Shown here piece by piece: positions 1 through 64,000 of a stretch of DNA of 64,000 bases. The stretch is from positions 1,376,001 through 1,440,000 of the forward strand of contig CBDCWI010000002.1 of NCBI GenBank assembly GCA_965223325.1, written 5' to 3'. The stretch comes from Candidatus Multivoradales bacterium (GTDB lineage Bacteria; Acidobacteriota; Thermoanaerobaculia; Multivoradales; Multivoraceae). Each line of letters starts with the position of its first letter. The stretch's first letter is position 1. The position numbers and the translations under genes are program-made. The notes beneath the pieces are model-generated. The model made no database searches. It saw only the letters and a list, made by a program, of their open reading frames with translations, and was not told where the DNA came from.

Positions 1-687
1 CTCGGCGTGTCGACTGATGTAGTAATAGTCTCCCCACAACACGTTCCTGTTGTTGGCCACCCCCACACCGCCATCGGAGAAGTAGCCGGCGCTGGCTGGG
101 AACTCGAGGGAGCATCGACTGACGGAGTCGATCGTGATGTAGCCGCGCGCGAAGTTGGGATCAACGGCGAGGGATGTACAAAGGCCGGCACTGGCACCCA
201 GCGAAAGCGGACGACCCGAAAGCTCCTCTTGCAGCAGTCGTACAAACGCCGGTGACAGTGCTTCATACACCGGACCGACCGGGCCCTCCGTTCCGGTGTT
301 GCAGCCCGGAAAGTCGCCGCCCACCGACAACGGCCCCAGGTTGCTGACCCCCGACCCGGTCTGCGGCAAGATGCCGTGTTCGAGGATGTTGCGCAGCGAG
401 AGCGTCTGAACATCGTAGCCACTGAGGTAGATGTCGAAGTCTAGGACTGGAATCGAGAACTCGGTCCACAGCGTGACGTGTGCCAGTGCCGGTTGCGCCG
501 ACGCATTGTTGACAGAGAAGAGAGTATCCATCCCCATGGAATCGCCGAGATCGACCTCGAAGCGCGGCAGCAAAAGAGTCGCCGCCGGCACACTGTCGAT
601 GGTGCCGATCTCCGCCTCGCTCACCGGGGCGACTGCGACGAACCCGACGACGCCGAGTAAGATCTTGAGAATCAACGAGTTACGCAT
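1..687 (-). CDS. Secreted hypothetical protein, 3' end truncated by window edge (missed by ORF track)
   Basis: Manual translation: ATG at 687 preceded by GGAGG; MRNSLILKILLGVVGFVAVAPVSEA signal peptide, then EIGTIDSVPAATLLLPRFEVDL...NNASAQPALAHVTLWTEFSIPVLDFDIYLSGYDVQ...GYITID...NVLWGDYYY; open to position 1. Confidence 0.85.
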   Translation of the reverse strand, partial: MRNSLILKILLGVVGFVAVAPVSEAEIGTIDSVPAATLLLPRFEVDLGDSMGMDTLFSVNNASAQPALAHVTLWTEFSIPVLDFDIYLSGYDVQTLSLRNILEHGILPQTGSGVSNLGPLSVGGDFPGCNTGTEGPVGPVYEALSPAFVRLLQEELSGRPLSLGASAGLCTSLAVDPNFARGYITIDSVSRCSLEFPASAGYFSDGGVGVANNRNVLWGDYYYISRHAE

Positions 688-742
688 ACCAGGTCCTCCA
701 TCCCGTGATCTTAGATCTTTCCCGCTGGAAGGACCAGTGCGC

Positions 743-2692
743 TTACTCGAGGTAGGTGTAACCCTCGAGGCCGTCCTCGAAAAAGCGCAACAGCCGCCCG
801 CTCTCAGCGATCGAAAGGCGGTCCTGGCGTACCGCCGCCTCGACATCGCGCCGAAAGCCGCGCAGCAGCTCTGGAGCGTCGAACTGGACATAGGAGAGCA
901 TCTCCCGAACACGCTCGCCCGCCACTACATCCTCGATCACCGGGCCCTGGTCGCGATCCACACGCACATGAACGACATTGGTATCACCGAACAGGTTGTG
1001 TAGGTCGCCGAGGATCTCCTGATACGCACCCACCAGGAATGCCCCCAGCCGGTAGGGGATGGCGAACCCGTCACCTGCTGGGTCAGGATCGTGCAGTAGT
1101 AGCGTTGGGGCTGCAACACCCGAGCTGTCGATGAAACGATCGACCGTTCCATCAGAGTCACAGGTCACGTCAGCCAACACTGCGCGCACCTTCGGCTCCT
1201 TTAGCAACCAGCCAATCGGCATGATCGGAAACAACTGATCAATGGCCCAGCTGTCGGGGATGCTTTGAAAGAGCGAGAAGTTGCAGAAGTAGACCCTCGC
1301 CGTCAGCTCGCGTAGAAGTCCGAGGTCGACGGACGGAAGGTCGACCTCTGCGGCGACCCGTACACTGGCTACGGAGACCTGCCAGTACAGCGACTCGGCC
1401 AACGCCCGCTCCTCGATCGTCAGGTGCCCCAGGCGGAAGAGTTCCAGGATGTCCTCGAGCGCCTGCTGCGCGTCGTGATACGCGGCCAGTGCGTCTGCCG
1501 AGGCGTTGGCTTCCATGCGCTGCCACGCGTCGTAGAGCTCGACGAGCGGCCGACTGGCTCCCGGCGGACAGGTATCCGGAATCGGCAACTCGGAACGAAC
1601 GTCGACTCCCAACACGTCAAAAACCAGCACACTATGATGCGCCGTCAGGGCCCGCCCGCACTCCGACACGATCGTCGGAGCCTCGACTCCCGCTTCCATA
1701 CACACCGCCTTCACTGCTCCGACGACATTGTCAGCGTACTCCTGCAGCTCGTAGTTGATGCTCGAAGGACCGCCGGAGCGCGAACCGTCGTAGTCGACCC
1801 CGAGGCCGCCGCCGACATCGAGCGTGTCGAGGAAGGCGCCCAAGCGTACGAGCTCGGTGTATATCCGGGTGACCTCGAGGACCGCCGCCTTGATCTGACG
1901 AACGTCGGTAATCTGGCTCCCGAGGTGGTAGTGCAGAAGGTGCAGGCAATCCGTCTTGCCTGCACGCCCGAGGAGCTCGACGGCCTGCAGGGTCTCGCCA
2001 ACATCGAGTCCGAACTTTGATCGGTACCCGGCCGACTTGCTCCATCGACCGGCACCGGCAGTCGCCAACTTGACACGCAGGCCAAGCCGTGGCCGCAAGT
2101 TGAAACGCTCGGCGAGAGCCAACAAACGTTCGAGCTCGACCAGGCGCTCAACCACTGGCGTCACTCGGCGACCGACCTGCTGCGCCAGCAACACCATCTC
2201 CAGGTACTCGTCGTCCTTGAAGCCGTTGCAAACGATCGTCGTGTCGTTGCCGCAGATCGCCAACACCGCCAGAAGCTCTGCTTTTGAGCCGGCCTCCAAC
2301 CCGAACGGAACTCCAAGTCTCTGAGCCCCGCGCAGCAACTCATCGATGACCAGGCGCTGCTGGTTGACCTTGACCGGGTAGACGGACTGGTAGTCACCTG
2401 CGTAGTCGCACTTCTCGATTGCGGTGCGAAAAGCCTCGTCGATCGCCTCGATTCGGTTCTCGAGGATGCCCCCAAAACGTAGCAGCACAGGCAGCGCGAT
2501 TCCGCGCTCCACCAGCTCGTCGACCAATACGCTGATGTCAGCCTCGAGCGTGCGGTCACGTTCGGGACGCACACAAACATGGCCGCGCTCGTTGACCCGG
2601 TAGTACCCAGCTCCCCAACGCTCAATACCGTAGAGCTCAGAAGCCATCGCCACCGACCACGACGACCCGCGGTGTCGCGTCCCATCAGACAA
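743..2692 (-). CDS. speA: Biosynthetic arginine decarboxylase (PLP, fold type III)
   Basis: YPVKVNQ PLP lysine, GLEAGSKAEL, SKFGL, DVGGGLGVDYDG, FSLFQSIPDSWAIDQLFP, DVTCDSDG, GAYQEILGDLHNLFGD. Confidence 0.97.
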   Translation of the reverse strand: MSDGTRHRGSSWSVAMASELYGIERWGAGYYRVNERGHVCVRPERDRTLEADISVLVDELVERGIALPVLLRFGGILENRIEAIDEAFRTAIEKCDYAGDYQSVYPVKVNQQRLVIDELLRGAQRLGVPFGLEAGSKAELLAVLAICGNDTTIVCNGFKDDEYLEMVLLAQQVGRRVTPVVERLVELERLLALAERFNLRPRLGLRVKLATAGAGRWSKSAGYRSKFGLDVGETLQAVELLGRAGKTDCLHLLHYHLGSQITDVRQIKAAVLEVTRIYTELVRLGAFLDTLDVGGGLGVDYDGSRSGGPSSINYELQEYADNVVGAVKAVCMEAGVEAPTIVSECGRALTAHHSVLVFDVLGVDVRSELPIPDTCPPGASRPLVELYDAWQRMEANASADALAAYHDAQQALEDILELFRLGHLTIEERALAESLYWQVSVASVRVAAEVDLPSVDLGLLRELTARVYFCNFSLFQSIPDSWAIDQLFPIMPIGWLLKEPKVRAVLADVTCDSDGTVDRFIDSSGVAAPTLLLHDPDPAGDGFAIPYRLGAFLVGAYQEILGDLHNLFGDTNVVHVRVDRDQGPVIEDVVAGERVREMLSYVQFDAPELLRGFRRDVEAAVRQDRLSIAESGRLLRFFEDGLEGYTYLE

Positions 2693-2763
2693 CGGCCGGC
2701 CTCCGGTGAACCGCGATCACTCTCGAAATACCGCCCGTGCGTCCCAAGCAGCTTGCGCGCTCG

Positions 2764-3963
2764 TCAGCGGCCACCTTCGACATCGACCAGGGTGACGCGC
2801 AACCGCGGCGTTCCCAGCGCCAGGAGCTCCTTCCACTCCGTAGCGTCGAGGTCGAACGTCAACTTCACCGGCACGTAGCCGGTGTCCGCCTGGCGCGGAA
2901 TGCCCCGCCCGGCGCGCGCAATCTGAGCCGGAACACTCGCCGCCGGCCGGTCGCCCACGGTTGCGGGCGGCAAGAGATCGAGAGCCAGGGAGTACTGCCC
3001 GGCATAGCGCGTGCTCACCAGCTGCAGAGTGACCGTCAATTGACGTCGACTCCGTCGCCCGGTCATCTCGGCGATCACCCTCGGAATCCTCGCCTCCGCA
3101 CTCGTAAACCGCTCGAGCTCGCGCGTCGACCAACCGTAGCCAGCCGGCATGCCCTCGACCTCGCCGAGTTCGAACTCGAGCACCATCGGCGACTCGAGCT
3201 CCACCGGTCCGTCGCCAACCGCGCGCGACCGGGCCCTGACCCCGGCGCGATCGGCGGTCGCGCGACCGCTCTTCGCAGCGGGTCGCTCCAGGGGTCGCGC
3301 CGAGTCGCGAGCGTCACCAGCCGCCCCGGGCCGCGCGTCTTCCTCGGGGCGGCCGGGCCGCGCGCCGGAACCTTGTGTCACGACCGAACCGGCGCGTCGG
3401 TAGCGTAAGTTCAAGAGCGGCTCCCACCCACGACGCATGACGACGGTCTCGAAGTCGAGCGCCACTCCACGGGCGTCCTCCTGAAGGGTCCCGCGTACAC
3501 CGCGCGCCGACTGCCCGGGTTCGAAAAGCTCGCCCCTGAAGGTCCATCCATCACGAACCACCGCTGCGCCCTCGCGTCGACGAGCGGGCTCGAGTTCAAG
3601 GGCCAGCTGGCCGCCGCGGTCGGTAAAAGCGCGCAGCCGCCAGCCGTCGGCCACCGGGTCCCAGTACATATAGTTGAGCGCCGTCCCGCCGTCCTTCCCG
3701 ACCCACTCCTCGCTCAAGAGACAACCGCCGAGCTCTTTGCGAATCGTCGCGCTACCGAGGCGCTCCCCCGAACTCGATTCCACCACCCAATCGCCAATCC
3801 AGAAATCGAGGGCGCCGTAGTCCGGACCGTCGCACCCATCGGCATGGGCTGGGTAGAACGTTGCCAGTCCACCGATCATGATGAGCCCAACCGCGAGTCC
3901 CGGCACGCCGGCACGAACGAAGAACCGTCGTAACAGCGCCGTAGTCGTGATCATCGTCGGCAT
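2764..3963 (-). CDS. Secreted protein with DUF1579-like N-terminal domain and unrecognised C-terminal domain
   Basis: Signal peptide ending AHA; CDGPDYGALDFWIGDWVV...GCLLSEEW...YWDPVADGWR motif; Arg/Ala-rich linker; start codon uncertain. Confidence 0.7.
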   Translation of the reverse strand: MPTMITTTALLRRFFVRAGVPGLAVGLIMIGGLATFYPAHADGCDGPDYGALDFWIGDWVVESSSGERLGSATIRKELGGCLLSEEWVGKDGGTALNYMYWDPVADGWRLRAFTDRGGQLALELEPARRREGAAVVRDGWTFRGELFEPGQSARGVRGTLQEDARGVALDFETVVMRRGWEPLLNLRYRRAGSVVTQGSGARPGRPEEDARPGAAGDARDSARPLERPAAKSGRATADRAGVRARSRAVGDGPVELESPMVLEFELGEVEGMPAGYGWSTRELERFTSAEARIPRVIAEMTGRRSRRQLTVTLQLVSTRYAGQYSLALDLLPPATVGDRPAASVPAQIARAGRGIPRQADTGYVPVKLTFDLDATEWKELLALGTPRLRVTLVDVEGGR

Positions 3964-4224
3964 GAGAAACCTCTCGAGAGAATGGCCGTCGAGCCTAGCA
4001 GCCAGCCTGCCGAGCCACGCGCCGGCGAAACACCCGACCGATTCCGAAGCACCCCTCGACCGCGACCCGTTCACGACCCTGAATCAACCGGCCCACGCAC
4101 TGAGAAATACGATTTTTACAGGAATTACCTCTGTTAACATGCCGCGTCCCGGGCCGCTGCCCTTCCAGGTTGCCCACGACCACCAACCGCTCCGCGTGGA
4201 GAACCCTCCAGGAGACCCTGGATC

Positions 4225-4905
4225 ATGCTGGACTCTCGCCGCTCCATCGCCACGCCTGAGGGCGTCGAGCTCGCGCTCCGCATCGCCGGACCCCCGCAGC
4301 GCGGACTGGCCGCGCTGCTCGACATGCTCGTGCGCACGGCGATCTACATCGCGGTTGGTTTCATGGTTGGCCTTCTCGGCGAAATCGGCATGGGCATCTT
4401 CCTGATCGTGCTCTTCGTCGTCGAGTGGTTCTACCCGGTGCTCTTCGAAGTCTGGTTCGACGGCTCGACTCCCGGTAAGCGCGCCCTGGGACTGCGGGTC
4501 CTCAACGACACCGGTACGCCGGTCGACTTCCAGGCGTCGCTGCTCCGGAACTTGTTGCGGTTCGCCGACTTCCTGCCCTTTTTCTACGCCTTCGGCCTCG
4601 CTGCGATGTTCGCCAACCGAGACTTCAAGCGGCTCGGAGACCTGGCCGCCGGAACCCTGGTCGTCTACCGCTACCGCGAGGGCGAACCAGCACCACTCCC
4701 TGCCGAAGAGCCCGAACAGCCCCTCGAGCGTCTCGAAACCGATGAGCAACGCACGATCGTCGAGTACGCCGAGCGCCTCTCCACCTGGACCGACGCCCGC
4801 GCCCTCGAGCTCGCGACGATCGCCCGGCCCCTGGTCGGCGCAGAGGGATCGGAGGCTCGGCGGCACCTGGTGGCGATGGCGAATTGGCTGGTGGGTCGCC
4901 GATGA
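4225..4905 (+). CDS. RDD family membrane protein
   Basis: TPEGVEL, RGLAALLD, GSTPGKRALGLRV, RNLLRFAD, KRLGDLAAGTLVV. Confidence 0.93.
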   Translation: MLDSRRSIATPEGVELALRIAGPPQRGLAALLDMLVRTAIYIAVGFMVGLLGEIGMGIFLIVLFVVEWFYPVLFEVWFDGSTPGKRALGLRVLNDTGTPVDFQASLLRNLLRFADFLPFFYAFGLAAMFANRDFKRLGDLAAGTLVVYRYREGEPAPLPAEEPEQPLERLETDEQRTIVEYAERLSTWTDARALELATIARPLVGAEGSEARRHLVAMANWLVGRR

Positions 4906-5843
4906 ATCGCGACACCTTCGAGGACCGTTACCGCTCGGATTGGGTCGAGCTCGAGATTCTGCTGCTCCAGCTAGAGAGCAAGAAGACCACCAGCAGCGAA
5001 CTCGCCCAATTCCCTGAGCTTTACCGACGGGTGTGCCAGCAGCTGGCACTGGTCCGCGCCCGCGGCTATGGCACCGATCTCGAACGTCGCCTCAACAATC
5101 TGGCGCTGCGCGGCCACCAACAGCTGTACCGCGGTCAGGTCGCCCTGCGCAGGGTCACCGAAGTCCTCGGAGCGGCCTTCCCACAAACGGTGCGCAACAA
5201 CAGTCGCGCCTTCTGGCTGGCGACGGCTCTCTACGTGATTCCGCTCTTGTCGATCTATTTCGCCATCCAGCTCCGCCCCGAACTGGTCTACTCCGTCCTG
5301 CCGGCAGAACAGGTGGCAGGTATCGAAGAGAGCTACGCCAACTTCGGCAGCCGCGAGTCGAGCTCTGACTTCTTGATGTTTGGCTTCTACATTCGCAACA
5401 ACGTGAGTATCGACTTCCGGACCTTCGCCGGCGGCATGCTCTTCGGGGTCGGGACCGTCTTCTTCCTGTTCTACAACGGACTTGTCCATGGGTCGGTGTT
5501 TTCACATCTCGAAGGCGTGGGTCTTGGTGACGCGATCTTTCCCTTCGTGGTTGGGCATTCGTCCTTCGAGCTCACCGGTATGGTCCTCTCCGGCCTCGCC
5601 GGGCTCCGAATCGGCGGCGCACTCCTGATGCCCGGCCGCCGGAGCCGGCTGCAGGCACTGCGCGAAACCGCGCTCGAGATGCTGCCAGTGCTCTACGGAA
5701 CTGCGGCGTTCACCATCATTGCCGCCTTCATCGAAGCGTTCTGGTCGTCGACGCCAACCGCACCGTTTGTGCGTTACGCGGTGGGCGCCGTGCTCTGGCT
5801 GCTGGTCGCGTTCTTTCTCCTCTTCGCGGGTCGCCGCCAATGA
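4902..5843 (+). CDS. Stage II sporulation protein M (SpoIIM/DUF95) family membrane protein
   Basis: ATGA overlap with RDD gene; YIRNNVSI, YNGLVHG, GHSSFELTG, AAFIEAFWS. Confidence 0.9.
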   Translation: MNRDTFEDRYRSDWVELEILLLQLESKKTTSSELAQFPELYRRVCQQLALVRARGYGTDLERRLNNLALRGHQQLYRGQVALRRVTEVLGAAFPQTVRNNSRAFWLATALYVIPLLSIYFAIQLRPELVYSVLPAEQVAGIEESYANFGSRESSSDFLMFGFYIRNNVSIDFRTFAGGMLFGVGTVFFLFYNGLVHGSVFSHLEGVGLGDAIFPFVVGHSSFELTGMVLSGLAGLRIGGALLMPGRRSRLQALRETALEMLPVLYGTAAFTIIAAFIEAFWSSTPTAPFVRYAVGAVLWLLVAFFLLFAGRRQ

Positions 5844-7468
5844 ATCTCCTGAACGTCACGGCCGTCATCCGGCCGCGTACCGAGTGGGAGAGTGTCGACC
5901 TCGGCTACTGCATGGTGCGCCAGTGGGCACGACCGATCTACACCGCCTGGGTGGTGGTTTCCCTGCCGCTCGTCATGTTGCCGTGGATCCTCCTCCACGG
6001 CTACGCCGGCTGGGCCCTGTTGATCTTCTGGTGGTCCCGAGTGCTCGCGGAGCTGCTGGTGCTCGACTTCCTGAGCAAGGCTCTGTTCGGCGCCGCGCCG
6101 AGCCCCGGCGCGATCGCGCGCAACTGGCCTCGCCTGGTGCTCGCACACGGGCCACGCCTCCTCCTCTTGCGCCCCTTCTCACTTGCTCGCACCTTCCTCC
6201 TACCGATCGTGCAACTCGAGGGCCTGCGCGGGGCAGAGCGCCGCGAACGAATTCGCGTCGTCGCCGCCCGTGGGCGGGAACACGCCTGGCTGGTCGCCTT
6301 CTGTTCGTTCGGTTTCGAATGCATCTTCCTACTCGGTCTCCTGTTGACTGCGATGATCTTCATCCCCGAGGAACTGAGACCGGCTGTCGAGACGACCTTT
6401 AGCGGTTGGGCGACTCCCGACGCCTCTCTCTTGGTGCACGGCCTGGTTGGTTTGCTCCTGTGGGCGGCCTGGTCGATGGTCGCGCCCTTCCACGTCGGGG
6501 CGGGGTTCTCGGGTTACCTCAACCGGCGAGCGCTGCTCGAAGGCTGGGACATCGAGATCGCCTTCCGGCGCATGGCACAGCGCCTCCTAGCGAACCGTAC
6601 GCGGTTGCGTCTCGAGCGCCGCAAGAGCCGGCCGGCGGACTCTGCGACTCTCCTGCTCCTGGTGTCATGCCTCGCCTGGCCAGCACCTGGCGAGGCCCAG
6701 AAGTCCGTCTCCCCCAAGGAGAAAGAGATCGCGGGGAGTGCTATTTCGAACCCTTCTGATGTCCCCGAGAACCGGCCGGCCGATCCCTGGATCGGTGAGG
6801 GCGAGGACCCCAACGACCAGATCAGCCTGATTCTCGAGCGCGAAGAGTTCGGCCACGAAGAAACCCGAACCGAGTTTCAGTTTCGGCCATTCGGGCAGGG
6901 CAAGCGCAAGAGCGACCGACAGTCGAACTTCACTCTCGGCGGCCTACCAGTAGGTTTTCTGGCGCCGGTTCTCGAAGTCTTGCTCTGGACGATCGCGATC
7001 GCTCTGGTCATCGGCCTGGTCGTCCTTGCACTGCGCGCCTGGGGCGAGCGGCAGTCGGCTGGCAGCAACAAGGGCACGGCAGAGATTCCTCTCGAGGTGT
7101 TCGGCCTCGACATCCGACGCGAGTCGCTACCGGATGACCCGGCGGCAGAAGCCCTCGCTCTGTTGGCGAAAGGCGAGGCTCGCAAAGCCCTCAGCCTGCT
7201 CTACCGCGCCACCCTCGTGCGCCTCGTACAGCATGACGGTCTACCCATCGAAGACAGCTGGACCGAGGGCGACTGCCTCCGATGGTTGGACGGGGCAACC
7301 AGCAACCGGCGGTTCGACTCCTTCGCTGAGTTGACCGCCTTGTGGTCCCAGAGCGCCTACGCCCACCGCGACCCGGACGCAACCCGTCTTCGAGCGCTGT
7401 GTCAGAACTGGTCTCAACTCTGGGCGGCACCCCAGGCGGCTCCCGGTAGCACCGGGGTGGCCTCATGA
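5840..7468 (+). CDS. DUF4129 domain-containing membrane protein
   Basis: YLNRRALLEGWDIE in the N-half; ALSLLYRATL, SWTEGDCL, WSQSAYAHR in the C-terminal DUF4129-type domain; ATGA overlaps on both sides. Confidence 0.85.
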   Translation: MNLLNVTAVIRPRTEWESVDLGYCMVRQWARPIYTAWVVVSLPLVMLPWILLHGYAGWALLIFWWSRVLAELLVLDFLSKALFGAAPSPGAIARNWPRLVLAHGPRLLLLRPFSLARTFLLPIVQLEGLRGAERRERIRVVAARGREHAWLVAFCSFGFECIFLLGLLLTAMIFIPEELRPAVETTFSGWATPDASLLVHGLVGLLLWAAWSMVAPFHVGAGFSGYLNRRALLEGWDIEIAFRRMAQRLLANRTRLRLERRKSRPADSATLLLLVSCLAWPAPGEAQKSVSPKEKEIAGSAISNPSDVPENRPADPWIGEGEDPNDQISLILEREEFGHEETRTEFQFRPFGQGKRKSDRQSNFTLGGLPVGFLAPVLEVLLWTIAIALVIGLVVLALRAWGERQSAGSNKGTAEIPLEVFGLDIRRESLPDDPAAEALALLAKGEARKALSLLYRATLVRLVQHDGLPIEDSWTEGDCLRWLDGATSNRRFDSFAELTALWSQSAYAHRDPDATRLRALCQNWSQLWAAPQAAPGSTGVAS

Positions 7469-8835
7469 CTCCGCGCACCGCACGCAATCTGGCGATCGCT
7501 GGCGCCGCCGTCATGTTGGCGCTGATCATCAGTCGCTGCGACCGGGTCGAAGTCACCGAGTGGGAAGAAGCAACTGGCGAGGCTGCCAGCAACCCGTTCT
7601 ATGCCGCCAGCCTCCTGTTCGAAGAGCGTGGCCTCGAAGTCGAGCGGCCAGTCGGCTGGTATGACCTACCGCCCGATGACTTCACGCTCATGCTCCTGAT
7701 TCCGCGCTACTCGACCACCACCGACCGTGCCGACCGCCTGCTCGCCTGGGTCGAGGACGGTGGCCACCTGGTGATCGCTCCCGACAGCGCCTACGACCGC
7801 AGGTGGGACCGGCTGGCCAGCGGCGAGCTGCCGGAAGGTGACTCGGAGTCCGCCGACTCGACCGATGATTCGACATTTGACTCGAAAGATGACCTCGACC
7901 TCGACTTCGATCAGGGGAGCGACCCGCTCGAAGCCGACGAAGCAGACGTGTCGCACCTCCACTCAGATCCGATCCTCGATGCCCTGGGTGTCGAGGTCCT
8001 GCTCGAACCCGACCTCCTGACAGGTGAAGGCACCAGAATCGTCAACATCGACACGGGTCGCGGTCGACAACGCGTCGACGTCTGGGTCACCCCGACGCTC
8101 GCACACCGTCGGGCGAGCACCGAACTCGAGCTCGCCTCTGGAACCTTCGCGGCAGAAGGTGGCCACGCCCTCCTGAGGTTTCGCCGCGGCCAGGGCGCTG
8201 TGACCGTCATCCAGGACCCTTCGGTTTTAGACAACGACCAGATCGCGCTCCTTGACCATGCGCGCTACGCCTTCGACCTCGCCGAGCCCAAGAGCCTGCC
8301 GCGCCGGGGCGTGTGGCTCGTCCATCGCGACCGCTTCCCAAGCGTCTTCGATTTGTTGCGCCAACATGCAGCCCACGCCGTGCTGGCCGGAACCGTCCTT
8401 CTGGTGGCCTGGCTTTGGCACCGCGGTGGCCGCTTCGGACCGATCGAAGGTGGCCCACCGCCGACTCGCCGGCGCCTCCTCGAGCACGTCAGAGCGGTCG
8501 GCCACCTGCTATGGAGAACCAAACAGCAAGGCGCACTGGTCGATGCCACCCGCGCCGCATTTGAGCGCACCGCTGCACGTCGCGATCCGGTGCTCGGCCC
8601 CAAGAGCGAAAACGAGCGCATCACCCGCATCGCCGAGCGCATCGATATGAAGCCGGCCCGACTGGCCGGCGCCGTCCGAGCCGACGGAAAGTCGACCGAC
8701 TTTCTGGCTCTCATCAGCACTCTCGAGGAGGCGCGCCGCAGGCTCGCCGCGCATACCCTCGGCGGCGCCGCCCCCACGACTTCTGAGACCGCATCCTTGC
8801 GCTCCCTCGAGCGCCCAACGGAGAACATAAGATGA
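7465..8835 (+). CDS. DUF4350 domain-containing membrane protein
   Basis: N-terminal TM, NPFYAA, LLAWVEDGGHLVI, RFGP, RRLLEHVRAVG; operon position. Confidence 0.82.
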   Translation: MTPRTARNLAIAGAAVMLALIISRCDRVEVTEWEEATGEAASNPFYAASLLFEERGLEVERPVGWYDLPPDDFTLMLLIPRYSTTTDRADRLLAWVEDGGHLVIAPDSAYDRRWDRLASGELPEGDSESADSTDDSTFDSKDDLDLDFDQGSDPLEADEADVSHLHSDPILDALGVEVLLEPDLLTGEGTRIVNIDTGRGRQRVDVWVTPTLAHRRASTELELASGTFAAEGGHALLRFRRGQGAVTVIQDPSVLDNDQIALLDHARYAFDLAEPKSLPRRGVWLVHRDRFPSVFDLLRQHAAHAVLAGTVLLVAWLWHRGGRFGPIEGGPPPTRRRLLEHVRAVGHLLWRTKQQGALVDATRAAFERTAARRDPVLGPKSENERITRIAERIDMKPARLAGAVRADGKSTDFLALISTLEEARRRLAAHTLGGAAPTTSETASLRSLERPTENIR

Positions 8836-9881
8836 CCGACCAACCAGAAAGCCCATCGACACCCGAGGCCGCGGCCGCACCGATCGAGCCGGCCGCCCCC
8901 GCCATCACCCGCCGTCCGAACCCGCAACTGGCGGGGGTCATTGATCTAGCCGGCAGGATGCGCACCGAGATCGGGCGCGCGGTCGTCGGCCAAAGGGTAC
9001 CGGTCGACCTCTTGCTGGTCTCCTTTCTCGCCAGCGGGCACGCTTTGCTCGAAGGTGTACCTGGACTCGGCAAGACGTTGATCGTCCTGTCGCTGTCGAA
9101 GACTTTCGGTGGCGACTTCGCGCGCATTCAGTTCACCCCTGACCTGATGCCCGCCGACGTGACCGGCCACAGCATCTGGGACTCGCAGAGTTCGAGCTTT
9201 CGTCTCAAGCGCGGTCCGGTGTTCACCAACCTTTTGTTGGCCGACGAGGTCAATCGTGCACCCGCCAAGACCCAGGCTGCTCTGCTCGAGGTCATGCAGG
9301 AACAACAGATCTCGATCGACGGCCGCACCTTTGAGCTGCAACCACCGTTCATGACCGTGGCGACCCAGAATCCGATCGAGCAAGAGGGAACCTACCCGCT
9401 GCCGGAGGCACAGCTCGATCGCTTCTTGCTCAAGATCGTCATCGACTACCCGGAGAGTCACGAAGAAGTCGATCTGGTTGAACGTGTGGTGACGGGGCGC
9501 AAGGGCGACTCGCTCGACACCGACGCCGTGCAACAGGTGGCCAGTGCCGAAATGGTGGTGCGGGCACAGCAAGCGGTCGCCGACCTGACGGTCGACCGCC
9601 GGGTCACCGAGTATGCCGTTCGCATCTGCCGCACGGCGCGCGAGTGGAAGGCCCTCCGTAACGGCCCTGGCCCGCGTGGCCCGATTGCGCTGGTGCGGGC
9701 CGCACGCGCCCACGCGGTGCTCGCCAGCCGCGACTATGTGCTCCCCGACGACGTCAAGCAGGTCGCCCCACCCTGCCTCATGCACAGGATTCTGCTCTCT
9801 CCGGAGCTCGAGATCGAAGGATACCGACCTGAAAGGGTCATCGAAGAGATCCTCGACGGCGTCCCTGCCCCCCGCCTCTGA
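8832..9881 (+). CDS. moxR: MoxR family AAA+ ATPase
   Basis: GHALLEGVPGLGKT (Walker A), RIQFTPDLMPAD, LLADEVNRAPAKTQAALLE, ATQNPIEQEGTYPLPEAQLDRF. Confidence 0.96.
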   Translation: MTDQPESPSTPEAAAAPIEPAAPAITRRPNPQLAGVIDLAGRMRTEIGRAVVGQRVPVDLLLVSFLASGHALLEGVPGLGKTLIVLSLSKTFGGDFARIQFTPDLMPADVTGHSIWDSQSSSFRLKRGPVFTNLLLADEVNRAPAKTQAALLEVMQEQQISIDGRTFELQPPFMTVATQNPIEQEGTYPLPEAQLDRFLLKIVIDYPESHEEVDLVERVVTGRKGDSLDTDAVQQVASAEMVVRAQQAVADLTVDRRVTEYAVRICRTAREWKALRNGPGPRGPIALVRAARAHAVLASRDYVLPDDVKQVAPPCLMHRILLSPELEIEGYRPERVIEEILDGVPAPRL

Positions 9882-9909
9882 GCCCCAGCCCCCCGGGAGA
9901 AGACAACTC

Positions 9910-11271
9910 GTGCGTCCGACCAGAACCCTCCTCCTCGCGCTCGCGGCGTGGTTCCTTCTAGGAGTCACCGCCGCTTTCGTCCCGGGTCTCGAGTGGTCGT
10001 TCTGGGCGGCAGGACTCGGCCTTCTGCTCGTCGCGCTTTTCGACGGATGGATGGGTCGGCGCCTTCCCGAGCTGGCGATCGAACGGCGCCTACCCGGCGT
10101 GCTCCCACTGGGAGTATGGAGCGACGTCAAGCTGCGCGTGCGGTTCGGCCGCGACAAGCTCACCACCGATCGAGCCGACCCCAACGCCTCCACAGCCGAG
10201 GGCGAAGGCTCGCTGGGGGGAACAGCCCGAGTCTTCGACCATCCACCCGAGGCGTTCGAGTTCGTCGGCTTGCCCCGGCCAGCCGCTGTTCTCGGGGGCG
10301 GCTGGAGCGAAATCAGCTATCGCGTCAAACCCAACCAACGCGGCGACCATCGCTTCCGCGGAACCGAGGTGCAGCGCCGATCACCCTGGAGGCTGTGGTT
10401 CTGCCGTCAAAAGATCGACGACGATCAACTGGTTCGGGTGCTGCCGAACTTTCGACCGGTGTCGGGCTATGCGATCCTGGCACTCGAGAATCGCCTCGGC
10501 CAGATGGGCATTCGGCTGACGCGGCGGCGCGGCGAGGGCCTCGACTTCCAGCAGCTGCGCGACTATCGCGAAGGTGACTCCCCCCGTCAGCTCGACTGGG
10601 CCGCGACCGCCCGCATCGGCAAGCCGATCTCGCGCCAGTACCAGGACGAGAAGGACCAGCAGCTCGTCTTCCTGATCGACTGCGGGCGACGCATGCATGC
10701 CCGTGACGGCGAGCTGTCGCACTTCGACCACGTCCTCAACGCGGTCTTGCTCTTGACCTACGTCGCGCTACGCCAAGGTGACAGTGTTGGTTTTCTCACC
10801 TTCGCCGGTGCCGATCGCTGGCTGCCACCTCAGAAGGGCGCCGCGGCAATGAATACCGTCCTCGAGCGGGTCTACGACCTCCAGACGACCACCGCGCCAT
10901 CGGACTACCTGGCGGCGGCCGAAAAGCTCGCCATCCTGCAGCGACGGCGGTCGTTGGTGGTTCTGGTTTCGAACCTGCGCGACGAAGACTCTTCCGAGCT
11001 CCTCCCCGCCCTGCGGCTTCTCCGCACGCGCAACCTGGTGCTGCTGGCGAGTCTGCGTGAACACTCGCTCGACACCGCGTTGCAGCAGCCGATTCACACC
11101 CTCGACGACGCCATCGATGTCTCCGCCGTCCACCACTACCTGGCGGCCCGCGAACGCGCCTGGGAGGCGGTCGCCGGCCAGGGAGTTCTGACTCTCGACA
11201 CCGAACCTGAAGACCTGCCGCTACGAGTTGTCAACCGCTACCTGGACATCAAACGCAGCGGCGCTCTCTGA
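9910..11271 (+). CDS. DUF58 / vWA-like domain protein (MoxR partner)
   Basis: GEGLDFQQLRDYREGD, DWAATAR, DCGRRM (MIDAS-like); GTG at 9910 preferred over the ORF-track start that overlaps moxR. Confidence 0.9.
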   Translation: MRPTRTLLLALAAWFLLGVTAAFVPGLEWSFWAAGLGLLLVALFDGWMGRRLPELAIERRLPGVLPLGVWSDVKLRVRFGRDKLTTDRADPNASTAEGEGSLGGTARVFDHPPEAFEFVGLPRPAAVLGGGWSEISYRVKPNQRGDHRFRGTEVQRRSPWRLWFCRQKIDDDQLVRVLPNFRPVSGYAILALENRLGQMGIRLTRRRGEGLDFQQLRDYREGDSPRQLDWAATARIGKPISRQYQDEKDQQLVFLIDCGRRMHARDGELSHFDHVLNAVLLLTYVALRQGDSVGFLTFAGADRWLPPQKGAAAMNTVLERVYDLQTTTAPSDYLAAAEKLAILQRRRSLVVLVSNLRDEDSSELLPALRLLRTRNLVLLASLREHSLDTALQQPIHTLDDAIDVSAVHHYLAARERAWEAVAGQGVLTLDTEPEDLPLRVVNRYLDIKRSGAL

Positions 11272-11312
11272 AGCTCCGAGAGGCGCGGTTCCTGCTGTGA
11301 GACCATGCGCCG

Positions 11313-12107
11313 ATGAAGATCGCGACCTGGAACATCAACGGCCTCCGTGCCCGACTCGACTTCATTCTCCATTGGTTGGCCGCCAGGGAACCCGACGTTG
11401 TCGGCCTGCAGGAACTGAAGCTCGAGGACTCCAGGTTTCCGTATGAGGCTTTCGAGCAGGTCGGCTACCGCGCCCATGTTCACGGGCAAAAGAGCTGGAA
11501 CGGCGTTGCCGTGCTGGTTCGAGAGGGTTCCGTCGGAGCCGGAACCGAGGTCAGAAAACGGGGCCTTCCCGACCAGGAGGATCGAGGCGCCCGCCTGCTC
11601 GAGGTCGCGCTCCCGAACTTCGACTTCACCACCGTCTACTGCCCCAACGGCAAGAGCGTCGACCACCAGGACTTCCCCGCCAAGCTCGCCTGGTTCGACA
11701 CTCTGATCGACTACGAACGGACCGCTTCGAAGGGACGACCACGCATTCTGTGCGGAGACTGGAACCTCTGCCCCCAGCCCATCGACTCCCACGATGAGGC
11801 GCGCCTTGAAGGTTCGATCTTCCACACCAAAGAAGAGCGCCAACGGTTCCAGACTCTGCTCGACCTCGGCTACCGCGACGTTTTCCGTGACCTACATCCC
11901 GAGGACCAGGTGTTCTCGTGGTGGGACTACCGCGCCGGCGCCTTTCATCGTGGCTGGGGTCTACGCATCGACCTTGTCCTGGCGACCCCCGACCTGGCGT
12001 CCAGGGCGCGCACCGCTCTGGTCGATCGCGAGTACCGCAAGAAGAAGGACGGCCAGACCGCCTCGGATCACGCTCCGGTGATCGTCGAGCTCGACGACGA
12101 CGGCTGA
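11313..12107 (+). CDS. xth: Exodeoxyribonuclease III (AP endonuclease)
   Basis: MKIATWNING, LQELK, GQKSWNGVA, YCPNG, GDWN, FSWWDYR, GLRIDLVL, SDHAPV. Confidence 0.96.
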   Translation: MKIATWNINGLRARLDFILHWLAAREPDVVGLQELKLEDSRFPYEAFEQVGYRAHVHGQKSWNGVAVLVREGSVGAGTEVRKRGLPDQEDRGARLLEVALPNFDFTTVYCPNGKSVDHQDFPAKLAWFDTLIDYERTASKGRPRILCGDWNLCPQPIDSHDEARLEGSIFHTKEERQRFQTLLDLGYRDVFRDLHPEDQVFSWWDYRAGAFHRGWGLRIDLVLATPDLASRARTALVDREYRKKKDGQTASDHAPVIVELDDDG

Positions 12108-12342
12108 TCGGACCGCTGCATCGATCGGAAGGGTGCTTGAGTTCTTCGGTCGAGCTGTGGAAGAGTCCCCTTGTTCGCGAGGCGCACAAGCGCGCCTCGC
12201 CGCCCCAGTCAACGCTGGGGCCGGGTTCCCGTGGACCTGCCACCTGGAACCACGGTCCCTGAAACAACTCCCTGGCACGCTGCCGCACTCATGGCATCGC
12301 GTGCTCATAGGCACTCGTTCGCGCGTGCCGAGGACTAGAACG

Positions 12343-12441
12343 ATGACGATCAACATCTTCGCCCTCATCCAGGGCGGCCTACTCCTTCTGCTTCCCTTCG
12401 CCGCCCTCGTCCTGACCCGCACCAGGCGACGCCGCAGCTAG
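12343..12441 (+). CDS. Putative 32-aa single-TM small protein MTINIFALIQGGLLLLLPFAALVLTRTRRRRS
   Basis: GAGGA about 8 nt upstream of ATG; hydrophobic stretch followed by a poly-Arg tail; C/G-ending codons like neighbouring genes. Confidence 0.5.
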   Translation: MTINIFALIQGGLLLLLPFAALVLTRTRRRRS

Positions 12442-12492
12442 CGTAGGTCGCAGAGTTCTCGTGCGGCAGCGTCAACCAGCGACCAAAGCGAC

Positions 12493-13197
<705 letters not shown>

Positions 13198-13268
13198 CGC
13201 ATCTCCCGGTTGGTGGCATAGCTGGGTAAGCCAAGGGCCCTTCGTCTAGGCAACGATAAGATTACAGG

Positions 13269-13718
13269 GTGAACCAGGAGGCATCAGAAACCGGCCGACC
13301 AGAACACCCGCTGGTCTTTTACGATGGCGTGTGTGGCCTTTGCAACCGCACCACGCGCTTCATTTTGAAGCGCGACCCGGAAGGTCTCTTTCGCTTCGCT
13401 CCCCTCCAGAGTGCCTTCGCTAGTGAGGTCCTGCCGCGACACGGCGCCGACCCGGCAGCGCTCGACACTCTCTTCGTCCTCACCGCCGACGACCCGGAAG
13501 CCGAGCGCCTCCTGGAGCGAAGCGACGCGGTGCTCTGGATCCTTGCGCGCCTTTCGAAACCCTGGCCCCTCTTCGCTCTTCTCGCACGCCGGGTGCCAAG
13601 AGCCCCCCGAGATCTCGCCTACCGCCTCCTTGCGCGGCACCGCTACCGCATCTTCGGGCGCTCGGACGCCTGCGAAATCCCCGCGCCGACAGTACGCGCG
13701 CGTTTCCTGGTCGACTGA
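13269..13718 (+). CDS. DCC1-like (DUF393) thiol-disulfide oxidoreductase family protein
   Basis: FYDGVCGLC, FAPLQS, RDLAYRLLARHRYRIFG. Confidence 0.92.
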   Translation: MNQEASETGRPEHPLVFYDGVCGLCNRTTRFILKRDPEGLFRFAPLQSAFASEVLPRHGADPAALDTLFVLTADDPEAERLLERSDAVLWILARLSKPWPLFALLARRVPRAPRDLAYRLLARHRYRIFGRSDACEIPAPTVRARFLVD

Positions 13719-13727
13719 AACGTCACC

Positions 13728-14606
13728 ATGCCACTCCTGGAGGTCCGTGACCTGGTCAAAGAGTATGGAGACCTGCGCGCCGTCGACGGGGTCTCGTTCG
13801 AGATCCCCAGCGGTAGCTGCTTTGGGCTTTTGGGCCCCAATGGCGCGGGCAAAACGACCACCGTCGAGATCATGGAGGGCGTCAAGGAACCAACCTCTGG
13901 CGAGGTTCTCTACCGCGGCAGAGCGATCGATCACCGCTTCCGCCAGGAGGCCGGCATTCAGTTTCAGTCGACTGCGCTGCAGGACTACATCAAGGTGCGG
14001 GAGGTTCTCGATCTCTTCGGCGCCCTCTACGAACGCACGATGGAGCGCCAGCGCCTGGTCGAGATGTGTGCTCTCTCCGAGTTCCTCGAACGTGACGTCG
14101 CCAAGCTATCGGGAGGTCAGCGGCAGCGCTTGTTGCTCGCTGTCGCGCTGGTGAACGACCCCGACGTGGTGTTTCTCGACGAGCCCACGACCGGGCTCGA
14201 TCCCCAGGCACGCCACAACTTCTGGGACCTCGTGCGCACGATTCGTGCCGAAGGCAAGACGCTGGTTCTCACCACCCACTACATGGAGGAAGCGTGGGTA
14301 CTCTGCGACGAGATCTGCATCATGGATCGCGGCCAGATCATCGCCCGCGGTGCGCCCTCGGTGCTGCTCGAGGAGCAGTTCGAAGGTGCAGTCATCGAGC
14401 TCCCCCAGACGGCCTTCACTCCTCCCACCGACTACCCCTGGCCCTTCTTCGCGCGCCATGACCTGATCGAGATTCACACCGCAGAAGTCGACCAGACGCT
14501 CCGCGACCTGCTCGAGCGCCAGGTCGACCTCGAAGACCTGAGGGTCAAGGAACGCACCCTCGAAGACCTCTTCCTCGAACTCACCGGCCGCGAACTGCGC
14601 GCCTAG
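13728..14606 (+). CDS. ABC transporter ATP-binding protein (exporter type)
   Basis: GPNGAGKTT, LSGGQ, FLDEPTTGLDP, TTHYMEEA. Confidence 0.95.
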   Translation: MPLLEVRDLVKEYGDLRAVDGVSFEIPSGSCFGLLGPNGAGKTTTVEIMEGVKEPTSGEVLYRGRAIDHRFRQEAGIQFQSTALQDYIKVREVLDLFGALYERTMERQRLVEMCALSEFLERDVAKLSGGQRQRLLLAVALVNDPDVVFLDEPTTGLDPQARHNFWDLVRTIRAEGKTLVLTTHYMEEAWVLCDEICIMDRGQIIARGAPSVLLEEQFEGAVIELPQTAFTPPTDYPWPFFARHDLIEIHTAEVDQTLRDLLERQVDLEDLRVKERTLEDLFLELTGRELRA

Positions 14607-14622
14607 GACAACTCACCCCTCG

Positions 14623-15648
14623 ATGTTTCTGACTCGCACCCTGGCCGTCTGGAAGGCCCGCAACCGCGAGTTCTGGCGCGACAAGGCATCGCTGGGTTGG
14701 GGGCTCCTGTTTCCGATCCTCATGCTGGTTGGCTTCGGCTTCATCTTCGACGGTGGTCCCCAGCCGGTCTTCAAGATCGGCCTGATCGGCGAGACGCCGG
14801 AGCCGGGTGGCCCGCTGGCCAGATTCCTCGAAACACCCGAGCTCGAGTTCGTTCCTGTTGCCTCGCTTGAAGAAGGTATGCGCAAGATCGGCCAGCACCG
14901 CTATGACCTGTTGCTCGACCCGGGAACCACGGCGACCCCAGCTCGCTACTGGATCAACGGGGGCTCGAGCAAGGGGGCCATGGCGCGCCGCGTCCTCCTG
15001 GGCTCCGACCCGCCCGCTGACCTCACCATGGAGACCGTCAATGGACGAGAGCTGCGCTATGTCGACTGGTTCTTCCCGGGTCTCCTGGGCATGAACATCA
15101 TGTTCGCCGCCCTCATCGGTGTGGGCTTCGTGATCGTTCGCTACCGCAAGAACGGTGTTCTGCGACGCTTGAAGGCCACCCCGCTCAGCGCGTTCGAGTT
15201 TCTGACCGCTCAGGTCGCCTCACGCATGTTGCTCGTCATGGCGATTACCCTGATGGTCTATGTCGGTGCCCTCGGCATGCTCGACATTCAGATGCTGGGC
15301 AGCCACCTGCTCCTGTTCCTGGTGTTTGGCGTCGGCGCGTTCTGCCTGATCGCTCTCGGGGTGGTGATCTCGGCGCGCACCGCCAGCGAAGAGCTCGCGG
15401 GCGGACTACTGAACCTCATGACCTGGCCGATGATGATCCTCTCGGATGTCTGGTTTTCCCTCGAGGGCGCCCCGGCGTGGGTGCGTTCGATCGCGGAGCT
15501 TCTCCCATTGACCCACCTCAACCGTGCCGCCCGAGAGGTCATGATCGATGGCGCCGGCTTCTCCGCCATCGCGCCCGAACTGGTTCTACTCGCCGGCTCG
15601 AGTCTTCTCTTTCTGACAGTCGGCGCGTTTCTGTTCCGGTGGGAGTGA
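14623..15648 (+). CDS. ABC-2 type exporter permease
   Basis: Multiple TMs, YVDWFFPG, GVLRRLKATP, LPLTH. Confidence 0.92.
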   Translation: MFLTRTLAVWKARNREFWRDKASLGWGLLFPILMLVGFGFIFDGGPQPVFKIGLIGETPEPGGPLARFLETPELEFVPVASLEEGMRKIGQHRYDLLLDPGTTATPARYWINGGSSKGAMARRVLLGSDPPADLTMETVNGRELRYVDWFFPGLLGMNIMFAALIGVGFVIVRYRKNGVLRRLKATPLSAFEFLTAQVASRMLLVMAITLMVYVGALGMLDIQMLGSHLLLFLVFGVGAFCLIALGVVISARTASEELAGGLLNLMTWPMMILSDVWFSLEGAPAWVRSIAELLPLTHLNRAAREVMIDGAGFSAIAPELVLLAGSSLLFLTVGAFLFRWE

Positions 15649-15715
15649 CGGCCACATCAGGACGCCCACCATGAGGACGACCAGCTCAGCCAACACTCAG
15701 CCAGTCATGCCGGTG

Positions 15716-16288
15716 TCAAGAGTCCGTCTGGCGCATACGTGCGCGATGGCGCTGTTTGATCTGGCGCGCGACCTTCTCGGGCATCAGCACGAACAGACCT
15801 TTCGCCTCACCGACGATGTCTCCCTCGCGAGTTTCGAGGCGCGCATGGGTGGTCACCTTGCGACCACGGACCTCGCCGACCCACGCGTCGACCCTGAGCT
15901 GCGAGAACAAGGGCACCATGCTGCGAAAGTCATACTCGATGCGTGCCGTAAACGAGGGGTAACCCGAAAGCATCGCTGCAGCACCCAGGGCGTGATCGAC
16001 GACCGCCAAGAGAGCACCACCGTGCACGTGCCCCGGTGGACCCTGGGTCAGCGAGCCAAACCAGGCCTTGCCGACCAGATGGTCGTCCTCGAGGCGGCGG
16101 TAACTTCGAAAAGCGAGGCCGAGACGCTCCGCATCCGACGCTCCCGAGCCGGTAGAGCTCCAGGGTGTCTCGGTGACAAAAAACGCAGTGTCGCCGGGCG
16201 ACGGCCTGCTCCCGACGGTGACCCACCCCTCGTCGGGCTCGAGCCAGGCTGGGTCGAAGACGTCGCCGCTGGAGTCAGAGGAGGCCAC
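15716..16288 (-). CDS. PaaI/hotdog-fold thioesterase
   Basis: QGPPGHVHGGALLAVVDHALG. Confidence 0.88.
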   Translation of the reverse strand: MASSDSSGDVFDPAWLEPDEGWVTVGSRPSPGDTAFFVTETPWSSTGSGASDAERLGLAFRSYRRLEDDHLVGKAWFGSLTQGPPGHVHGGALLAVVDHALGAAAMLSGYPSFTARIEYDFRSMVPLFSQLRVDAWVGEVRGRKVTTHARLETREGDIVGEAKGLFVLMPEKVARQIKQRHRARMRQTDS

Positions 16289-17042
16289 GTCGACGCATGC
16301 GACCGATCAGCTCGCCACCCAGCTTGCGATAGGCAGACGCGCCGGGAGACCAGCTCTGGTATTCGAGCACCGTGTAGCCATCGCGCGGCGCCCGCGCCAA
16401 GGCGACGTTCAGCGGGATTTCTGTATTCAATACCCGTCGACCGTAGGCTTCGCGGATCGCACCGCCAGAGATGGCGGTTTCGCCGCTGCGATGATCGACC
16501 ATCGTGAGCGCAATGCCCAGGAGATCGCCCGGACTATCGAGCGGCGCCGTCTCGAGCGCTTGAAAGAAGCGTCGGAGGGCGTCGACCGAGAGCTCATGGG
16601 CAGTGGTCGGGATCACGTACCCGTGGCACGCCTGAAGCGCCATCGACGGCAGAATGGACAAACCAGGAGGCGCATCGACCAGGATGACCTCGTAGTGCCG
16701 TCGTATCGGTGCCAAGGCGCGTTGCAGGACGCGCGTTGGGTCACGCCTTCGTGCCAGCGTTAAGTCGGCACCGGCCAGACGGATGTCACTGGGAAGAAGC
16801 CGCACGCCGTCGAGCCCGGTCTCGATCACCGAGCGCGCGACCGACGCATCGTCGAGCAGGACGCCGTGAACACTGGGGCCCTGCCAGTCATTCGGCAGTC
16901 CGAGGGAGTAGCTGGCTGAGCCCTGAGGGTCCAGATCGACAACCAGGGTGCGCAGACCAGTCTCGGCGAAAACTGCCGCGAGGTTGACGGCGGTGGTGGT
17001 CTTCCCGACCCCGCCCTTGACGTTGACGAACGAGAGAATCAT
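16275..17042 (-). CDS. ParA/Soj family ATPase (no parB adjacent)
   Basis: NVKGGVGKTTTAVNLA, VDLDPQG, DAPPGL. Confidence 0.92.
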   Translation of the reverse strand: MILSFVNVKGGVGKTTTAVNLAAVFAETGLRTLVVDLDPQGSASYSLGLPNDWQGPSVHGVLLDDASVARSVIETGLDGVRLLPSDIRLAGADLTLARRRDPTRVLQRALAPIRRHYEVILVDAPPGLSILPSMALQACHGYVIPTTAHELSVDALRRFFQALETAPLDSPGDLLGIALTMVDHRSGETAISGGAIREAYGRRVLNTEIPLNVALARAPRDGYTVLEYQSWSPGASAYRKLGGELIGRMRRRGLL

Positions 17043-17085
17043 GGGGCACAAGTATACGCACCAGGCTCCCAGCCGCCACCTGAAC

Positions 17086-18372
17086 TCAGGTCATGCCAGC
17101 CAGGCGGGCCTCCAGAAACCTCCGCAGTGGGCGGTTTCCAGCCACGTCCAGTGCGCGCTGGAAGCTCGCCTTCGCCGCTTCCGTCTGGCCTGCGCGGCGG
17201 AGAACCTCGGCGCGCACGACGTGAAACGGCGGATGCACCAAAAGGGTCTCTTCACGCTCGAGGGGCCCAAGCAGCTCGAGGGCTCTCTTGAGACCGTGAA
17301 CTTCGAGAACCGCCACCAGGCGGTTGAGTTCGACCACCGGCGAAGGTGCCAGCCTCGAGAGCCGATCGTAGCAACGCAGAATCTGTTCCCAGGGGACCTC
17401 CGCGTGACTCGGCGACAGGGTATGGCAGGAGGCAATCTCGGCCTCGAGGTGGAAGCGAGTCTCCGACTGGCCGCGCGCGCTCCGCCTGAGTCGTTCGAGC
17501 CCACGGCGAGAAAGCGCGCCGTCCCAGACACTGCGATCTTGCTCCGCGAGCACCACCACAACTCCTTCGGCGTCGAGTCGCGCTGGAAGACGCGCTGCCT
17601 GAAAGAGGAACAAAGCCGCAAGAGCGTCACACGAAGGATGTTCGGTCACCGGGTGATCGGCAAGCAGTTCAGCCAGCCGCACCGCCTCGAGACAGAGCTC
17701 CGGGCGAATCAACTCCTCGTCTTCGAAGGCGGCGTAGCCACGGTTGAACATCAGGTACAAGCTGGCCTGGACGGCCGCTACTCGCTCAGCCAGTTCCTCT
17801 GGCCCGGGAAACTCAACCGGCACGTCGAGCGCCCGCAGCCTGGCGCGGGCGCGCACCAGACGTTGTGCAACGGTCGCTTCGGCGACCAGAAAACCGCGCG
17901 CGATCTCACGAGCGCTCATCCCGCCGGCGGTCGACAAGACCAACGCGACGCGCGATTCCTCGGAGAGCGCCGGATGGCAACAGGCAAAGATCAGCCGCAG
18001 TTGATCGTCCTGGATCTCGCCACGAAACCCGGCAGGCGACCGCTCGGCTCGCCCCAATCGGCGCTCGATCTCGTGCTCGACAGCAGAACGGCGTTCGTCG
18101 AAGCGCCGTTCGCGACGTAGACGATCAATCGCTCGATTGCGCGCGACGCGCGTGATCCAGGCGCGCGGGTTGTCCGGTACGCCATCCCATGGCCAGCGCT
18201 TCAAAGCCTCGACGAAGGCCTCGGAGACGACGTCTTCGGCGAGGCGCAGACCGTCGCTGCCGAGAATGCGAGCCAGGAGCGCCACCAACTCACCGGAGTG
18301 GCGACGAAAGAGGTTGTCGATCGCCAGCTCAGGGCTCTGGCCAGAACCATCGGCGGCTAGAGCGTCAGGCAC
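17086..18372 (-). CDS. ECF sigma factor with C-terminal TPR-like extension (ECF42-type, DUF6596)
   Basis: AEDVVSEAF, WPWDGVPDNPRAW, DDQLRLIFACCHP, YLMFNRGY, QDRSVWD, SPVVELNR; GTG at 18372 immediately after the YciI stop. Confidence 0.9.
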   Translation of the reverse strand: MPDALAADGSGQSPELAIDNLFRRHSGELVALLARILGSDGLRLAEDVVSEAFVEALKRWPWDGVPDNPRAWITRVARNRAIDRLRRERRFDERRSAVEHEIERRLGRAERSPAGFRGEIQDDQLRLIFACCHPALSEESRVALVLSTAGGMSAREIARGFLVAEATVAQRLVRARARLRALDVPVEFPGPEELAERVAAVQASLYLMFNRGYAAFEDEELIRPELCLEAVRLAELLADHPVTEHPSCDALAALFLFQAARLPARLDAEGVVVVLAEQDRSVWDGALSRRGLERLRRSARGQSETRFHLEAEIASCHTLSPSHAEVPWEQILRCYDRLSRLAPSPVVELNRLVAVLEVHGLKRALELLGPLEREETLLVHPPFHVVRAEVLRRAGQTEAAKASFQRALDVAGNRPLRRFLEARLAGMT

Positions 18373-18373
18373 G

Positions 18374-18727
18374 CTAGCCCGAAAGGACTTCGATCTGGCG
18401 GAGTTCGATGCGCCGCCCAGGCCGCAGGTGGGGGCAGCCTCTCGAAATCTCGACCGCCTCGTCGTAGGAATCGGCCTCGATGAGGAAGTAGCCGCCGATG
18501 ACCTCCTTGGACTCTGCGTATGGTCCATCGACGACAACCACCTCTCCACCCTGGAGGGAGAGAACCCGGCCACCTTCGTCGTGCAGCTTCTCTCCGCCGA
18601 TCAGCTGGCCGGCTTCACCGATGCGCCGCGACCAGGCCTGGTACTCGGCAATCACCGCCTGAATCTCAGAAGGCGACGGCTGGTTGGAGTTGGGATCTTC
18701 GTGGAGCAAGAGAATGAACTGTGGCAT
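18374..18727 (-). CDS. YciI/DGPF domain protein
   Basis: GGAGG RBS; VVDGPYAESKEVIGGYFLI, IELRQI. Confidence 0.92.
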   Translation of the reverse strand: MPQFILLLHEDPNSNQPSPSEIQAVIAEYQAWSRRIGEAGQLIGGEKLHDEGGRVLSLQGGEVVVVDGPYAESKEVIGGYFLIEADSYDEAVEISRGCPHLRPGRRIELRQIEVLSG

Positions 18728-18803
18728 GCGGACAGACCTCCGTTTTCGTTGGGTCGACTGGTTGAGCCTTCTATGAGGCGAAGGAGCCGCCTCGTAGGTA
18801 GCT

Positions 18804-18830
18804 GACGCTCGAGACCGGGCCAACTCGACG
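18804..18830 (-). promoter_or_regulatory. Putative ECF42-type promoter: CGTCGA-N17-CGTC
   Basis: One mismatch to the TGTCGA...CGTC motif I recall for ECF42 targets; lies about 77 nt upstream of the DGPF-sigma operon. Confidence 0.55.
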
Positions 18831-19023
18831 CCGATCCTCCACTTCGCTACAAAAAAAGTAGCGGACCCGAGCCGACCGTGAAGTCAACCGGGCCCGCCGT
18901 GCCCAAAGGTCAGGGGCTCAACTCTCGCAGCGTCCCCGTGCCTCCGGCTGCCGGGCAGGCAAACCAGTGACGACGAGCGCCGAGCGGGTCGAGAGGAACC
19001 GATGTGGTGATCTTAGCCGCAGT

Positions 19024-20184
19024 CTACCTCCTGATTTGCCTCGCTGAGGAAATCCATTGCGAGACTTTTTGCAGATTGGGCAACGCCGCGACCCGATTCT
19101 CGCGCGCGTTGGTCTCCGAAAGCCTTGCCAGTAGGGCTTCTGCGGCCTGATCGGCAAGTTCGTCGACGGTCTGAATCCCTGAAAAATGTATCAGTTCTGC
19201 GAACTGGCCCATCACGCCCTCAACCCGCATGAGATCGGCCATGCTGGTCCAGCGACCGACGACCGTTGCATCGACGTCGGGCCGCGACAGGGACGCGGCG
19301 ATCGCAGCCCGCTGCTCTGCGTCGCGACCCCGCTCGAGCAGATCGAGGGTGGTCGAAATGCCGATTGCGCGAAGCCTTCGGCCGTAGCCTGGGCCGATAC
19401 CCTCGATCTCCTCGACCTCGTAGCCGATGCGTGCCGCCTCTTCGTTCTCGCCGAAGACCAACTCGCTGGGCCGACCACCCGCCTGCCGAATCCAGTCGGC
19501 CACCTCGTGCAAACGGATCTCCATTCGGGTGCGGTTCTCACGCTCGTTGACCTGGAGGAGCCGCGCTTCGAGGTCGTCGGGCTTCTGGCGCGCCAACTCG
19601 ACCACCGAACTGATGCCGGCGAACTCGAGGAGCTCGGCGAACTGACCACGCACTCCCTGGATTCGGCAGAGGTCGGCCATGTTGTACCAACGGCGCACGA
19701 CCTTTTCCGTCACGTCGTCGTGCTGGACCCGCGCTGCGATGCGACGGAGCTCCTCGGCCCCATCGCCGCGCGCTAGCAGGTCCGCCGTCGTCGCGATACC
19801 CAGCGCGCGCATGTCGCGACCGAAGGCTGGGCCGATGCCCTCGATCTCTTCGATCTCGTAGGAGTCTGCTGCCAGCCGTGGGTCGAGCCCGAAACGGGTA
19901 TCGACAGGGTCGGCCTGCATCGCCGCCGCCGGTACGACGGCCGGTTCAGGAGCTACCGCGGCCTCGTGACGGTCGACGTCGGCGGCCATGGCCGCACGCA
20001 CCTTGTCGCGACGACGCGCGCCGTCTCCGCCAACCTCTGCCGCCAACCGGTCGCGCTCGGCCTCCAAGGCCCTGATCCTCTCGCGTGCCCACGCACCGAG
20101 ACCGAGCCAGCCGAGAGCCGCTCCGAGAAGAGCCGCCAGCAGCAAGCAGGGCCAGAATGTCGTCAGTACCTGACTCAGCAGCAT
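19024..20184 (-). CDS. Membrane-anchored protein with coiled coil and two tandem DUF4332 (helix-hairpin-helix-like) domains
   Basis: N-terminal TM LLLAALLGAALGWL; two copies of EEIEGIGP...DLL...MADLxR(I/V)xGVxGQFAEL...AG/SGI...ELA. Confidence 0.85.
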   Translation of the reverse strand: MLLSQVLTTFWPCLLLAALLGAALGWLGLGAWARERIRALEAERDRLAAEVGGDGARRRDKVRAAMAADVDRHEAAVAPEPAVVPAAAMQADPVDTRFGLDPRLAADSYEIEEIEGIGPAFGRDMRALGIATTADLLARGDGAEELRRIAARVQHDDVTEKVVRRWYNMADLCRIQGVRGQFAELLEFAGISSVVELARQKPDDLEARLLQVNERENRTRMEIRLHEVADWIRQAGGRPSELVFGENEEAARIGYEVEEIEGIGPGYGRRLRAIGISTTLDLLERGRDAEQRAAIAASLSRPDVDATVVGRWTSMADLMRVEGVMGQFAELIHFSGIQTVDELADQAAEALLARLSETNARENRVAALPNLQKVSQWISSARQIRR

Positions 20185-20197
20185 CGAACCACCCTCC

Positions 20198-20347
20198 TCA
20201 CGCGTCCAGACGCAAACGCAAGCTCTCGATCTCGTCTTCGAGACCGCGAGCCGTGGAACGAACGCTGCTTCGCCTCATCGAGGCTCCAATCCAGGCGAAC
20301 AGCAGCATGACGATCGCTGTAAGGAGGAAGAAGGTCGGAAAGAGCAT
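20198..20347 (-). CDS. 49-aa single-TM small protein (ArfB-like position; below ORF-track cutoff)
   Basis: MLFPTFFLLTAIVMLLFAWIGASMRRSSVRSTARGLEDEIESLRLRLDA; starts 5 nt after the OmpA stop and ends just before the AGGAGG RBS of the next gene. Confidence 0.75.
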   Translation of the reverse strand: MLFPTFFLLTAIVMLLFAWIGASMRRSSVRSTARGLEDEIESLRLRLDA

Positions 20348-20352
20348 GCCCA

Positions 20353-21069
20353 CTACTGAATCCCTCCGTACTGGATCTCGACCCGGCGATTGCTCTCGCG
20401 TGGCGCGTTCTCGTCTTCGGAGACCGCCAGGGACGTTTCACCGGCGCCGCGGACGGAAATCCGGTCGGCACTGACGCCGCGGACTGTGAGGTACTCGGAA
20501 ACCGCGGTCGAGCGGCGCTCTGACAAACGCTGGTTGTAGGCCGCGTTGCCCTGCGAGTCTGTGTGCCCGGTGAGGGTGAGGGTCAGGTTGGGACACTGTT
20601 CTGCGACTTCGGCGACCCGATCGAGGGCCGTGGTGGCATCAGGGCGCAGCACAGCACGATCGGAGTCGAAACGCACCTGGACGTTGGCCAGTGCCGCATC
20701 CATCGCGCTCCGGCAGTCGATCGCAACGGTTTCGGAAGCCAGGTCAGGCGAAGCAACAGCCTCCGTCGCCGGTTCTGGTGCTGGCTCGGAGACCGCTCGC
20801 ACCGTCAGCTGGTTGTCGACCCGCCGTACCCACGGGTCATCCAGAGCCGCCCGCTCGGCCGCCTCGAGCGCCGCCTCGTCGGCCACTTCGCCAGTCAGAA
20901 CGAGCTCTACGAGACCCGGATGGGAAACCTCGACTGCGCTATTGGCGATTCGATCCTGAGCTCCCGCCACCACCGACGCACGGAGCGGGTCGAGGTGACA
21001 CTGCGTACAGAAGAAGCAGATGCCCAAGAAGGCGCCAAGACCGATCAACCAGGTCAGGGCTCGACTCAT
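20353..21069 (-). CDS. Membrane-anchored BON + OmpA-like peptidoglycan-binding protein (ArfA/Rv0899-like architecture)
   Basis: N-terminal TM; LVLTGEV...VRRVDNQLTV (BON); FDSD, GHTDSQG, NQRLSERR, NRRVEI (OmpA_C). Confidence 0.9.
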   Translation of the reverse strand: MSRALTWLIGLGAFLGICFFCTQCHLDPLRASVVAGAQDRIANSAVEVSHPGLVELVLTGEVADEAALEAAERAALDDPWVRRVDNQLTVRAVSEPAPEPATEAVASPDLASETVAIDCRSAMDAALANVQVRFDSDRAVLRPDATTALDRVAEVAEQCPNLTLTLTGHTDSQGNAAYNQRLSERRSTAVSEYLTVRGVSADRISVRGAGETSLAVSEDENAPRESNRRVEIQYGGIQ

Positions 21070-21535
21070 CGGAAGGATCTCCTAGAAACGTTCGGTACCC
21101 CGCCCCTCAGTCTCGGGTGCTGCGAGTCGCGGTCTCCGGCCGCCTGTTGGCAGCCTCGAAAACCCACACCCCTCCCCCGAAGCCAGGTTCATTCGAACCC
21201 GAAACCCCGACAGGACCTCGCAACGCGTCACCGCGCCACCACTGAGCTAAGGAAAGCGTGCGTTCAATATGCTTTCGCCACGGCGGGTTGTCAACCACGA
21301 GCCAGCGGCACCGAGCCACGATTACGACAACCTTGCGCCCGAGAGAACCGACCTGTCGAGAGTTATTCGAGTTTCGAACGGGTCGCTGACCCACCGGGAA
21401 ATCCTTTGATTCTTCACTTTGCACCGAACGAGCACAGCGGGCCCAGAAAGTTGCGCGAGAGCGCCAGGAAAGGGCGCCCGCACCCACCGGCGGAACACCG
21501 AAAAGCTCCCCGCTTCCGATAGCCTCGCGACCACT

Positions 21536-22720
21536 TTGCGCATCGCCTACCTCCACTACCTCTGGGGCTCGGATACTGCTCTCCTGCATGTCGAGCAACT
21601 GACGCGGGCCCTTGGTGACCTCGGGCACGAGGTCTCGGTGCACGCCCTCAACCTGGCACCGACAGAAGCCGGCGAAGGAACACCCGCCGGGCGCCGGGCG
21701 CGGTCGCTTCTGAAACGCCTCGCGCGACGCTGGCTCCACGAGCCCAAGGAACTGCTCTGGAACCTGCGCTATCTCCCCTCGGAGGTCGCTGCGCTGCGCA
21801 CGGCCGATGTCGCTCTGGTGCGAGCAGAACCCCTCGGAGCCAGCTGGATTCGAGCGGCGCGCAAGACCGGTGTTCCGGTGGTCGCCGAGGTCAACTCTCC
21901 GGTCCTCGAAACGGTCGAGTACCAACCCGAGTACACCCATCTCCCCTGGATCGCCGGCGCCCTCGAGCGCTATCGCACCAAGAACGCCAACGCCACGATC
22001 ACCGTCTCGGGACCGCTGGCGGACCATCTGGTCAAAACGACAGGGGTCTCGCCCGACCGCGTCACGGTGATCGCCAATGGCGCCGACGCCGAGCGCTTTC
22101 ACCCTGACGTCGCACCGGACAGAGAAGCCGCCGCCTTCCGCCGAACTCTCGGTTCGGGCAGCGTCGTCGGCTTCGTGGGCTCGTTTCAGTACTTCCACGG
22201 GCCTGACCTTCTCGCGGACATCCTCGGGCGCGTCCTCGAAGCCGACCAGACGACCGGCGTCATCCTGGTCGGCGATGGGCCCGGCCGGAGCGGCATCCTC
22301 GAGAAACTCGCCGTCCACCGCAACCGCGTCTTCCCGACCGGGCGCGTCGACCATGCCAGGGTGCCCGGACTGGTCGCAGCGATGGATGTCACTTTGCTTG
22401 CCGAGACCGCGTTCTACTGCTGCCCACTCAAGGTCCTCGAATGGGCGGCCGCCGGTCGTGCGGTCGTCGCACCGCGACAGGAGTCGGTTGCAGAGTTGCT
22501 CACCGACGGCGAAGCGGCCGCTCTCTTTCCCCCCGGCGACGCGGCCGCCGCCGCTCAAACGGTCGCCGCCCTGCTCACCGACCCGGAGCGCTCTTCGAAG
22601 CTCGGATGCGCCGCCGCGGCCCGCATTCGCGACGAGCTCACCTGGAGCCATACCGCCCGCAGGGTTGCGCGCGTGCTCAGAGAGGTGCGCGAGGACGCGG
22701 CCGTCGGTTCGGCAGGCTAG
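21536..22720 (+). CDS. Glycosyltransferase family 4 (GT-B)
   Basis: LRIAYL, VIANGAD, VGFVGSF, VGDGP, PLKVLEWAAAG; start uncertain. Confidence 0.88.
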   Translation: MRIAYLHYLWGSDTALLHVEQLTRALGDLGHEVSVHALNLAPTEAGEGTPAGRRARSLLKRLARRWLHEPKELLWNLRYLPSEVAALRTADVALVRAEPLGASWIRAARKTGVPVVAEVNSPVLETVEYQPEYTHLPWIAGALERYRTKNANATITVSGPLADHLVKTTGVSPDRVTVIANGADAERFHPDVAPDREAAAFRRTLGSGSVVGFVGSFQYFHGPDLLADILGRVLEADQTTGVILVGDGPGRSGILEKLAVHRNRVFPTGRVDHARVPGLVAAMDVTLLAETAFYCCPLKVLEWAAAGRAVVAPRQESVAELLTDGEAAALFPPGDAAAAAQTVAALLTDPERSSKLGCAAAARIRDELTWSHTARRVARVLREVREDAAVGSAG

Positions 22721-23490
22721 TCCCCCGGGGCGTCGCCAGGGTCGGAGTCGTCTTCATCGGGCCAGTGCACCCTGAAGCGTCGCCCACCTACGACCAGGTG
22801 CTCGAGATCCTCGTCCATTCCGCGAAGCAGGTCGAAACGCACCATGTCGGCCAGCATCACTTCGCCATGCCTGGAAGACTGAGCGAACAGGCGCTCGTAC
22901 TGATCGAAGCGCAGCGTCTCGAGGTCGAGCGAATCTCGTTCGCTGTTGTCGAGCACCACCGACAGGCTGCCCTCCTCGTCCAACTGATGACTCCGGCCGG
23001 TCAACGGCGTGATCAGACAATCCAGGTAGCTCTTGTCGTACCACTCGTCACTGACCCGGTACTCGAAGAACCACAGTCCGAGTTCAGGCTCCCACCCCAT
23101 GTTCTCGAGAAAGAAGCGCTGGAGACGTTCAGCCACCGGTCGCCCCTGCCACCACCACTTGCGCTCGAGGTCGACGTGAATCGGCTCGTAGCGAAACTCG
23201 GCCAACGCCTCGTCGAGAGGCACACCACGCGCTAGGGCACGCGCAATCGGTACCGGTGAGTAGGTGCCTCTAGCGAGACCAGGCAGGCGCGCGACCAGGT
23301 CCTCTAGAACTGCGCCAACGGCTGGGTCCGCCAGAACCGAGTCGGCGGTTGCGGGGTCGCCCAGGAGGACCTCCCACTGGGAGTCGATGAGCGGATTCTG
23401 GAAATGCTTGCCGTACTTGAAGAACAGGTAGCAGCTCTCGACCGCGAGCAGCCGGGCCGCTATTCGAACGGGATGTTCGGATGCGACCAA
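22717..23490 (-). CDS. Hypothetical protein, C-half resembles DUF1285
   Basis: IHVDLERKWWWQGRPV...FFLENM...LSVVLDNSERDSLDLETL; start uncertain (ORF-track start overlaps the ADH gene). Confidence 0.6.
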   Translation of the reverse strand: MVASEHPVRIAARLLAVESCYLFFKYGKHFQNPLIDSQWEVLLGDPATADSVLADPAVGAVLEDLVARLPGLARGTYSPVPIARALARGVPLDEALAEFRYEPIHVDLERKWWWQGRPVAERLQRFFLENMGWEPELGLWFFEYRVSDEWYDKSYLDCLITPLTGRSHQLDEEGSLSVVLDNSERDSLDLETLRFDQYERLFAQSSRHGEVMLADMVRFDLLRGMDEDLEHLVVGGRRFRVHWPDEDDSDPGDAPGD

Positions 23491-23524
23491 GCAGGTTCTT
23501 CGTGTCCGGCGCGCAGACCGCGAG

Positions 23525-24613
23525 TCAGGAATCGAAGACGATGACCTGACGCGCGACCTCACCGGTCTTGAGCGCATCGAGAGCATCGTTTATGCCCGCC
23601 AGTGGAATCTCATCCGAGATCAGCGCATCGAGTTCCAGGCGGCCATTCAGGTAGAGCTCAACGTAGCGTGGCATATCGAGACGGAACTGGTTCGAACCCA
23701 TCAACGAACCCTGGATCTTCTTCTCCTGGAGGAACTCAGGCCCGTGCAGCTCGATGTTCGTTCCGACCGGAATCATGCCGATCACGGTCGCGGTACCACC
23801 GGGGCGCAACATCTTGAAGGACTGCTCGGTGGTGACCTTGAGCCCAATGGCCTCGAAGGAGTAGTGCACCCCGCCCGAGGTCAACTCGCGCACCGCACCC
23901 ACGACGTCGTCGGTTTCGCCGGCGTTGACCGTGTGGCTCGCTCCGAACTTCTTCGCCAGCTCGAGCTTCGAGCCCAGACGATCGACCGCAATCACCCGGC
24001 CGGCGCCTGCCAGCGCGGCGCCGTTGATGCAGCTCAAACCAACGCCGCCGCACCCGATGACCGCAACGTCGGTGCCCGGCTCGACCGCTGCCGTACGGAA
24101 GACCGCACCTAGACCGGTGGTCACGGCACAGCCAATGACAGCGGCGCGGTTCATGGGCATGTCCTTGCGGATTTTCACGATCGCGTGTTCGTGGACCAGC
24201 ATCTGTTCCGCAAACGAAGACAGGTGTAGAAACTGGTGCATGCCGACTCCCTGCCGGGTCATGCGCGGCTCGGCGTCGTGTGGACGGTCGGTGGCCGAGC
24301 CGCCGCAGCGACTCAGGTGCCCACCGAGACAGTGCTCACAGGATCCACAGAAGACCGACAGGCAGGTAATGACGTGATCACCCGGTTCGACATAGCTGAC
24401 GTCGCTTCCAACCTGCTCGACGACCCCGCACGACTCGTGGCCGAGCACGGTAGGCAACGGCACCGGATAGGAGCCTTCGACGAAGTGCAGGTCGCTGTGG
24501 CAAACCCCCGCCACCGCGGTGCGAATCAGAACCTCGCGAGGGCCCGGCTTGTCGATCTGGATGTCTTCGATCTCGAGTGGTTTGCCCACCTCACACAGAA
24601 CAGCGGCCTTCAT
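23525..24613 (-). CDS. Zn-dependent alcohol dehydrogenase (MDR, class III-like)
   Basis: GVCHSD, GHE, CGSCEHC-x7-C, GCAVTTG, GCGGVG. Confidence 0.95.
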   Translation of the reverse strand: MKAAVLCEVGKPLEIEDIQIDKPGPREVLIRTAVAGVCHSDLHFVEGSYPVPLPTVLGHESCGVVEQVGSDVSYVEPGDHVITCLSVFCGSCEHCLGGHLSRCGGSATDRPHDAEPRMTRQGVGMHQFLHLSSFAEQMLVHEHAIVKIRKDMPMNRAAVIGCAVTTGLGAVFRTAAVEPGTDVAVIGCGGVGLSCINGAALAGAGRVIAVDRLGSKLELAKKFGASHTVNAGETDDVVGAVRELTSGGVHYSFEAIGLKVTTEQSFKMLRPGGTATVIGMIPVGTNIELHGPEFLQEKKIQGSLMGSNQFRLDMPRYVELYLNGRLELDALISDEIPLAGINDALDALKTGEVARQVIVFDS

Positions 24614-24664
24614 GGAGCATCTCCGGGTCTTTGATTCTACGAACCGACGGGGAAACTCACTCTC

Positions 24665-25288
24665 CTATGTCGGACTGCGGCGCGTCAAGGCACGAACCGT
24701 TCTAGTTTCGGCGGCGCTCCCGACATCGACGGTGGGTTCTGGACACGGTGTCGCGGCTTCGAAGCCCTTCATCCAAACTGGCGACGGTAGGCCATTTCGA
24801 CCGCCGTCAACGTCGTCCAGGCCCTCGGCGAGGACTCGCCCCAGAGCAGCGATCAGATCCTCGATCGCAAACGGCATCTCGACCAACTCGCTTCGCTCAG
24901 CCGGCCCCAGGGGATCATCGGCGCAACGCAAGAGATGGAGAAAACGCCGCGCAGCACCACTCCCTTCGAGGCGGTACTCGCTCACCACGAGGTCGAAGCG
25001 CGGCGCCTCATCGTCGTTCGAAGCCGCATTCTCGGGGTCGATCCGGCCCGCAACCAGACCCGTTGCATCCGCCACCCAGGTGGTCTCGATCCCCTGGGTC
25101 TCGAGCATCGCCTGGATCAACTCGGCGCGCGCCGGGCGGGCGTCGACGACCAGCGCACGCGGGGCCTGCCAGACACCGCCGGAGAACTCGTAAGCCCTTT
25201 TCTTACAGAGACTTACAGAATCCTCTCCGGCGCGGTCCGTGGCCGGGCGCTGATGCGGGAACTGGTGGGGATACACGGTGCTGGCCAT
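24665..25288 (-). CDS. Atypical stand-alone receiver-like domain protein
   Basis: ALVVD...AMLETQG...FDLVVSEYRL...EMPFAIEDLIAALGRVL follows the receiver pattern, with Asp>Glu and Lys>Met at key positions; AGGA-like RBS absent, boundaries uncertain. Confidence 0.55.
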   Translation of the reverse strand: MASTVYPHQFPHQRPATDRAGEDSVSLCKKRAYEFSGGVWQAPRALVVDARPARAELIQAMLETQGIETTWVADATGLVAGRIDPENAASNDDEAPRFDLVVSEYRLEGSGAARRFLHLLRCADDPLGPAERSELVEMPFAIEDLIAALGRVLAEGLDDVDGGRNGLPSPVWMKGFEAATPCPEPTVDVGSAAETRTVRALTRRSPT

Positions 25289-25340
25289 CCTCTAGGAGAA
25301 GGGAGTCCACTCGGGCGCCCATTGCCCCTCCGCGGCGCCG

Positions 25341-26900
25341 CTATTCGGGATCGAGGTATCCGAGCGCCTCGAGCTCCTCGCGATGGCGCGCATCGACCGC
25401 ACTCGGTGCGAGCAACCTCGCCCGCTCACGCATTTCTCGATAGGCCAGCTCGACGTCGGCCAGCATCGCGTAGCCGGTGGCGAGGACCTCGGGATCGAGG
25501 TCTTCGGGTCCCAGGGAGAAGCGCTCGTAGGGATCGCTCGCCAGGTCGAAGAACTCGGGGCCCGAGAGGATGCGCCCTGGCGGTGTTTCCGGAGCTCCAG
25601 GTTCGGGCTCGATCGAGGCGATCAACTTGTAGCGCCCGCGCACCAGAGCCAGGCGCTCGCCGACCGTCCAGTCCCAGTGCACCAGTTCCTCGACCCGGGG
25701 CCGACGGACAGCAAACGAGGTGACGACCTCGCGAGGGGGCAAGGCGCCCGACGCCGCGCGCGCGATGGCCGCCCACAAAGGTCGGCCGGACGGGGCTCGG
25801 ACGTCGTCGCTACCTGCCGTTCGACGGCCGGCGCCGATCGCACCCCATCGTTGACGCGCCTCGTCACCAAGCAGGTCGACGAGCCCGGCGCCCAGGTCCA
25901 CCAGCTGCAGCGCCTCGCCGCTCGAGTGGCCGGGCCCGATGACCTCGGGCCAGCGCATGACCAGGGGCACCCGCAACTGCTCCTCGTAGACATGTTTTCC
26001 GTGGCCGAGGAAGTCGTGGTTGCCCAGACCTTCGCCATGATCGGCGGTGACCACCCACAAGATGTCGCCGGCCTGCTCCGTGAGTTGTTCGTCGAGCCAA
26101 CCGAGTTGTTCATCGACGAAGCGAATCTGCGCGTCGTAGCGATCGAGGCGGGCGAGCAGCTCTGCTAGACCGTCCTCGTTGACCACCACTCCGTGACGAT
26201 CGTTGACCCAGGCGAGGAAGGCTGGCGAGCGATAGGTGGCGTCCTGACGAAGACGGCGCATCGACGAGCGCGGGAGCCAATGCCGGCGTGGCCACTCGTG
26301 TACGTCGAAAAGGTGGATCCAGACGAACCAGGGTTGGTCCTCGGGTTGCGCTCTGATCCAGTCCCAGGCCGCGCTGGTCAGGTACGCCGCGTTCTCGAGT
26401 TGTGGCGGCACCGGGGCATGTTCGAAGCCGCGCTTCGTGCCATCGAGAAAGTGGACCGGCGTAAAGGCGGCGGTCTTCCACCCGGCGTCACGATAGCGCT
26501 CGGCGAGCGTCGGGATGCTGTCGTCCAGCACCTCACCGTTGTGGCGCACACCGTGCTCGGGAGGGTGTAGCCCAGTGAACAGGGAGGCGTGCGCCGGTGC
26601 CGTATGCGAACAGGAGGTCCGCACCTCTTCGAACCAGATGCCTTCGGCAGCCAGGCGATCGAGAAAGGGTGTGGTCTCGCGGGGGTATCCGGCAAAGCGC
26701 AGGTGGTCGGCACGCAAGGTGTCGATGGTCACCAGAAGAACGCGTTGCGGCGCCGAAGGAACATTCTCGGAACCGCTCGCAGGGGAGCCCTTTCGTGATC
26801 CATTGGGGTCACCGCTACAAGCGTGGAGAAACAGGCCCGCCAACAGGCCCGCCGACAGGATCGGGATCGGGATCGGGATCGGGAAACGTCCGAACCTCAC
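25341..26900 (-). CDS. Sulfatase-like (alkaline phosphatase superfamily) probable lipoprotein, Thr at nucleophile position
   Basis: LFLHAC lipobox-like, VTIDTLRADHL, TAPAHASLFTG, HLFDVH, TADHGE, GHG, C-terminal ELEALGYL. Confidence 0.88.
   Translation of the reverse strand: MRFGRFPIPIPIPILSAGLLAGLFLHACSGDPNGSRKGSPASGSENVPSAPQRVLLVTIDTLRADHLRFAGYPRETTPFLDRLAAEGIWFEEVRTSCSHTAPAHASLFTGLHPPEHGVRHNGEVLDDSIPTLAERYRDAGWKTAAFTPVHFLDGTKRGFEHAPVPPQLENAAYLTSAAWDWIRAQPEDQPWFVWIHLFDVHEWPRRHWLPRSSMRRLRQDATYRSPAFLAWVNDRHGVVVNEDGLAELLARLDRYDAQIRFVDEQLGWLDEQLTEQAGDILWVVTADHGEGLGNHDFLGHGKHVYEEQLRVPLVMRWPEVIGPGHSSGEALQLVDLGAGLVDLLGDEARQRWGAIGAGRRTAGSDDVRAPSGRPLWAAIARAASGALPPREVVTSFAVRRPRVEELVHWDWTVGERLALVRGRYKLIASIEPEPGAPETPPGRILSGPEFFDLASDPYERFSLGPEDLDPEVLATGYAMLADVELAYREMRERARLLAPSAVDARHREELEALGYLDPE
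26859..26884. repeat. (GGGATC)n hexamer repeat encoding IPIPIPI in the sulfatase signal region
   Basis: ga tcgggatcgg gatcgggatc ggga read directly. Confidence 0.8.
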
Positions 26901-27940
26901 CTTGAACCGCCCTCTTTCCCGGTCACCTGCGCTTCGAGACCCATGGCCTCGGCGAGCAGCCGGTAGGAACGCAACCGGTCTTCGAAAGCGTAGGTGATCG
27001 TCAACACGATGACCTCCTCGGCGCCGTGCTCCGCCGCCAGCTCTTCGAGACGGCGAGCGACGCTCTCGGGCGAGCCATGGATCGAGCGCGCCTTCAACGC
27101 CTCGAGAGTCGCGCGCGCACCCTGGTCGAGCTCTCGCGCCTCACGGAGCGCCGTCTCCGGTGACGGAAAGGGACCGGGACGACCGGCGGTCAGGCGAATC
27201 CACCACATGAAGCGAGACATCGACAGGCGCGCCGCCTCCTCGTCGGTCGCGGCCACCAGCGCCGATACCCCCAGCGCGACGTGAGGGGCCGCCACATCGC
27301 CGCCCTCGAAATTGTTGCGGTAGGTGAAAAGTGCAGCGGCCGTCTCGCGCGGGGCGATGAAATGGGCGTGACAATAGCGGCAACCGAAGTAGGCTGCCAG
27401 CTCGGCGCTCCCGCCGCTCGAACCGAGCAGCCACACTTCGGGAGGCGAAGTCACCTCCGGCAGAGCCCGCACGCGCTCGAAGGGATGCCCGGCCGGCAGC
27501 CCGTCACCGAGATAGCCCAGCAGGTCGCGGACCTGGTGCGCAAAGCGCTCGCCGGGGCTCCCGCCACCTCCACTGAGTGCCGCCGCCGTCAGGCCGTCGC
27601 TACCCGGAGCCCGCCCCAGACCGAGATCGATGCGACCTGGAAACATGGCTTCGAGCAGGCGGAAGTTCTCGGCCACCTTGAGCGGACTGTAGTGGCTCAG
27701 CATGACGCCACCGGTGCCGACGCGCAGGTGCTGGCTGACCGCCGCGAGCCGCGGCACAAGAATCTCGGGACTCGCACACGACAGGGCTCCCGATGCGTGA
27801 TGCTCCGCGATCCAATAGCGGTGGTAACCCAACTGGTCGACCTGCCGAGCAAGCTCAACGCTCTGGGCCAGTGCTTCGGCCGCGGTGCCACCGGACCGGA
27901 TGGGCACCTGGTCGAGGACTCCGAGTTGGAGGTCAGTCAA
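26897..27940 (-). CDS. LLM class flavin-dependent oxidoreductase (luciferase-like)
   Basis: LGVLDQ, GYHRYWIAEHH, GGVMLSHYSPLKVAENF, GRIDLGLGRAPG, WLLGSS. Confidence 0.95.
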   Translation of the reverse strand: MTDLQLGVLDQVPIRSGGTAAEALAQSVELARQVDQLGYHRYWIAEHHASGALSCASPEILVPRLAAVSQHLRVGTGGVMLSHYSPLKVAENFRLLEAMFPGRIDLGLGRAPGSDGLTAAALSGGGGSPGERFAHQVRDLLGYLGDGLPAGHPFERVRALPEVTSPPEVWLLGSSGGSAELAAYFGCRYCHAHFIAPRETAAALFTYRNNFEGGDVAAPHVALGVSALVAATDEEAARLSMSRFMWWIRLTAGRPGPFPSPETALREARELDQGARATLEALKARSIHGSPESVARRLEELAAEHGAEEVIVLTITYAFEDRLRSYRLLAEAMGLEAQVTGKEGGSR

Positions 27941-28575
27941 TGCACCCACTCCGGGCAGTCGCCACGTCGTTGTCGCTCGCGGCGTGCCCAGCGGGTCAGG
28001 AACTCGAGCTGGGTCGCTGGGTGCTGAATGCCGCCGACTGGGAAGTCACCGAGCAGGAAGGCCGGCACACCGACGACGCCGAGCTGTGCCGCTGCCCGCG
28101 TCGCCTCGATCAGGCGGTCTCCGTCGGGGTCAGAAGGTGGTTGCCCGCTCGAGCCGGCGCGCAGGTACAGCTCTTCGGCCATGTCGGCGTCATCGAGAAC
28201 CCGTCCATGACGGTAGACCTCCTGCCAGACCGTGTTGCGAAAGGTGCGTTCCCTCTCCTGGTCGAGCTCCGCCAGACAGAGCGCCACGTCATGGACCTGG
28301 CGCGAGTCCATCCAGAAGTCGGGCAGCACGACCTCGACCTCGAGCGAGCGGGCGACCTCGGCGACTCCCGCGCGGCGCCGGCCTGCGAGACGGTCACCTC
28401 GCTGCCAGCCGGAGAGCAGCGTGAGGTCGACCGGGTGCCAGGTGAGTCGCACACCCGCCGCCAGCAACGGCTGTTCGATCTGGGCGGTCACCTCGTGGGC
28501 CACGAAGCAGATGGCCGAGGCGAAGTCGTAGAAGACCGGAACTTCGAAGGCGGTGTCCTGAGAGTGGGTGATCAT
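27937..28575 (-). CDS. DsbA/FrnE/HCCA-isomerase-like thioredoxin-fold protein (SxxC)
   Basis: FYDFASAICF, LGVVGVPAF cis-Pro loop; TTGA overlap with the LLM gene. Confidence 0.8.
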   Translation of the reverse strand: MITHSQDTAFEVPVFYDFASAICFVAHEVTAQIEQPLLAAGVRLTWHPVDLTLLSGWQRGDRLAGRRRAGVAEVARSLEVEVVLPDFWMDSRQVHDVALCLAELDQERERTFRNTVWQEVYRHGRVLDDADMAEELYLRAGSSGQPPSDPDGDRLIEATRAAAQLGVVGVPAFLLGDFPVGGIQHPATQLEFLTRWARRERQRRGDCPEWVH

Positions 28576-28762
28576 CAGAGCGGATCCGGGGACTCGAAGC
28601 GCGGGTCGAGCATGATTCGTTGGACCGTGTGGGCAGACCCTACACCGGCCTGTAGGATAGGAATCCGAGGTGTGACCCGCCCCGGTCGCCTGCCTGCCCC
28701 ACCCCTCTCCGCCCGCCCCCACCACTCCTCCCGCAACACTTCTTCGCCACCTCCGAGACTGC

Positions 28763-30922
28763 ATGCTGAAACATCGGGAGTCCACGCTCCAGCCGACTCT
28801 GGCGGCGCTCTTGTTCGCCGGTCTCTTCGAAGGCCTTGCCATCGCCCGCTACGACGTCTTGATGGCCGACTTCACCGGCACAGCGCCGCTGTGGGCGACT
28901 GCCAGCGTCTTCCTCGTCATGCTCACGCATCTCATCGGCTGGGGCAGCATCGCCTGGATCTTGCGACGCTCTGGGGTGCGCGATCGTTGGGTGCTTTGGG
29001 CGGCGACGGCCGCCGTGGCTGCAGCGGTGGCACTGTACGCCCGCCTGGCAATTGACGACCGAACGGTGCTTTCACCCCTGGTGGCGGTCGGGCCCCTTGC
29101 GCTCTACCTGCTCTTTGCCATCACGCGACTCTGGCGCCTGCACTCAGCCAACCGCTCGCCTCCGACGCACATCGAGCCAAGTCGCCGAGAAGCCGTCACC
29201 AATGCCATTCTGGTGGCGCTCGCCTGGCTGCCCGTCGCCGTGTGGTCGCTGTTCGGCCGCGTACCGGACGTTCCCTTTCCGCTCGGAACCCAGGTTTCGT
29301 TCGCGGCCAGCAACGCGTTGATCGCCATGATGATCGTCGCCGCCGTGTTCTGGTGGGCGCGTGCGGCAGTCCTGGGAGCAGGCCTCCTGGTGCTCGGCTC
29401 GTTGCTCGCGATGGTGGCACCGCGGACCCACGCCGACCCAGGACGTCCCAACGTGCTGTTCGTACTTGTCGACACGCTCAGACAGGACTACACGGCCCCC
29501 TTCGGCGACGCCGTACGGGGCCAGGCCATCAAGGATCTCGCTGAGCGCGGCGTGACCTTCTCGCGCACCCTCACCGCAATACCCAAGACGCCCGCATCGG
29601 TGGCCTCTTTCTTCACCGCTCGCTACCCGCCCGGCCACGGCGTGCGGACGCTCTTCGACGCGCTGCCCGAAGTCAACAACACGATCGCCGAGGAGTTCCA
29701 AAGCGCCGGCTACCGCACGGAAGCGTTCGTCGCCAACGCCTGGATCAGTCGCGGGCGCAGTTTCGGCCAGGGCTTCGATCGCTTCCACGGCTGGCAAGAG
29801 TTGAATCGCCCCTGGGGGCCGCTGCGCTACGTCAGTTGGTGGATGGCCTTCGACCGGCTCTCCATGCAACGTATCGAACCGTTCTCCGGCCAGACCTACG
29901 CGCACAGCCTGACCGATCGCGTGCTGGCCGCGCTCGACGACGGCGACCGCGACCCCTTCTTCCACTATGTCCACTACTTCGAACCGCATTGGCCGTACCT
30001 TCCGCCGCCCGAACTGGCCCGGCGCTACGGTGCCGACCCGGAGCGCCCTTCGAAGGTCAACAACGTCGGATCCGGCGACCTGGCGCGCGCTGTCATGTTG
30101 TTTGACAACCCGCTCCCCGAGGACGAGAACGAGCACGCGCGAAAGCTCTATCGCGGCGAAGTCGACAACACCCTGGCCGCGGTCGGGCGGCTGCTGGAGG
30201 GCCTCGAGGAGCGCGGGCTCACCGACGACACCATCGTGGTGTTCACCGCCGACCATGGTCACTCGCTCGGCCAACATCGCTACTGGTTCCACCACGGCGC
30301 CTTCCTCTACGACGACTCGGCCCTGATCCCTCTGGTGCTGTCGTGGCCGGGCTCGATTCCCGAGGGTCGAAATGTCGACTTCCAGGTGCGTTCGGTCGAC
30401 GTCATGCCCACGCTCGTCGAACTCGCACTCGACAGGGCGCCGCGACAACCGGTGACCGGTGAGAGTCTGGCTCCCCTCTGGAAGGGCACAGAGAGCGAGC
30501 ATCGTGAAGCCTTCCTCGAATCCGACGTCAAGATGATGGTTACCAACACGCGACGCGCAGTACCGGGCACGGTGGGCAAACTGCGAGCGGTTTCGGACGG
30601 ACGGTGGAAGCTGGTGATGACTCCCCTCGCACCGGGCTTTTTCTTTGAACTGTTCGACGTCCAGGAAGACTCTGCCGAGCTCACCAACCTGGCCCAGGTG
30701 CCGGAACATCGAGCCACTTTCGAGCGCCTGTCAGAGGCGCTCCAGCGCCTGATCCCAGAAGCCGAGCGTGACGCACTCGACCTCCTCCAGCGCCAGACCA
30801 ACCGCCCGGCCGACCCATCGAGTTCCGCCCCGGGCCCAGGCGGTGAAGGTCAGGAAGATCCGATCGACGAGTCCGAGCGCCGACTGCTCGAGAGCCTGGG
30901 GTACGTCGAGGGCGGCGCATGA
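28763..30922 (+). CDS. Multi-TM membrane protein with C-terminal sulfatase-like domain (Thr nucleophile)
   Basis: About 7 N-terminal TMs; PNVLFVLVDTLRQD, KTPASVASFFT, HYFEPH, TADHG, HHG, C-terminal LESLGYV. Confidence 0.88.
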   Translation: MLKHRESTLQPTLAALLFAGLFEGLAIARYDVLMADFTGTAPLWATASVFLVMLTHLIGWGSIAWILRRSGVRDRWVLWAATAAVAAAVALYARLAIDDRTVLSPLVAVGPLALYLLFAITRLWRLHSANRSPPTHIEPSRREAVTNAILVALAWLPVAVWSLFGRVPDVPFPLGTQVSFAASNALIAMMIVAAVFWWARAAVLGAGLLVLGSLLAMVAPRTHADPGRPNVLFVLVDTLRQDYTAPFGDAVRGQAIKDLAERGVTFSRTLTAIPKTPASVASFFTARYPPGHGVRTLFDALPEVNNTIAEEFQSAGYRTEAFVANAWISRGRSFGQGFDRFHGWQELNRPWGPLRYVSWWMAFDRLSMQRIEPFSGQTYAHSLTDRVLAALDDGDRDPFFHYVHYFEPHWPYLPPPELARRYGADPERPSKVNNVGSGDLARAVMLFDNPLPEDENEHARKLYRGEVDNTLAAVGRLLEGLEERGLTDDTIVVFTADHGHSLGQHRYWFHHGAFLYDDSALIPLVLSWPGSIPEGRNVDFQVRSVDVMPTLVELALDRAPRQPVTGESLAPLWKGTESEHREAFLESDVKMMVTNTRRAVPGTVGKLRAVSDGRWKLVMTPLAPGFFFELFDVQEDSAELTNLAQVPEHRATFERLSEALQRLIPEAERDALDLLQRQTNRPADPSSSAPGPGGEGQEDPIDESERRLLESLGYVEGGA

Positions 30923-32985
30923 CGGCCGGAACTCCTCCGCGCTACGCCGCGCCGCTGGCAGTGCTCCTCGCCATGGCCTTTTTTCTGACCGTCTTTCTGC
31001 TCGGCATCCAGCAGGAGAAGGGCGCCATCCTCGCACCCATCATTGCCGGGGCCGCAGGTTTCGTGCCGATTCTGACTCAGTTGTCGTTCGTCGTTCTGGT
31101 CGAGGTTTCACTCGTCTTGATCGCCCATGCCCTGCAGCTCGGAGACGTAGGTGTCGGAAGCGGCTCGCCAGGAGACCCTGCCAGGCGTTGGGGCATGAGA
31201 GGCTTTCTCTGGCTCGGACTCGTTGCCATCGTCCATGCCATCTTGTACTGCTCTGCAGTCGCTGAGCATTCCTTCGTCTTGCATACGGCAACCCGCCTCG
31301 ACCCGCACGTTCTCGCCTACGCGGTCGAGAACTTCGCGATGCTCCAGAGCGTTCTACGCTCGGGCGCCGATGCGCACCTCACTCTGCGCGCCTCGCTCGC
31401 CGGCCTTTGTTTCGTCGCCGGTCTCCTTGCGGGCCTTTGGTTCTCGCAACGACTCGGCGCGCACCAATCACTCGTCTCTCGCCTCGAGGTTCTCTGCCGG
31501 CCGCCGGTGATCGTCGCCTTGCTGGTTTTGGGTGCCCTCTTCCCGCTCGGGGTGTCATGGACCCTGGGTGGCGGTGGCATCACCACGATCGACCCGCTGG
31601 GCTTCTGGTACGCCAGCCTGGCGCGCCAGCCGCCGCCACCGCCGGCGGCAGTCGGTCTCATCCTCCCCGACGACTTCTACGCCGCCCCGCAGCTTCTCCC
31701 CCCAGCCATCGACTCGGACCCGGCGTCCCGGCCCAACGTTCTTCTGGTGGTGCTCGAGTCGACCCGCGCCGTCTCCCTGCCGCCCTGGAATCATGCCGAG
31801 GAAGCTCCGCTGGCGCTACCCTTCTTCGAGCGCATGGCGCGCGAGGGAACGGTGGCCCTCGAGACCTATGCCGGCGTCACCCACACCACCAAGGCGCTGC
31901 CCTCGATCCTCTGCTCGGTGGCGCCACGGCTGGTGATCGACACCACCGAGACGTTGGACAACGGTCTGCCGGTTCCGTGCTTGCCACACCTCTTCACCGG
32001 CCTCGGCTACCGCACGGCGTTTCTGCAAACCGCCAAGAGCACCTTCGAGAATCGCCCGGGGCTGGTGCGCAATCTCGGTTTCGAAAACGCCGCCTTTCGC
32101 GAAACGGTCGCGCGCGAGGGCTTCGACGAAGTCGGCTATCTGGGAGTCGAGGACCGCGCCCTGATCGAACCCGCGCTCGCCTGGACGCGAGCGGCTGGCG
32201 ACAACCCCTGGTTCTTGACCCTCTTGACCCTGACGCCGCACCACCCCTACGAGACTCCCGAGATGGCGGCCGAAGGCGTTGGTTTCGATCCCACCCTACC
32301 CTCTTACCATCGCACCCTCGAGTATCAGGATCAGTTCCTCGCCGATCTGTTCGCGGACCTCGAAGCGGGTGGTGCTCTCCTGAACACCCTGGTTGTTCTG
32401 ATCGGCGACCACGGAGAGGCCTTCGGTGAGCACGCGCGCCGCGAGCACGACGCCGTGCCCTGGCCGGAGGCGGCACACGTACCGCTCTACCTCTGGGGTT
32501 CGCCGCTCGCCGGTCGTCCACAGCGCGTTTCAGGTCTACGCAGTGTGCACGACGTCATGCCTACGGTGCTCGACCTGTTCGACATCGAGTGGCAGGGGAC
32601 GCTCCGCGGTCAGACGGTCTTCGGGCCCGCCCACGAGCGGGTTTTTACCTGGTGTTGGTACAGCCGCTTCTGCGGCGCGATGCGCACCGGACCCCTGTCG
32701 GTCGTCTACCACTTTGATCGCCTGCCCACCGAGCTCTACGATCGCAAGAGTGACCCGCTAGAGCTCACCAACGTCGCGCCTGGCGTCGACGCCGCATCGA
32801 TTCGAGCTCTCGAGAGTCGCCTCCTGGCACACTGGTACTCGGTCAACGGCTTCTGGCAACACCAGGCGCCACCGAGCAGCCCGGACGAGCTGTGGTGGGC
32901 CAGTAGCGCCCCCACGCCGGCAGACGGCGACCCCGCTCGCCGCTCCAACGACGCCTCTCTCCCGTCAGCGCCCGACCCCTTCTGA
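30919..32985 (+). CDS. LTA synthase/phosphoglycerol-transferase-like membrane protein
   Basis: N-terminal TMs; PNVLLVVLES, THTTKA, TPHHPY, IGDHGE; ATGA overlap with the previous gene. Confidence 0.85.
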   Translation: MTAGTPPRYAAPLAVLLAMAFFLTVFLLGIQQEKGAILAPIIAGAAGFVPILTQLSFVVLVEVSLVLIAHALQLGDVGVGSGSPGDPARRWGMRGFLWLGLVAIVHAILYCSAVAEHSFVLHTATRLDPHVLAYAVENFAMLQSVLRSGADAHLTLRASLAGLCFVAGLLAGLWFSQRLGAHQSLVSRLEVLCRPPVIVALLVLGALFPLGVSWTLGGGGITTIDPLGFWYASLARQPPPPPAAVGLILPDDFYAAPQLLPPAIDSDPASRPNVLLVVLESTRAVSLPPWNHAEEAPLALPFFERMAREGTVALETYAGVTHTTKALPSILCSVAPRLVIDTTETLDNGLPVPCLPHLFTGLGYRTAFLQTAKSTFENRPGLVRNLGFENAAFRETVAREGFDEVGYLGVEDRALIEPALAWTRAAGDNPWFLTLLTLTPHHPYETPEMAAEGVGFDPTLPSYHRTLEYQDQFLADLFADLEAGGALLNTLVVLIGDHGEAFGEHARREHDAVPWPEAAHVPLYLWGSPLAGRPQRVSGLRSVHDVMPTVLDLFDIEWQGTLRGQTVFGPAHERVFTWCWYSRFCGAMRTGPLSVVYHFDRLPTELYDRKSDPLELTNVAPGVDAASIRALESRLLAHWYSVNGFWQHQAPPSSPDELWWASSAPTPADGDPARRSNDASLPSAPDPF

Positions 32986-34509
32986 CCAGCGCGCCACGTC
33001 GCCGCTCTCTAGACCATCGGTGAAGATCAGAGCCGACGGGCTCACGGTCCACACGAAGCCGGCTTCGGTGCTGCCGGCGCTCTCGGTTACGGTCACTGCG
33101 ACGGTGTGAACACCAACCGCGCCGTTGGTCGGTCGACCGCTGATCACGCCATTCGCTGGGTCGATCGAAAGCCCGGCAGGTAGGCCAGTCGCGCTGTAGG
33201 AGAGAGGCTCGCCCTCGGGATCGGTGGCAACCACCTGGACCAGAACGTAGTCGCCGGCGGCGTCGCCCTGTGCCCCGGGCGAAACAATCGAAGCCGGCAG
33301 GTTGCCGGCCGCCTCGGCAGTCCAGTCGCGAGGACGAAGATCAAACGAGTTCCAGTGCGAGTACATCCAGACGTCGTCTTCATCTCGCGGAACATGATGA
33401 AAGGAAAGACCGACCCACACCACCGGGTCCTGCCCGACCAGACTCTCGCCGTTTCTGAAGTCCGCGAGGTCGGAACCGCAGATGGTGCCCCGCGCCGGGG
33501 TGACGAGGTTGTGCGACGCGAAGCGCTCACAGGCGCGCCACCGGGTGAACCAGAGATCGTGCTCGGTGAAGGGCTCGTAGGAAGGGCCAACGCTTCGGTG
33601 CCCGAAGTGCGTCGGCACGATCTCGTAGGACGGCGAGTGACCATCGGCGTTCGTGGTGCCGAGGTCGGTAACTCGCCAGGTGCGGAGAGCATCGGGTTCG
33701 ATCGAGCGCGCGATCTCGGTATCGAAGCGCTCTACTGAAATCGTCCGGGTGCGGTTGTTGGCATCGGGTGTCGCGTCGATCTCTTCGATCACATCGTCCG
33801 ACCCGTCATCGCCGAGGTCGAAATCGAGGCGCCAGAAAAAATTGTGAACGTGGGAGATCGCAATGCGTACGAAGTCGTCGTCGATCGACCAACCGTGGAT
33901 CTCGTCGGCAGGTTCGTCCGTGACCCGCTGCAGGCGCCCGGTGGCACCCATGCCCACTTCGATCGAACCGTCGTCGCGAAACGTCCAACGAGGAATGTAG
34001 TTGTAGGCACCGATGCCGCTGATCGAGAAGATCACCAATTGCTCACGCGCCGCCCCACCACCGTCGAAGAGCATGCGCGGCTCGCGCGCTTCTTGGTAGT
34101 GACAAACGACGTCCTTGTCGGTTGACAGCGAGTCGGTGAACGGAATCAACGTACCCGGGCAGTTGTCTTGATCGATCGACACCAGCCGTTTGTCGCCGAT
34201 TCCGAAGTCTGAAAGGTCGTGAAAGCGGGCGCCGTTGTCGTCGTAGGGGACATGGATCTGCGCCAGCCCGGCCTGGGTGAACACCCGCCGGCGCTCACCG
34301 GGCGCACTCGAAAAGTACACCTCCTCGAGGAGGACACCTTCGCGGGGATCGTGCGACACGCAGAGGTCCCAGCCCGTTCCGTTGTCGAAGGTGTAGTCGA
34401 GGCGCCAGTTCCCGGTGCACGGTTGCCCACTCGCCCCCGTTCCGACCAGAGACAACAGAACGGCCAGCAGAGGAGCCCGAAGGGAACGCCCGGACTTCGT
34501 AGCGGCCAC
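32965..34509 (-). CDS. Secreted copper amine oxidase-like catalytic subunit + putative Ig (He_PIG) domain + IFxDGLESG tail
   Basis: Signal peptide; REGVLL, QIHVPY, FHDLSDFG (catalytic Asp position), IGAYNY (TPQ Tyr position), DGSIE..ATG, HVHNFFWRLDFD, DPVVW, HHVPRDED; ATGLPAGLSID. Confidence 0.88.
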   Translation of the reverse strand: MAATKSGRSLRAPLLAVLLSLVGTGASGQPCTGNWRLDYTFDNGTGWDLCVSHDPREGVLLEEVYFSSAPGERRRVFTQAGLAQIHVPYDDNGARFHDLSDFGIGDKRLVSIDQDNCPGTLIPFTDSLSTDKDVVCHYQEAREPRMLFDGGGAAREQLVIFSISGIGAYNYIPRWTFRDDGSIEVGMGATGRLQRVTDEPADEIHGWSIDDDFVRIAISHVHNFFWRLDFDLGDDGSDDVIEEIDATPDANNRTRTISVERFDTEIARSIEPDALRTWRVTDLGTTNADGHSPSYEIVPTHFGHRSVGPSYEPFTEHDLWFTRWRACERFASHNLVTPARGTICGSDLADFRNGESLVGQDPVVWVGLSFHHVPRDEDDVWMYSHWNSFDLRPRDWTAEAAGNLPASIVSPGAQGDAAGDYVLVQVVATDPEGEPLSYSATGLPAGLSIDPANGVISGRPTNGAVGVHTVAVTVTESAGSTEAGFVWTVSPSALIFTDGLESGDVARWSEGVGR

Positions 34510-34511
34510 CC

Positions 34512-35750
34512 TCAGGGCTCTCCCTGTCTGCGGGTCGGGTCGAATGGGTTCTCGTACGTCCAGTCGCGTGGCAGAAGGGTGTAGCCGTACCAGTCGATCG
34601 GCTCACGATAGGCGCTCTCGTCTCGAGGCAGATGATGCCAACTCAACTTGTACCAGAGCACCGGATCGCCGTTCTCGAGATCGCCCGCGTCGATGTAGTC
34701 CGGCAACGACGCCCCGCAGCCACCGACAGTAGAATTGCCGAACGCCAGGCGCTCGCAACTGGTCTCGACGGTGGCCCAGAACGCCGCCTCGGTCCAGGGC
34801 TCGGCAGCCAGCCCGACGAAACGATGGCCTACCGCCAGCGGCTCGAGATGGTAGGAGCGAGCATGGCCCTCGCTGTTGTCCTGGCCGCCGTCGAGGAGCC
34901 GCCATGAGCGCTTCCGCTCGAGGTCGACGGTGGCAAATGCCTCGCTCGTCCAGGCATCCAGCTGCCGTGTGTAGAGCTCACGGTCGAGATTGGGCTCGAG
35001 CTCCAGCTCTTCGACGGTGTCGTCTGCGCCCGAGGTTCCGAGGTCGAGATCGATGCGCCACCAGGACGAAACCGTTGAAGCAACCCCAATGGTTCCGACG
35101 GCATCGATAGGCCAGCCGGCCGTGCTGTCGGATCCGGTTTCGGTGAGCAGGCCACCGCTACCGAGAGCCGGCTCGATCACGCCGTCGTCGTGCAGACGAA
35201 AGCGCACCACCCAGGTTCGACCGGCAAGTTGCGAGGCAGACCAGAGCTCGAGCCACTCGCCCTGACGCTCGGAGCCGTAGTACTGGAGCATCGGGCCGCG
35301 CCACTGCACGCGGTGGCAGGCGTTCGCTTGTGCTCCACCCGGAGCGTTCTGTGCCATGAGCGAACCGCCTGCGCAGTCCTCGGCTCGTAGGGTCAAGGCG
35401 CCACTGGCCAGGCCAGCGGCCGACAAGAGCCCCTCGCGCGAACGATCGTCGTGGAACACCACTTCGATCTGCGCCAGTCCCAAGCGATCGACGACGCGAT
35501 GCTCTGAGCCCCCCGGAAGGGTCAAGCGGGCGTCAACCAACTGCAGGCCCTCTTGATCCGCCAACTCGAGGCAACCGCGCCAGCGCGAACCTGCCTCGAA
35601 GGTCACGTCGAACTGCTGTGCTGGTGCACAGTTGAGCTCCTGGGCGGCGACCGCCTGCCCCGGCAGCAGAGGGCCCAACGACAACACGCCGACCAGGGCG
35701 CAGAATGGCCAGCTAGCAAAAGAACGACGTTCCAGCGACACAGCTCTCAC
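34512..35750 (-). CDS. Secreted copper amine oxidase-like paralog lacking catalytic residues (pseudoenzyme)
   Basis: Collinear with the downstream gene (QEGLQL, LAQIEV, DGVIEP, WRIDLDLG, DPVLW, HHLPRDE) but LAGRTW replaces IGAYNY and STV replaces HVH. Confidence 0.85.
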   Translation of the reverse strand: MRAVSLERRSFASWPFCALVGVLSLGPLLPGQAVAAQELNCAPAQQFDVTFEAGSRWRGCLELADQEGLQLVDARLTLPGGSEHRVVDRLGLAQIEVVFHDDRSREGLLSAAGLASGALTLRAEDCAGGSLMAQNAPGGAQANACHRVQWRGPMLQYYGSERQGEWLELWSASQLAGRTWVVRFRLHDDGVIEPALGSGGLLTETGSDSTAGWPIDAVGTIGVASTVSSWWRIDLDLGTSGADDTVEELELEPNLDRELYTRQLDAWTSEAFATVDLERKRSWRLLDGGQDNSEGHARSYHLEPLAVGHRFVGLAAEPWTEAAFWATVETSCERLAFGNSTVGGCGASLPDYIDAGDLENGDPVLWYKLSWHHLPRDESAYREPIDWYGYTLLPRDWTYENPFDPTRRQGEP

Positions 35751-36616
35751 GGTCGCGCACCGGCTGGGTGCACGTGGTCGGCGTTCGCCGGGGAAGCAGC
35801 GCGAACTCGCCGCTCGAGCTCGAGGACCTCGCCAGTCGAGAGATTGACCACCGGCAAGACGCCCAGCGCCAGGCGTTCGGCGACCCCGGCGGTCGCCTCG
35901 CGGGCGTAGATCACCAGTTGCGCGCAGCGCTCGAGACCACAGCTCTTGGCTCCGCTGCTGCGCGTGGGCATCGCATCGGCGCGGAAGATGAACGCCTTGA
36001 CATTGAGCAGCGAGGCGTTCTGGAGAGCCTCGCCGGTGCCGAGCCGGTAGCGCTCACGGATGACGCGGCGGGTTGGACCGTCGGCGAGCGCCAGGTCGAG
36101 AGCCCGACGCGACTCCCTCTCGGTGAGCGGCAGCTGTGCACCACGAGTCTCGAAGTGATCGTAGAGCGCTGGGTCTCGACCCTCGGTCAGGCTGACCGTC
36201 AGCCTGTGGGTGATGTCGCGTGGGTACTCATAGACCCACACCACGGCACGACGCGGGCGCGCGCTGCGGTTCCTGGCCTTTCTCCCTGCCGGCCAACGCT
36301 CGGTTTCAACCAGCAGCAACTCGTAGCCCGGCAGGGCAGCCAGGAACTCCTCGAGGTCTGCGGGCGGGTTGGCCCGTACGGCCGTGGGAAGAAGCTCTTC
36401 GAGAGCCGACCGACTCGCTGCGCGGCGCTCCTCCGGGCTCAACGGGTCGAGCGCCCCCTTGGCACCGACCGATCGAGCACTCGTTGATCGGGCGTTCTCC
36501 TCTCGACCTTCGGGAGTGAGTGCCTGGGTCTCGCCTCGGGCGGCCAGGAGCGCGCCTCCGATCGCAAGAGCCAGCGCAAAGCGCCACCAGGGGCACAGGA
36601 TTCGAGGTCCCATCAT
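35747..36616 (-). CDS. Secreted protein resembling copper amine oxidase N2/N3 domains
   Basis: Signal peptide; LDPLSPEE, PRRAVVWVY, QLPLTERE, CGLERC, VVNLSTGEV; GTGA overlap with the next gene. Confidence 0.75.
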   Translation of the reverse strand: MMGPRILCPWWRFALALAIGGALLAARGETQALTPEGREENARSTSARSVGAKGALDPLSPEERRAASRSALEELLPTAVRANPPADLEEFLAALPGYELLLVETERWPAGRKARNRSARPRRAVVWVYEYPRDITHRLTVSLTEGRDPALYDHFETRGAQLPLTERESRRALDLALADGPTRRVIRERYRLGTGEALQNASLLNVKAFIFRADAMPTRSSGAKSCGLERCAQLVIYAREATAGVAERLALGVLPVVNLSTGEVLELERRVRAASPANADHVHPAGARP

Positions 36617-36732
36617 CTCTCTATTGTATTCGCCAATGGCTTTCTGTGCCGGAACGAAAGGCACCCCGCAGCCCCCTCGAAAGGGGTCCACGGGGCGCAT
36701 TCGAGGCCTTCAACGGAAGGGGCCGAAGAGCC

Positions 36733-38868
36733 CTAGACCGGCAGGCGCTGCATCCGGCGCCAGGCGAGCCCCCCTAGCACCATCACCAGGAGGATGAGTC
36801 CCCACACATCGAGAGTGGGAATCGGGTAGACACCGATCGGCCCGTCACCCTCGACCACTTCGGCGGTGTCATCGTCAGTGACGTCGGGAAGGCCCGGCAG
36901 GTCATCACCGTCCTGGTTCGACGGGTTGCCGACGGTGGTGGCGTCGTTGATGATGTTGCCCTGGATCGTCGACTCCCAGTAGTAGACGATCGACTCGCCG
37001 GGCGCGAGGGGTTCGCCGCCCGAGAGCAGCACCATGTCGGTCTGGTTCACGCCGTAGGTGTTGTCGACCAGAGTCACATCGTCGAGGTAGGTGGCTCCGG
37101 TATTGGTGATGACGAAGCAGAAGGTGACCGCATCACCGAGCTCGCCCTCGGCCAGTTCCGAACCCTCGCAGCTGGCACCATCGTCATAGCCGAGGTAGAC
37201 CGTCTTCTCGAGGTTGATGTCGGGCGTCGGAGTGACTGGATCGTCGCTCTCGGCCACCTCGGCGGTATCCGTGTCGGTGGGGTTGGGCAAACCGGGGATG
37301 TCGGACCCATCGGGGTTCGACGGGTCGCCCTCGGTGTTGGCAGTGTTGAGGATGTTGCCCTGAATCGTCGACGGCCAGGAGAGCAAGCGCGATTCACCCG
37401 GCGCGAGAATGCCCGGGACGTTGAACGTCTGACCGTAGGTTTCGTCTTCGACGACCACGTCACGCAGGTGGGTGGTGCCGGTGTTGGTGACGACGAAGCA
37501 GAAGGTGACCGGATCGCCGAGCTCGCCTTCGACGAACTCGACCGAACCGGCACAACCGGCATTGCCGTTCGTGCCGAGGTAGACCGTCTTCTCGAGCGAG
37601 ATGGCAGCGCTCACCACACGGACCGAGGCCGGGTCGGTGGCCTCCGGGTCATCGAGGCCCGGAAGATCGTTGCCGTCGCCACCCGTGGGGTTGCCCGTCG
37701 TCGAGGCGGTGTTGTCGAAGTCGACCGTTGCACCACCGGCAGGCGTGTACGAATAGGTCGCCGAAGCCCCGGGTGCCAGTGGCAGGCTTCCCGAAACCGG
37801 CGTCAGGTCGCTGATGTCGAGCCCCAGGGGATTGTCGTCGAGCGCCAGCGAGCTCAGGAAGACACCGCCAGTGTTGGTGACTTCGAAGCACCATGTGATC
37901 GGCGTGCCCGGTGCGACGGTGAGAATCTCGACGCCGGGGCATGCGTTGCCGTCGGTGCCGGCGACGATGGTCTTCTGCAGGTCGATCCCGGTAACGGCAC
38001 ATTCCAGCGTTTCGTAATCGAAACCCAGGGCGCTCAGATCGGCCAGCTGGACGCTCGTGCCGGTCGCTTTGTCGACGGAGAAGAAGCTGTTGTTGAGCCC
38101 CGCCGTGCCTTCGTCGCCAGTCGAGGCGAACATATTCCCGGAGCCGTCGATGGTCAGGCCTTCGACGTCCTTGACGCGCTCGGCGCCGGTCAGGAACGGA
38201 CCGATCGGCGTGGCGACACCGGTTACCCGATCGATCGTCACCAGCACGTCGTTGCGATCAACCCCTCCGCCAGCCTGGTTGGCCACACCGTAGAGGATGC
38301 CGGTCGTCGGATCGACGGCAATGTCATCGACGTCCATGACGCCTGAGACCGCACTCAGGTCGATGGGAATGCAGTCGCCGACGGGCTCGCCGCTGTTCGG
38401 GTTGACCGAGAAGAGGAAGTCCTCGCCGTTTTCATCGCGGCGATTGGCCAACAGCTGACCGGTAGTCGGGTCGAAGTCGAGGCCGTCGTTGTCGGAGGCC
38501 TGCTGACCGCCAGGGCAGGCACCCGCCGCACCAACCGACGTGAACTCGGCGGTGTTGGGGTCGACGCGGCCGAAGTTCTGGGCATCGTAGACCCACAGAG
38601 TCCCGGTTGCGAGGTCGAGCGCCGAAGACTCGATGTTGAAGGTCGCGGAGGTGGTACCGGCGATCACGATGCCACCCAGGTTGACCGGGCTCGAGCCGTC
38701 AGGCTCGACCTGTATCAGACCGTCGGGGCCGCCCTTGTTGTCGGCCACGAGGTAGCAGACGCCATCGGAAGTTTGAGCGCCAGCAACTCCAGCACCAAGA
38801 GTGAGAAGCAGTGCGGCCAGACCGGCCCAGCGGGCGGGCGGGATGGCAAGTATTCTGAGTCGGACCAT
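36733..38868 (-). CDS. IPTL-CTERM surface protein: beta-propeller-like N-domain + three Cys-containing Ig-like (DUF11/DUF7507-like) repeats
   Basis: Signal peptide; D(P)xTG blade motifs; 3x I.L(Q/E)KT...C...T(W/F)CF.(V/I)TNTG...LAPG; C-terminal PIPTLDVWGLILLVMVLGGLAWRRMQR. Confidence 0.9.
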   Translation of the reverse strand: MVRLRILAIPPARWAGLAALLLTLGAGVAGAQTSDGVCYLVADNKGGPDGLIQVEPDGSSPVNLGGIVIAGTTSATFNIESSALDLATGTLWVYDAQNFGRVDPNTAEFTSVGAAGACPGGQQASDNDGLDFDPTTGQLLANRRDENGEDFLFSVNPNSGEPVGDCIPIDLSAVSGVMDVDDIAVDPTTGILYGVANQAGGGVDRNDVLVTIDRVTGVATPIGPFLTGAERVKDVEGLTIDGSGNMFASTGDEGTAGLNNSFFSVDKATGTSVQLADLSALGFDYETLECAVTGIDLQKTIVAGTDGNACPGVEILTVAPGTPITWCFEVTNTGGVFLSSLALDDNPLGLDISDLTPVSGSLPLAPGASATYSYTPAGGATVDFDNTASTTGNPTGGDGNDLPGLDDPEATDPASVRVVSAAISLEKTVYLGTNGNAGCAGSVEFVEGELGDPVTFCFVVTNTGTTHLRDVVVEDETYGQTFNVPGILAPGESRLLSWPSTIQGNILNTANTEGDPSNPDGSDIPGLPNPTDTDTAEVAESDDPVTPTPDINLEKTVYLGYDDGASCEGSELAEGELGDAVTFCFVITNTGATYLDDVTLVDNTYGVNQTDMVLLSGGEPLAPGESIVYYWESTIQGNIINDATTVGNPSNQDGDDLPGLPDVTDDDTAEVVEGDGPIGVYPIPTLDVWGLILLVMVLGGLAWRRMQRLPV

Positions 38869-39366
38869 TGGTGTTCCCTCTTTCGTTCTCGTAGAAAATC
38901 CGTATGTCTGTGAGGCCGTCGGGCCCGTGCATCAGGGCGCGACGGCCACATCTCCAAAATCCTTCGTTGGGCAAACTCAGCGATTCGAAAAAGCGCGGAG
39001 CCCCTGCGGGGGATCGAAGACCTTGGCCATGACGGCGGGATCAGGGAACTCCTGATCAAGGCGACTGCAAGAGATCTGCCAGGGGGGACTCCACGAGGCC
39101 CTCCCAGCCGGAGCCGAAGGACTCCTTCACCAACGGAACGCTTGTCGTCTCGAATAGTGCATGGCCACACTACCATTGTTTCTCGGCCCGATCCGCCCAA
39201 ACCCCTTATTTCATTGCACTTAAAACTCTTCAAATAAAGTTTCCTTCAAAATCATCGCTGTGTCACAACGATTCAGACGGAGCGTTATCGTGCACCTCGA
39301 GCGACGCATCGCACTGGCAGTGCCGCCGCTATACTCTGCGCCCCATTCCACAGGAGACAAGACGAG

Positions 39367-39849
39367 ATGCCGATCGAAACCGGTCAACAGATCCCCGAAG
39401 CGACCCTCAAGACGCTGACCGCCGATGGCATGCAGGACGTCTCGTCGCGCGAACTCTTCGATGGCAAGAAGGTCGTGATGTTCGCAGTCCCTGGGGCGTT
39501 CACCCCCACCTGCCAGGACGTTCACCTCCCGGGCTTCATTGACAACCTCGATGCGATGCGCGAGAAGGGCGCCGACACCGTCGCCTGCGTCGCCGTCAAC
39601 GACCCCTTCGTGATGGCCGCCTGGCGCGAAGCGCGCGGCATTCCCGCTGACCTGCAGCTGCTCTCCGACGGCAATGGTGAATTTGCCGAGGCGCTCGGTC
39701 TGGTGCTCGACGCCACCCGCTTCGGAATGGGCAAGCGCTCGCGCCGCTACGCCGCCATCGTCGACGACGGAAAGCTCACCTACCTGGGCGTCGAAGAGGG
39801 CGGCGAGGTCTCGGTCTCGGGCGCCGACGCGGTGCTCGAAGCGCTCTAG
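39367..39849 (+). CDS. Peroxiredoxin (Prx5-like, Redoxin family)
   Basis: AGGAG RBS; VPGAFTPTC, VNDPFVMAAW, SDGNGEF, RSRRYA. Confidence 0.95.
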   Translation: MPIETGQQIPEATLKTLTADGMQDVSSRELFDGKKVVMFAVPGAFTPTCQDVHLPGFIDNLDAMREKGADTVACVAVNDPFVMAAWREARGIPADLQLLSDGNGEFAEALGLVLDATRFGMGKRSRRYAAIVDDGKLTYLGVEEGGEVSVSGADAVLEAL

Positions 39850-39855
39850 TACCCC

Positions 39856-40839
39856 GTGCCGGCAAAGCCTGAGCAGACGGTCAGCGACGAGGCGGTCATC
39901 GCGCCGCGCTCGCCGTGGTTGGAGTTCAGCCAGGAGGAGTGGGGACGCCTGCGGGCCGACACCCCGCTGACCCTGACCGAGGCCGACCTCGACCAGCTGC
40001 GCGGTATCAACGAGAGTGTGTCGATGGATGAGGTGGCGACCGTCTACCTCCCGCTGTCTCGCCTGCTCAATCTCTACGTCGCCGCTACTCAGGGTCTGTT
40101 CGATGCCACCGCGACCTTCCTGGGCAAGAACGAGGGCAAGGTGCCCTACGTCATCGCGGTTGCCGGTTCGGTCGCGGTTGGCAAGAGCACAACCGCCCGC
40201 ATCCTGCAGGCCCTCTTGAGTCGCTGGCCCAACACACCGGCTGTTTCGCTGGTGACCACAGACGGCTTTCTATGGCCCAACGCCAAGCTCGAGGCCGACG
40301 GCCTGATGCACCGCAAAGGGTTCCCCGAGAGCTTCGACGTGCGCCGCCTCGTCGACTTCGTTGCCAGCGTCAAGAGCGGCAACCGAGGGGTCACCTACCC
40401 GCTCTACTCCCACCTGAGCTACGACATCATCCCCGACAGGTTCGGCGTCGTCGACCGCCCCGACATCCTCATCCTCGAAGGATTGAACGTCCTTCAGCCC
40501 CCACCCACGACCGGTCCGGGGCATCCACCCCGCCGCCATCTCTCCGATCTCTTCGACTTTTCGATCTACGTCCACGCTGAGACCGCGGTCGTCGAAGAGT
40601 GGTACATCCAGCGCTTCTTGACCTTCCGCGAGACCGCCTTCCAATCCCCCGACGCCTACTTCCACCGCTACGCCCAGCTCAATCAGGAAGAGGCCATCGC
40701 AACCGCCAAGGGCATCTGGAAGAGCATCAACGAGATCAACCTCGAACAGAACATCATCGGAACCCGCGAGCGCGCCACCTTGATCCTCGAAAAGGCTGCC
40801 GACCACACGGTCACCCAGGTCAAGCTACGCCGGCTATGA
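39856..40839 (+). CDS. coaA: Type I pantothenate kinase
   Basis: [53 protein letters not shown]. Confidence 0.96.
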
Positions 40840-42530
40840 CCGTCCGGTTCGCAGCTTGTATCACCATCGGCGCCTGCCTCTTTCTTTCTGTGCCTGGTGC
40901 CGGCGAGGAGTACCACGTCGCCCGCCAGGCTGGACAGGCTTCCGATGCAAATGACGGCCTGGCGCCGGTCTACCTGGGCGGCAACCACGGACCATGGGAG
41001 AGCCTCCACCACGCCAGCCAGGTCGCGACAGCCGGCGACACGGTCTGGATTCACGCCGGCGACTACCGCGGTGAAGTCACCGGCTGGGGTGGTGACGGCG
41101 TCATTCACGTCGACAACTCCGGGTCCCCGGGCGCTCCGATCCGCTTTCGCGCCGCCCCCGGCCCGCCGCCGCTCGTCCAACGCATGCTCATCCACGACCG
41201 AGAGTGGATCGAGATCGAGGGCCTGGCCTTCGAGAGCACCGAGTACGACCTCCCGGCCACCTGGCTCGACATGCCAATGATTACCGTAGACGACCCCACG
41301 GTGGTCATCGATCCCCGCGAAGACTGGTCAACCCGCGCCGCCAGGGTGCGCCAGAAGTACGCCACCTACACCGCCATGCAGGACTTCTTTCTGACCCAGT
41401 ACACCGTCGGAGTCGACGTGAAGAACTCACACCACGTCACCCTCCAGGGCAACTCGTTTCGCCTCTACACCTTTGGCGTCCAGATCCGCGGCGTCTCGAG
41501 CAACCTTCTGATTCAAGACAACAACTTCGATCACAACCACGACGGCATCTTCAGTTGGCTGCCCGAGCCCTCAATCAGCGACTCGATCATCCGCCGGAAC
41601 GTCATCCGCCACAGCTTCAACTCAGGTATCCAGATTCGCCAGCAGGCGACCTCGGTGGTCATTGCCTCGAACGACATTCGCTGGAGCGGCACCTCCCACA
41701 TCTCGCTTCTCGCCGACTCCGTCGACTGTTCGATCCGCGGCAACCGAGCCGTTTTCGGGGGGTACTACTCGGAGACCATGGAGTTCCCTGGAAGCTCGGC
41801 GATCAACGTCCACACCTCCGGCCCTGGAAACATCGTCGAGGGCAACCTCGCCGCCTACCAGAACGACCCCACCCTCGTCGACGGCAACGGCTACATCGCC
41901 GACTTGATGCGCCCGGACGGCACAGTGCTGTTTGTCAACAATGTCGCCTACCGCAACGTCGGCTCCGGCATCCGCACCGTCGAAACCCCAGGCTGCGTGA
42001 TCGTCCACAACACGCTGGTGGAAAACGGCTACGGCGCCGAGACCGCCTACGGTGGCGCCGGGGTCTACCTGGCGCGTTCACACGACACCCAAACGACGAT
42101 CGCCAACAACATCTTCAAGGGTCACACCTCTGCCTCGATCAAGAGTTGGTACACCGCCGACCAGCAGGCCGAGATCAACTTCAACCTCTTCGACGAGTCG
42201 CCCGGCATTCCGTTGCTCTGGGACGGAGGCGAGGGCGACAGGGCCTACTTCGACCTCCAATCCCTGCACGCCTCGACCGCTTGGGAAACGGAGGGAAGAG
42301 TAGCGAGCGCCCAGCTTGCAGACCATGCCGCCCTGGACTTCCATCTCACCTCCGCCAGCGCCGCGATAGACGGCGGACGCGCGGCACCCGAAGCCACCTC
42401 GGACTACAGCGGAATCCCGCGCCCGCGCGGCGATGCCCCTGACATGGGTGCCTTCGAGTACTGCCCAGACGGCTGCCAGCTGATCTTCCAGGACGGCTTC
42501 GAAGGCGGCGACATCGACGCCTGGCGCTAG
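40836..42530 (+). CDS. Secreted right-handed beta-helix (pectate lyase-like) protein with IFxDGFEGG tail
   Basis: ATGA overlap with coaA; signal peptide; ASDANDG...[15 protein letters not shown], repeated I..N ladders, [19 protein letters not shown]; ends [16 protein letters not shown]. Confidence 0.88.
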
Positions 42531-42572
42531 ATCACAAGAACGGTCAAGACAGCCCGCCACCGATCGCAGACA

Positions 42573-43496
42573 ATGGTGCTCATGGCGACGCCTCTCGAAG
42601 AAATCCTCCCGCTCCTCGCCCGCCTGGCGCACTCAGACGGCGAATCGCGCACCCTCGCCGATCTCGCCACCCTGGATGGCCGCTCGCCGTCTCACCTGCA
42701 ACGGATCTTCAAGGCAGCAGTCGGCGAAAGCCCGCTGCAGTACAACCGCAGGGTCCGGCTGCAGCGCGCCGCAGCGGCGCTCCTGGTGACCGAGCAGAGC
42801 GTCCTCGAGATCGCCCTCGATGCCGGCTTCGACACTCACGAGGGATTCACCCGGGCCTTCAAGTCGAGGTTCGAGGTATCGCCGCGGGAGTTCAGAAAGC
42901 AGCGCGCCACCTTCAACGAGCTCGTGCGCCAGCATCGCACCCACCTCGAGGTCGCCATCCGAACCGCACCGTGTGTGGGCTTGTACCGCGTACCTCTAGA
43001 ACCGAAACCAACCTCAGGAGAAGACCCGATGAGCTACGAAATCACCAAGAAGACCATCGACGAGATCCCTTTCCTCTACAAGACCTTCGAAACCCGACCC
43101 GAAGACATCGCCGACGGCCTGGGCGCCAACTTCGGTGCCGTCTTCCAATACGCCACCGCCAGCGGCATCCCTTTCGCCGGCCCCCCCACCGCCCGCTACC
43201 CCAACATGACCCCCGGCCTTCTCACCATAGACGCTGGCCTTCCCATCGCCGGCCCCACAGAAGCAGAAGACGCAGAAATCAACTGCGGCGTCCTGGCAGG
43301 AGGCACTGTCGCATCAACAATCCACAAAGGCCCCTACGACGGCCTCAGCACAGCCCACGAAGCCATCCAGAACTGGATGAAGGAAAACAACGAGAAGCCC
43401 AGCGGCGCCCCCTGGGAGGTCTACCTCACCGACCCCGGCGAAGTCCCCGACCCGGCAGAGTGGCTGACCGAGATCATCTGGCCCCTGGAGGGCTAG
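42573..43496 (+). CDS. AraC family regulator with C-terminal GyrI-like ligand-binding domain
   Basis: SPSHLQRIFKAAVGESP, RLQRAA, IALDAGFDTHEGFTRAFK; HKGPYDGL, PWEVYLTDP, WLTEIIWP. Confidence 0.93.
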   Translation: MVLMATPLEEILPLLARLAHSDGESRTLADLATLDGRSPSHLQRIFKAAVGESPLQYNRRVRLQRAAAALLVTEQSVLEIALDAGFDTHEGFTRAFKSRFEVSPREFRKQRATFNELVRQHRTHLEVAIRTAPCVGLYRVPLEPKPTSGEDPMSYEITKKTIDEIPFLYKTFETRPEDIADGLGANFGAVFQYATASGIPFAGPPTARYPNMTPGLLTIDAGLPIAGPTEAEDAEINCGVLAGGTVASTIHKGPYDGLSTAHEAIQNWMKENNEKPSGAPWEVYLTDPGEVPDPAEWLTEIIWPLEG

Positions 43497-44105
43497 AACC
43501 GCAGGCGGAGAGCGCCCCGCGGTTTCACCCACGGCCCGCACAACAGCAATCGATCGAAGGGGTCCCGGTGATGCGAGGGCAGACCCTTGGGGCCCCCCGT
43601 CGATCAACACTAGTTCACCATTGGCTCGTCCCCTCTGGCAGAAGTCGTCGCGTTTGAATGGCGATGATCTTCATGAAGTGAAGACCAAGCCTGGTCACAA
43701 GACCTGGCCAACCAACACGGCTAGCCGCAGCAACCGTCCCCCCGAGAAAGCAGCCGGCGCTTCCCTCGAAGCGACCACTCTCCGGCCGGTCGCCAACGCG
43801 GCACGGTGAGCCCACGGGTCCGCCCAACGGAAAGGTCGGGCAGAACACGCCGATAAGTCGAAGCGCGCACCCTCCCACCAGACCTGAGAACAAACCCACC
43901 CTCGCCGCCCTCCTGTCTCCGCCCCCGCCACCAAGCAAGAAGATCCCCAACCTGGTCAACGACCACAAAGAGGATCAAGAGCCAGAAAACGGCGCCACCG
44001 ACCCACCAAACCAGGTGCGCTGGCAGCGAAGGGGCATGGAGCGCTTTCAACATAGAGCGAGTACGAACGAGAGGGACAACAATTCGCTGCGACAAGCCCC
44101 GAAAT

Positions 44106-44272
44106 CAGGGAGCGACGCCCGAAGGGCAAGCTCCGGACCACCCCAAAACCAGGGAGCGGCGCCCGAAGGGCAAGCTCCGGACCACCCCAAAACCAGGGAG
44201 CGACGCCCGAAGGGCAAGCTCCGGACCACCCCAAAACCAGGGAGCGGCGCCCGAAGGGCAAGCTCCGGACCA
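44106..44272. repeat. About 3.8 tandem copies of a 44-bp REP-like hairpin unit
   Basis: CAGGGAGCG(A/G)CGCCCGAAGGGCAAGCTCCGGACCACCCCAAAAC starting at 44106, 44150, 44194 and 44238 (last copy partial); nested stems GGAGC/GCTCC and GCCC/GGGC. Confidence 0.93.
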
Positions 44273-44321
44273 ACTTCTCCGCCCCCCTCACCCCCAAGGC
44301 CGGTGGTCAAACCGACCCCAA

Positions 44322-44487
44322 GCTCTGAGGTGCCAGGAGGAGCGCCCAGGGCCTTCTTGGAGGCCGCACCACGACGCCCGTAGCAGTCCACAACCGACAA
44401 GGCGGCCGGAAAGCTGAGGCGGCGCAACCCCCGGCAGGCCAAGAAGCGCTCGCCGTGCCCTGGGCGCTCCTCCCGGCACATCAGAGC
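44322..44487. repeat. 166-bp element bounded by 31-bp inverted repeats (MITE-like or long hairpin)
   Basis: 44322-44352 matches the reverse complement of 44457-44487 at 29/31; inner CTTCTTGG/CCAAGAAG pair. Confidence 0.8.
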
Positions 44488-44515
44488 GTCGCCGACCCAG
44501 CCCTCCCATCAAGGC

Positions 44516-45517
44516 CTAGACCTCCGACTCCGACTCCGACTCCGACTCCGACGACGACGACGACGACGACGACGACAAAGCATCGATCTCGTCCCAGTAC
44601 CACCGCTTGTAATTCCACGCCCACTGCTCAGGAACCCCCAGAACAGCCCCCTCAATAACCTCCGCCATCCTCTCCGTCAAAGCCCGCTCATCGGTCTCAG
44701 AATGCCCAGCGGCAACCAACTCCTCGACCAACAACCGAAACCGACAACGCCCAGTACGCACCGCGAAAACCGCGATCACCGAGCACCGATGCCGCACCGC
44801 CAACGTAGCCGGCCCACCAACGAACTCGGTAGGAAATCCCAAGAACGAAACCACCGGCCCGCGTCGCCCTTCGGGCTTCTGATCCATCACGAACCCCAAC
44901 GACTCACCACGCTTGAGCGCCGCAATCATCTGACGAAGCGGCGCCCGTTGGTCCGTCCACAGGACCTGAAGTCCAGAAGCCTCGCGCATGCGCCGCAAGA
45001 GCGGCGTCACGGCAGCGAACTTCGAACGTTTCGCCAGCGCCCAGAATTGCCGCTCAGAAGCCAGCGACCCGGCGAGACCCACCAGCTCCCAGCTACCGAG
45101 ATGACCCGTGACGATCAGGTGGCCTCGCCCCGCATCCTCGGCGCGTCGCACTAGCCCCTGCAACGCGTCGAAGCCCTCGAACTCGAGGCAGTCGCGATCG
45201 TAGATCGCCCGCAACGTCTCGAGGGCACACAAAACGTTGGTACGAAACATCAGGCGCAACATCCGCCGCCCCTCAGGAGAGTCCGGCGCGAGACCGAGCA
45301 CCCGCTCGAGATTCACCTTCGCCAGCCGTCGATCGCGCGACGACACCATCCGCAGGAGCCAGCCCAGCGCCGACGCGATCGGGCCGTAGGTCGCCAGGGG
45401 AAGATGGACCACCAACCAGACCACCCCCGCCAGCACAAGAGAGAAGAGCCCGGCACCGGCCTCGCCGGCGCGCTCAGTGGCGGCTGTTCCGGTGGTCTGG
45501 TTGAGATCGCTGGTCAT
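44516..45517 (-). CDS. Lysophospholipid acyltransferase, LpxL/HtrB family
   Basis: VTGHLGSWE, GFVMDQ, FLGFP, PEQWAWNYKRW. Confidence 0.92.
   Translation of the reverse strand: MTSDLNQTTGTAATERAGEAGAGLFSLVLAGVVWLVVHLPLATYGPIASALGWLLRMVSSRDRRLAKVNLERVLGLAPDSPEGRRMLRLMFRTNVLCALETLRAIYDRDCLEFEGFDALQGLVRRAEDAGRGHLIVTGHLGSWELVGLAGSLASERQFWALAKRSKFAAVTPLLRRMREASGLQVLWTDQRAPLRQMIAALKRGESLGFVMDQKPEGRRGPVVSFLGFPTEFVGGPATLAVRHRCSVIAVFAVRTGRCRFRLLVEELVAAGHSETDERALTERMAEVIEGAVLGVPEQWAWNYKRWYWDEIDALSSSSSSSSSESESESESEV
44522..44576. repeat. Compound microsatellite (CTCCGA)n-(CGA)n encoding the poly-Ser/(SE)n tail of the acyltransferase
   Basis: Read directly at the 3' end of the CDS. Confidence 0.9.
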
Positions 45518-45655
45518 GGCTCGTCCACCGGATTGGGGCAAACAGAAACGGGGTTTTGACGTCGATCGAGCCTATCAACGGGCCTCCGGCTATGATGGCG
45601 GCCTTCCCGACGACAGTTTGCTGGCAGTCACCGATCTCTCCGCCGAAAGAGGCTC

Positions 45656-45925
45656 ATGGCGACACCCGATCCAACGCGCTACTGGCGCGCCAACCTGACC
45701 TTGATGAGCGTCTTGCTCGCCGTCTGGGCCATCGTTTCTCTCTTGCTCTCGGTGGTCTTCGTCGAACCACTCAATGCTCTTCGCATCGGCGGCTTCCCGC
45801 TCGGTTTCTGGATCGCCCAGCAGGGCGCAATCGTGGTGTTCGTCGTGTTGATTCTGGTGTACGCCGTCACCATGGACCGTATCGACCAGCGCTATGGCGT
45901 CGATCGCCAGGAGGAGAAGCCTTGA
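45656..45925 (+). CDS. DUF4212 small subunit of solute:sodium symporter
   Basis: YWRANL, GFPLGFWIAQQG, MDRIDQRYGV. Confidence 0.92.
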   Translation: MATPDPTRYWRANLTLMSVLLAVWAIVSLLLSVVFVEPLNALRIGGFPLGFWIAQQGAIVVFVVLILVYAVTMDRIDQRYGVDRQEEKP

Positions 45926-45971
45926 TTCCACCAACGGCGCGGCCCGGCCTCGAGAGGAACAAGAGCCTCTA

Positions 45972-47672
45972 ATGGGAGTACAGGGCTGGACATGGCTCCT
46001 GGTCGGGCTGTCGTTTGCGATCTACCTGGGCATTGCCATCTGGAGTCGGGTTGCGTCGACCGCAGGGTTCTATGTCGCCGGGCGCGGGGTACCCGCCATT
46101 GCCAACGGCATGGCGACCGGTGCCGACTGGATGAGCGCCGCCTCGTTCATCTCGATGGCGGGCTTGATCTCCTTCATGGGCTACACCGGCACGATCTACC
46201 TCGTCGGCTGGACGGGTGGATACGTGCTGCTGGCTCTCCTGCTTGCGCCCTATCTCCGCAAGTACGGCAAGTACACCACCTCGGAGTTCGTCGGTGATCG
46301 CTACTACTCCGACACCGCACGCGCGGTAGCGGCTGCGTGCACGATCTTCGTGTCGTTCACTTACATCGCTGGCCAGATGCGCGGCGTCGGGGTGGTCTTT
46401 TCGCGCTTCCTCGAAACCGACATCAACACCGGCGTGATCATCGGCATGGTGATCGTCTTCATCTACGCCGTCCTCGGAGGGATGAAAGGCATTACCTATA
46501 CGCAGGTGGCTCAGTACTGCGTGCTGATCGTCGCCTACCTGATTCCCGCGGCGGCGATCTCTTGGCAACTGACCGGCAACCCGATTCCACAGCTCGGCTT
46601 CGGCAGCACCATCACCTCGGGCGAGAACGCCGGTATGTTCCTGCTCGAAACCCTCGATGAACTCCATCGCGAGCTCGGCTTCCCCGAGTACACCGCCGCC
46701 TGGGCAGCAGGCAAGAAGGGCATGGTCGACGTGCTCGCGATCACACTGTCACTCATGGTTGGAACCGCCGGCCTGCCGCACGTCCTGATTCGGTTCTACA
46801 CCGTCAAGAGCGCCCGCGCCGCCCGCTGGAGCGCCCTTTGGGCACTGCTCTTCATCGCTCTCCTCTACACCACCGCGCCAGCCGTTGCGGCCTTCGCGCG
46901 CGCCAACATGATCCAGACGCTCCAGGGAGTCCCGTACGCCGAGGCGCCCGAATGGTTCAAGAGCTGGGAGTCGACCGGTCTGATCGGTTTTGAAGACAAG
47001 AACGGTGACGGCCTCATCTTGTATGGCGGCGACCCGGCAACCAACGAGCTGACCGTCGACCGCGACATCATGGTGCTCGCCAATCCCGAGATCGCTCAGC
47101 TCCCGGCCTGGGTGGTGGGCCTGGTCGCGGCAGGCGGCCTTGCCGCGGCGCTCTCGACCGCGGCGGGTCTCCTTCTGGTCATTGCCTCGGCAATCTCGCA
47201 CGACCTCGGGAAGTCCATTCTCGCCAAGAACATGGACGCGAAAGCAGAACTGCGCCTCGCCCGCATCGCGGCAGGCTTCGCGGTGTTGGTGGCCGCCTAC
47301 TTCGGCATCAATCCGCCGGGCTTCGTCGCCCAGGTCGTCGCTTTTGCCTTTGGCCTCGCCGCCTCGAGCTTCTTTCCGATTCTGGTGCTCGGGGTGTTCA
47401 CAAAGAGCACCACCAGGGCAGGCGCCATCTGGGGTATGTCGAGCGGCATCCTGTTCACCGCTTGCTACATCGTGTGGTTCCGCTTCATTCATCCGGAGGC
47501 GGGAGCAGAGAGTTGGCTCTTCGGCATTAGCCCCGAGGGCATCGGCGCGATTGGGATGCTGGTCAACTTCGCCGTCGCGCTCCTCGTCAGCCGCTTCACC
47601 GAGACGCCGCCGCAAGAAGTGCGCGAACTGATCGACGAAATCCGACTGCCACGGGAGCCAGCTGCGAGCTGA
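45972..47672 (+). CDS. Sodium:solute symporter (ActP-related)
   Basis: FYVAGR, NGMATGADWMSAASFISMAG, GGMKGITYTQVAQY, GTAGLPHVLIRFYT, AAGGLAAALSTAAGLL. Confidence 0.95.
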   Translation: MGVQGWTWLLVGLSFAIYLGIAIWSRVASTAGFYVAGRGVPAIANGMATGADWMSAASFISMAGLISFMGYTGTIYLVGWTGGYVLLALLLAPYLRKYGKYTTSEFVGDRYYSDTARAVAAACTIFVSFTYIAGQMRGVGVVFSRFLETDINTGVIIGMVIVFIYAVLGGMKGITYTQVAQYCVLIVAYLIPAAAISWQLTGNPIPQLGFGSTITSGENAGMFLLETLDELHRELGFPEYTAAWAAGKKGMVDVLAITLSLMVGTAGLPHVLIRFYTVKSARAARWSALWALLFIALLYTTAPAVAAFARANMIQTLQGVPYAEAPEWFKSWESTGLIGFEDKNGDGLILYGGDPATNELTVDRDIMVLANPEIAQLPAWVVGLVAAGGLAAALSTAAGLLLVIASAISHDLGKSILAKNMDAKAELRLARIAAGFAVLVAAYFGINPPGFVAQVVAFAFGLAASSFFPILVLGVFTKSTTRAGAIWGMSSGILFTACYIVWFRFIHPEAGAESWLFGISPEGIGAIGMLVNFAVALLVSRFTETPPQEVRELIDEIRLPREPAAS

Positions 47673-47796
47673 GCCGTCGGCAGGAGAGGCGTCATGTGAC
47701 GTTTGGGCGCATTGACGGTCTAAGTGCACAGATCCCCTCCGCCTCATTCGAGGCAGACAACCCTCGACCTCGCACACAAGACCCAAGGAGTGCACC

Positions 47797-48327
47797 ATGC
47801 CCTATGAAGACACCTTCTCCGAAGACGACTGGTTCCTTCTCCGCTCGACCCCAGTCCTGGTTGGGGCCGCGATGGCCAACGCCGGCCGCAGTGGCATCCT
47901 CGGCACCCTCAAGGAAGCCATGGCTTCATCGAGCGCCGTCGGCCAGGGCGCCAAGGAACTTGCCGACAATGGCCTGATCAGCGAGATGTTGCGCCAGGAC
48001 AAAGAAGCCGCCGACGGCAGCGTCACTGCCGCGGTTCAGCTGGCGCGGGAGCACCAGAGCCGCGCCATGTCGCGACTCGAGGAGAGCGGCGTCAAGGACG
48101 GCGAAGATCTGATCCGCCTGGTGCTCGATGACTGCCGCGAGGTCGCTCGGATGCTCGACTCCAAGGCAGCGCCCGAAGACGCATCGGGCTACCGTTCGTG
48201 GGCACTCGGCGTCGCCGAGAGCGTTGCCAAGGCCGCCAAGGAGGGTGGCTTTCTCGGTATCGGAGGCGAGAGGGTCAGCGAGGGAGAAAAGCAGCTCCTC
48301 GAGGAAATCCGCACCGCCCTGTCCTGA
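47797..48327 (+). CDS. Conserved hypothetical helical protein (possibly TerB-like fold)
   Basis: AAGGAG RBS; VAKAAKEGGFLGIGGERVSEGE motif. Confidence 0.8.
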   Translation: MPYEDTFSEDDWFLLRSTPVLVGAAMANAGRSGILGTLKEAMASSSAVGQGAKELADNGLISEMLRQDKEAADGSVTAAVQLAREHQSRAMSRLEESGVKDGEDLIRLVLDDCREVARMLDSKAAPEDASGYRSWALGVAESVAKAAKEGGFLGIGGERVSEGEKQLLEEIRTALS

Positions 48328-48366
48328 CCCCACACCCGCGAAATCCCAGAATCACCCCAGTCAATT

Positions 48367-48395
48367 GCCCGGGAAACGCCCGGGAAACGCCCGGG
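48367..48395. repeat. About 2.6 copies of 11-bp GCCCGGGAAAC between convergent genes
   Basis: gcccgggaaac gcccgggaaac gcccggg read directly. Confidence 0.7.
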
Positions 48396-49922
48396 CTAGT
48401 TGCTGCTGGCGGCTTCCAGGGTCTTTTGCTTTTCGGCGAGTGCTCTTTCATCGAGGAGCACGCCGCCGAGGATGACTGCCCGCACGCTGGCGGTGTTGCG
48501 GATGTCGGCGAGCGGGTCACCATCGAGGAGGACCAGGTCGGCGAGGTTCCCGGGAGCGATGACGCCGGTGTCTGGGCGGCCGAAGACTCTGGCTGGGACG
48601 CTGGTTGCTGTGGCGATCGCCTGACTGGGAGTGAGGCCGGCTTTGACGAAGAGAAGGAGCTCGTCGTGCAGGCTGATGCCAGGAACGACCCAAGGCACCT
48701 CGGCCTCGAGAACTGCATCGGTGCCGGCGAGGATCGGAACACCCGCTCGGTGCACGCGACCGACGAGAGAAGCGAGGAGGTCGCGGGTGGCCCGAAAGGC
48801 CGTGCGGTCCTCTTCAGTCAACCGTAGCTCGAGCGACTCCCAGGCGGTTCTCACATCAGCCGGTACGAAGCGCATCCTCTCGTCCTGGCGGAGGGCGACG
48901 CCTTCGAACACCGGGTCGGCAGATCGCAGACCGGGGTACTGAACGACCAGCGTCGGCACCCAGGCAGTCCCAGACGCGGCAAGCGCCTCGATGAGGCGAG
49001 CGGCGCGCTGATCGTCGAAGGTGTCGTGCAGCTTCTGCAGGTAGTCGGCCGACAGTGCCTCCTGGAAGGGGATGAAGGGGCGCTGGCGCTCGCGGCCGAG
49101 AGACATGGCAGCCGCGATCTCAGACCGCAGCTCTTCCTCGGCACTCGAGCACGCCATCAGAAGAGTGCCGAAGGCACTGCCTTCGTGCTCGATCGTGCGC
49201 TGACCCTGGCCGAGCGCATGGAGAACCGGTACTTCGACAGCCAGGTGGCCATCGACCGGCAGGCCCTGGGTCCTGGCGGCCGCCACGACCGCGTCGTACT
49301 CCGGGAGCGTCAACCAGTCCCGCACCTTGACGAAGTCGCTCCCCAGTTCGGCGAGGGCAGTGACCTCGGCGGCGGCTGTCTCCGGCGTGACATGCCAGTG
49401 GCCCGAGTAGTCGATCGGCGACGCGCCATCGATGTTCGGACCCGCAACCAGGAGGCGCGGTCGAAGCGCCGCTGGCGTGCTCTGGGTGTCGCGCCGAGCG
49501 TTCTGAATCTGAACCAGCACCTCGCTGCACTCTGGCGGACACCCCATGTCGCGCAGCGAGGTCACGCCATTCAACAGGTAGAGGTCGAGCACCTCCGGGC
49601 TGGCGAAGCTATGGGCGTGCGCGTCCCAGAGGCCCGGAATCAGGAAGCGCCCGTCGCCATCCAAGACCCGCGCTCCGGCGCGACGGTACTCCTCGACGTC
49701 GACCCCGCCGCTCGCCGAGATGCTCTCGATTCGGTCGCGACGAACGACCACGGTTTGCCCTGTTTGCGCTTCCCCACCACTTCCGTCGATGACGGTGACG
49801 CCGGCGATGACCAACGCCGGACTCGCGGCCAACGGGGCGACGGGCTCTCGATCGCCACAGGCCACCGCCGCACAAAAGGCCGTGCCGAGCAGAACGCCGC
49901 GGAAGATGCGTGGGCTTCGAAT
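48396..49922 (-). CDS. Amidohydrolase family probable lipoprotein (start codon non-canonical or uncertain)
   Basis: LIPGLWDAHAH, GVTSLRDMG, DFVK, DGH, TIEH, AGTDA, GNLADLVLLDGDP; lipobox AVA-C preceded by an in-frame signal peptide. Confidence 0.88.
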   Translation of the reverse strand: MRSPRIFRGVLLGTAFCAAVACGDREPVAPLAASPALVIAGVTVIDGSGGEAQTGQTVVVRRDRIESISASGGVDVEEYRRAGARVLDGDGRFLIPGLWDAHAHSFASPEVLDLYLLNGVTSLRDMGCPPECSEVLVQIQNARRDTQSTPAALRPRLLVAGPNIDGASPIDYSGHWHVTPETAAAEVTALAELGSDFVKVRDWLTLPEYDAVVAAARTQGLPVDGHLAVEVPVLHALGQGQRTIEHEGSAFGTLLMACSSAEEELRSEIAAAMSLGRERQRPFIPFQEALSADYLQKLHDTFDDQRAARLIEALAASGTAWVPTLVVQYPGLRSADPVFEGVALRQDERMRFVPADVRTAWESLELRLTEEDRTAFRATRDLLASLVGRVHRAGVPILAGTDAVLEAEVPWVVPGISLHDELLLFVKAGLTPSQAIATATSVPARVFGRPDTGVIAPGNLADLVLLDGDPLADIRNTASVRAVILGGVLLDERALAEKQKTLEAASSN

Positions 49923-49946
49923 GGTCGGTCGCTTCTCCTGGCTCAG

Positions 49947-52403
49947 TCACTCGCCATAGGCTGAGTCTTCTGCCGGGAAGAGGGTCTCGAGAATGTCGTC
50001 CTGCTGGCCTTTCCAGCCCGCAAAGAGTGGTGTGTAGCCCATCGGCAGTTCAGTGACCGGCACCTGCTGCTGGCGCAGCTCTTCGAGAAGCCTCTTGCTT
50101 GCCTCTTCTGCAGTGAGGGTATTGCCGAAGTCGTAGTCGCGATTGCTGTAGGTGACAAGAACATGCTCCGGCTTGGGGCCGCCGGCCGCGATGAGACGCG
50201 TGATCTCCTCCACCATCGGGTCGGTTGGGTAGAACGTCTGCAATGCGGCTCTCTGGAACACTTCGGGTAAACGAAGTGCAGCGTAGATCGCCGAAACCGC
50301 TGCCGAACCCGGTCCCATGATCGCACGGTTCTTCCGATCGGTACGATAGTGGCGGTCGACGTGCGGAATCAGCTCGGCGGTCAAGAACCGGTTGTAGTCG
50401 TCCGCCTTTGCGCCGCCATACTCGGCCGCATCCGACCGCGGAACGAAAACCGCGACCAGCGGCCGCACGCTCTTGCCCACCAGGTTGTCGAGCGTGTTGG
50501 AAAAGCTCGCAAAGTCGAGGTATTGGCCACCGTGGTTTACGTACAGCGTCGGGTAGCGAACGGTCGCATCGGCATCGTAGTCGTGCGGGCGCCAGACCTC
50601 GATCTGCCGCGTGTTGTCGAGGATCTCCGAACGGAACTGAAAAACGTCGATCGTCCCGCGCTGGGCATCCTCAGCCGGGTCGTCGAGATGTGACTCGGCG
50701 GGCCAGCCCGGGGTGTAGACCTGGGAGAAGACCGCGAAGCCCTCATCCGACGATTGTGGGTTGGAAGGGTCGGGTCCCGGTGACTCGTAGTCGACCGCCA
50801 GCTGATAGGCGTACTGCGATGCTGGCTGGAGCTCGACACTGTGCCACCAAAGGTCGGTCCCCGCCAGGTGCTCGAACGCCTCTGCCGGTTGGCCGTTGAA
50901 ACTGATCGCCACGTCCTGGGCTTTACCGCGATGGAAGAAGTGCACCAGTCCGTCTTCGCCTTCGATGAGCGGCGACTCTTCGATCGACGCGAAGCGTTCC
51001 TCGACCGCCGCCTGGCGCCGACCCTCGGGCATTGCCTCGACCCCTTCGAGCCAGGCACCGAAATCGCCGAGGCGTGCGGTTGTCTCGACGGGCGCCAGCG
51101 TCGGCTGGAGATTGCGATCGACCCTTACCTTCGCCAGATGTGAAAGGTTGCGGACGTAGAACGCACCGTCTCCAAACGCCGGGAACGGATGGTCGCCGGC
51201 CTCGAGTGCCTTGATCCGGGTGACCTCGCGGTAGCCGTCGGGGTTGGCGTCGACGATGACCAGGGCACCCGAGCTCTCGAGCACCGCCAGATCGTCACCG
51301 ACACGCGCTAGACCCAGTGACTCGAGCGCGCGAACCCGCCAGGCGATCTCGCCGGTGGCGACGTCGACAGAAGTGAGAATCGAACCGGTGAAACCGTACA
51401 GGTGCCCTCCCACCCGCACCGGAATCGCGTAGCCGCGACCCAACGCCCGTGTACTCCACACTTCTTCGACTTCATCAAGAGTCGCCTGGTAGAGCTTCGC
51501 GCCTGCGTCGTAGTTGACCACGAAGCGACCGGCCCCGAGATCGACCACGTGCGGCAAGTCCTCCGTCTGCGTCCCTTCTGTATGCCTCAAACTCCACAGC
51601 ACCCGACCGTCGCCGGCATCGAAGGCCAGCAGGTGCTGGCGCCCTGCCAGCACGATGACCGCACGACCATCAATCTCGAGGACACTCGGCGTCTGGTAGG
51701 CGACATCGTCAGTGCCCGAGGTCCAGGCAGGTTCGCCGGTGATCCGATCAAGAGCAGTCAGAGCGTGCCCCTCGCCACCGGTGGCGATATAGACCAGGTC
51801 GCCAAGGACCACCGGCGAAGTCGCGTACCCCCACTCGGGAGTCGTCGAGTTGTCCTCAGTCAGATCGAACTGCCACTTTCGACTGCCAGTCGCGGCGTCA
51901 ACCGCTACTACCTGCCCATGCCCCCCAACCAGATAGACAACCCCCCGATCGATCGCCGGCGTGCTCATCGGACCGTCATCCGAACCATCGTGACCCGCGT
52001 ACTTCGGACCGATCTCGTAGCGCCAGATCTCGTCCCCAGAGGCAGCCTCGAACGCCGCCAGCACATCCACCTCGCCGCTGGTGAACGCGGTGACGACGCG
52101 ACCGTCGGCAAGCGAGATGTTCGAGTAGCCCGAGCCAATCTCGATTTGCCATTCAACGGCCAGACCGTACGGCCCGTCGGGCAGCACTGGCTCCGCCTCG
52201 AGGTCGTTCGCACTGCCGCGAAACGACGACCAGGTGTCGACCTCGGCGGCGTGAGCGGGCGAGAAAGAGAACACCAGCGCCAGGCCGAAACCAGCGACGA
52301 GGACCGGAATCAAAAGGCGATCGAAAGCGAAAGGGCGAGCGACTCCGTCGAGGTAGAGCAAGGCCATCTCTCCTAGGGGTGTGTTCCAGGCGGTGGGTTT
52401 CAA
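49947..52403 (-). CDS. Secreted PQQ/BamB-like beta-propeller fused to a Fes-like esterase module with degenerate catalytic motifs
   Basis: WSSFRG, GSGYS, ASGDEIW, STP, ATGSRKW; SEILDNTRQIEVW, YPTLYVNHG, LDNL, ELIPHVDRHY; start uncertain. Confidence 0.85.
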   Translation of the reverse strand: MKPTAWNTPLGEMALLYLDGVARPFAFDRLLIPVLVAGFGLALVFSFSPAHAAEVDTWSSFRGSANDLEAEPVLPDGPYGLAVEWQIEIGSGYSNISLADGRVVTAFTSGEVDVLAAFEAASGDEIWRYEIGPKYAGHDGSDDGPMSTPAIDRGVVYLVGGHGQVVAVDAATGSRKWQFDLTEDNSTTPEWGYATSPVVLGDLVYIATGGEGHALTALDRITGEPAWTSGTDDVAYQTPSVLEIDGRAVIVLAGRQHLLAFDAGDGRVLWSLRHTEGTQTEDLPHVVDLGAGRFVVNYDAGAKLYQATLDEVEEVWSTRALGRGYAIPVRVGGHLYGFTGSILTSVDVATGEIAWRVRALESLGLARVGDDLAVLESSGALVIVDANPDGYREVTRIKALEAGDHPFPAFGDGAFYVRNLSHLAKVRVDRNLQPTLAPVETTARLGDFGAWLEGVEAMPEGRRQAAVEERFASIEESPLIEGEDGLVHFFHRGKAQDVAISFNGQPAEAFEHLAGTDLWWHSVELQPASQYAYQLAVDYESPGPDPSNPQSSDEGFAVFSQVYTPGWPAESHLDDPAEDAQRGTIDVFQFRSEILDNTRQIEVWRPHDYDADATVRYPTLYVNHGGQYLDFASFSNTLDNLVGKSVRPLVAVFVPRSDAAEYGGAKADDYNRFLTAELIPHVDRHYRTDRKNRAIMGPGSAAVSAIYAALRLPEVFQRAALQTFYPTDPMVEEITRLIAAGGPKPEHVLVTYSNRDYDFGNTLTAEEASKRLLEELRQQQVPVTELPMGYTPLFAGWKGQQDDILETLFPAEDSAYGE

Positions 52404-52530
52404 GGGGTGTTTGAGGGCGGTACTTCGCCTCCCTTAGAAACCCGACGTGCCGAGAAAGTTCCCAAAAGAGTGGAAAAACTCGACTCTGGGACGAGTGGCC
52501 GGTGGCGTCACACCAACCGCTGCCAGGCCC

Positions 52531-53616
52531 CTACTTTCCCAGGTCCTCAAGGGCCTCTTTTTCGAGCAAGCGAGCGCCGCGCATGATGTTGCCGAGCGCA
52601 TAGTTGCCCTCGTGGCAAGCGTACTCGTAGACCTTCTCTTCGGGCGCATTGCGCCAGATGTACTCGCCGGTCCACGGCTCCTCCCACACGGTGTCGTCCT
52701 CGACCGTAAAGCGGTAGAGCAGGTTGCCGTCGTCTTGCCTGGTCAGGTGCTCGGTGACTGTCATGTTTTCCGAACCGCCGCGACCCTGCACCCCGGGGCG
52801 AAAGTTGGTGGTCTCGATGACCAGGGTGTCGCCCTCCCACCAGCCGATCGAGTCGCCGAGCCACGAGCGCTCGTCGGGGGGAGCGTGTTCTGAGTTCATC
52901 CGCACGATACGCGCATCGTGATTCATCTCGATGAGGATCATGACGTGGTCCTCGGTCTGGATGACCCGCTTGTAGTTGTTGTAGAGCGACGGGAAGGTGG
53001 GAGTGGCGCCGGTGAATCCCAGCAGACAACGCTCGGCGGTTCCCCGCTGCTCCATGTTGTCGTAGGGGCCGGGTACGACGTCTTCGTAGACCCACCAGGC
53101 CCTGCCTTCGTTGGCACGACGGAAGCTGGAGAAGCGCTTCATGCGCTCCTTGCGTGCCTCTGGTGTCATCGCCGGCATCTGGCCGTCCTTCGGCTCGACC
53201 AGAATCGAGGTGCGGAACTTGCCGTCGACGAGGAAGGCGTCGGAGCCACGGTCGATCCAGAAGGTGTTGTAGCCACCGACGTTGCCAGCGGCGCCCTCCG
53301 AGCCGTCTCCACCTTCAGGCGGCGCCTCGCGGTCGGGGTCGCTGGCCTGAGAGCGTGACTCGAGCAGGAGGCGCTCGGCCTCGGCAATCTCTTCGGCTTC
53401 TTCGGGGGTCAGATAGAGGTTGTCGCCGTACTCTCGAGGACGCACCAGCGGCGTGAGGGTGGCGGCGTCGTAGGTCCCCGAAAGGTCCGGTTTGCCGTAG
53501 GACGTCCGCCGGACGCCTTCGTCTTCGGCCGGCGCGGCGCCTACCAGGGAAGCAACGAGTGCAACGAACGAGAGGGCGGCGAAGGTCCGAGCGGGAAAGC
53601 GGAAACGTTGCTTCAC
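52531..53616 (-). CDS. Secreted hypothetical protein of the GKPDLSG...YEYACHEGN family
   Basis: Signal peptide; RTSYGKPDLSG, ERCLLG, WLGDSIGWWEGDTLVIETTNF, YEYACHEGN; AGGAGG RBS. Confidence 0.85.
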   Translation of the reverse strand: MKQRFRFPARTFAALSFVALVASLVGAAPAEDEGVRRTSYGKPDLSGTYDAATLTPLVRPREYGDNLYLTPEEAEEIAEAERLLLESRSQASDPDREAPPEGGDGSEGAAGNVGGYNTFWIDRGSDAFLVDGKFRTSILVEPKDGQMPAMTPEARKERMKRFSSFRRANEGRAWWVYEDVVPGPYDNMEQRGTAERCLLGFTGATPTFPSLYNNYKRVIQTEDHVMILIEMNHDARIVRMNSEHAPPDERSWLGDSIGWWEGDTLVIETTNFRPGVQGRGGSENMTVTEHLTRQDDGNLLYRFTVEDDTVWEEPWTGEYIWRNAPEEKVYEYACHEGNYALGNIMRGARLLEKEALEDLGK

Positions 53617-53906
53617 GGTTCTGTCCTCCTACCGATCGCAGAAAGCGCAACGATCGGTTCATGTTCGCGAGAGCCGAGGGGGCTCTGCGCAGTATAGACC
53701 GATCGTCCAATCCCCAGAGGAGGCCCCAGAGGAGGCCCCGGAGGAGGACCATGGGAGGCAGTCCTCTCTACCCTGCGACGCCCTGAACGATGGCGCTGGC
53801 GGAACTCTACGGGCGGAGCTGGTGTTTCCAGCCGTTCAAACGAAAAGCTTCCCGAGGCACCAGAGCGCCTCGGGAAGCCGTTCATTGTCTCCAACTGTGG
53901 TAACGA

Positions 53907-56900
53907 CTACTCGCCGACGACCCTGCTCCAGGCCGAGGTGCTCGAGGACTCGAAGTCGTCACCGAAGAGGCTCGTGTCCTCCATCGGAAGACCGCCAACC
54001 CGGAGGGCGGGATCGCCCAGCAGGTTGTAGATCTCGAGCATGTGCGGGAAGTCGATGTCGGAGCCTTCGTAGCCCGCCATCGCATCGCGCATCGCCTCAC
54101 CCAGCGTCTCGCGTTCGCGAAGCGCGGTGACGAAGGCCTTGTTGAGCTCGTGGGCGCCATCGTTGATCGACAGACCCGATGGTGCCCAGACTGCGACCGC
54201 ACCACCGTCTTCGTCGGCAACCAACGCTTCACCCAGGGAGGTGTAGCCCGGCAGCTCGAAGCGTCCGACGCTGCAGGTCATGCTCGAGACGATCGGCAGG
54301 CGAGCCTGCGGTCCGAGTGTCGCGACGTCGGCGGTGGTCAACAGCCCCTCGGCGGCGAAGCGATCGAGACCGCCATGGCCGATGAAGTTCACCATCCACA
54401 CGCCGTTCTCGATGGCCGTCTTGATCGTCGCCCTGATCGTGGCCTCCGCACCCGGCGTGAAGTACGCCTTGTCGAGCTTGTAGCCATCCAGGAGGGCTGC
54501 AACTTCTTCCGCATCGCCGTCGAAATCGCCAGCCTCGTCGTCATTGTCGGCAACCAGGAGGACGCGATCGACATTGGGTGCGCGCGTACTCTCGAAGCCA
54601 GCCATCTTGGAGATGAAGTCCATGAGCTCGACTTCCGAGACCGCCGGGATGCGGCCAACGATGACCTCTGGCACGCCGTCGTCACCGACGACATCGCCGA
54701 GGCCAGCGTCCGAGGCGAACAGACCCTGCGGAGTCGCCACCATCTCGGGCGGCGCCAGGTTGGTGTTGGCCTCCTGGACTCCCTTGAAGTCGAGGGTGCC
54801 CTTGCCAACGATGACCGCGTACACCGGCTTGGTCGACCAGCTGTTCCAGGCCTCGGCCAGGTACGCACCAACCGCCGAGCCCTTGCGCTGACCGTCGCCG
54901 TACTCATCCCAGACGTCGAGCAGGTCGACGACACTGGTGCTGAGTCCATCGAGCGCCCGGTAGTTGGCGAGCTCCTGTGCTCCGCTTGCCAGTTCAGGCG
55001 GTGCGAAGACCAGGTACTCGGCTTCTACCATCGTCGGCCTACGCGAAGCCGTCGGGGTGAGGTTTGTAACGGCTTCGGAACCGTAGAGGAAGTAGCTCGC
55101 ACCAGCGGCGGCGTTCCAGGAGTAGGTGGTCGAACCCGCCTGCTCGTCGACCGCGCCGCCACTCAAGCGGACCGCCATCCTCGGGTCACTGACGTCGAGG
55201 GCCTGGACGGCCGCTGAGCTGAAGCCGCTCACCTCATGGTTGCCGCCACTCTCGGCGACCAGACTGAGCTGGTTGGACTCAGCTGCTGGGTTGCGCAGGT
55301 AGTCGACGGTGAACTTGTCGAGGTAGACGACACTCTGGGCGACACCCGGGTGCAGAACTCCGACCAGCTCGAGCGTGTTGCTCGCCTGGAGGAGACTGCC
55401 CTCGAACGTCAGCTGATGCGTGCGCGGACCGTCACCGTCCCAGTCGACCTGTCCGATCGACACGTCGTTGAGTAGAACCTCGAGACCATGGTCGGGGTTG
55501 TCGGCCGCCTTGGTCGCGGAGTAGACCTCGAGCGAGACCGTCGCCATGCCGGAACCGGCCGCGCCGTCGAGCTCGAAGCCAACTGTCTGCGTACCCGCAG
55601 TCGGGTTGCCGGCTACGATCGGCTTCCAGTACCAGAAATCCACGGTGTCGTCGCGCAGCGCTGCCGTAGCGTAGAAGACGTCGTCTTCGAAGACCGCACT
55701 GGCACCTACCGGGTTGCTCGAGGCACCTCCAGCCGGTACCGCACTGCTCGTCGGCGCTTTGGATCCTGCTGCCAGTTCGACGAAGTAGACGTCGTAGTTG
55801 GCGAAGTGTGAACTCGGTGCCGGAGCGTAGAAGCCCACTGCTGAGGCGACTCCGAAGCTGACATCCAGCGGCCACCAGGCGACGTCCTCACCGTTCGAAA
55901 CGATGCGCAGGTCGCCTGTCGCGATGCCCGCCTGTACGGATTCCGACGTAGCGGCGGTCACCGCGGCGATGTCAGCAACGGAGACGCGGTAGACGCCTTC
56001 CGCTGTGACCTCGACCCGTGCCCGGTCGCCGACCGCACCGGCTCCGGCCGCCAGACCGGCACGCTGGCGGAGATTCCGGTCGAGACCGTCGACCCGCGCC
56101 TCGTGGACCGCGCTCGAGCGCACGCTGCGCTCGACCCGATCGACCGGCTCGGCTGCTACGTCCTCGGCGGTGGCCATGTAGGGACCATGCCACTGCTCGA
56201 CGCCGCTCATCTCGATCTCGAGGACCCAGTACTCGTACTCGACCCCCGCCTCGGCGCCGGCATCAGGCAAGCGATAGGTGCTGCCCTGTCCTGCACCGAC
56301 GACGGCCGGGATCATCCTGTCGTTGGCCTTCTCGAAGGCGTCGCCGTTCGAGCGGTAGAGCCAGTAGCCCACCGTCCCGACTTCGCTCGCCGTCTGAAAC
56401 TCGACCTGCACACCCCGCGGTCCGCGCTTCGTCTCGAACTCGCTGACCAGGGCATCCGTCGAGGGACGGGAGTAGCCGAAGTCGTGGTTGGGTGAATTGG
56501 CACCGGAGATGCTCACCGGCTCGACGCTGGCCGTGGCCAACTGCGTCGTCTGGATGGCACCGTCGAGGAATGAGCCGGAGGTATCGACCACCACGATCCA
56601 GTCGGTGCCATTGGGCAGACCGGTGAACTGGTAGGAACCCAGGTTCGGCGTGGTTGCCTTCGAGGTCTGCGTACCGAACATCGGATCGGTGGGATCGAGA
56701 ACCCCATCGCCGTCCAGGTCGCGGTAGAGCTCGACGGTGACGTTGCCGACACCAGATTCGGCTGGGGGCTCGCGGTTGCCGTCAGCGTCGCCGTCGAACC
56801 ACACCGTGCCGCTCAAGCTGTACGACGTCACGGAAGCGGTGAAGCCGAAGTCCGCGGTGAGGACCGCCGGAGTACGCGACGAGGTGATGGTCACGGGGTA

Positions 56901-59900
56901 GGGACTCGCTTGGGAGTTGTTGTCCTGGCCCGTCGCGCCCGACGTCATACCGAACTGGTCGGTGACGTCCTCGGTGTCGTGCACGATCACGAAGTAGGTC
57001 CCGAATGGAACGTTCTTGAACAGGTAGCCGCCGTCGCGATCCGTCTTCTGCTGCTGCTGCAGACTGTCGATGCCCGCCTGGTAGGTCCCATTGGCGTTCT
57101 CGTCCTTCCAGAGACCGAGCCAGACGCGCTCGAGGCCCTGCTCGCCCACATCGTAGACGCCATCGCCATCGACGTCGTGCCAGACGAAGTTGCCGACCGT
57201 ACCGAGACCCGGCGATGAGTAGCCGAAGTCCGCATCGGTGTACTCAGCGCCGGCCGCCAAGGCGATGAGGGCAGTCGGGTTAGAGGCGGTCGTCAGGTTG
57301 AGACCCGAGAGGATGCCAGAAAGGTCGGTGACTTCGACGCGGTAGTCGCCGGCAACCAAGCCTGTGAAGCCATAGATGCCGCCCCCACCAGTCGTCGTCG
57401 TGGCCACCAGATCGCCGTTCGAGTCGGTGAGGTTGACCGTCACGTTCTTGATTCCGGGCTCGCCAGCATCCTGCACACCGTCGCCATCGACGTCGTGCCA
57501 GACGCGATCACCGATCCCACCCGTTGCACCACCGGTGAAGCCGTAGTCGGCGAGCAGCACGTCGGCCGAAAGGTCGACGTAGAAGCCTTCGGCGGCCGAG
57601 GGCTGGTTGGTCGGCGTGGTTCCGATGCCGGCCGGAAGATCACTCGTATCAACCGTCGCGGTGTAGGTACCGGTCTGGGTAATGCCAGTCACCAGATAGA
57701 AGCCGTTTGCCTTGGTGGTGGCCGTCTGGCTGTAGCTACCCGGGCCGGTCACTGTCACGTCGACGCCCTTGATTCCGGCCTCACCCTTGTCCTGGAGACC
57801 GTTGGCGTTGTCGTCGTGCCAGATGAAGTCACCGAGTGCCACGCCGGTGGCCGGCGCATAGCCGAAGTCGGCGTTCATCAGGTTCTCACCCGACGGCAGG
57901 TTGACCAGGGCCTGCGCCGGGGTTCCGGTCGTAGCGCTGAAGCCACTCGGCAGGCTGCTTTCCACTGGATCGACCCAGTAGGAGCCGGCGAGCAGCGACC
58001 CAAAGGCGTAGAAGCCGTTCGAGTCGGTCGTCATCGTGCTGAGCAGGGTGTCGTCGCCACCCGGCTCGAAGCTGCCATCGCCATCGTCGACGTAGAGACG
58101 TACAGTTACGTCGGCGATGCCTTCTTCGGAGCCCTGCTCGGTACCGTCGCGGTTGGCGTCGAACCAGACCGTGTCGCCGATCGAGCCAACGACCGGGTTG
58201 TCACCGAAGCCGAGATCGAGGGAGTGCATGTTGACCCCGGCGCCACCGGTGTTGACCACCGCACCCACGAAGGTCGTCGCCGCACGCGTGCCGCAGCTGA
58301 CGCTCGAGGCCTCGGAGTCGTGCAGGTCGGAGCCCTGCCCCGCCACGGTCGCCTGGTAGCCCGCCAGGGCGTTGCCACTGGTGAAGTTACTGTCCTTGAC
58401 CCGAATGTAGTAGGTCGAGTTATAGGCGATCGATCCGCTCACCTGGCCGACGGACGCATCACCCATCGAATGCGGAGCGCGAGGATCGGTCGAACCGATG
58501 AAGTAGAACTCACCGGCGGCGTTGGTCGTCGCCGAGGCAACCACCGCGCAGCTACCGTCGAGCAGCTCGAGGTCGACCCCGCTGAGCGGTGCCTCCCCCG
58601 CATCCTGGATGCCGTCCTCATCAATGTCAGCCCAGACGCGGTTACCGATCTCGATCGATGGTGCGTCGCAGAGGATCTCGACATCACCGAGACCGTTGGT
58701 CTTGCCGTAGACGTCGCCGTGACCGGAGATCACGTCGTACTGGCGGGTCTTGGCACCGTCGGCGGTGAACCACGAGAAGCCGTTGAAGAACGCGTAGTGA
58801 CCATCCTTGGTACTGGCAATGATCTCGGGGAATCCCGGGCGTGAGGCCAGGCCACCGAGGGCCGACTCGCCGCGAAACGCAGCACTGTCGTCGGCAAAGT
58901 AATACTCACCGCCGCCGATGCCCTGGGTGTTGTTGGCACCGAGAGTCGTCCGGCCACCGCAGCTGCCATTGTTCTCGATGGTCCAGGTCGCACCGACCTT
59001 GCAGGCACGCAAGATGTCGCCTGAGGCCGTGACGTCTTCGTGCTTGAAGTCACCCGAGCGTGAACGAATGCCGATCACCATGTCGCCCTGGTCGAATTCG
59101 ATGTCGGCGACCATCGGTTCTGGCGACCTGCTCATGAAGCCCCAGGGAACGAACGCATTGCTGTTGAAGTCGCGATGCAGGTAGGTCAGCGGGACGTTCA
59201 GCACCTGGGTGAAGGTGTCGGTCGTTGGGTTGAAGGTGTAGACGTAGGCCTTGAGGTTGGCTGCAGTCGCTGTGCTCTCGGCACTGCAGACCACGCCGAC
59301 GTAGACGTTGTCGTCGGTGGCGTCGGAGTGGTTGAAGCCGAGGCCCCATGGGCGAATGTCACCGTCGTTGACGCAGTCACCCTGGTCGAGCGGAATGGCG
59401 TGACGGAGAATCGCTGACGCTGCCGGTGCGGTACCGCCGGCGCCCAGCGGGAGCTCGACGAGCTCGCGATAGCTGTCAGCCACATTGATCGCCCACAGGG
59501 TCTGCTCATCTTTGCTGAGCTCGATGTCACCGAGCCCGACCTTGCCGATCTTGGGATCGAGCAGCGGCGGCGGGTCAGTGATCGTGCCGGAGTAGTCGGA
59601 GATCGAGTGCTCGCTCAACATGGCCGCTGCCAGGTCGATGAACAGCGTCACCGTCTCCGGGTCGGTGCTGTAGTCGATTGAGTAGATCGCACCGAGACCG
59701 TCCGGCGGCAACGAGGTCGTCGCGCTGGCGGTGGCACCGGCAAACAGCTGCTGGCTCGAACGATGGTAGGCAAGGCCGTAGAGCGAGCCCACCTGAGCGG
59801 CCGAGGCCGGGTAGTTGTGCGACGCACCCTGGAACCATGGCGGGTCCTGATCGCTGGCGTCCCAGGGGAAGTCGAGAACCGCAGCCAGGCTCTGGTCGCC

Positions 59901-62900
59901 CGTCGACTGGACGAAGCAGGTGCTGGCCGCCCGGGCACCGGGCTGGCAGTAGTCCTGTGGCCGGTTGATCGAGATGCTCACCCCGCAGGCTGGGCTGGTC
60001 ACGAACTGGACTGTACTGCCGGTACCGCCAGCAACCGGGCCCGGGTTCGAGCCATTCGCCAGCGAGGTGAACTCGACCCGCACCGGGGTGCCGTTGGGAA
60101 CCGACAGTTCGTAGGTACCGTTGGCGGTCGTGGTGGTTGTCGCAACCAGGTTGTTCTGGTTGTTGTAGGCCTTGACCGTCGTACCCGAGAAGAAGCCCTC
60201 GAGCGGATCGAGAAGACCGTTGCCGTTGTAGTCCTGGAACACCAGGCCCTTGATCTTGTTGGCGCTGGTTGTACACGTTGTGTAGACGCCGGCGTCGTAC
60301 TCGGAATCCGACGCGAGGTCTTTGGCCGAGTTCGATGTCAGAGTGAACGTATCGGTCTTGCCAGTGGCATCGGCATCACTGTCCAGGGTGTCGTCGCCAC
60401 CAGCATCCTTGGGACTGAAGGTGAAGCCCATGCCGCTCGGCAGGATGTACTTGAGGTACCAGTCGCCCGGCAGCAGATCACCTTCGAGGTAGGTGCCCAG
60501 AGCCGTGAGACTGGACGCCTTGGTGCTCTCCCTGAAGGTCCAGAAGTTGCCGATCTCCCAGCTGCCATCGAAACGCGTCACGGTCGTGTAGTAGGGCGAG
60601 GAGCCCGCTGGCCGCCACACTTCGACGGTGACACCGGGAATGCCTGGCTCGTTCGCATCCTGGATGCCGTCCTGATCGAGGTCGCGGAAAACGCGATCAC
60701 CGAGGACCGGGCTGACGATCCAACCCATGTCGACGGCGCTGACTGTCGACTCGCCGTCGTGGGTGATGGTCGGACCGAAGACTGAACCGTAGCTGTGTCC
60801 GAACGTCGCGCTACCGATTCCGAAGTCGCTGTCGGCCAGGTCGTCGCCAACGTCCTTCAACGTGTGCCAGCGCATTCCGTTCTGACGAGAATTGACATCC
60901 CAATCGACATCTTCGAAAGTGGCGCTGTTCTTGAAGCTGATCGACGGCGTGTAGTCGCCGGCCGCACTGATGGGAATCTCGTAGCAGCCGGTTGTGAGGT
61001 TGATGGTGCCGCCGGAAGTGCTGAAGGGGAAGGCGGTGACATTGGCCTGGATCTGGGCACCCTTGTCGACAGCGAAGTCTTCCCCAGACTGACGAATACC
61101 GTCGTAGTTCTGGTCTTCCCAGAAGCAACCGCGAATCATCGGCGGTGTGTCGAGACCGAAGTCCGCGTTGGTGAACGCCTGGCCGTCGCCGAGCGTTACC
61201 GCTACGGGATCCGTGGTCGTCTTGGTGGTGCCGGTGGGCAGCAGACCGTCGACGACGTCGACCGTGTAGTTGCCCTGGAAGAGCCCGCTGAAGGTGTAGA
61301 CGCCCGAAGCGTTGCTCATCGTACGCGGGCAATCGGTACCCGGTGTGCATACCCCGTTCTGAAGTTCGACAACGATGCCGCCAAGCACGATGTCACCAGC
61401 ATTGTAGGTGCCACTTGCGTCCACGTCTTCGAAGATCAGGTCACCGATCGAACCCGGGCCGGTGGCCGGCAGGTCGTAACCGAAGTCGGCGTCGTTGTAG
61501 TCCTCATCGACTCCGAGGTTGACGATCAGCGGCTCGTTGCCGGTGGTCAGCGTCGAGCCGGCTGGCAACGTCGTCTCGTCGACGTCCACGCAGTAGGTAC
61601 CCGTGAGGTATCCCTTGAAGTTGTAGAAGCCCGTCGAATCGGTCTGCTGGGTCTCGAGGATCGCACCCGCGCAGGTGGTATCGCGCAGACGGACCGTCAC
61701 CAGAGCAACGCCCGGCTCCGAATCGTCGCTACCGTTGACGTTCAGATCGTCATAGATCCGGTCACCGATGTGGCCTTGCGGACCCTGGTAGCCGAAGTGG
61801 AAGAAGTTGTAGTTGGTCGACGAAGAAACACCGATGCCACCCAGGGGCTCGGCGGTGCCGGTGTAGGTGTAATTCGGCGGTAGTGTCGAATCGTCGACAT
61901 CGATCCAGTAGGTATCGGCGATCAGCCCGTCGAGGGTGTACGTACCGTCGGCCGCCGTGACCGCGGTGCGCTTGATCGGCCCGGTGGCACTCCCGGAGCG
62001 CGCGTAGACCGTGACGCCCTCGAGGCGCCCAGTTTCACCAAAGGCACTGTTGTCACCGTTCTCGTCGTCCCAGAGGTAGCCACCGAGGGAACCGCCGCTG
62101 ATCTGGTAGCCGATGTCGGCGAGATCGTAGTCCTGATGTCCCACGATGGTCACCAGTCGAGGTTCGGTCCCGCCGGTGTGGGTCGCACCACCCGGGAGGG
62201 AGGTCTCGTCAACGTCGACGCAGTAGGTCCCTGCGGCGAGGCCGGTGAAGTCGTAGGCGCCGGCGCCATTGGTGACCTTGGTCTGGACCGTGGCCCCGGC
62301 ACAGCTGCCGCCCTTGAGCCAGACGGTGACACCTGAGACGCCACCCTCACTGTTGTCCAATCCGTTGCCGTCGGCGTCTTCCCAGATCTTGTCGCCGATG
62401 GTGGCGTCGTTCACCTGGTAGCCGACGTCGGCCAGGTTGTAGTCCTGCCCGGCGGAAAGTGAAAGCAACCGCGGTTCGGTCCCACCGGTGTGGGTCGCAC
62501 CAGCTGGCAGCGACGACTCGAGCACGTCGACACAGTAGGTGCCGGCGGCGAGAGTGGTGAAGTCGTAGGCACCGGTCCCGTCGGTGACATCGGTCTTGAT
62601 GACCGAGCCCGAGCAGCCGCCGGAACGCAGCTGGACCGTGACGCCAGAAAGACCGCCTTCGCCGGCGTCCTGGATACCGTCGCCATCGTCGTCGGCCCAG
62701 ATCCGGTCGCCGATCGTGGCGTTGTCGATTCGGTAGCCGACGTCGGCTGTGTTGTAGTCCTGGCGAGCAGTCAGGGTGAGCAGCTTCGGCTCGGTTCCAC
62801 CTGTGTGGGTGGCGCCAGTGGGCAGCGACGACTCGAGGACGTCGACGCAGTAGGTGCCGGCCTGCAGCCCGGTGAAGTCGTAGCTTCCGGTGGCGCCAGT

Positions 62901-64000
62901 GACCTTGGTCTGGACAACCGACCCGGCGCAGCTGCCCGAGCGTAGGTTGACGGTGACGCCAGAGAGGCCGGGCTCGGAGTCGTCCGTGCCGTTGCCGTTC
63001 GAGTCCTGCCAGATGCGGTCGCCGATGGTCGCATCATCGATGCGGTAGCCAACGTCGGCGCCGTTGTAGTCCTGGCCCGAGGTGATAGTGACCAGACGCG
63101 GCTCGGTACCGCCGGTCTTGACAGCCCCGGAGGGCAGAGACGCTTCGAGCACGTCGACACAGTAGGTGCCAGCGACGAGGTTGGTGAAGTCGTAGGTTCC
63201 GACCGCCGAGGTGACCTTGGTCACACTCACCGGGCCAGCACAGGTACCCGACCGCAGTTGCACACTCACACCGGAGATCCCAGGCTCAGAGTCGTCGGTA
63301 CCGTTGCCGTTGGCGTCTTCCCAGATGCGGTCGCCGATCGAGGCCGTACCACCGCCGGTGCCGGTGATCACGATCTTCGCGCGGTTGTAGGTTCCAGAGT
63401 CGCCGGCTGACGCATCACAGATCTCGAGCGTCCAGGTGCCGTTCGAGGTTTCGCCATCGAAGGCGTCGAGGGCGTTGTTGGGTGCGCTCGCGCCGGTGTC
63501 GGGATGCGCCGTCCGCTCATTCTCGTAGTAGGGCGAAGCCACGTTGTCGTCGTCACCGTCGTCGAGCCCGTTCGCACTGTCGGAGTCGACCAACACGTCG
63601 TAGTTCTTGCGGTTGGCTCCGCTTCCCCAGATGAAGTTGGCGGTGGTCGCGTTGGGCGAGGTCAAGCGCATGCGCAGGTCGCCACGGTAGGTGTGGGTGA
63701 CATTGACGCCGACATTGACATCGGTGATGGTCATCGACTCGCTGACCGAGAACGTGCGACTGAGCGACCCGGTCCAACAGGGCGTCGTGACGTTGTCGAT
63801 CGTATTGCTCGTGGTGTCGGTGTTCTCGTAGGTCACGGTGCCACCGCCACCACCGCCGGAGATCTGGTAACCAAAGTCAGCGGAGTTGTAGTCCTGGCCC
63901 GAGGTCAGGTTTACAGTCAGGGGCTCCGTACCGCCAGTGAGAGTCGCACCCGCTGGAAGGGTCGTGTTGTCGACGTCGACACAGTAGGTACCGGGGGTCA
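53907..64000 (-). CDS. Giant (>3,360 aa, 5' end outside window) surface protein: SdrD B-like repeats, P-domain, beta-propeller-like region, C25 (gingipain-like) cysteine peptidase, LFxDDFES tail
   Basis: Frame stays open to the window edge with another repeat (GTYCVDVD...ADFGY); about 16 complete IGD.(I/V)W.D...G repeats; HTYRGDL...NGTWTL (P-domain); VGRIP, NFIGHG (His), SMTCSVG (Cys), YNLLGDP. Confidence 0.93.
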   Translation of the reverse strand, partial: TPGTYCVDVDNTTLPAGATLTGGTEPLTVNLTSGQDYNSADFGYQISGGGGGGTVTYENTDTTSNTIDNVTTPCWTGSLSRTFSVSESMTITDVNVGVNVTHTYRGDLRMRLTSPNATTANFIWGSGANRKNYDVLVDSDSANGLDDGDDDNVASPYYENERTAHPDTGASAPNNALDAFDGETSNGTWTLEICDASAGDSGTYNRAKIVITGTGGGTASIGDRIWEDANGNGTDDSEPGISGVSVQLRSGTCAGPVSVTKVTSAVGTYDFTNLVAGTYCVDVLEASLPSGAVKTGGTEPRLVTITSGQDYNGADVGYRIDDATIGDRIWQDSNGNGTDDSEPGLSGVTVNLRSGSCAGSVVQTKVTGATGSYDFTGLQAGTYCVDVLESSLPTGATHTGGTEPKLLTLTARQDYNTADVGYRIDNATIGDRIWADDDGDGIQDAGEGGLSGVTVQLRSGGCSGSVIKTDVTDGTGAYDFTTLAAGTYCVDVLESSLPAGATHTGGTEPRLLSLSAGQDYNLADVGYQVNDATIGDKIWEDADGNGLDNSEGGVSGVTVWLKGGSCAGATVQTKVTNGAGAYDFTGLAAGTYCVDVDETSLPGGATHTGGTEPRLVTIVGHQDYDLADIGYQISGGSLGGYLWDDENGDNSAFGETGRLEGVTVYARSGSATGPIKRTAVTAADGTYTLDGLIADTYWIDVDDSTLPPNYTYTGTAEPLGGIGVSSSTNYNFFHFGYQGPQGHIGDRIYDDLNVNGSDDSEPGVALVTVRLRDTTCAGAILETQQTDSTGFYNFKGYLTGTYCVDVDETTLPAGSTLTTGNEPLIVNLGVDEDYNDADFGYDLPATGPGSIGDLIFEDVDASGTYNAGDIVLGGIVVELQNGVCTPGTDCPRTMSNASGVYTFSGLFQGNYTVDVVDGLLPTGTTKTTTDPVAVTLGDGQAFTNADFGLDTPPMIRGCFWEDQNYDGIRQSGEDFAVDKGAQIQANVTAFPFSTSGGTINLTTGCYEIPISAAGDYTPSISFKNSATFEDVDWDVNSRQNGMRWHTLKDVGDDLADSDFGIGSATFGHSYGSVFGPTITHDGESTVSAVDMGWIVSPVLGDRVFRDLDQDGIQDANEPGIPGVTVEVWRPAGSSPYYTTVTRFDGSWEIGNFWTFRESTKASSLTALGTYLEGDLLPGDWYLKYILPSGMGFTFSPKDAGGDDTLDSDADATGKTDTFTLTSNSAKDLASDSEYDAGVYTTCTTSANKIKGLVFQDYNGNGLLDPLEGFFSGTTVKAYNNQNNLVATTTTTANGTYELSVPNGTPVRVEFTSLANGSNPGPVAGGTGSTVQFVTSPACGVSISINRPQDYCQPGARAASTCFVQSTGDQSLAAVLDFPWDASDQDPPWFQGASHNYPASAAQVGSLYGLAYHRSSQQLFAGATASATTSLPPDGLGAIYSIDYSTDPETVTLFIDLAAAMLSEHSISDYSGTITDPPPLLDPKIGKVGLGDIELSKDEQTLWAINVADSYRELVELPLGAGGTAPAASAILRHAIPLDQGDCVNDGDIRPWGLGFNHSDATDDNVYVGVVCSAESTATAANLKAYVYTFNPTTDTFTQVLNVPLTYLHRDFNSNAFVPWGFMSRSPEPMVADIEFDQGDMVIGIRSRSGDFKHEDVTASGDILRACKVGATWTIENNGSCGGRTTLGANNTQGIGGGEYYFADDSAAFRGESALGGLASRPGFPEIIASTKDGHYAFFNGFSWFTADGAKTRQYDVISGHGDVYGKTNGLGDVEILCDAPSIEIGNRVWADIDEDGIQDAGEAPLSGVDLELLDGSCAVVASATTNAAGEFYFIGSTDPRAPHSMGDASVGQVSGSIAYNSTYYIRVKDSNFTSGNALAGYQATVAGQGSDLHDSEASSVSCGTRAATTFVGAVVNTGGAGVNMHSLDLGFGDNPVVGSIGDTVWFDANRDGTEQGSEEGIADVTVRLYVDDGDGSFEPGGDDTLLSTMTTDSNGFYAFGSLLAGSYWVDPVESSLPSGFSATTGTPAQALVNLPSGENLMNADFGYAPATGVALGDFIWHDDNANGLQDKGEAGIKGVDVTVTGPGSYSQTATTKANGFYLVTGITQTGTYTATVDTSDLPAGIGTTPTNQPSAAEGFYVDLSADVLLADYGFTGGATGGIGDRVWHDVDGDGVQDAGEPGIKNVTVNLTDSNGDLVATTTTGGGGIYGFTGLVAGDYRVEVTDLSGILSGLNLTTASNPTALIALAAGAEYTDADFGYSSPGLGTVGNFVWHDVDGDGVYDVGEQGLERVWLGLWKDENANGTYQAGIDSLQQQQKTDRDGGYLFKNVPFGTYFVIVHDTEDVTDQFGMTSGATGQDNNSQASPYPVTITSSRTPAVLTADFGFTASVTSYSLSGTVWFDGDADGNREPPAESGVGNVTVELYRDLDGDGVLDPTDPMFGTQTSKATTPNLGSYQFTGLPNGTDWIVVVDTSGSFLDGAIQTTQLATASVEPVSISGANSPNHDFGYSRPSTDALVSEFETKRGPRGVQVEFQTASEVGTVGYWLYRSNGDAFEKANDRMIPAVVGAGQGSTYRLPDAGAEAGVEYEYWVLEIEMSGVEQWHGPYMATAEDVAAEPVDRVERSVRSSAVHEARVDGLDRNLRQRAGLAAGAGAVGDRARVEVTAEGVYRVSVADIAAVTAATSESVQAGIATGDLRIVSNGEDVAWWPLDVSFGVASAVGFYAPAPSSHFANYDVYFVELAAGSKAPTSSAVPAGGASSNPVGASAVFEDDVFYATAALRDDTVDFWYWKPIVAGNPTAGTQTVGFELDGAAGSGMATVSLEVYSATKAADNPDHGLEVLLNDVSIGQVDWDGDGPRTHQLTFEGSLLQASNTLELVGVLHPGVAQSVVYLDKFTVDYLRNPAAESNQLSLVAESGGNHEVSGFSSAAVQALDVSDPRMAVRLSGGAVDEQAGSTTYSWNAAAGASYFLYGSEAVTNLTPTASRRPTMVEAEYLVFAPPELASGAQELANYRALDGLSTSVVDLLDVWDEYGDGQRKGSAVGAYLAEAWNSWSTKPVYAVIVGKGTLDFKGVQEANTNLAPPEMVATPQGLFASDAGLGDVVGDDGVPEVIVGRIPAVSEVELMDFISKMAGFESTRAPNVDRVLLVADNDDEAGDFDGDAEEVAALLDGYKLDKAYFTPGAEATIRATIKTAIENGVWMVNFIGHGGLDRFAAEGLLTTADVATLGPQARLPIVSSMTCSVGRFELPGYTSLGEALVADEDGGAVAVWAPSGLSINDGAHELNKAFVTALRERETLGEAMRDAMAGYEGSDIDFPHMLEIYNLLGDPALRVGGLPMEDTSLFGDDFESSSTSAWSRVVGE

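Follow-up and report, generated by a model that had tools for sequence, protein, structure and literature searches.

Copper amine oxidases (CAOs) are textbook self-processing quinone enzymes. All structurally characterised members of the family are single-chain homodimers (PMC3382800). The canonical enzymes ECAO, AGAO and HPAO-1 (EC 1.4.3.21) were compared with a locus of three adjacent genes, A, B and C, on a contig of Candidatus Multivoradales bacterium. The likenesses comprise the D4 fold with the base Asp, the Tyr, the three His and the TPQ-bonding Tyr, the D2+D3 fold, which is here present in A, and an extensive two-fold-like D4:D4 interface, which is predicted for the present proteins. 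In contrast to the canonical enzymes, D2/D3 and D4 are here encoded as separate, putatively secreted chains, the locus has a distinct dead paralog as its second D4, C bears the cofactor motif G-A-Y-N-Y and not T-x-x-N-Y-D/E, and the C-terminal domains are variable and of the adhesion type. Of three Cys pairs conserved in these proteins, two have no counterpart in the canonical CAO of the host genome.

Four other systems resemble the locus in part. The engineered AGAO WT/Y382F dimer likewise includes one active and one cofactor-less subunit, and according to the available part of its description the active subunit is normal and CuAOs are functional only as dimers (PMC4497604); it was, however, built in the laboratory from one gene, its two subunits differing by a single point mutation, whereas B is a separate gene, 32% identical to C and conserved across phyla. 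The delta-3 splice variant of VAP-1, as far as the accessible text describes it (PMC3548902), is also a shorter second form within the same family of primary amine oxidases, but it is mammalian, truncated and produced by alternative splicing, while B is a full-length paralog. In trypanosomes AdoMetDC forms a complex with prozyme, a dead paralog originating from duplication (PMC5201418, seen in part); its fold and chemistry are unrelated to those of CAOs, and prozyme is an activator, while for B a role as partner is only proposed. The plant clade I CuAOs persist like B without the T/S-x-x-N-Y-D motif, but they are single-chain eukaryotic proteins with no partner or split described in the accessible part of the survey, which covers plants and animals (PMC12058724). 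A literature search over titles and abstract openings, with most subscription journals outside its coverage, brought up no paper on split CAO forms.

Gene layout and domain identities

The minus strand of the window, i.e. the whole analysed stretch of 64,000 nucleotides, carries the three ORFs, all encoding putative secreted proteins. Gene A (35747..36616, minus strand) encodes 289 aa from an ATG at 36616, an alternative ATG at 36700 giving 317 aa. Genes B (34512..35750, minus strand; 412 aa) and C (32965..34509, minus strand; 514 aa) both start with GTG. The GTG of B overlaps the TGA of A (GTGA), and 2 bp separate the TGA of B from the GTG of C, bearing out the coupling of three genes described in the initial annotation. 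The N-termini of A, B and C each have two to three Lys/Arg followed by the most hydrophobic 11-residue stretch of the protein, which is consistent with Sec signal peptides; a signal peptide had been assigned to each before. A promoter and terminator scan gave nothing usable, as every match was located inside genes.

The product of C, the predicted secreted catalytic subunit, matched PF01179 at 140.6 bits (Pfam cut-off 27) and the E. coli CAO (ECAO) at E 6.5e-17 over residues 43–396. Its D4 catalytic domain, delimited by alignments (residues 28–400; 33310..34428, minus strand), begins directly after the signal peptide, and the single-chain order D2-D3-D4 is thus not present. In a register-corrected alignment D101 (SDFG; codon 34207–34209, minus strand) was placed on the base Asp and Y169 (GAYNY; codon 34003–34005, minus strand) on the TPQ Tyr of ECAO. 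The putative Cu ligands H220 and H222 (HVH; codons 33850–33852 and 33844–33846, minus strand) and H372 (HHVPR; codon 33394–33396, minus strand) aligned with the ECAO ligands, the HQH motif and the His of THV. The residues that C had been said to retain were therefore all found in place. Among 69 C-type rows, D101 was retained in 66 and H372 in all, as was Y89, the Tyr hydrogen-bonding the TPQ O4 (the roles of this Tyr and of the base Asp are described in PMC3382800); the conservation of H220 and H222 is not independent, since these two residues define the C-type group.

The surroundings of the precursor Tyr deviate from the canonical consensus T-x-x-N-Y-D/E (PMC3382800). The motif of C is G-I-G-A-Y-N-Y, with the Tyr kept, the preceding Asn replaced by Ala and the following Asp/Glu by Asn. 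None of the 69 C-type rows had Asn at position -1, where A, E, S, W or K was present, and position +1 was occupied by N, Y, H, V, F, C, R, K or E.

The C family comprises >442 clusters (90% identity) and has variable C-terminal domains of the adhesion type. In the C of the window, the Ig domain proposed to follow the catalytic domain was recovered as a putative He_PIG domain (PF05345, E 1.1e-15, 58.3 bits) at residues 410–490 (33040..33282, minus strand), and behind it residues 493–514 form a C-terminal tag, ALIFTDGLESGDVARWSEGVGR (32968..33033, minus strand). The tag motif was located 1–19 residues from the stop in 26 of its 27 matches in the host genome, where the ORFs bearing it are secretome-type enzymes, and it was absent from the other members of the C family retrieved. 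The last 80 residues of C contained no membrane-spanning stretch (best 19-residue hydropathy 0.90), and no NCBIfam sorting domain was matched in C, whereas the upstream gene matched IPTL-CTERM. Judged from its sequence, the tag is a host-lineage motif with no membrane anchor; of the sorting-like tail noted earlier, the recurrent C-terminal element (26 ORFs) thus stood, but not a likeness to known sorting domains or anchors. The tethering through this tail that the initial annotation put forward is therefore no more than a suggestion.

Gene B was a PF01179 match at 49 bits (cut-off 27), i.e. it has the D4 fold, and its product is 32% identical to C over 385 residues (E 2e-62). At the catalytic positions of C it has Ala instead of the Asp, Arg instead of the Tyr and Thr/Ser instead of the two His of HxH (Ser/Val in the HMM alignment), while the HH pair at the third Cu-ligand site is retained and all six Cys of C have counterparts. 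These alignments agree with the earlier description of B as a full-length paralog of C with matching Cys but without the Asp, Tyr and HxH, and suggest a putative secreted, catalytically dead pseudo-oxidase. All 50 B-type proteins were included in one clade (SH-aLRT 99). No row of this clade had His at either HxH position and four had Tyr; the former active site shows instead a pattern of its own with Arg (35/50), Phe (41/50), Asp (39/50) and His (35/50), although the B of the window has Ser, Val and Ser in place of Phe-x-Asp-His.

The dN/dS of the B-type genes had a median of 0.083 over 52 pairs (range 0.024–0.22), and in 40 matched locus pairs it was 0.086 for B-type and 0.064 for C-type genes. 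The B of the window was also recovered intact from two further sequencing runs, identical in one and, in the other, with four synonymous and two non-synonymous differences in low-depth contigs. Homolog searches by k-mers with B and with A, in which 8000 candidates were scored, found one relative each. The lack of four of the five catalytic residues and a terminal branch longer than that of any other D4 row (1.13) would be expected also if B were a recent, strain-specific, decaying duplicate of C. This candidate was rejected, and it is extremely improbable: the 50 B-type genes form one clade spanning three phyla, their dN/dS is low throughout, and the ORF of B is full length, has all six Cys and persists in the further runs. 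The substitution pattern shows B to be under purifying selection, which was one of the checks named in the initial annotation, and B is no oddity of a single strain.

Gene A had no match in Pfam (E up to 0.1) or NCBIfam, and the Pfam N2 and N3 domains were accordingly not recovered. The AF2 model of A (pLDDT 83, pTM 0.73) was nevertheless assigned by Foldseek to the CAOs in all of its top 50 matches (best E 3.5e-7). In structural superpositions residues 45–273 of the model aligned with ECAO 87–283 (Z 10.3, rmsd 4.0, 188 residues aligned), and the model aligned also with HPAO 19–212 (Z 9.9, rmsd 3.2) and AGAO 9–195, the Z range over the three structures being 9–10.3. By its predicted fold, A is a stand-alone D2+D3 module of two tandem alpha/beta domains, as the resemblance to N2/N3 domains recorded earlier implied. 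The profile evidence is weaker than that of the fold: the relative P0162 matched AGAO-like_N2 at E 0.01, under the cut-off, and the profile of the A family (190 representatives at 50% identity) matched the N-termini of CAOs in the PDB at E 0.11 and the N-terminus of the canonical CAO of the host genome at E 1.9e-4. When a sample of 400 other genomes of the phylum was searched with the sequence of A alone, nothing matched. As the profile search detected distant A-like genes in the class, only close relatives are absent there.

Distribution of the locus and its neighbours

Loci were gathered with a 12-row alignment of A, and the 72 loci counted are those holding an A homolog. The order A, B-type, C-type was found in 48 of them, spanning three phyla and including Thiotrichales, Methylococcales and Caldilineaceae, so the synteny of the three genes, also named earlier as a check, is conserved. 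Another 16 loci had A followed by a C-type gene and no B. From these A–C loci it is evident that a C-type protein can do without B, presumably by forming a C:C dimer. The loci originated largely from Thiothrix, Thiolinea, Leucothrix, Cocleimonas, Caldilineaceae, Promineifilaceae, Herpetosiphonaceae and Microthrixaceae, many of which are filamentous or sheathed.

Some variants of the locus bear on a heteromeric reading. Three kin genomes had a more divergent A-like gene followed by two tandem PF01179 genes, and a natural protein of 640 aa, P0160, consists of an A-like domain fused to a B-type D4; both were counted in favour, the latter being a single representative that could be a frameshift artefact. 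In the predicted fold of P0160 only D4 was confident, the A part (residues 21–254) having pLDDT <50, and the mixed alignment was probably poor for A. Counted against it were the presence of one A gene per two D4 genes, the C-type gene unlinked from A–B in Thiolinea disciformis, and the G-A-Y-N-Y motif, in which the Tyr is neither preceded by the canonical Asn nor followed by Asp/Glu.

Among loci offering 2500 nt of room or more, 24 of the 32 A–B–C loci had a CCP_MauG di-haem gene, 238–677 nt downstream of C, and none of the 13 A–C loci did. Its best NCBIfam matches were MauG and MbnH, both far under the cut-offs. In the host genome the sole CCP_MauG gene is located about 50 kb from the locus of the window, and this genome also encodes a single-chain CAO of the normal type (677 aa, motif NYDY).

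Complex model and alternative readings

The model of the B:C complex reached an ipSAE of 0.91 (0.90–0.92 in three runs), while the best of three controls reached 0.00. It included 276–286 contacts with a partner pLDDT of at least 87, at least 92% of the contacts being common to the runs, and B had a pLDDT of 87–89 in the complex. Of 157 solved complexes 116 reach the ipSAE mark, as do 2 of 215 mismatched pairs, a rough calibration since own alignments were used. The predicted interface is pseudo-symmetric, and B 257–261 contacts C 90–92, beside the invariant Y89. Of the modelling suggested in the initial annotation, the B:C run thus came out in favour of this pair, but the score may reflect likeness to solved CAO homodimers, and the model would not tell B:C from C:C or B:B. 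In the hairpin arm B was slightly more conserved, and C was as variable in the A–C loci as in the A–B–C loci; a clear asymmetry of conservation between B, the C of A–B–C loci and the C of A–C loci was not found.

Alternatively, C could form a homodimer decorated with A, and B would act separately and not as a dimer partner, be it as a B:B binder of substrate or matrix, as a maturation or copper-loading factor, or as a regulator. An arrangement of C:C with A must hold in the 16 loci with A and C only, and the unlinked C of Thiolinea disciformis fits it as well; in the 48 A–B–C loci, however, B is flanked by A and C, with gene ends that overlap or lie close together. The fold and the six Cys are retained by B, and the conserved pattern at its former active site could represent a new binding site, but the absence of Phe-x-Asp-His in the B of the window means that such a site does not hold for the clade as a whole. 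The complex model does not discriminate between the partners, yet it is confident and the residues of the predicted D4:D4 interface are retained in B, and in the fusion P0160, too, B is joined to D2/D3 in the manner of an ordinary D4. Taken together, this arrangement is possible, though rather unlikely.

A smaller chance is given to the reading that the C-type proteins are something other than TPQ amine oxidases, with a G-A-Y-x-Y site that makes another cofactor or oxidises another substrate; in Thiotrichales the downstream MauG/MbnH-like di-haem enzyme might be involved. The canonical T-x-x-N-Y-D/E occurred in no C-type row, and no solved structure is closer to the family than E 6.5e-17. On the other hand, the near-invariant base Asp and the invariant Y89 and third His fit the full CAO mechanism, and the PDB entry 7wir is by its title the AGAO N381A mutant in holo form, which suggests that the Asn may be dispensable for the cofactor. 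The di-haem gene, present in 24/32 A–B–C against 0/13 A–C loci, is explained equally well as that of a peroxidase clearing the H2O2 produced; its link with B may also be a lineage effect of Thiotrichales, and in the host genome the only such gene is distant from the locus. This reading is accordingly considered improbable.

Proposed assembly and its implications

The best explanation of the data, with a probability of roughly 0.55, is a single secreted CAO split into the subunits A, B and C, where the dead B stands in for the second catalytic subunit and D2/D3 come from A. The heteromeric A/B/C reading put forward in the initial annotation is supported in this respect by the fold of A, the synteny, the selection on B and the B:C model. 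In the split CAO, C would be the sole catalytic subunit, its D4 binding Cu through H220, H222 and H372, and Y169 would probably be converted to the quinone cofactor TPQ, with D101 as the base. The enzyme would convert a primary amine by oxidation into an aldehyde, giving off ammonia and H2O2. As an ancient dead D4 paralog, B would stand where the classical homodimer has its second subunit, and the beta-hairpin arms of B would complete the back wall of the active site of C, so that each B:C pair would have one active site. The separate D2+D3 polypeptide A would be docked non-covalently on a D4 subunit, and the Ig-like domain of C together with its lineage-specific tag would direct the complex to an extracellular site.

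A wider and quite doubtful suggestion is that split CAOs are extracellular oxidases of an as yet undescribed, obligately hetero-oligomeric class, in which the dead D4, with the detached D2/D3, sets substrate specificity or docking and each pair has one working site. Because many of the carriers are filamentous or sheathed and the C-terminal domains of the catalytic subunits are of the adhesion type, a role similar to that of a lysyl oxidase may be considered, in which amines of a sheath or matrix polymer are oxidised for cross-linking. In Thiotrichales the H2O2 formed would be consumed by the di-haem peroxidase.

If the split reading is true, the N-terminal domains as a separate subunit and the conserved dead catalytic paralog would change the picture of CAOs as single-chain homodimers. 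Split CAOs would provide a natural test of the purpose of the second subunit and of D2/D3, a question that, by the available part of one report, has so far been approached only by engineered heterodimers (PMC4497604). They would also offer a dated example of the transition from a homomer to a heteromer with a pseudoenzyme, and would provide a function for the A family, whose 190 representatives have no Pfam or NCBIfam model.

Layout and active-site residues of the three genes

Genes A (35747-36616, 289 aa from the ATG at 36616), B (34512-35750, 412 aa, GTG start) and C (32965-34509, 514 aa, GTG start) are open reading frames arranged head to tail on the minus strand; in the protein collection gene A was instead started from an ATG at 36700, giving 317 aa. 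The sequence bears out the layout proposed in the initial annotation, with the TGA of A overlapping the GTG of B as GTGA and two bases separating the TGA of B from the GTG of C. Each N-terminus carries two to three Lys/Arg followed by the most hydrophobic 11-residue stretch of the protein, and these we read as predicted Sec signal peptides. The A-B-C stretch was intact in two other sequencing runs. One run was identical, and the second, in contigs of low depth, differed by seven changes (a single synonymous one in C; four synonymous and two non-synonymous in B).

Directly upstream of A, on the same strand and ending 33-117 nt before it, lies a surface protein gene (36733-38868, minus strand, 711 aa) whose product combines an IPTL-CTERM sorting signal with three DUF7507 repeats. 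On the plus strand, two genes of the sulfatase family (28763-30922 and 30919-32985), both encoding a long hydrophobic N-terminal region, share an ATGA overlap, and the pair is convergent with gene C, overlapping its 3' end by 21 bases. None of these neighbours was a conserved partner of A-B-C in the other loci. Elsewhere the genome also encodes a conventional copper amine oxidase (CAO), a single chain of 677 aa that carries NYDY, HDH and GDYG (G000:C2:2576918-2578951; L001:703-2736).

Both B and C matched the catalytic domain D4 (Pfam PF01179, Cu_amine_oxid; cut-off 27 bits), with 49 and 140.6 bits, respectively, and they are 32% identical over 385 residues. Alignment to the E. coli amine oxidase (ECAO) placed the base Asp of C at D101 (SDFG), the precursor Tyr at Y169, the HxH pair at H220 and H222 and the distal His at H372; the HxH register was read by eye without gaps (HVHNFFWRLD against HQHIYNFRLD), the HMMER alignment being offset by two residues here. 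Residue Y89 of C is the counterpart of a Tyr described, in the review PMC3382800, as hydrogen-bonded to the quinone cofactor TPQ. The same review gives T-x-x-N-Y-D/E as the consensus at the precursor Tyr, whereas C has G-A-Y-N-Y. This variant is the rule across the C family, whose consensus is HVGAYNYIP, and position -1 of the Tyr was A, E, S, W or K in 69 C-type rows and Asn in none. In B the base Asp is replaced by Ala and the Tyr by Arg, and His is absent from both HxH positions; the HH pair is kept, and all six Cys of C are matched. The contrast drawn earlier between C, retaining Asp, Tyr and Cu ligands, and B, lacking Asp, Tyr and HxH while sharing the Cys residues, was thus upheld.

A He_PIG Ig-like domain occupies residues 410-490 of C, and the protein ends with ALIFTDGLESGDVARWSEGVGR (32968-33033, minus strand), a tail in which neither a hydrophobic anchor nor a match to an NCBIfam sorting model was found. 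The motif in this tail (hydrophobic-F-x-DGFE-x-GD-xx-W, followed by at most 19 residues) occurred 27 times in the six-frame open reading frames of the genome, 26 times within 1-19 residues of a stop, and so ends 26 reading frames. One other lies in the window (40581-42527, plus strand) and 24 are further places in the genome. The 17 long tagged frames encode a GH9 cellulase, M6/M10/M12 peptidases, beta-helix proteins, CotH, DUF11 repeat proteins and similar; the tagged set is a secretome. All other relatives of A, B and C that were compared lack the tag, which is therefore a host-lineage feature acquired by C, and other C-type proteins carry PKD, cadherin, MAM, discoidin, P-domain or dockerin modules in its place. 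The motif resembles a lineage-specific tag for secretion or sorting, one that apparently marks C, not A or B, for whichever pathway reads it.

Gene A as a D2/D3 module

Gene A had no match in Pfam or NCBIfam. An exhaustive HMMER search gave a family of 190 representatives (E up to 0.001; clusters at 50% identity), nearly all stand-alone and about 240 aa long. The AlphaFold2 model of A, built from a 76-row alignment, was graded confident (pLDDT 83, pTM 0.73) and has two alpha/beta domains. Foldseek ranks 1 to 50 with this model were all copper amine oxidases (best E 3.5e-7). In VIA-align, residues 45-273 superimposed on ECAO 87-283 (Z 10.3, rmsd 4.0, 188 aligned), HPAO 19-212 (Z 9.9, rmsd 3.2) and AGAO 9-195 (Z 9.2, rmsd 3.3), that is, on domains D2 plus D3 of these solved CAOs. 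Sequence profiles agree with this identity, more weakly than the structure: yeast CAOs made up six of the seven PDB matches listed up to E 10 (best E 0.11), falling in the N-terminal part where a range was given, and in a six-frame genome search the A profile matched the N-terminus of the canonical CAO of the genome (E 1.9e-4). Because of the fold matches and these weaker profile matches, A is identified as a detached D2/D3 module, as its proposed resemblance to the N2/N3 domains had implied.

The best-conserved part of the A family is C-G-x-x-R-C-A-Q at residues 226-233 (about 35918-35941, minus strand), with C226, R230 and C231 invariant in 76 rows. Candidate explanations are a loop stapled by a disulfide and a metal site.

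Conservation of the arrangement and maintenance of B

A 12-row A alignment, run against 185,579 species genomes, gave 71 loci, assigned by record titles to Thiothrix, Thiolinea, Cocleimonas, Leucothrix, Methylococcales, Caldilineaceae and other Chloroflexota, Microthrixaceae, Iamiaceae, Rubrobacter and Nocardioides; with the window there were 72. Loci were typed by searching open reading frames of at least 100 aa with A-family and C-family D4 HMMs and then reading the active-site columns. The expected synteny was found, as 45 of the 72 loci, the window among them, had A, a B-type gene (dead D4 paralog) and a C-type gene (with catalytic residues), two had A-B-C-C and one B-C-A-B-C. Sixteen loci were A-C, one had A and C in overlapping frames (L030), one C only (L075) and one A-B only. 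Five had A only, and in four of these the contig ends no more than 468 nt away, while in the fifth (L060) a frame change splits the D4 gene.

The B-C-A-B-C locus, from an uncultured Thiothrix (L025), has two B-C pairs around a single A gene, and in the two A-B-C-C loci, both of Cocleimonas (L015, L019), the second C-type gene follows a very long one of 1453-1494 aa. In Thiolinea disciformis DSM 14473 (L017, L077), the A-B locus, a 141-aa frame, a di-haem gene and a patatin gene come directly after A and B, and the sole C-type gene is on another contig.

Within the same class, the A profile found stand-alone A-like frames of 235-283 aa in other genomes, the tally being 24 of 301 genomes with the window's own and the unpublished G542 included, the latter carrying none of the claims made here. 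In three genomes of the same family (G468, G508, G620; L107, L108, L111) two PF01179 genes in tandem, 533-583 aa and 1151-1371 aa long and bearing Calx-beta or PKD domains, come after an A-like gene of 263-283 aa; four others (G630, G548, G512, G266) have an A-like gene followed by one D4 gene. The combination of one D2/D3 gene and two D4 genes is thus found again in a subfamily that has diverged further, where the PF01179 alignments (50-76 bits) are too weak for single residues to be trusted. In one metagenomic representative (P0160, 640 aa) an A-like domain is fused to a D4 domain whose residues make it B-type (Gln at the Tyr, Tyr/Asn at the HxH pair). This fusion would tie A physically to B; being a single sequence, it could be an artefact, and in its predicted fold only the D4 part was confident.

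A quick maximum likelihood tree (IQ-TREE, LG+G4) was constructed of 119 D4 domains with the canonical CAO of the genome as outgroup, leaving out four fragments with fewer than 300 filled columns. A single branch (SH-aLRT 99) set all 50 B-type rows, including B of the window, apart from the other rows, with the caveat that B-type was defined by an absent HxH pair or Tyr and those three columns were among the 363 used. Both B and C of the window were on long branches. Median dN/dS (Nei-Gojobori) was 0.083 for B-type (range 0.024-0.22; 52 pairs, 60-97% identical) and 0.095 for C-type sequences (76 pairs), and in 40 matched locus pairs it was 0.086 for B against 0.064 for C. Purifying selection on B, which had been named as a check, was thus detected, and B is an ancient, maintained paralog. 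The residues at the former active site are also non-random within the clade: 35 of 50 rows carry Arg in place of the Tyr, 41 and 39 carry Phe and Asp, respectively, in place of the HxH pair, and 35 have a His one residue beyond. B of the window shares only the Arg.

Among Thiotrichales, a di-haem CCP/MauG/MbnH-like gene followed C in 24 of 32 A-B-C loci and in 0 of 13 A-C loci with enough sequence. It is co-oriented and 238-677 nt downstream of the C-type gene (L010, L014, L020, L035 and 20 more), and its best NCBIfam matches, MauG and MbnH, were far under their cut-offs. A small YtkA-like frame lay between the two genes in 12 loci, and a patatin gene followed the di-haem gene in 11. In the genome of the window the only CCP_MauG-type gene is about 50 kb away. 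The enzyme may serve to clear the H2O2 product or to modify a subunit, and its link with A-B-C loci may be a lineage effect.

Predicted pairing of B and C

For the B:C complex, the modelled segments were residues 28-400 of C and 36-412 of B, and a separate family alignment was supplied for each. Three runs had a median ipSAE of 0.91 (0.90-0.92), against 0.00 for the best of three controls. They gave 276-286 contacts, at least 92% of them shared between runs, and partner pLDDT was at least 87. In the calibration of the tool, 116 of 157 solved complexes attained this mark, as did 2 of 215 mismatched pairs; these counts are approximate here, the alignments being our own. The predicted interface is pseudo-two-fold (C 90-92/B 257-261, C 254-256/B 100-101, C 375-376/B 395-396) and sets a B hairpin beside the invariant Y89 of C. 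Because solved CAO homodimers exist, the pass of this model shows likeness to them and not proof of binding.

In the main rival reading the enzyme is a C:C dimer and B has some other role. The 16 A-C loci speak for it, and the model score cannot tell B:C from C:C or B:B. As regards a dimer with one dead subunit, the CAO literature supports its logic: PMC4497604 describes CuAOs as functional only as dimers, and an AGAO dimer with one Y382F subunit as keeping a normal active subunit. A smaller rival is that the variant Tyr motif of C signals a different chemistry. Literature searches, judged by titles and the starts of abstracts in a library with few subscription journals, gave no description of split or heteromeric bacterial CAOs. 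The observation in the initial annotation was confirmed, and its interpretation survived every check that was run. A secreted split CAO is the most likely mechanism for A-B-C, in which C would be the one catalytic subunit, B a dead D4 providing the partner half of the dimer, and A the D2/D3 module.
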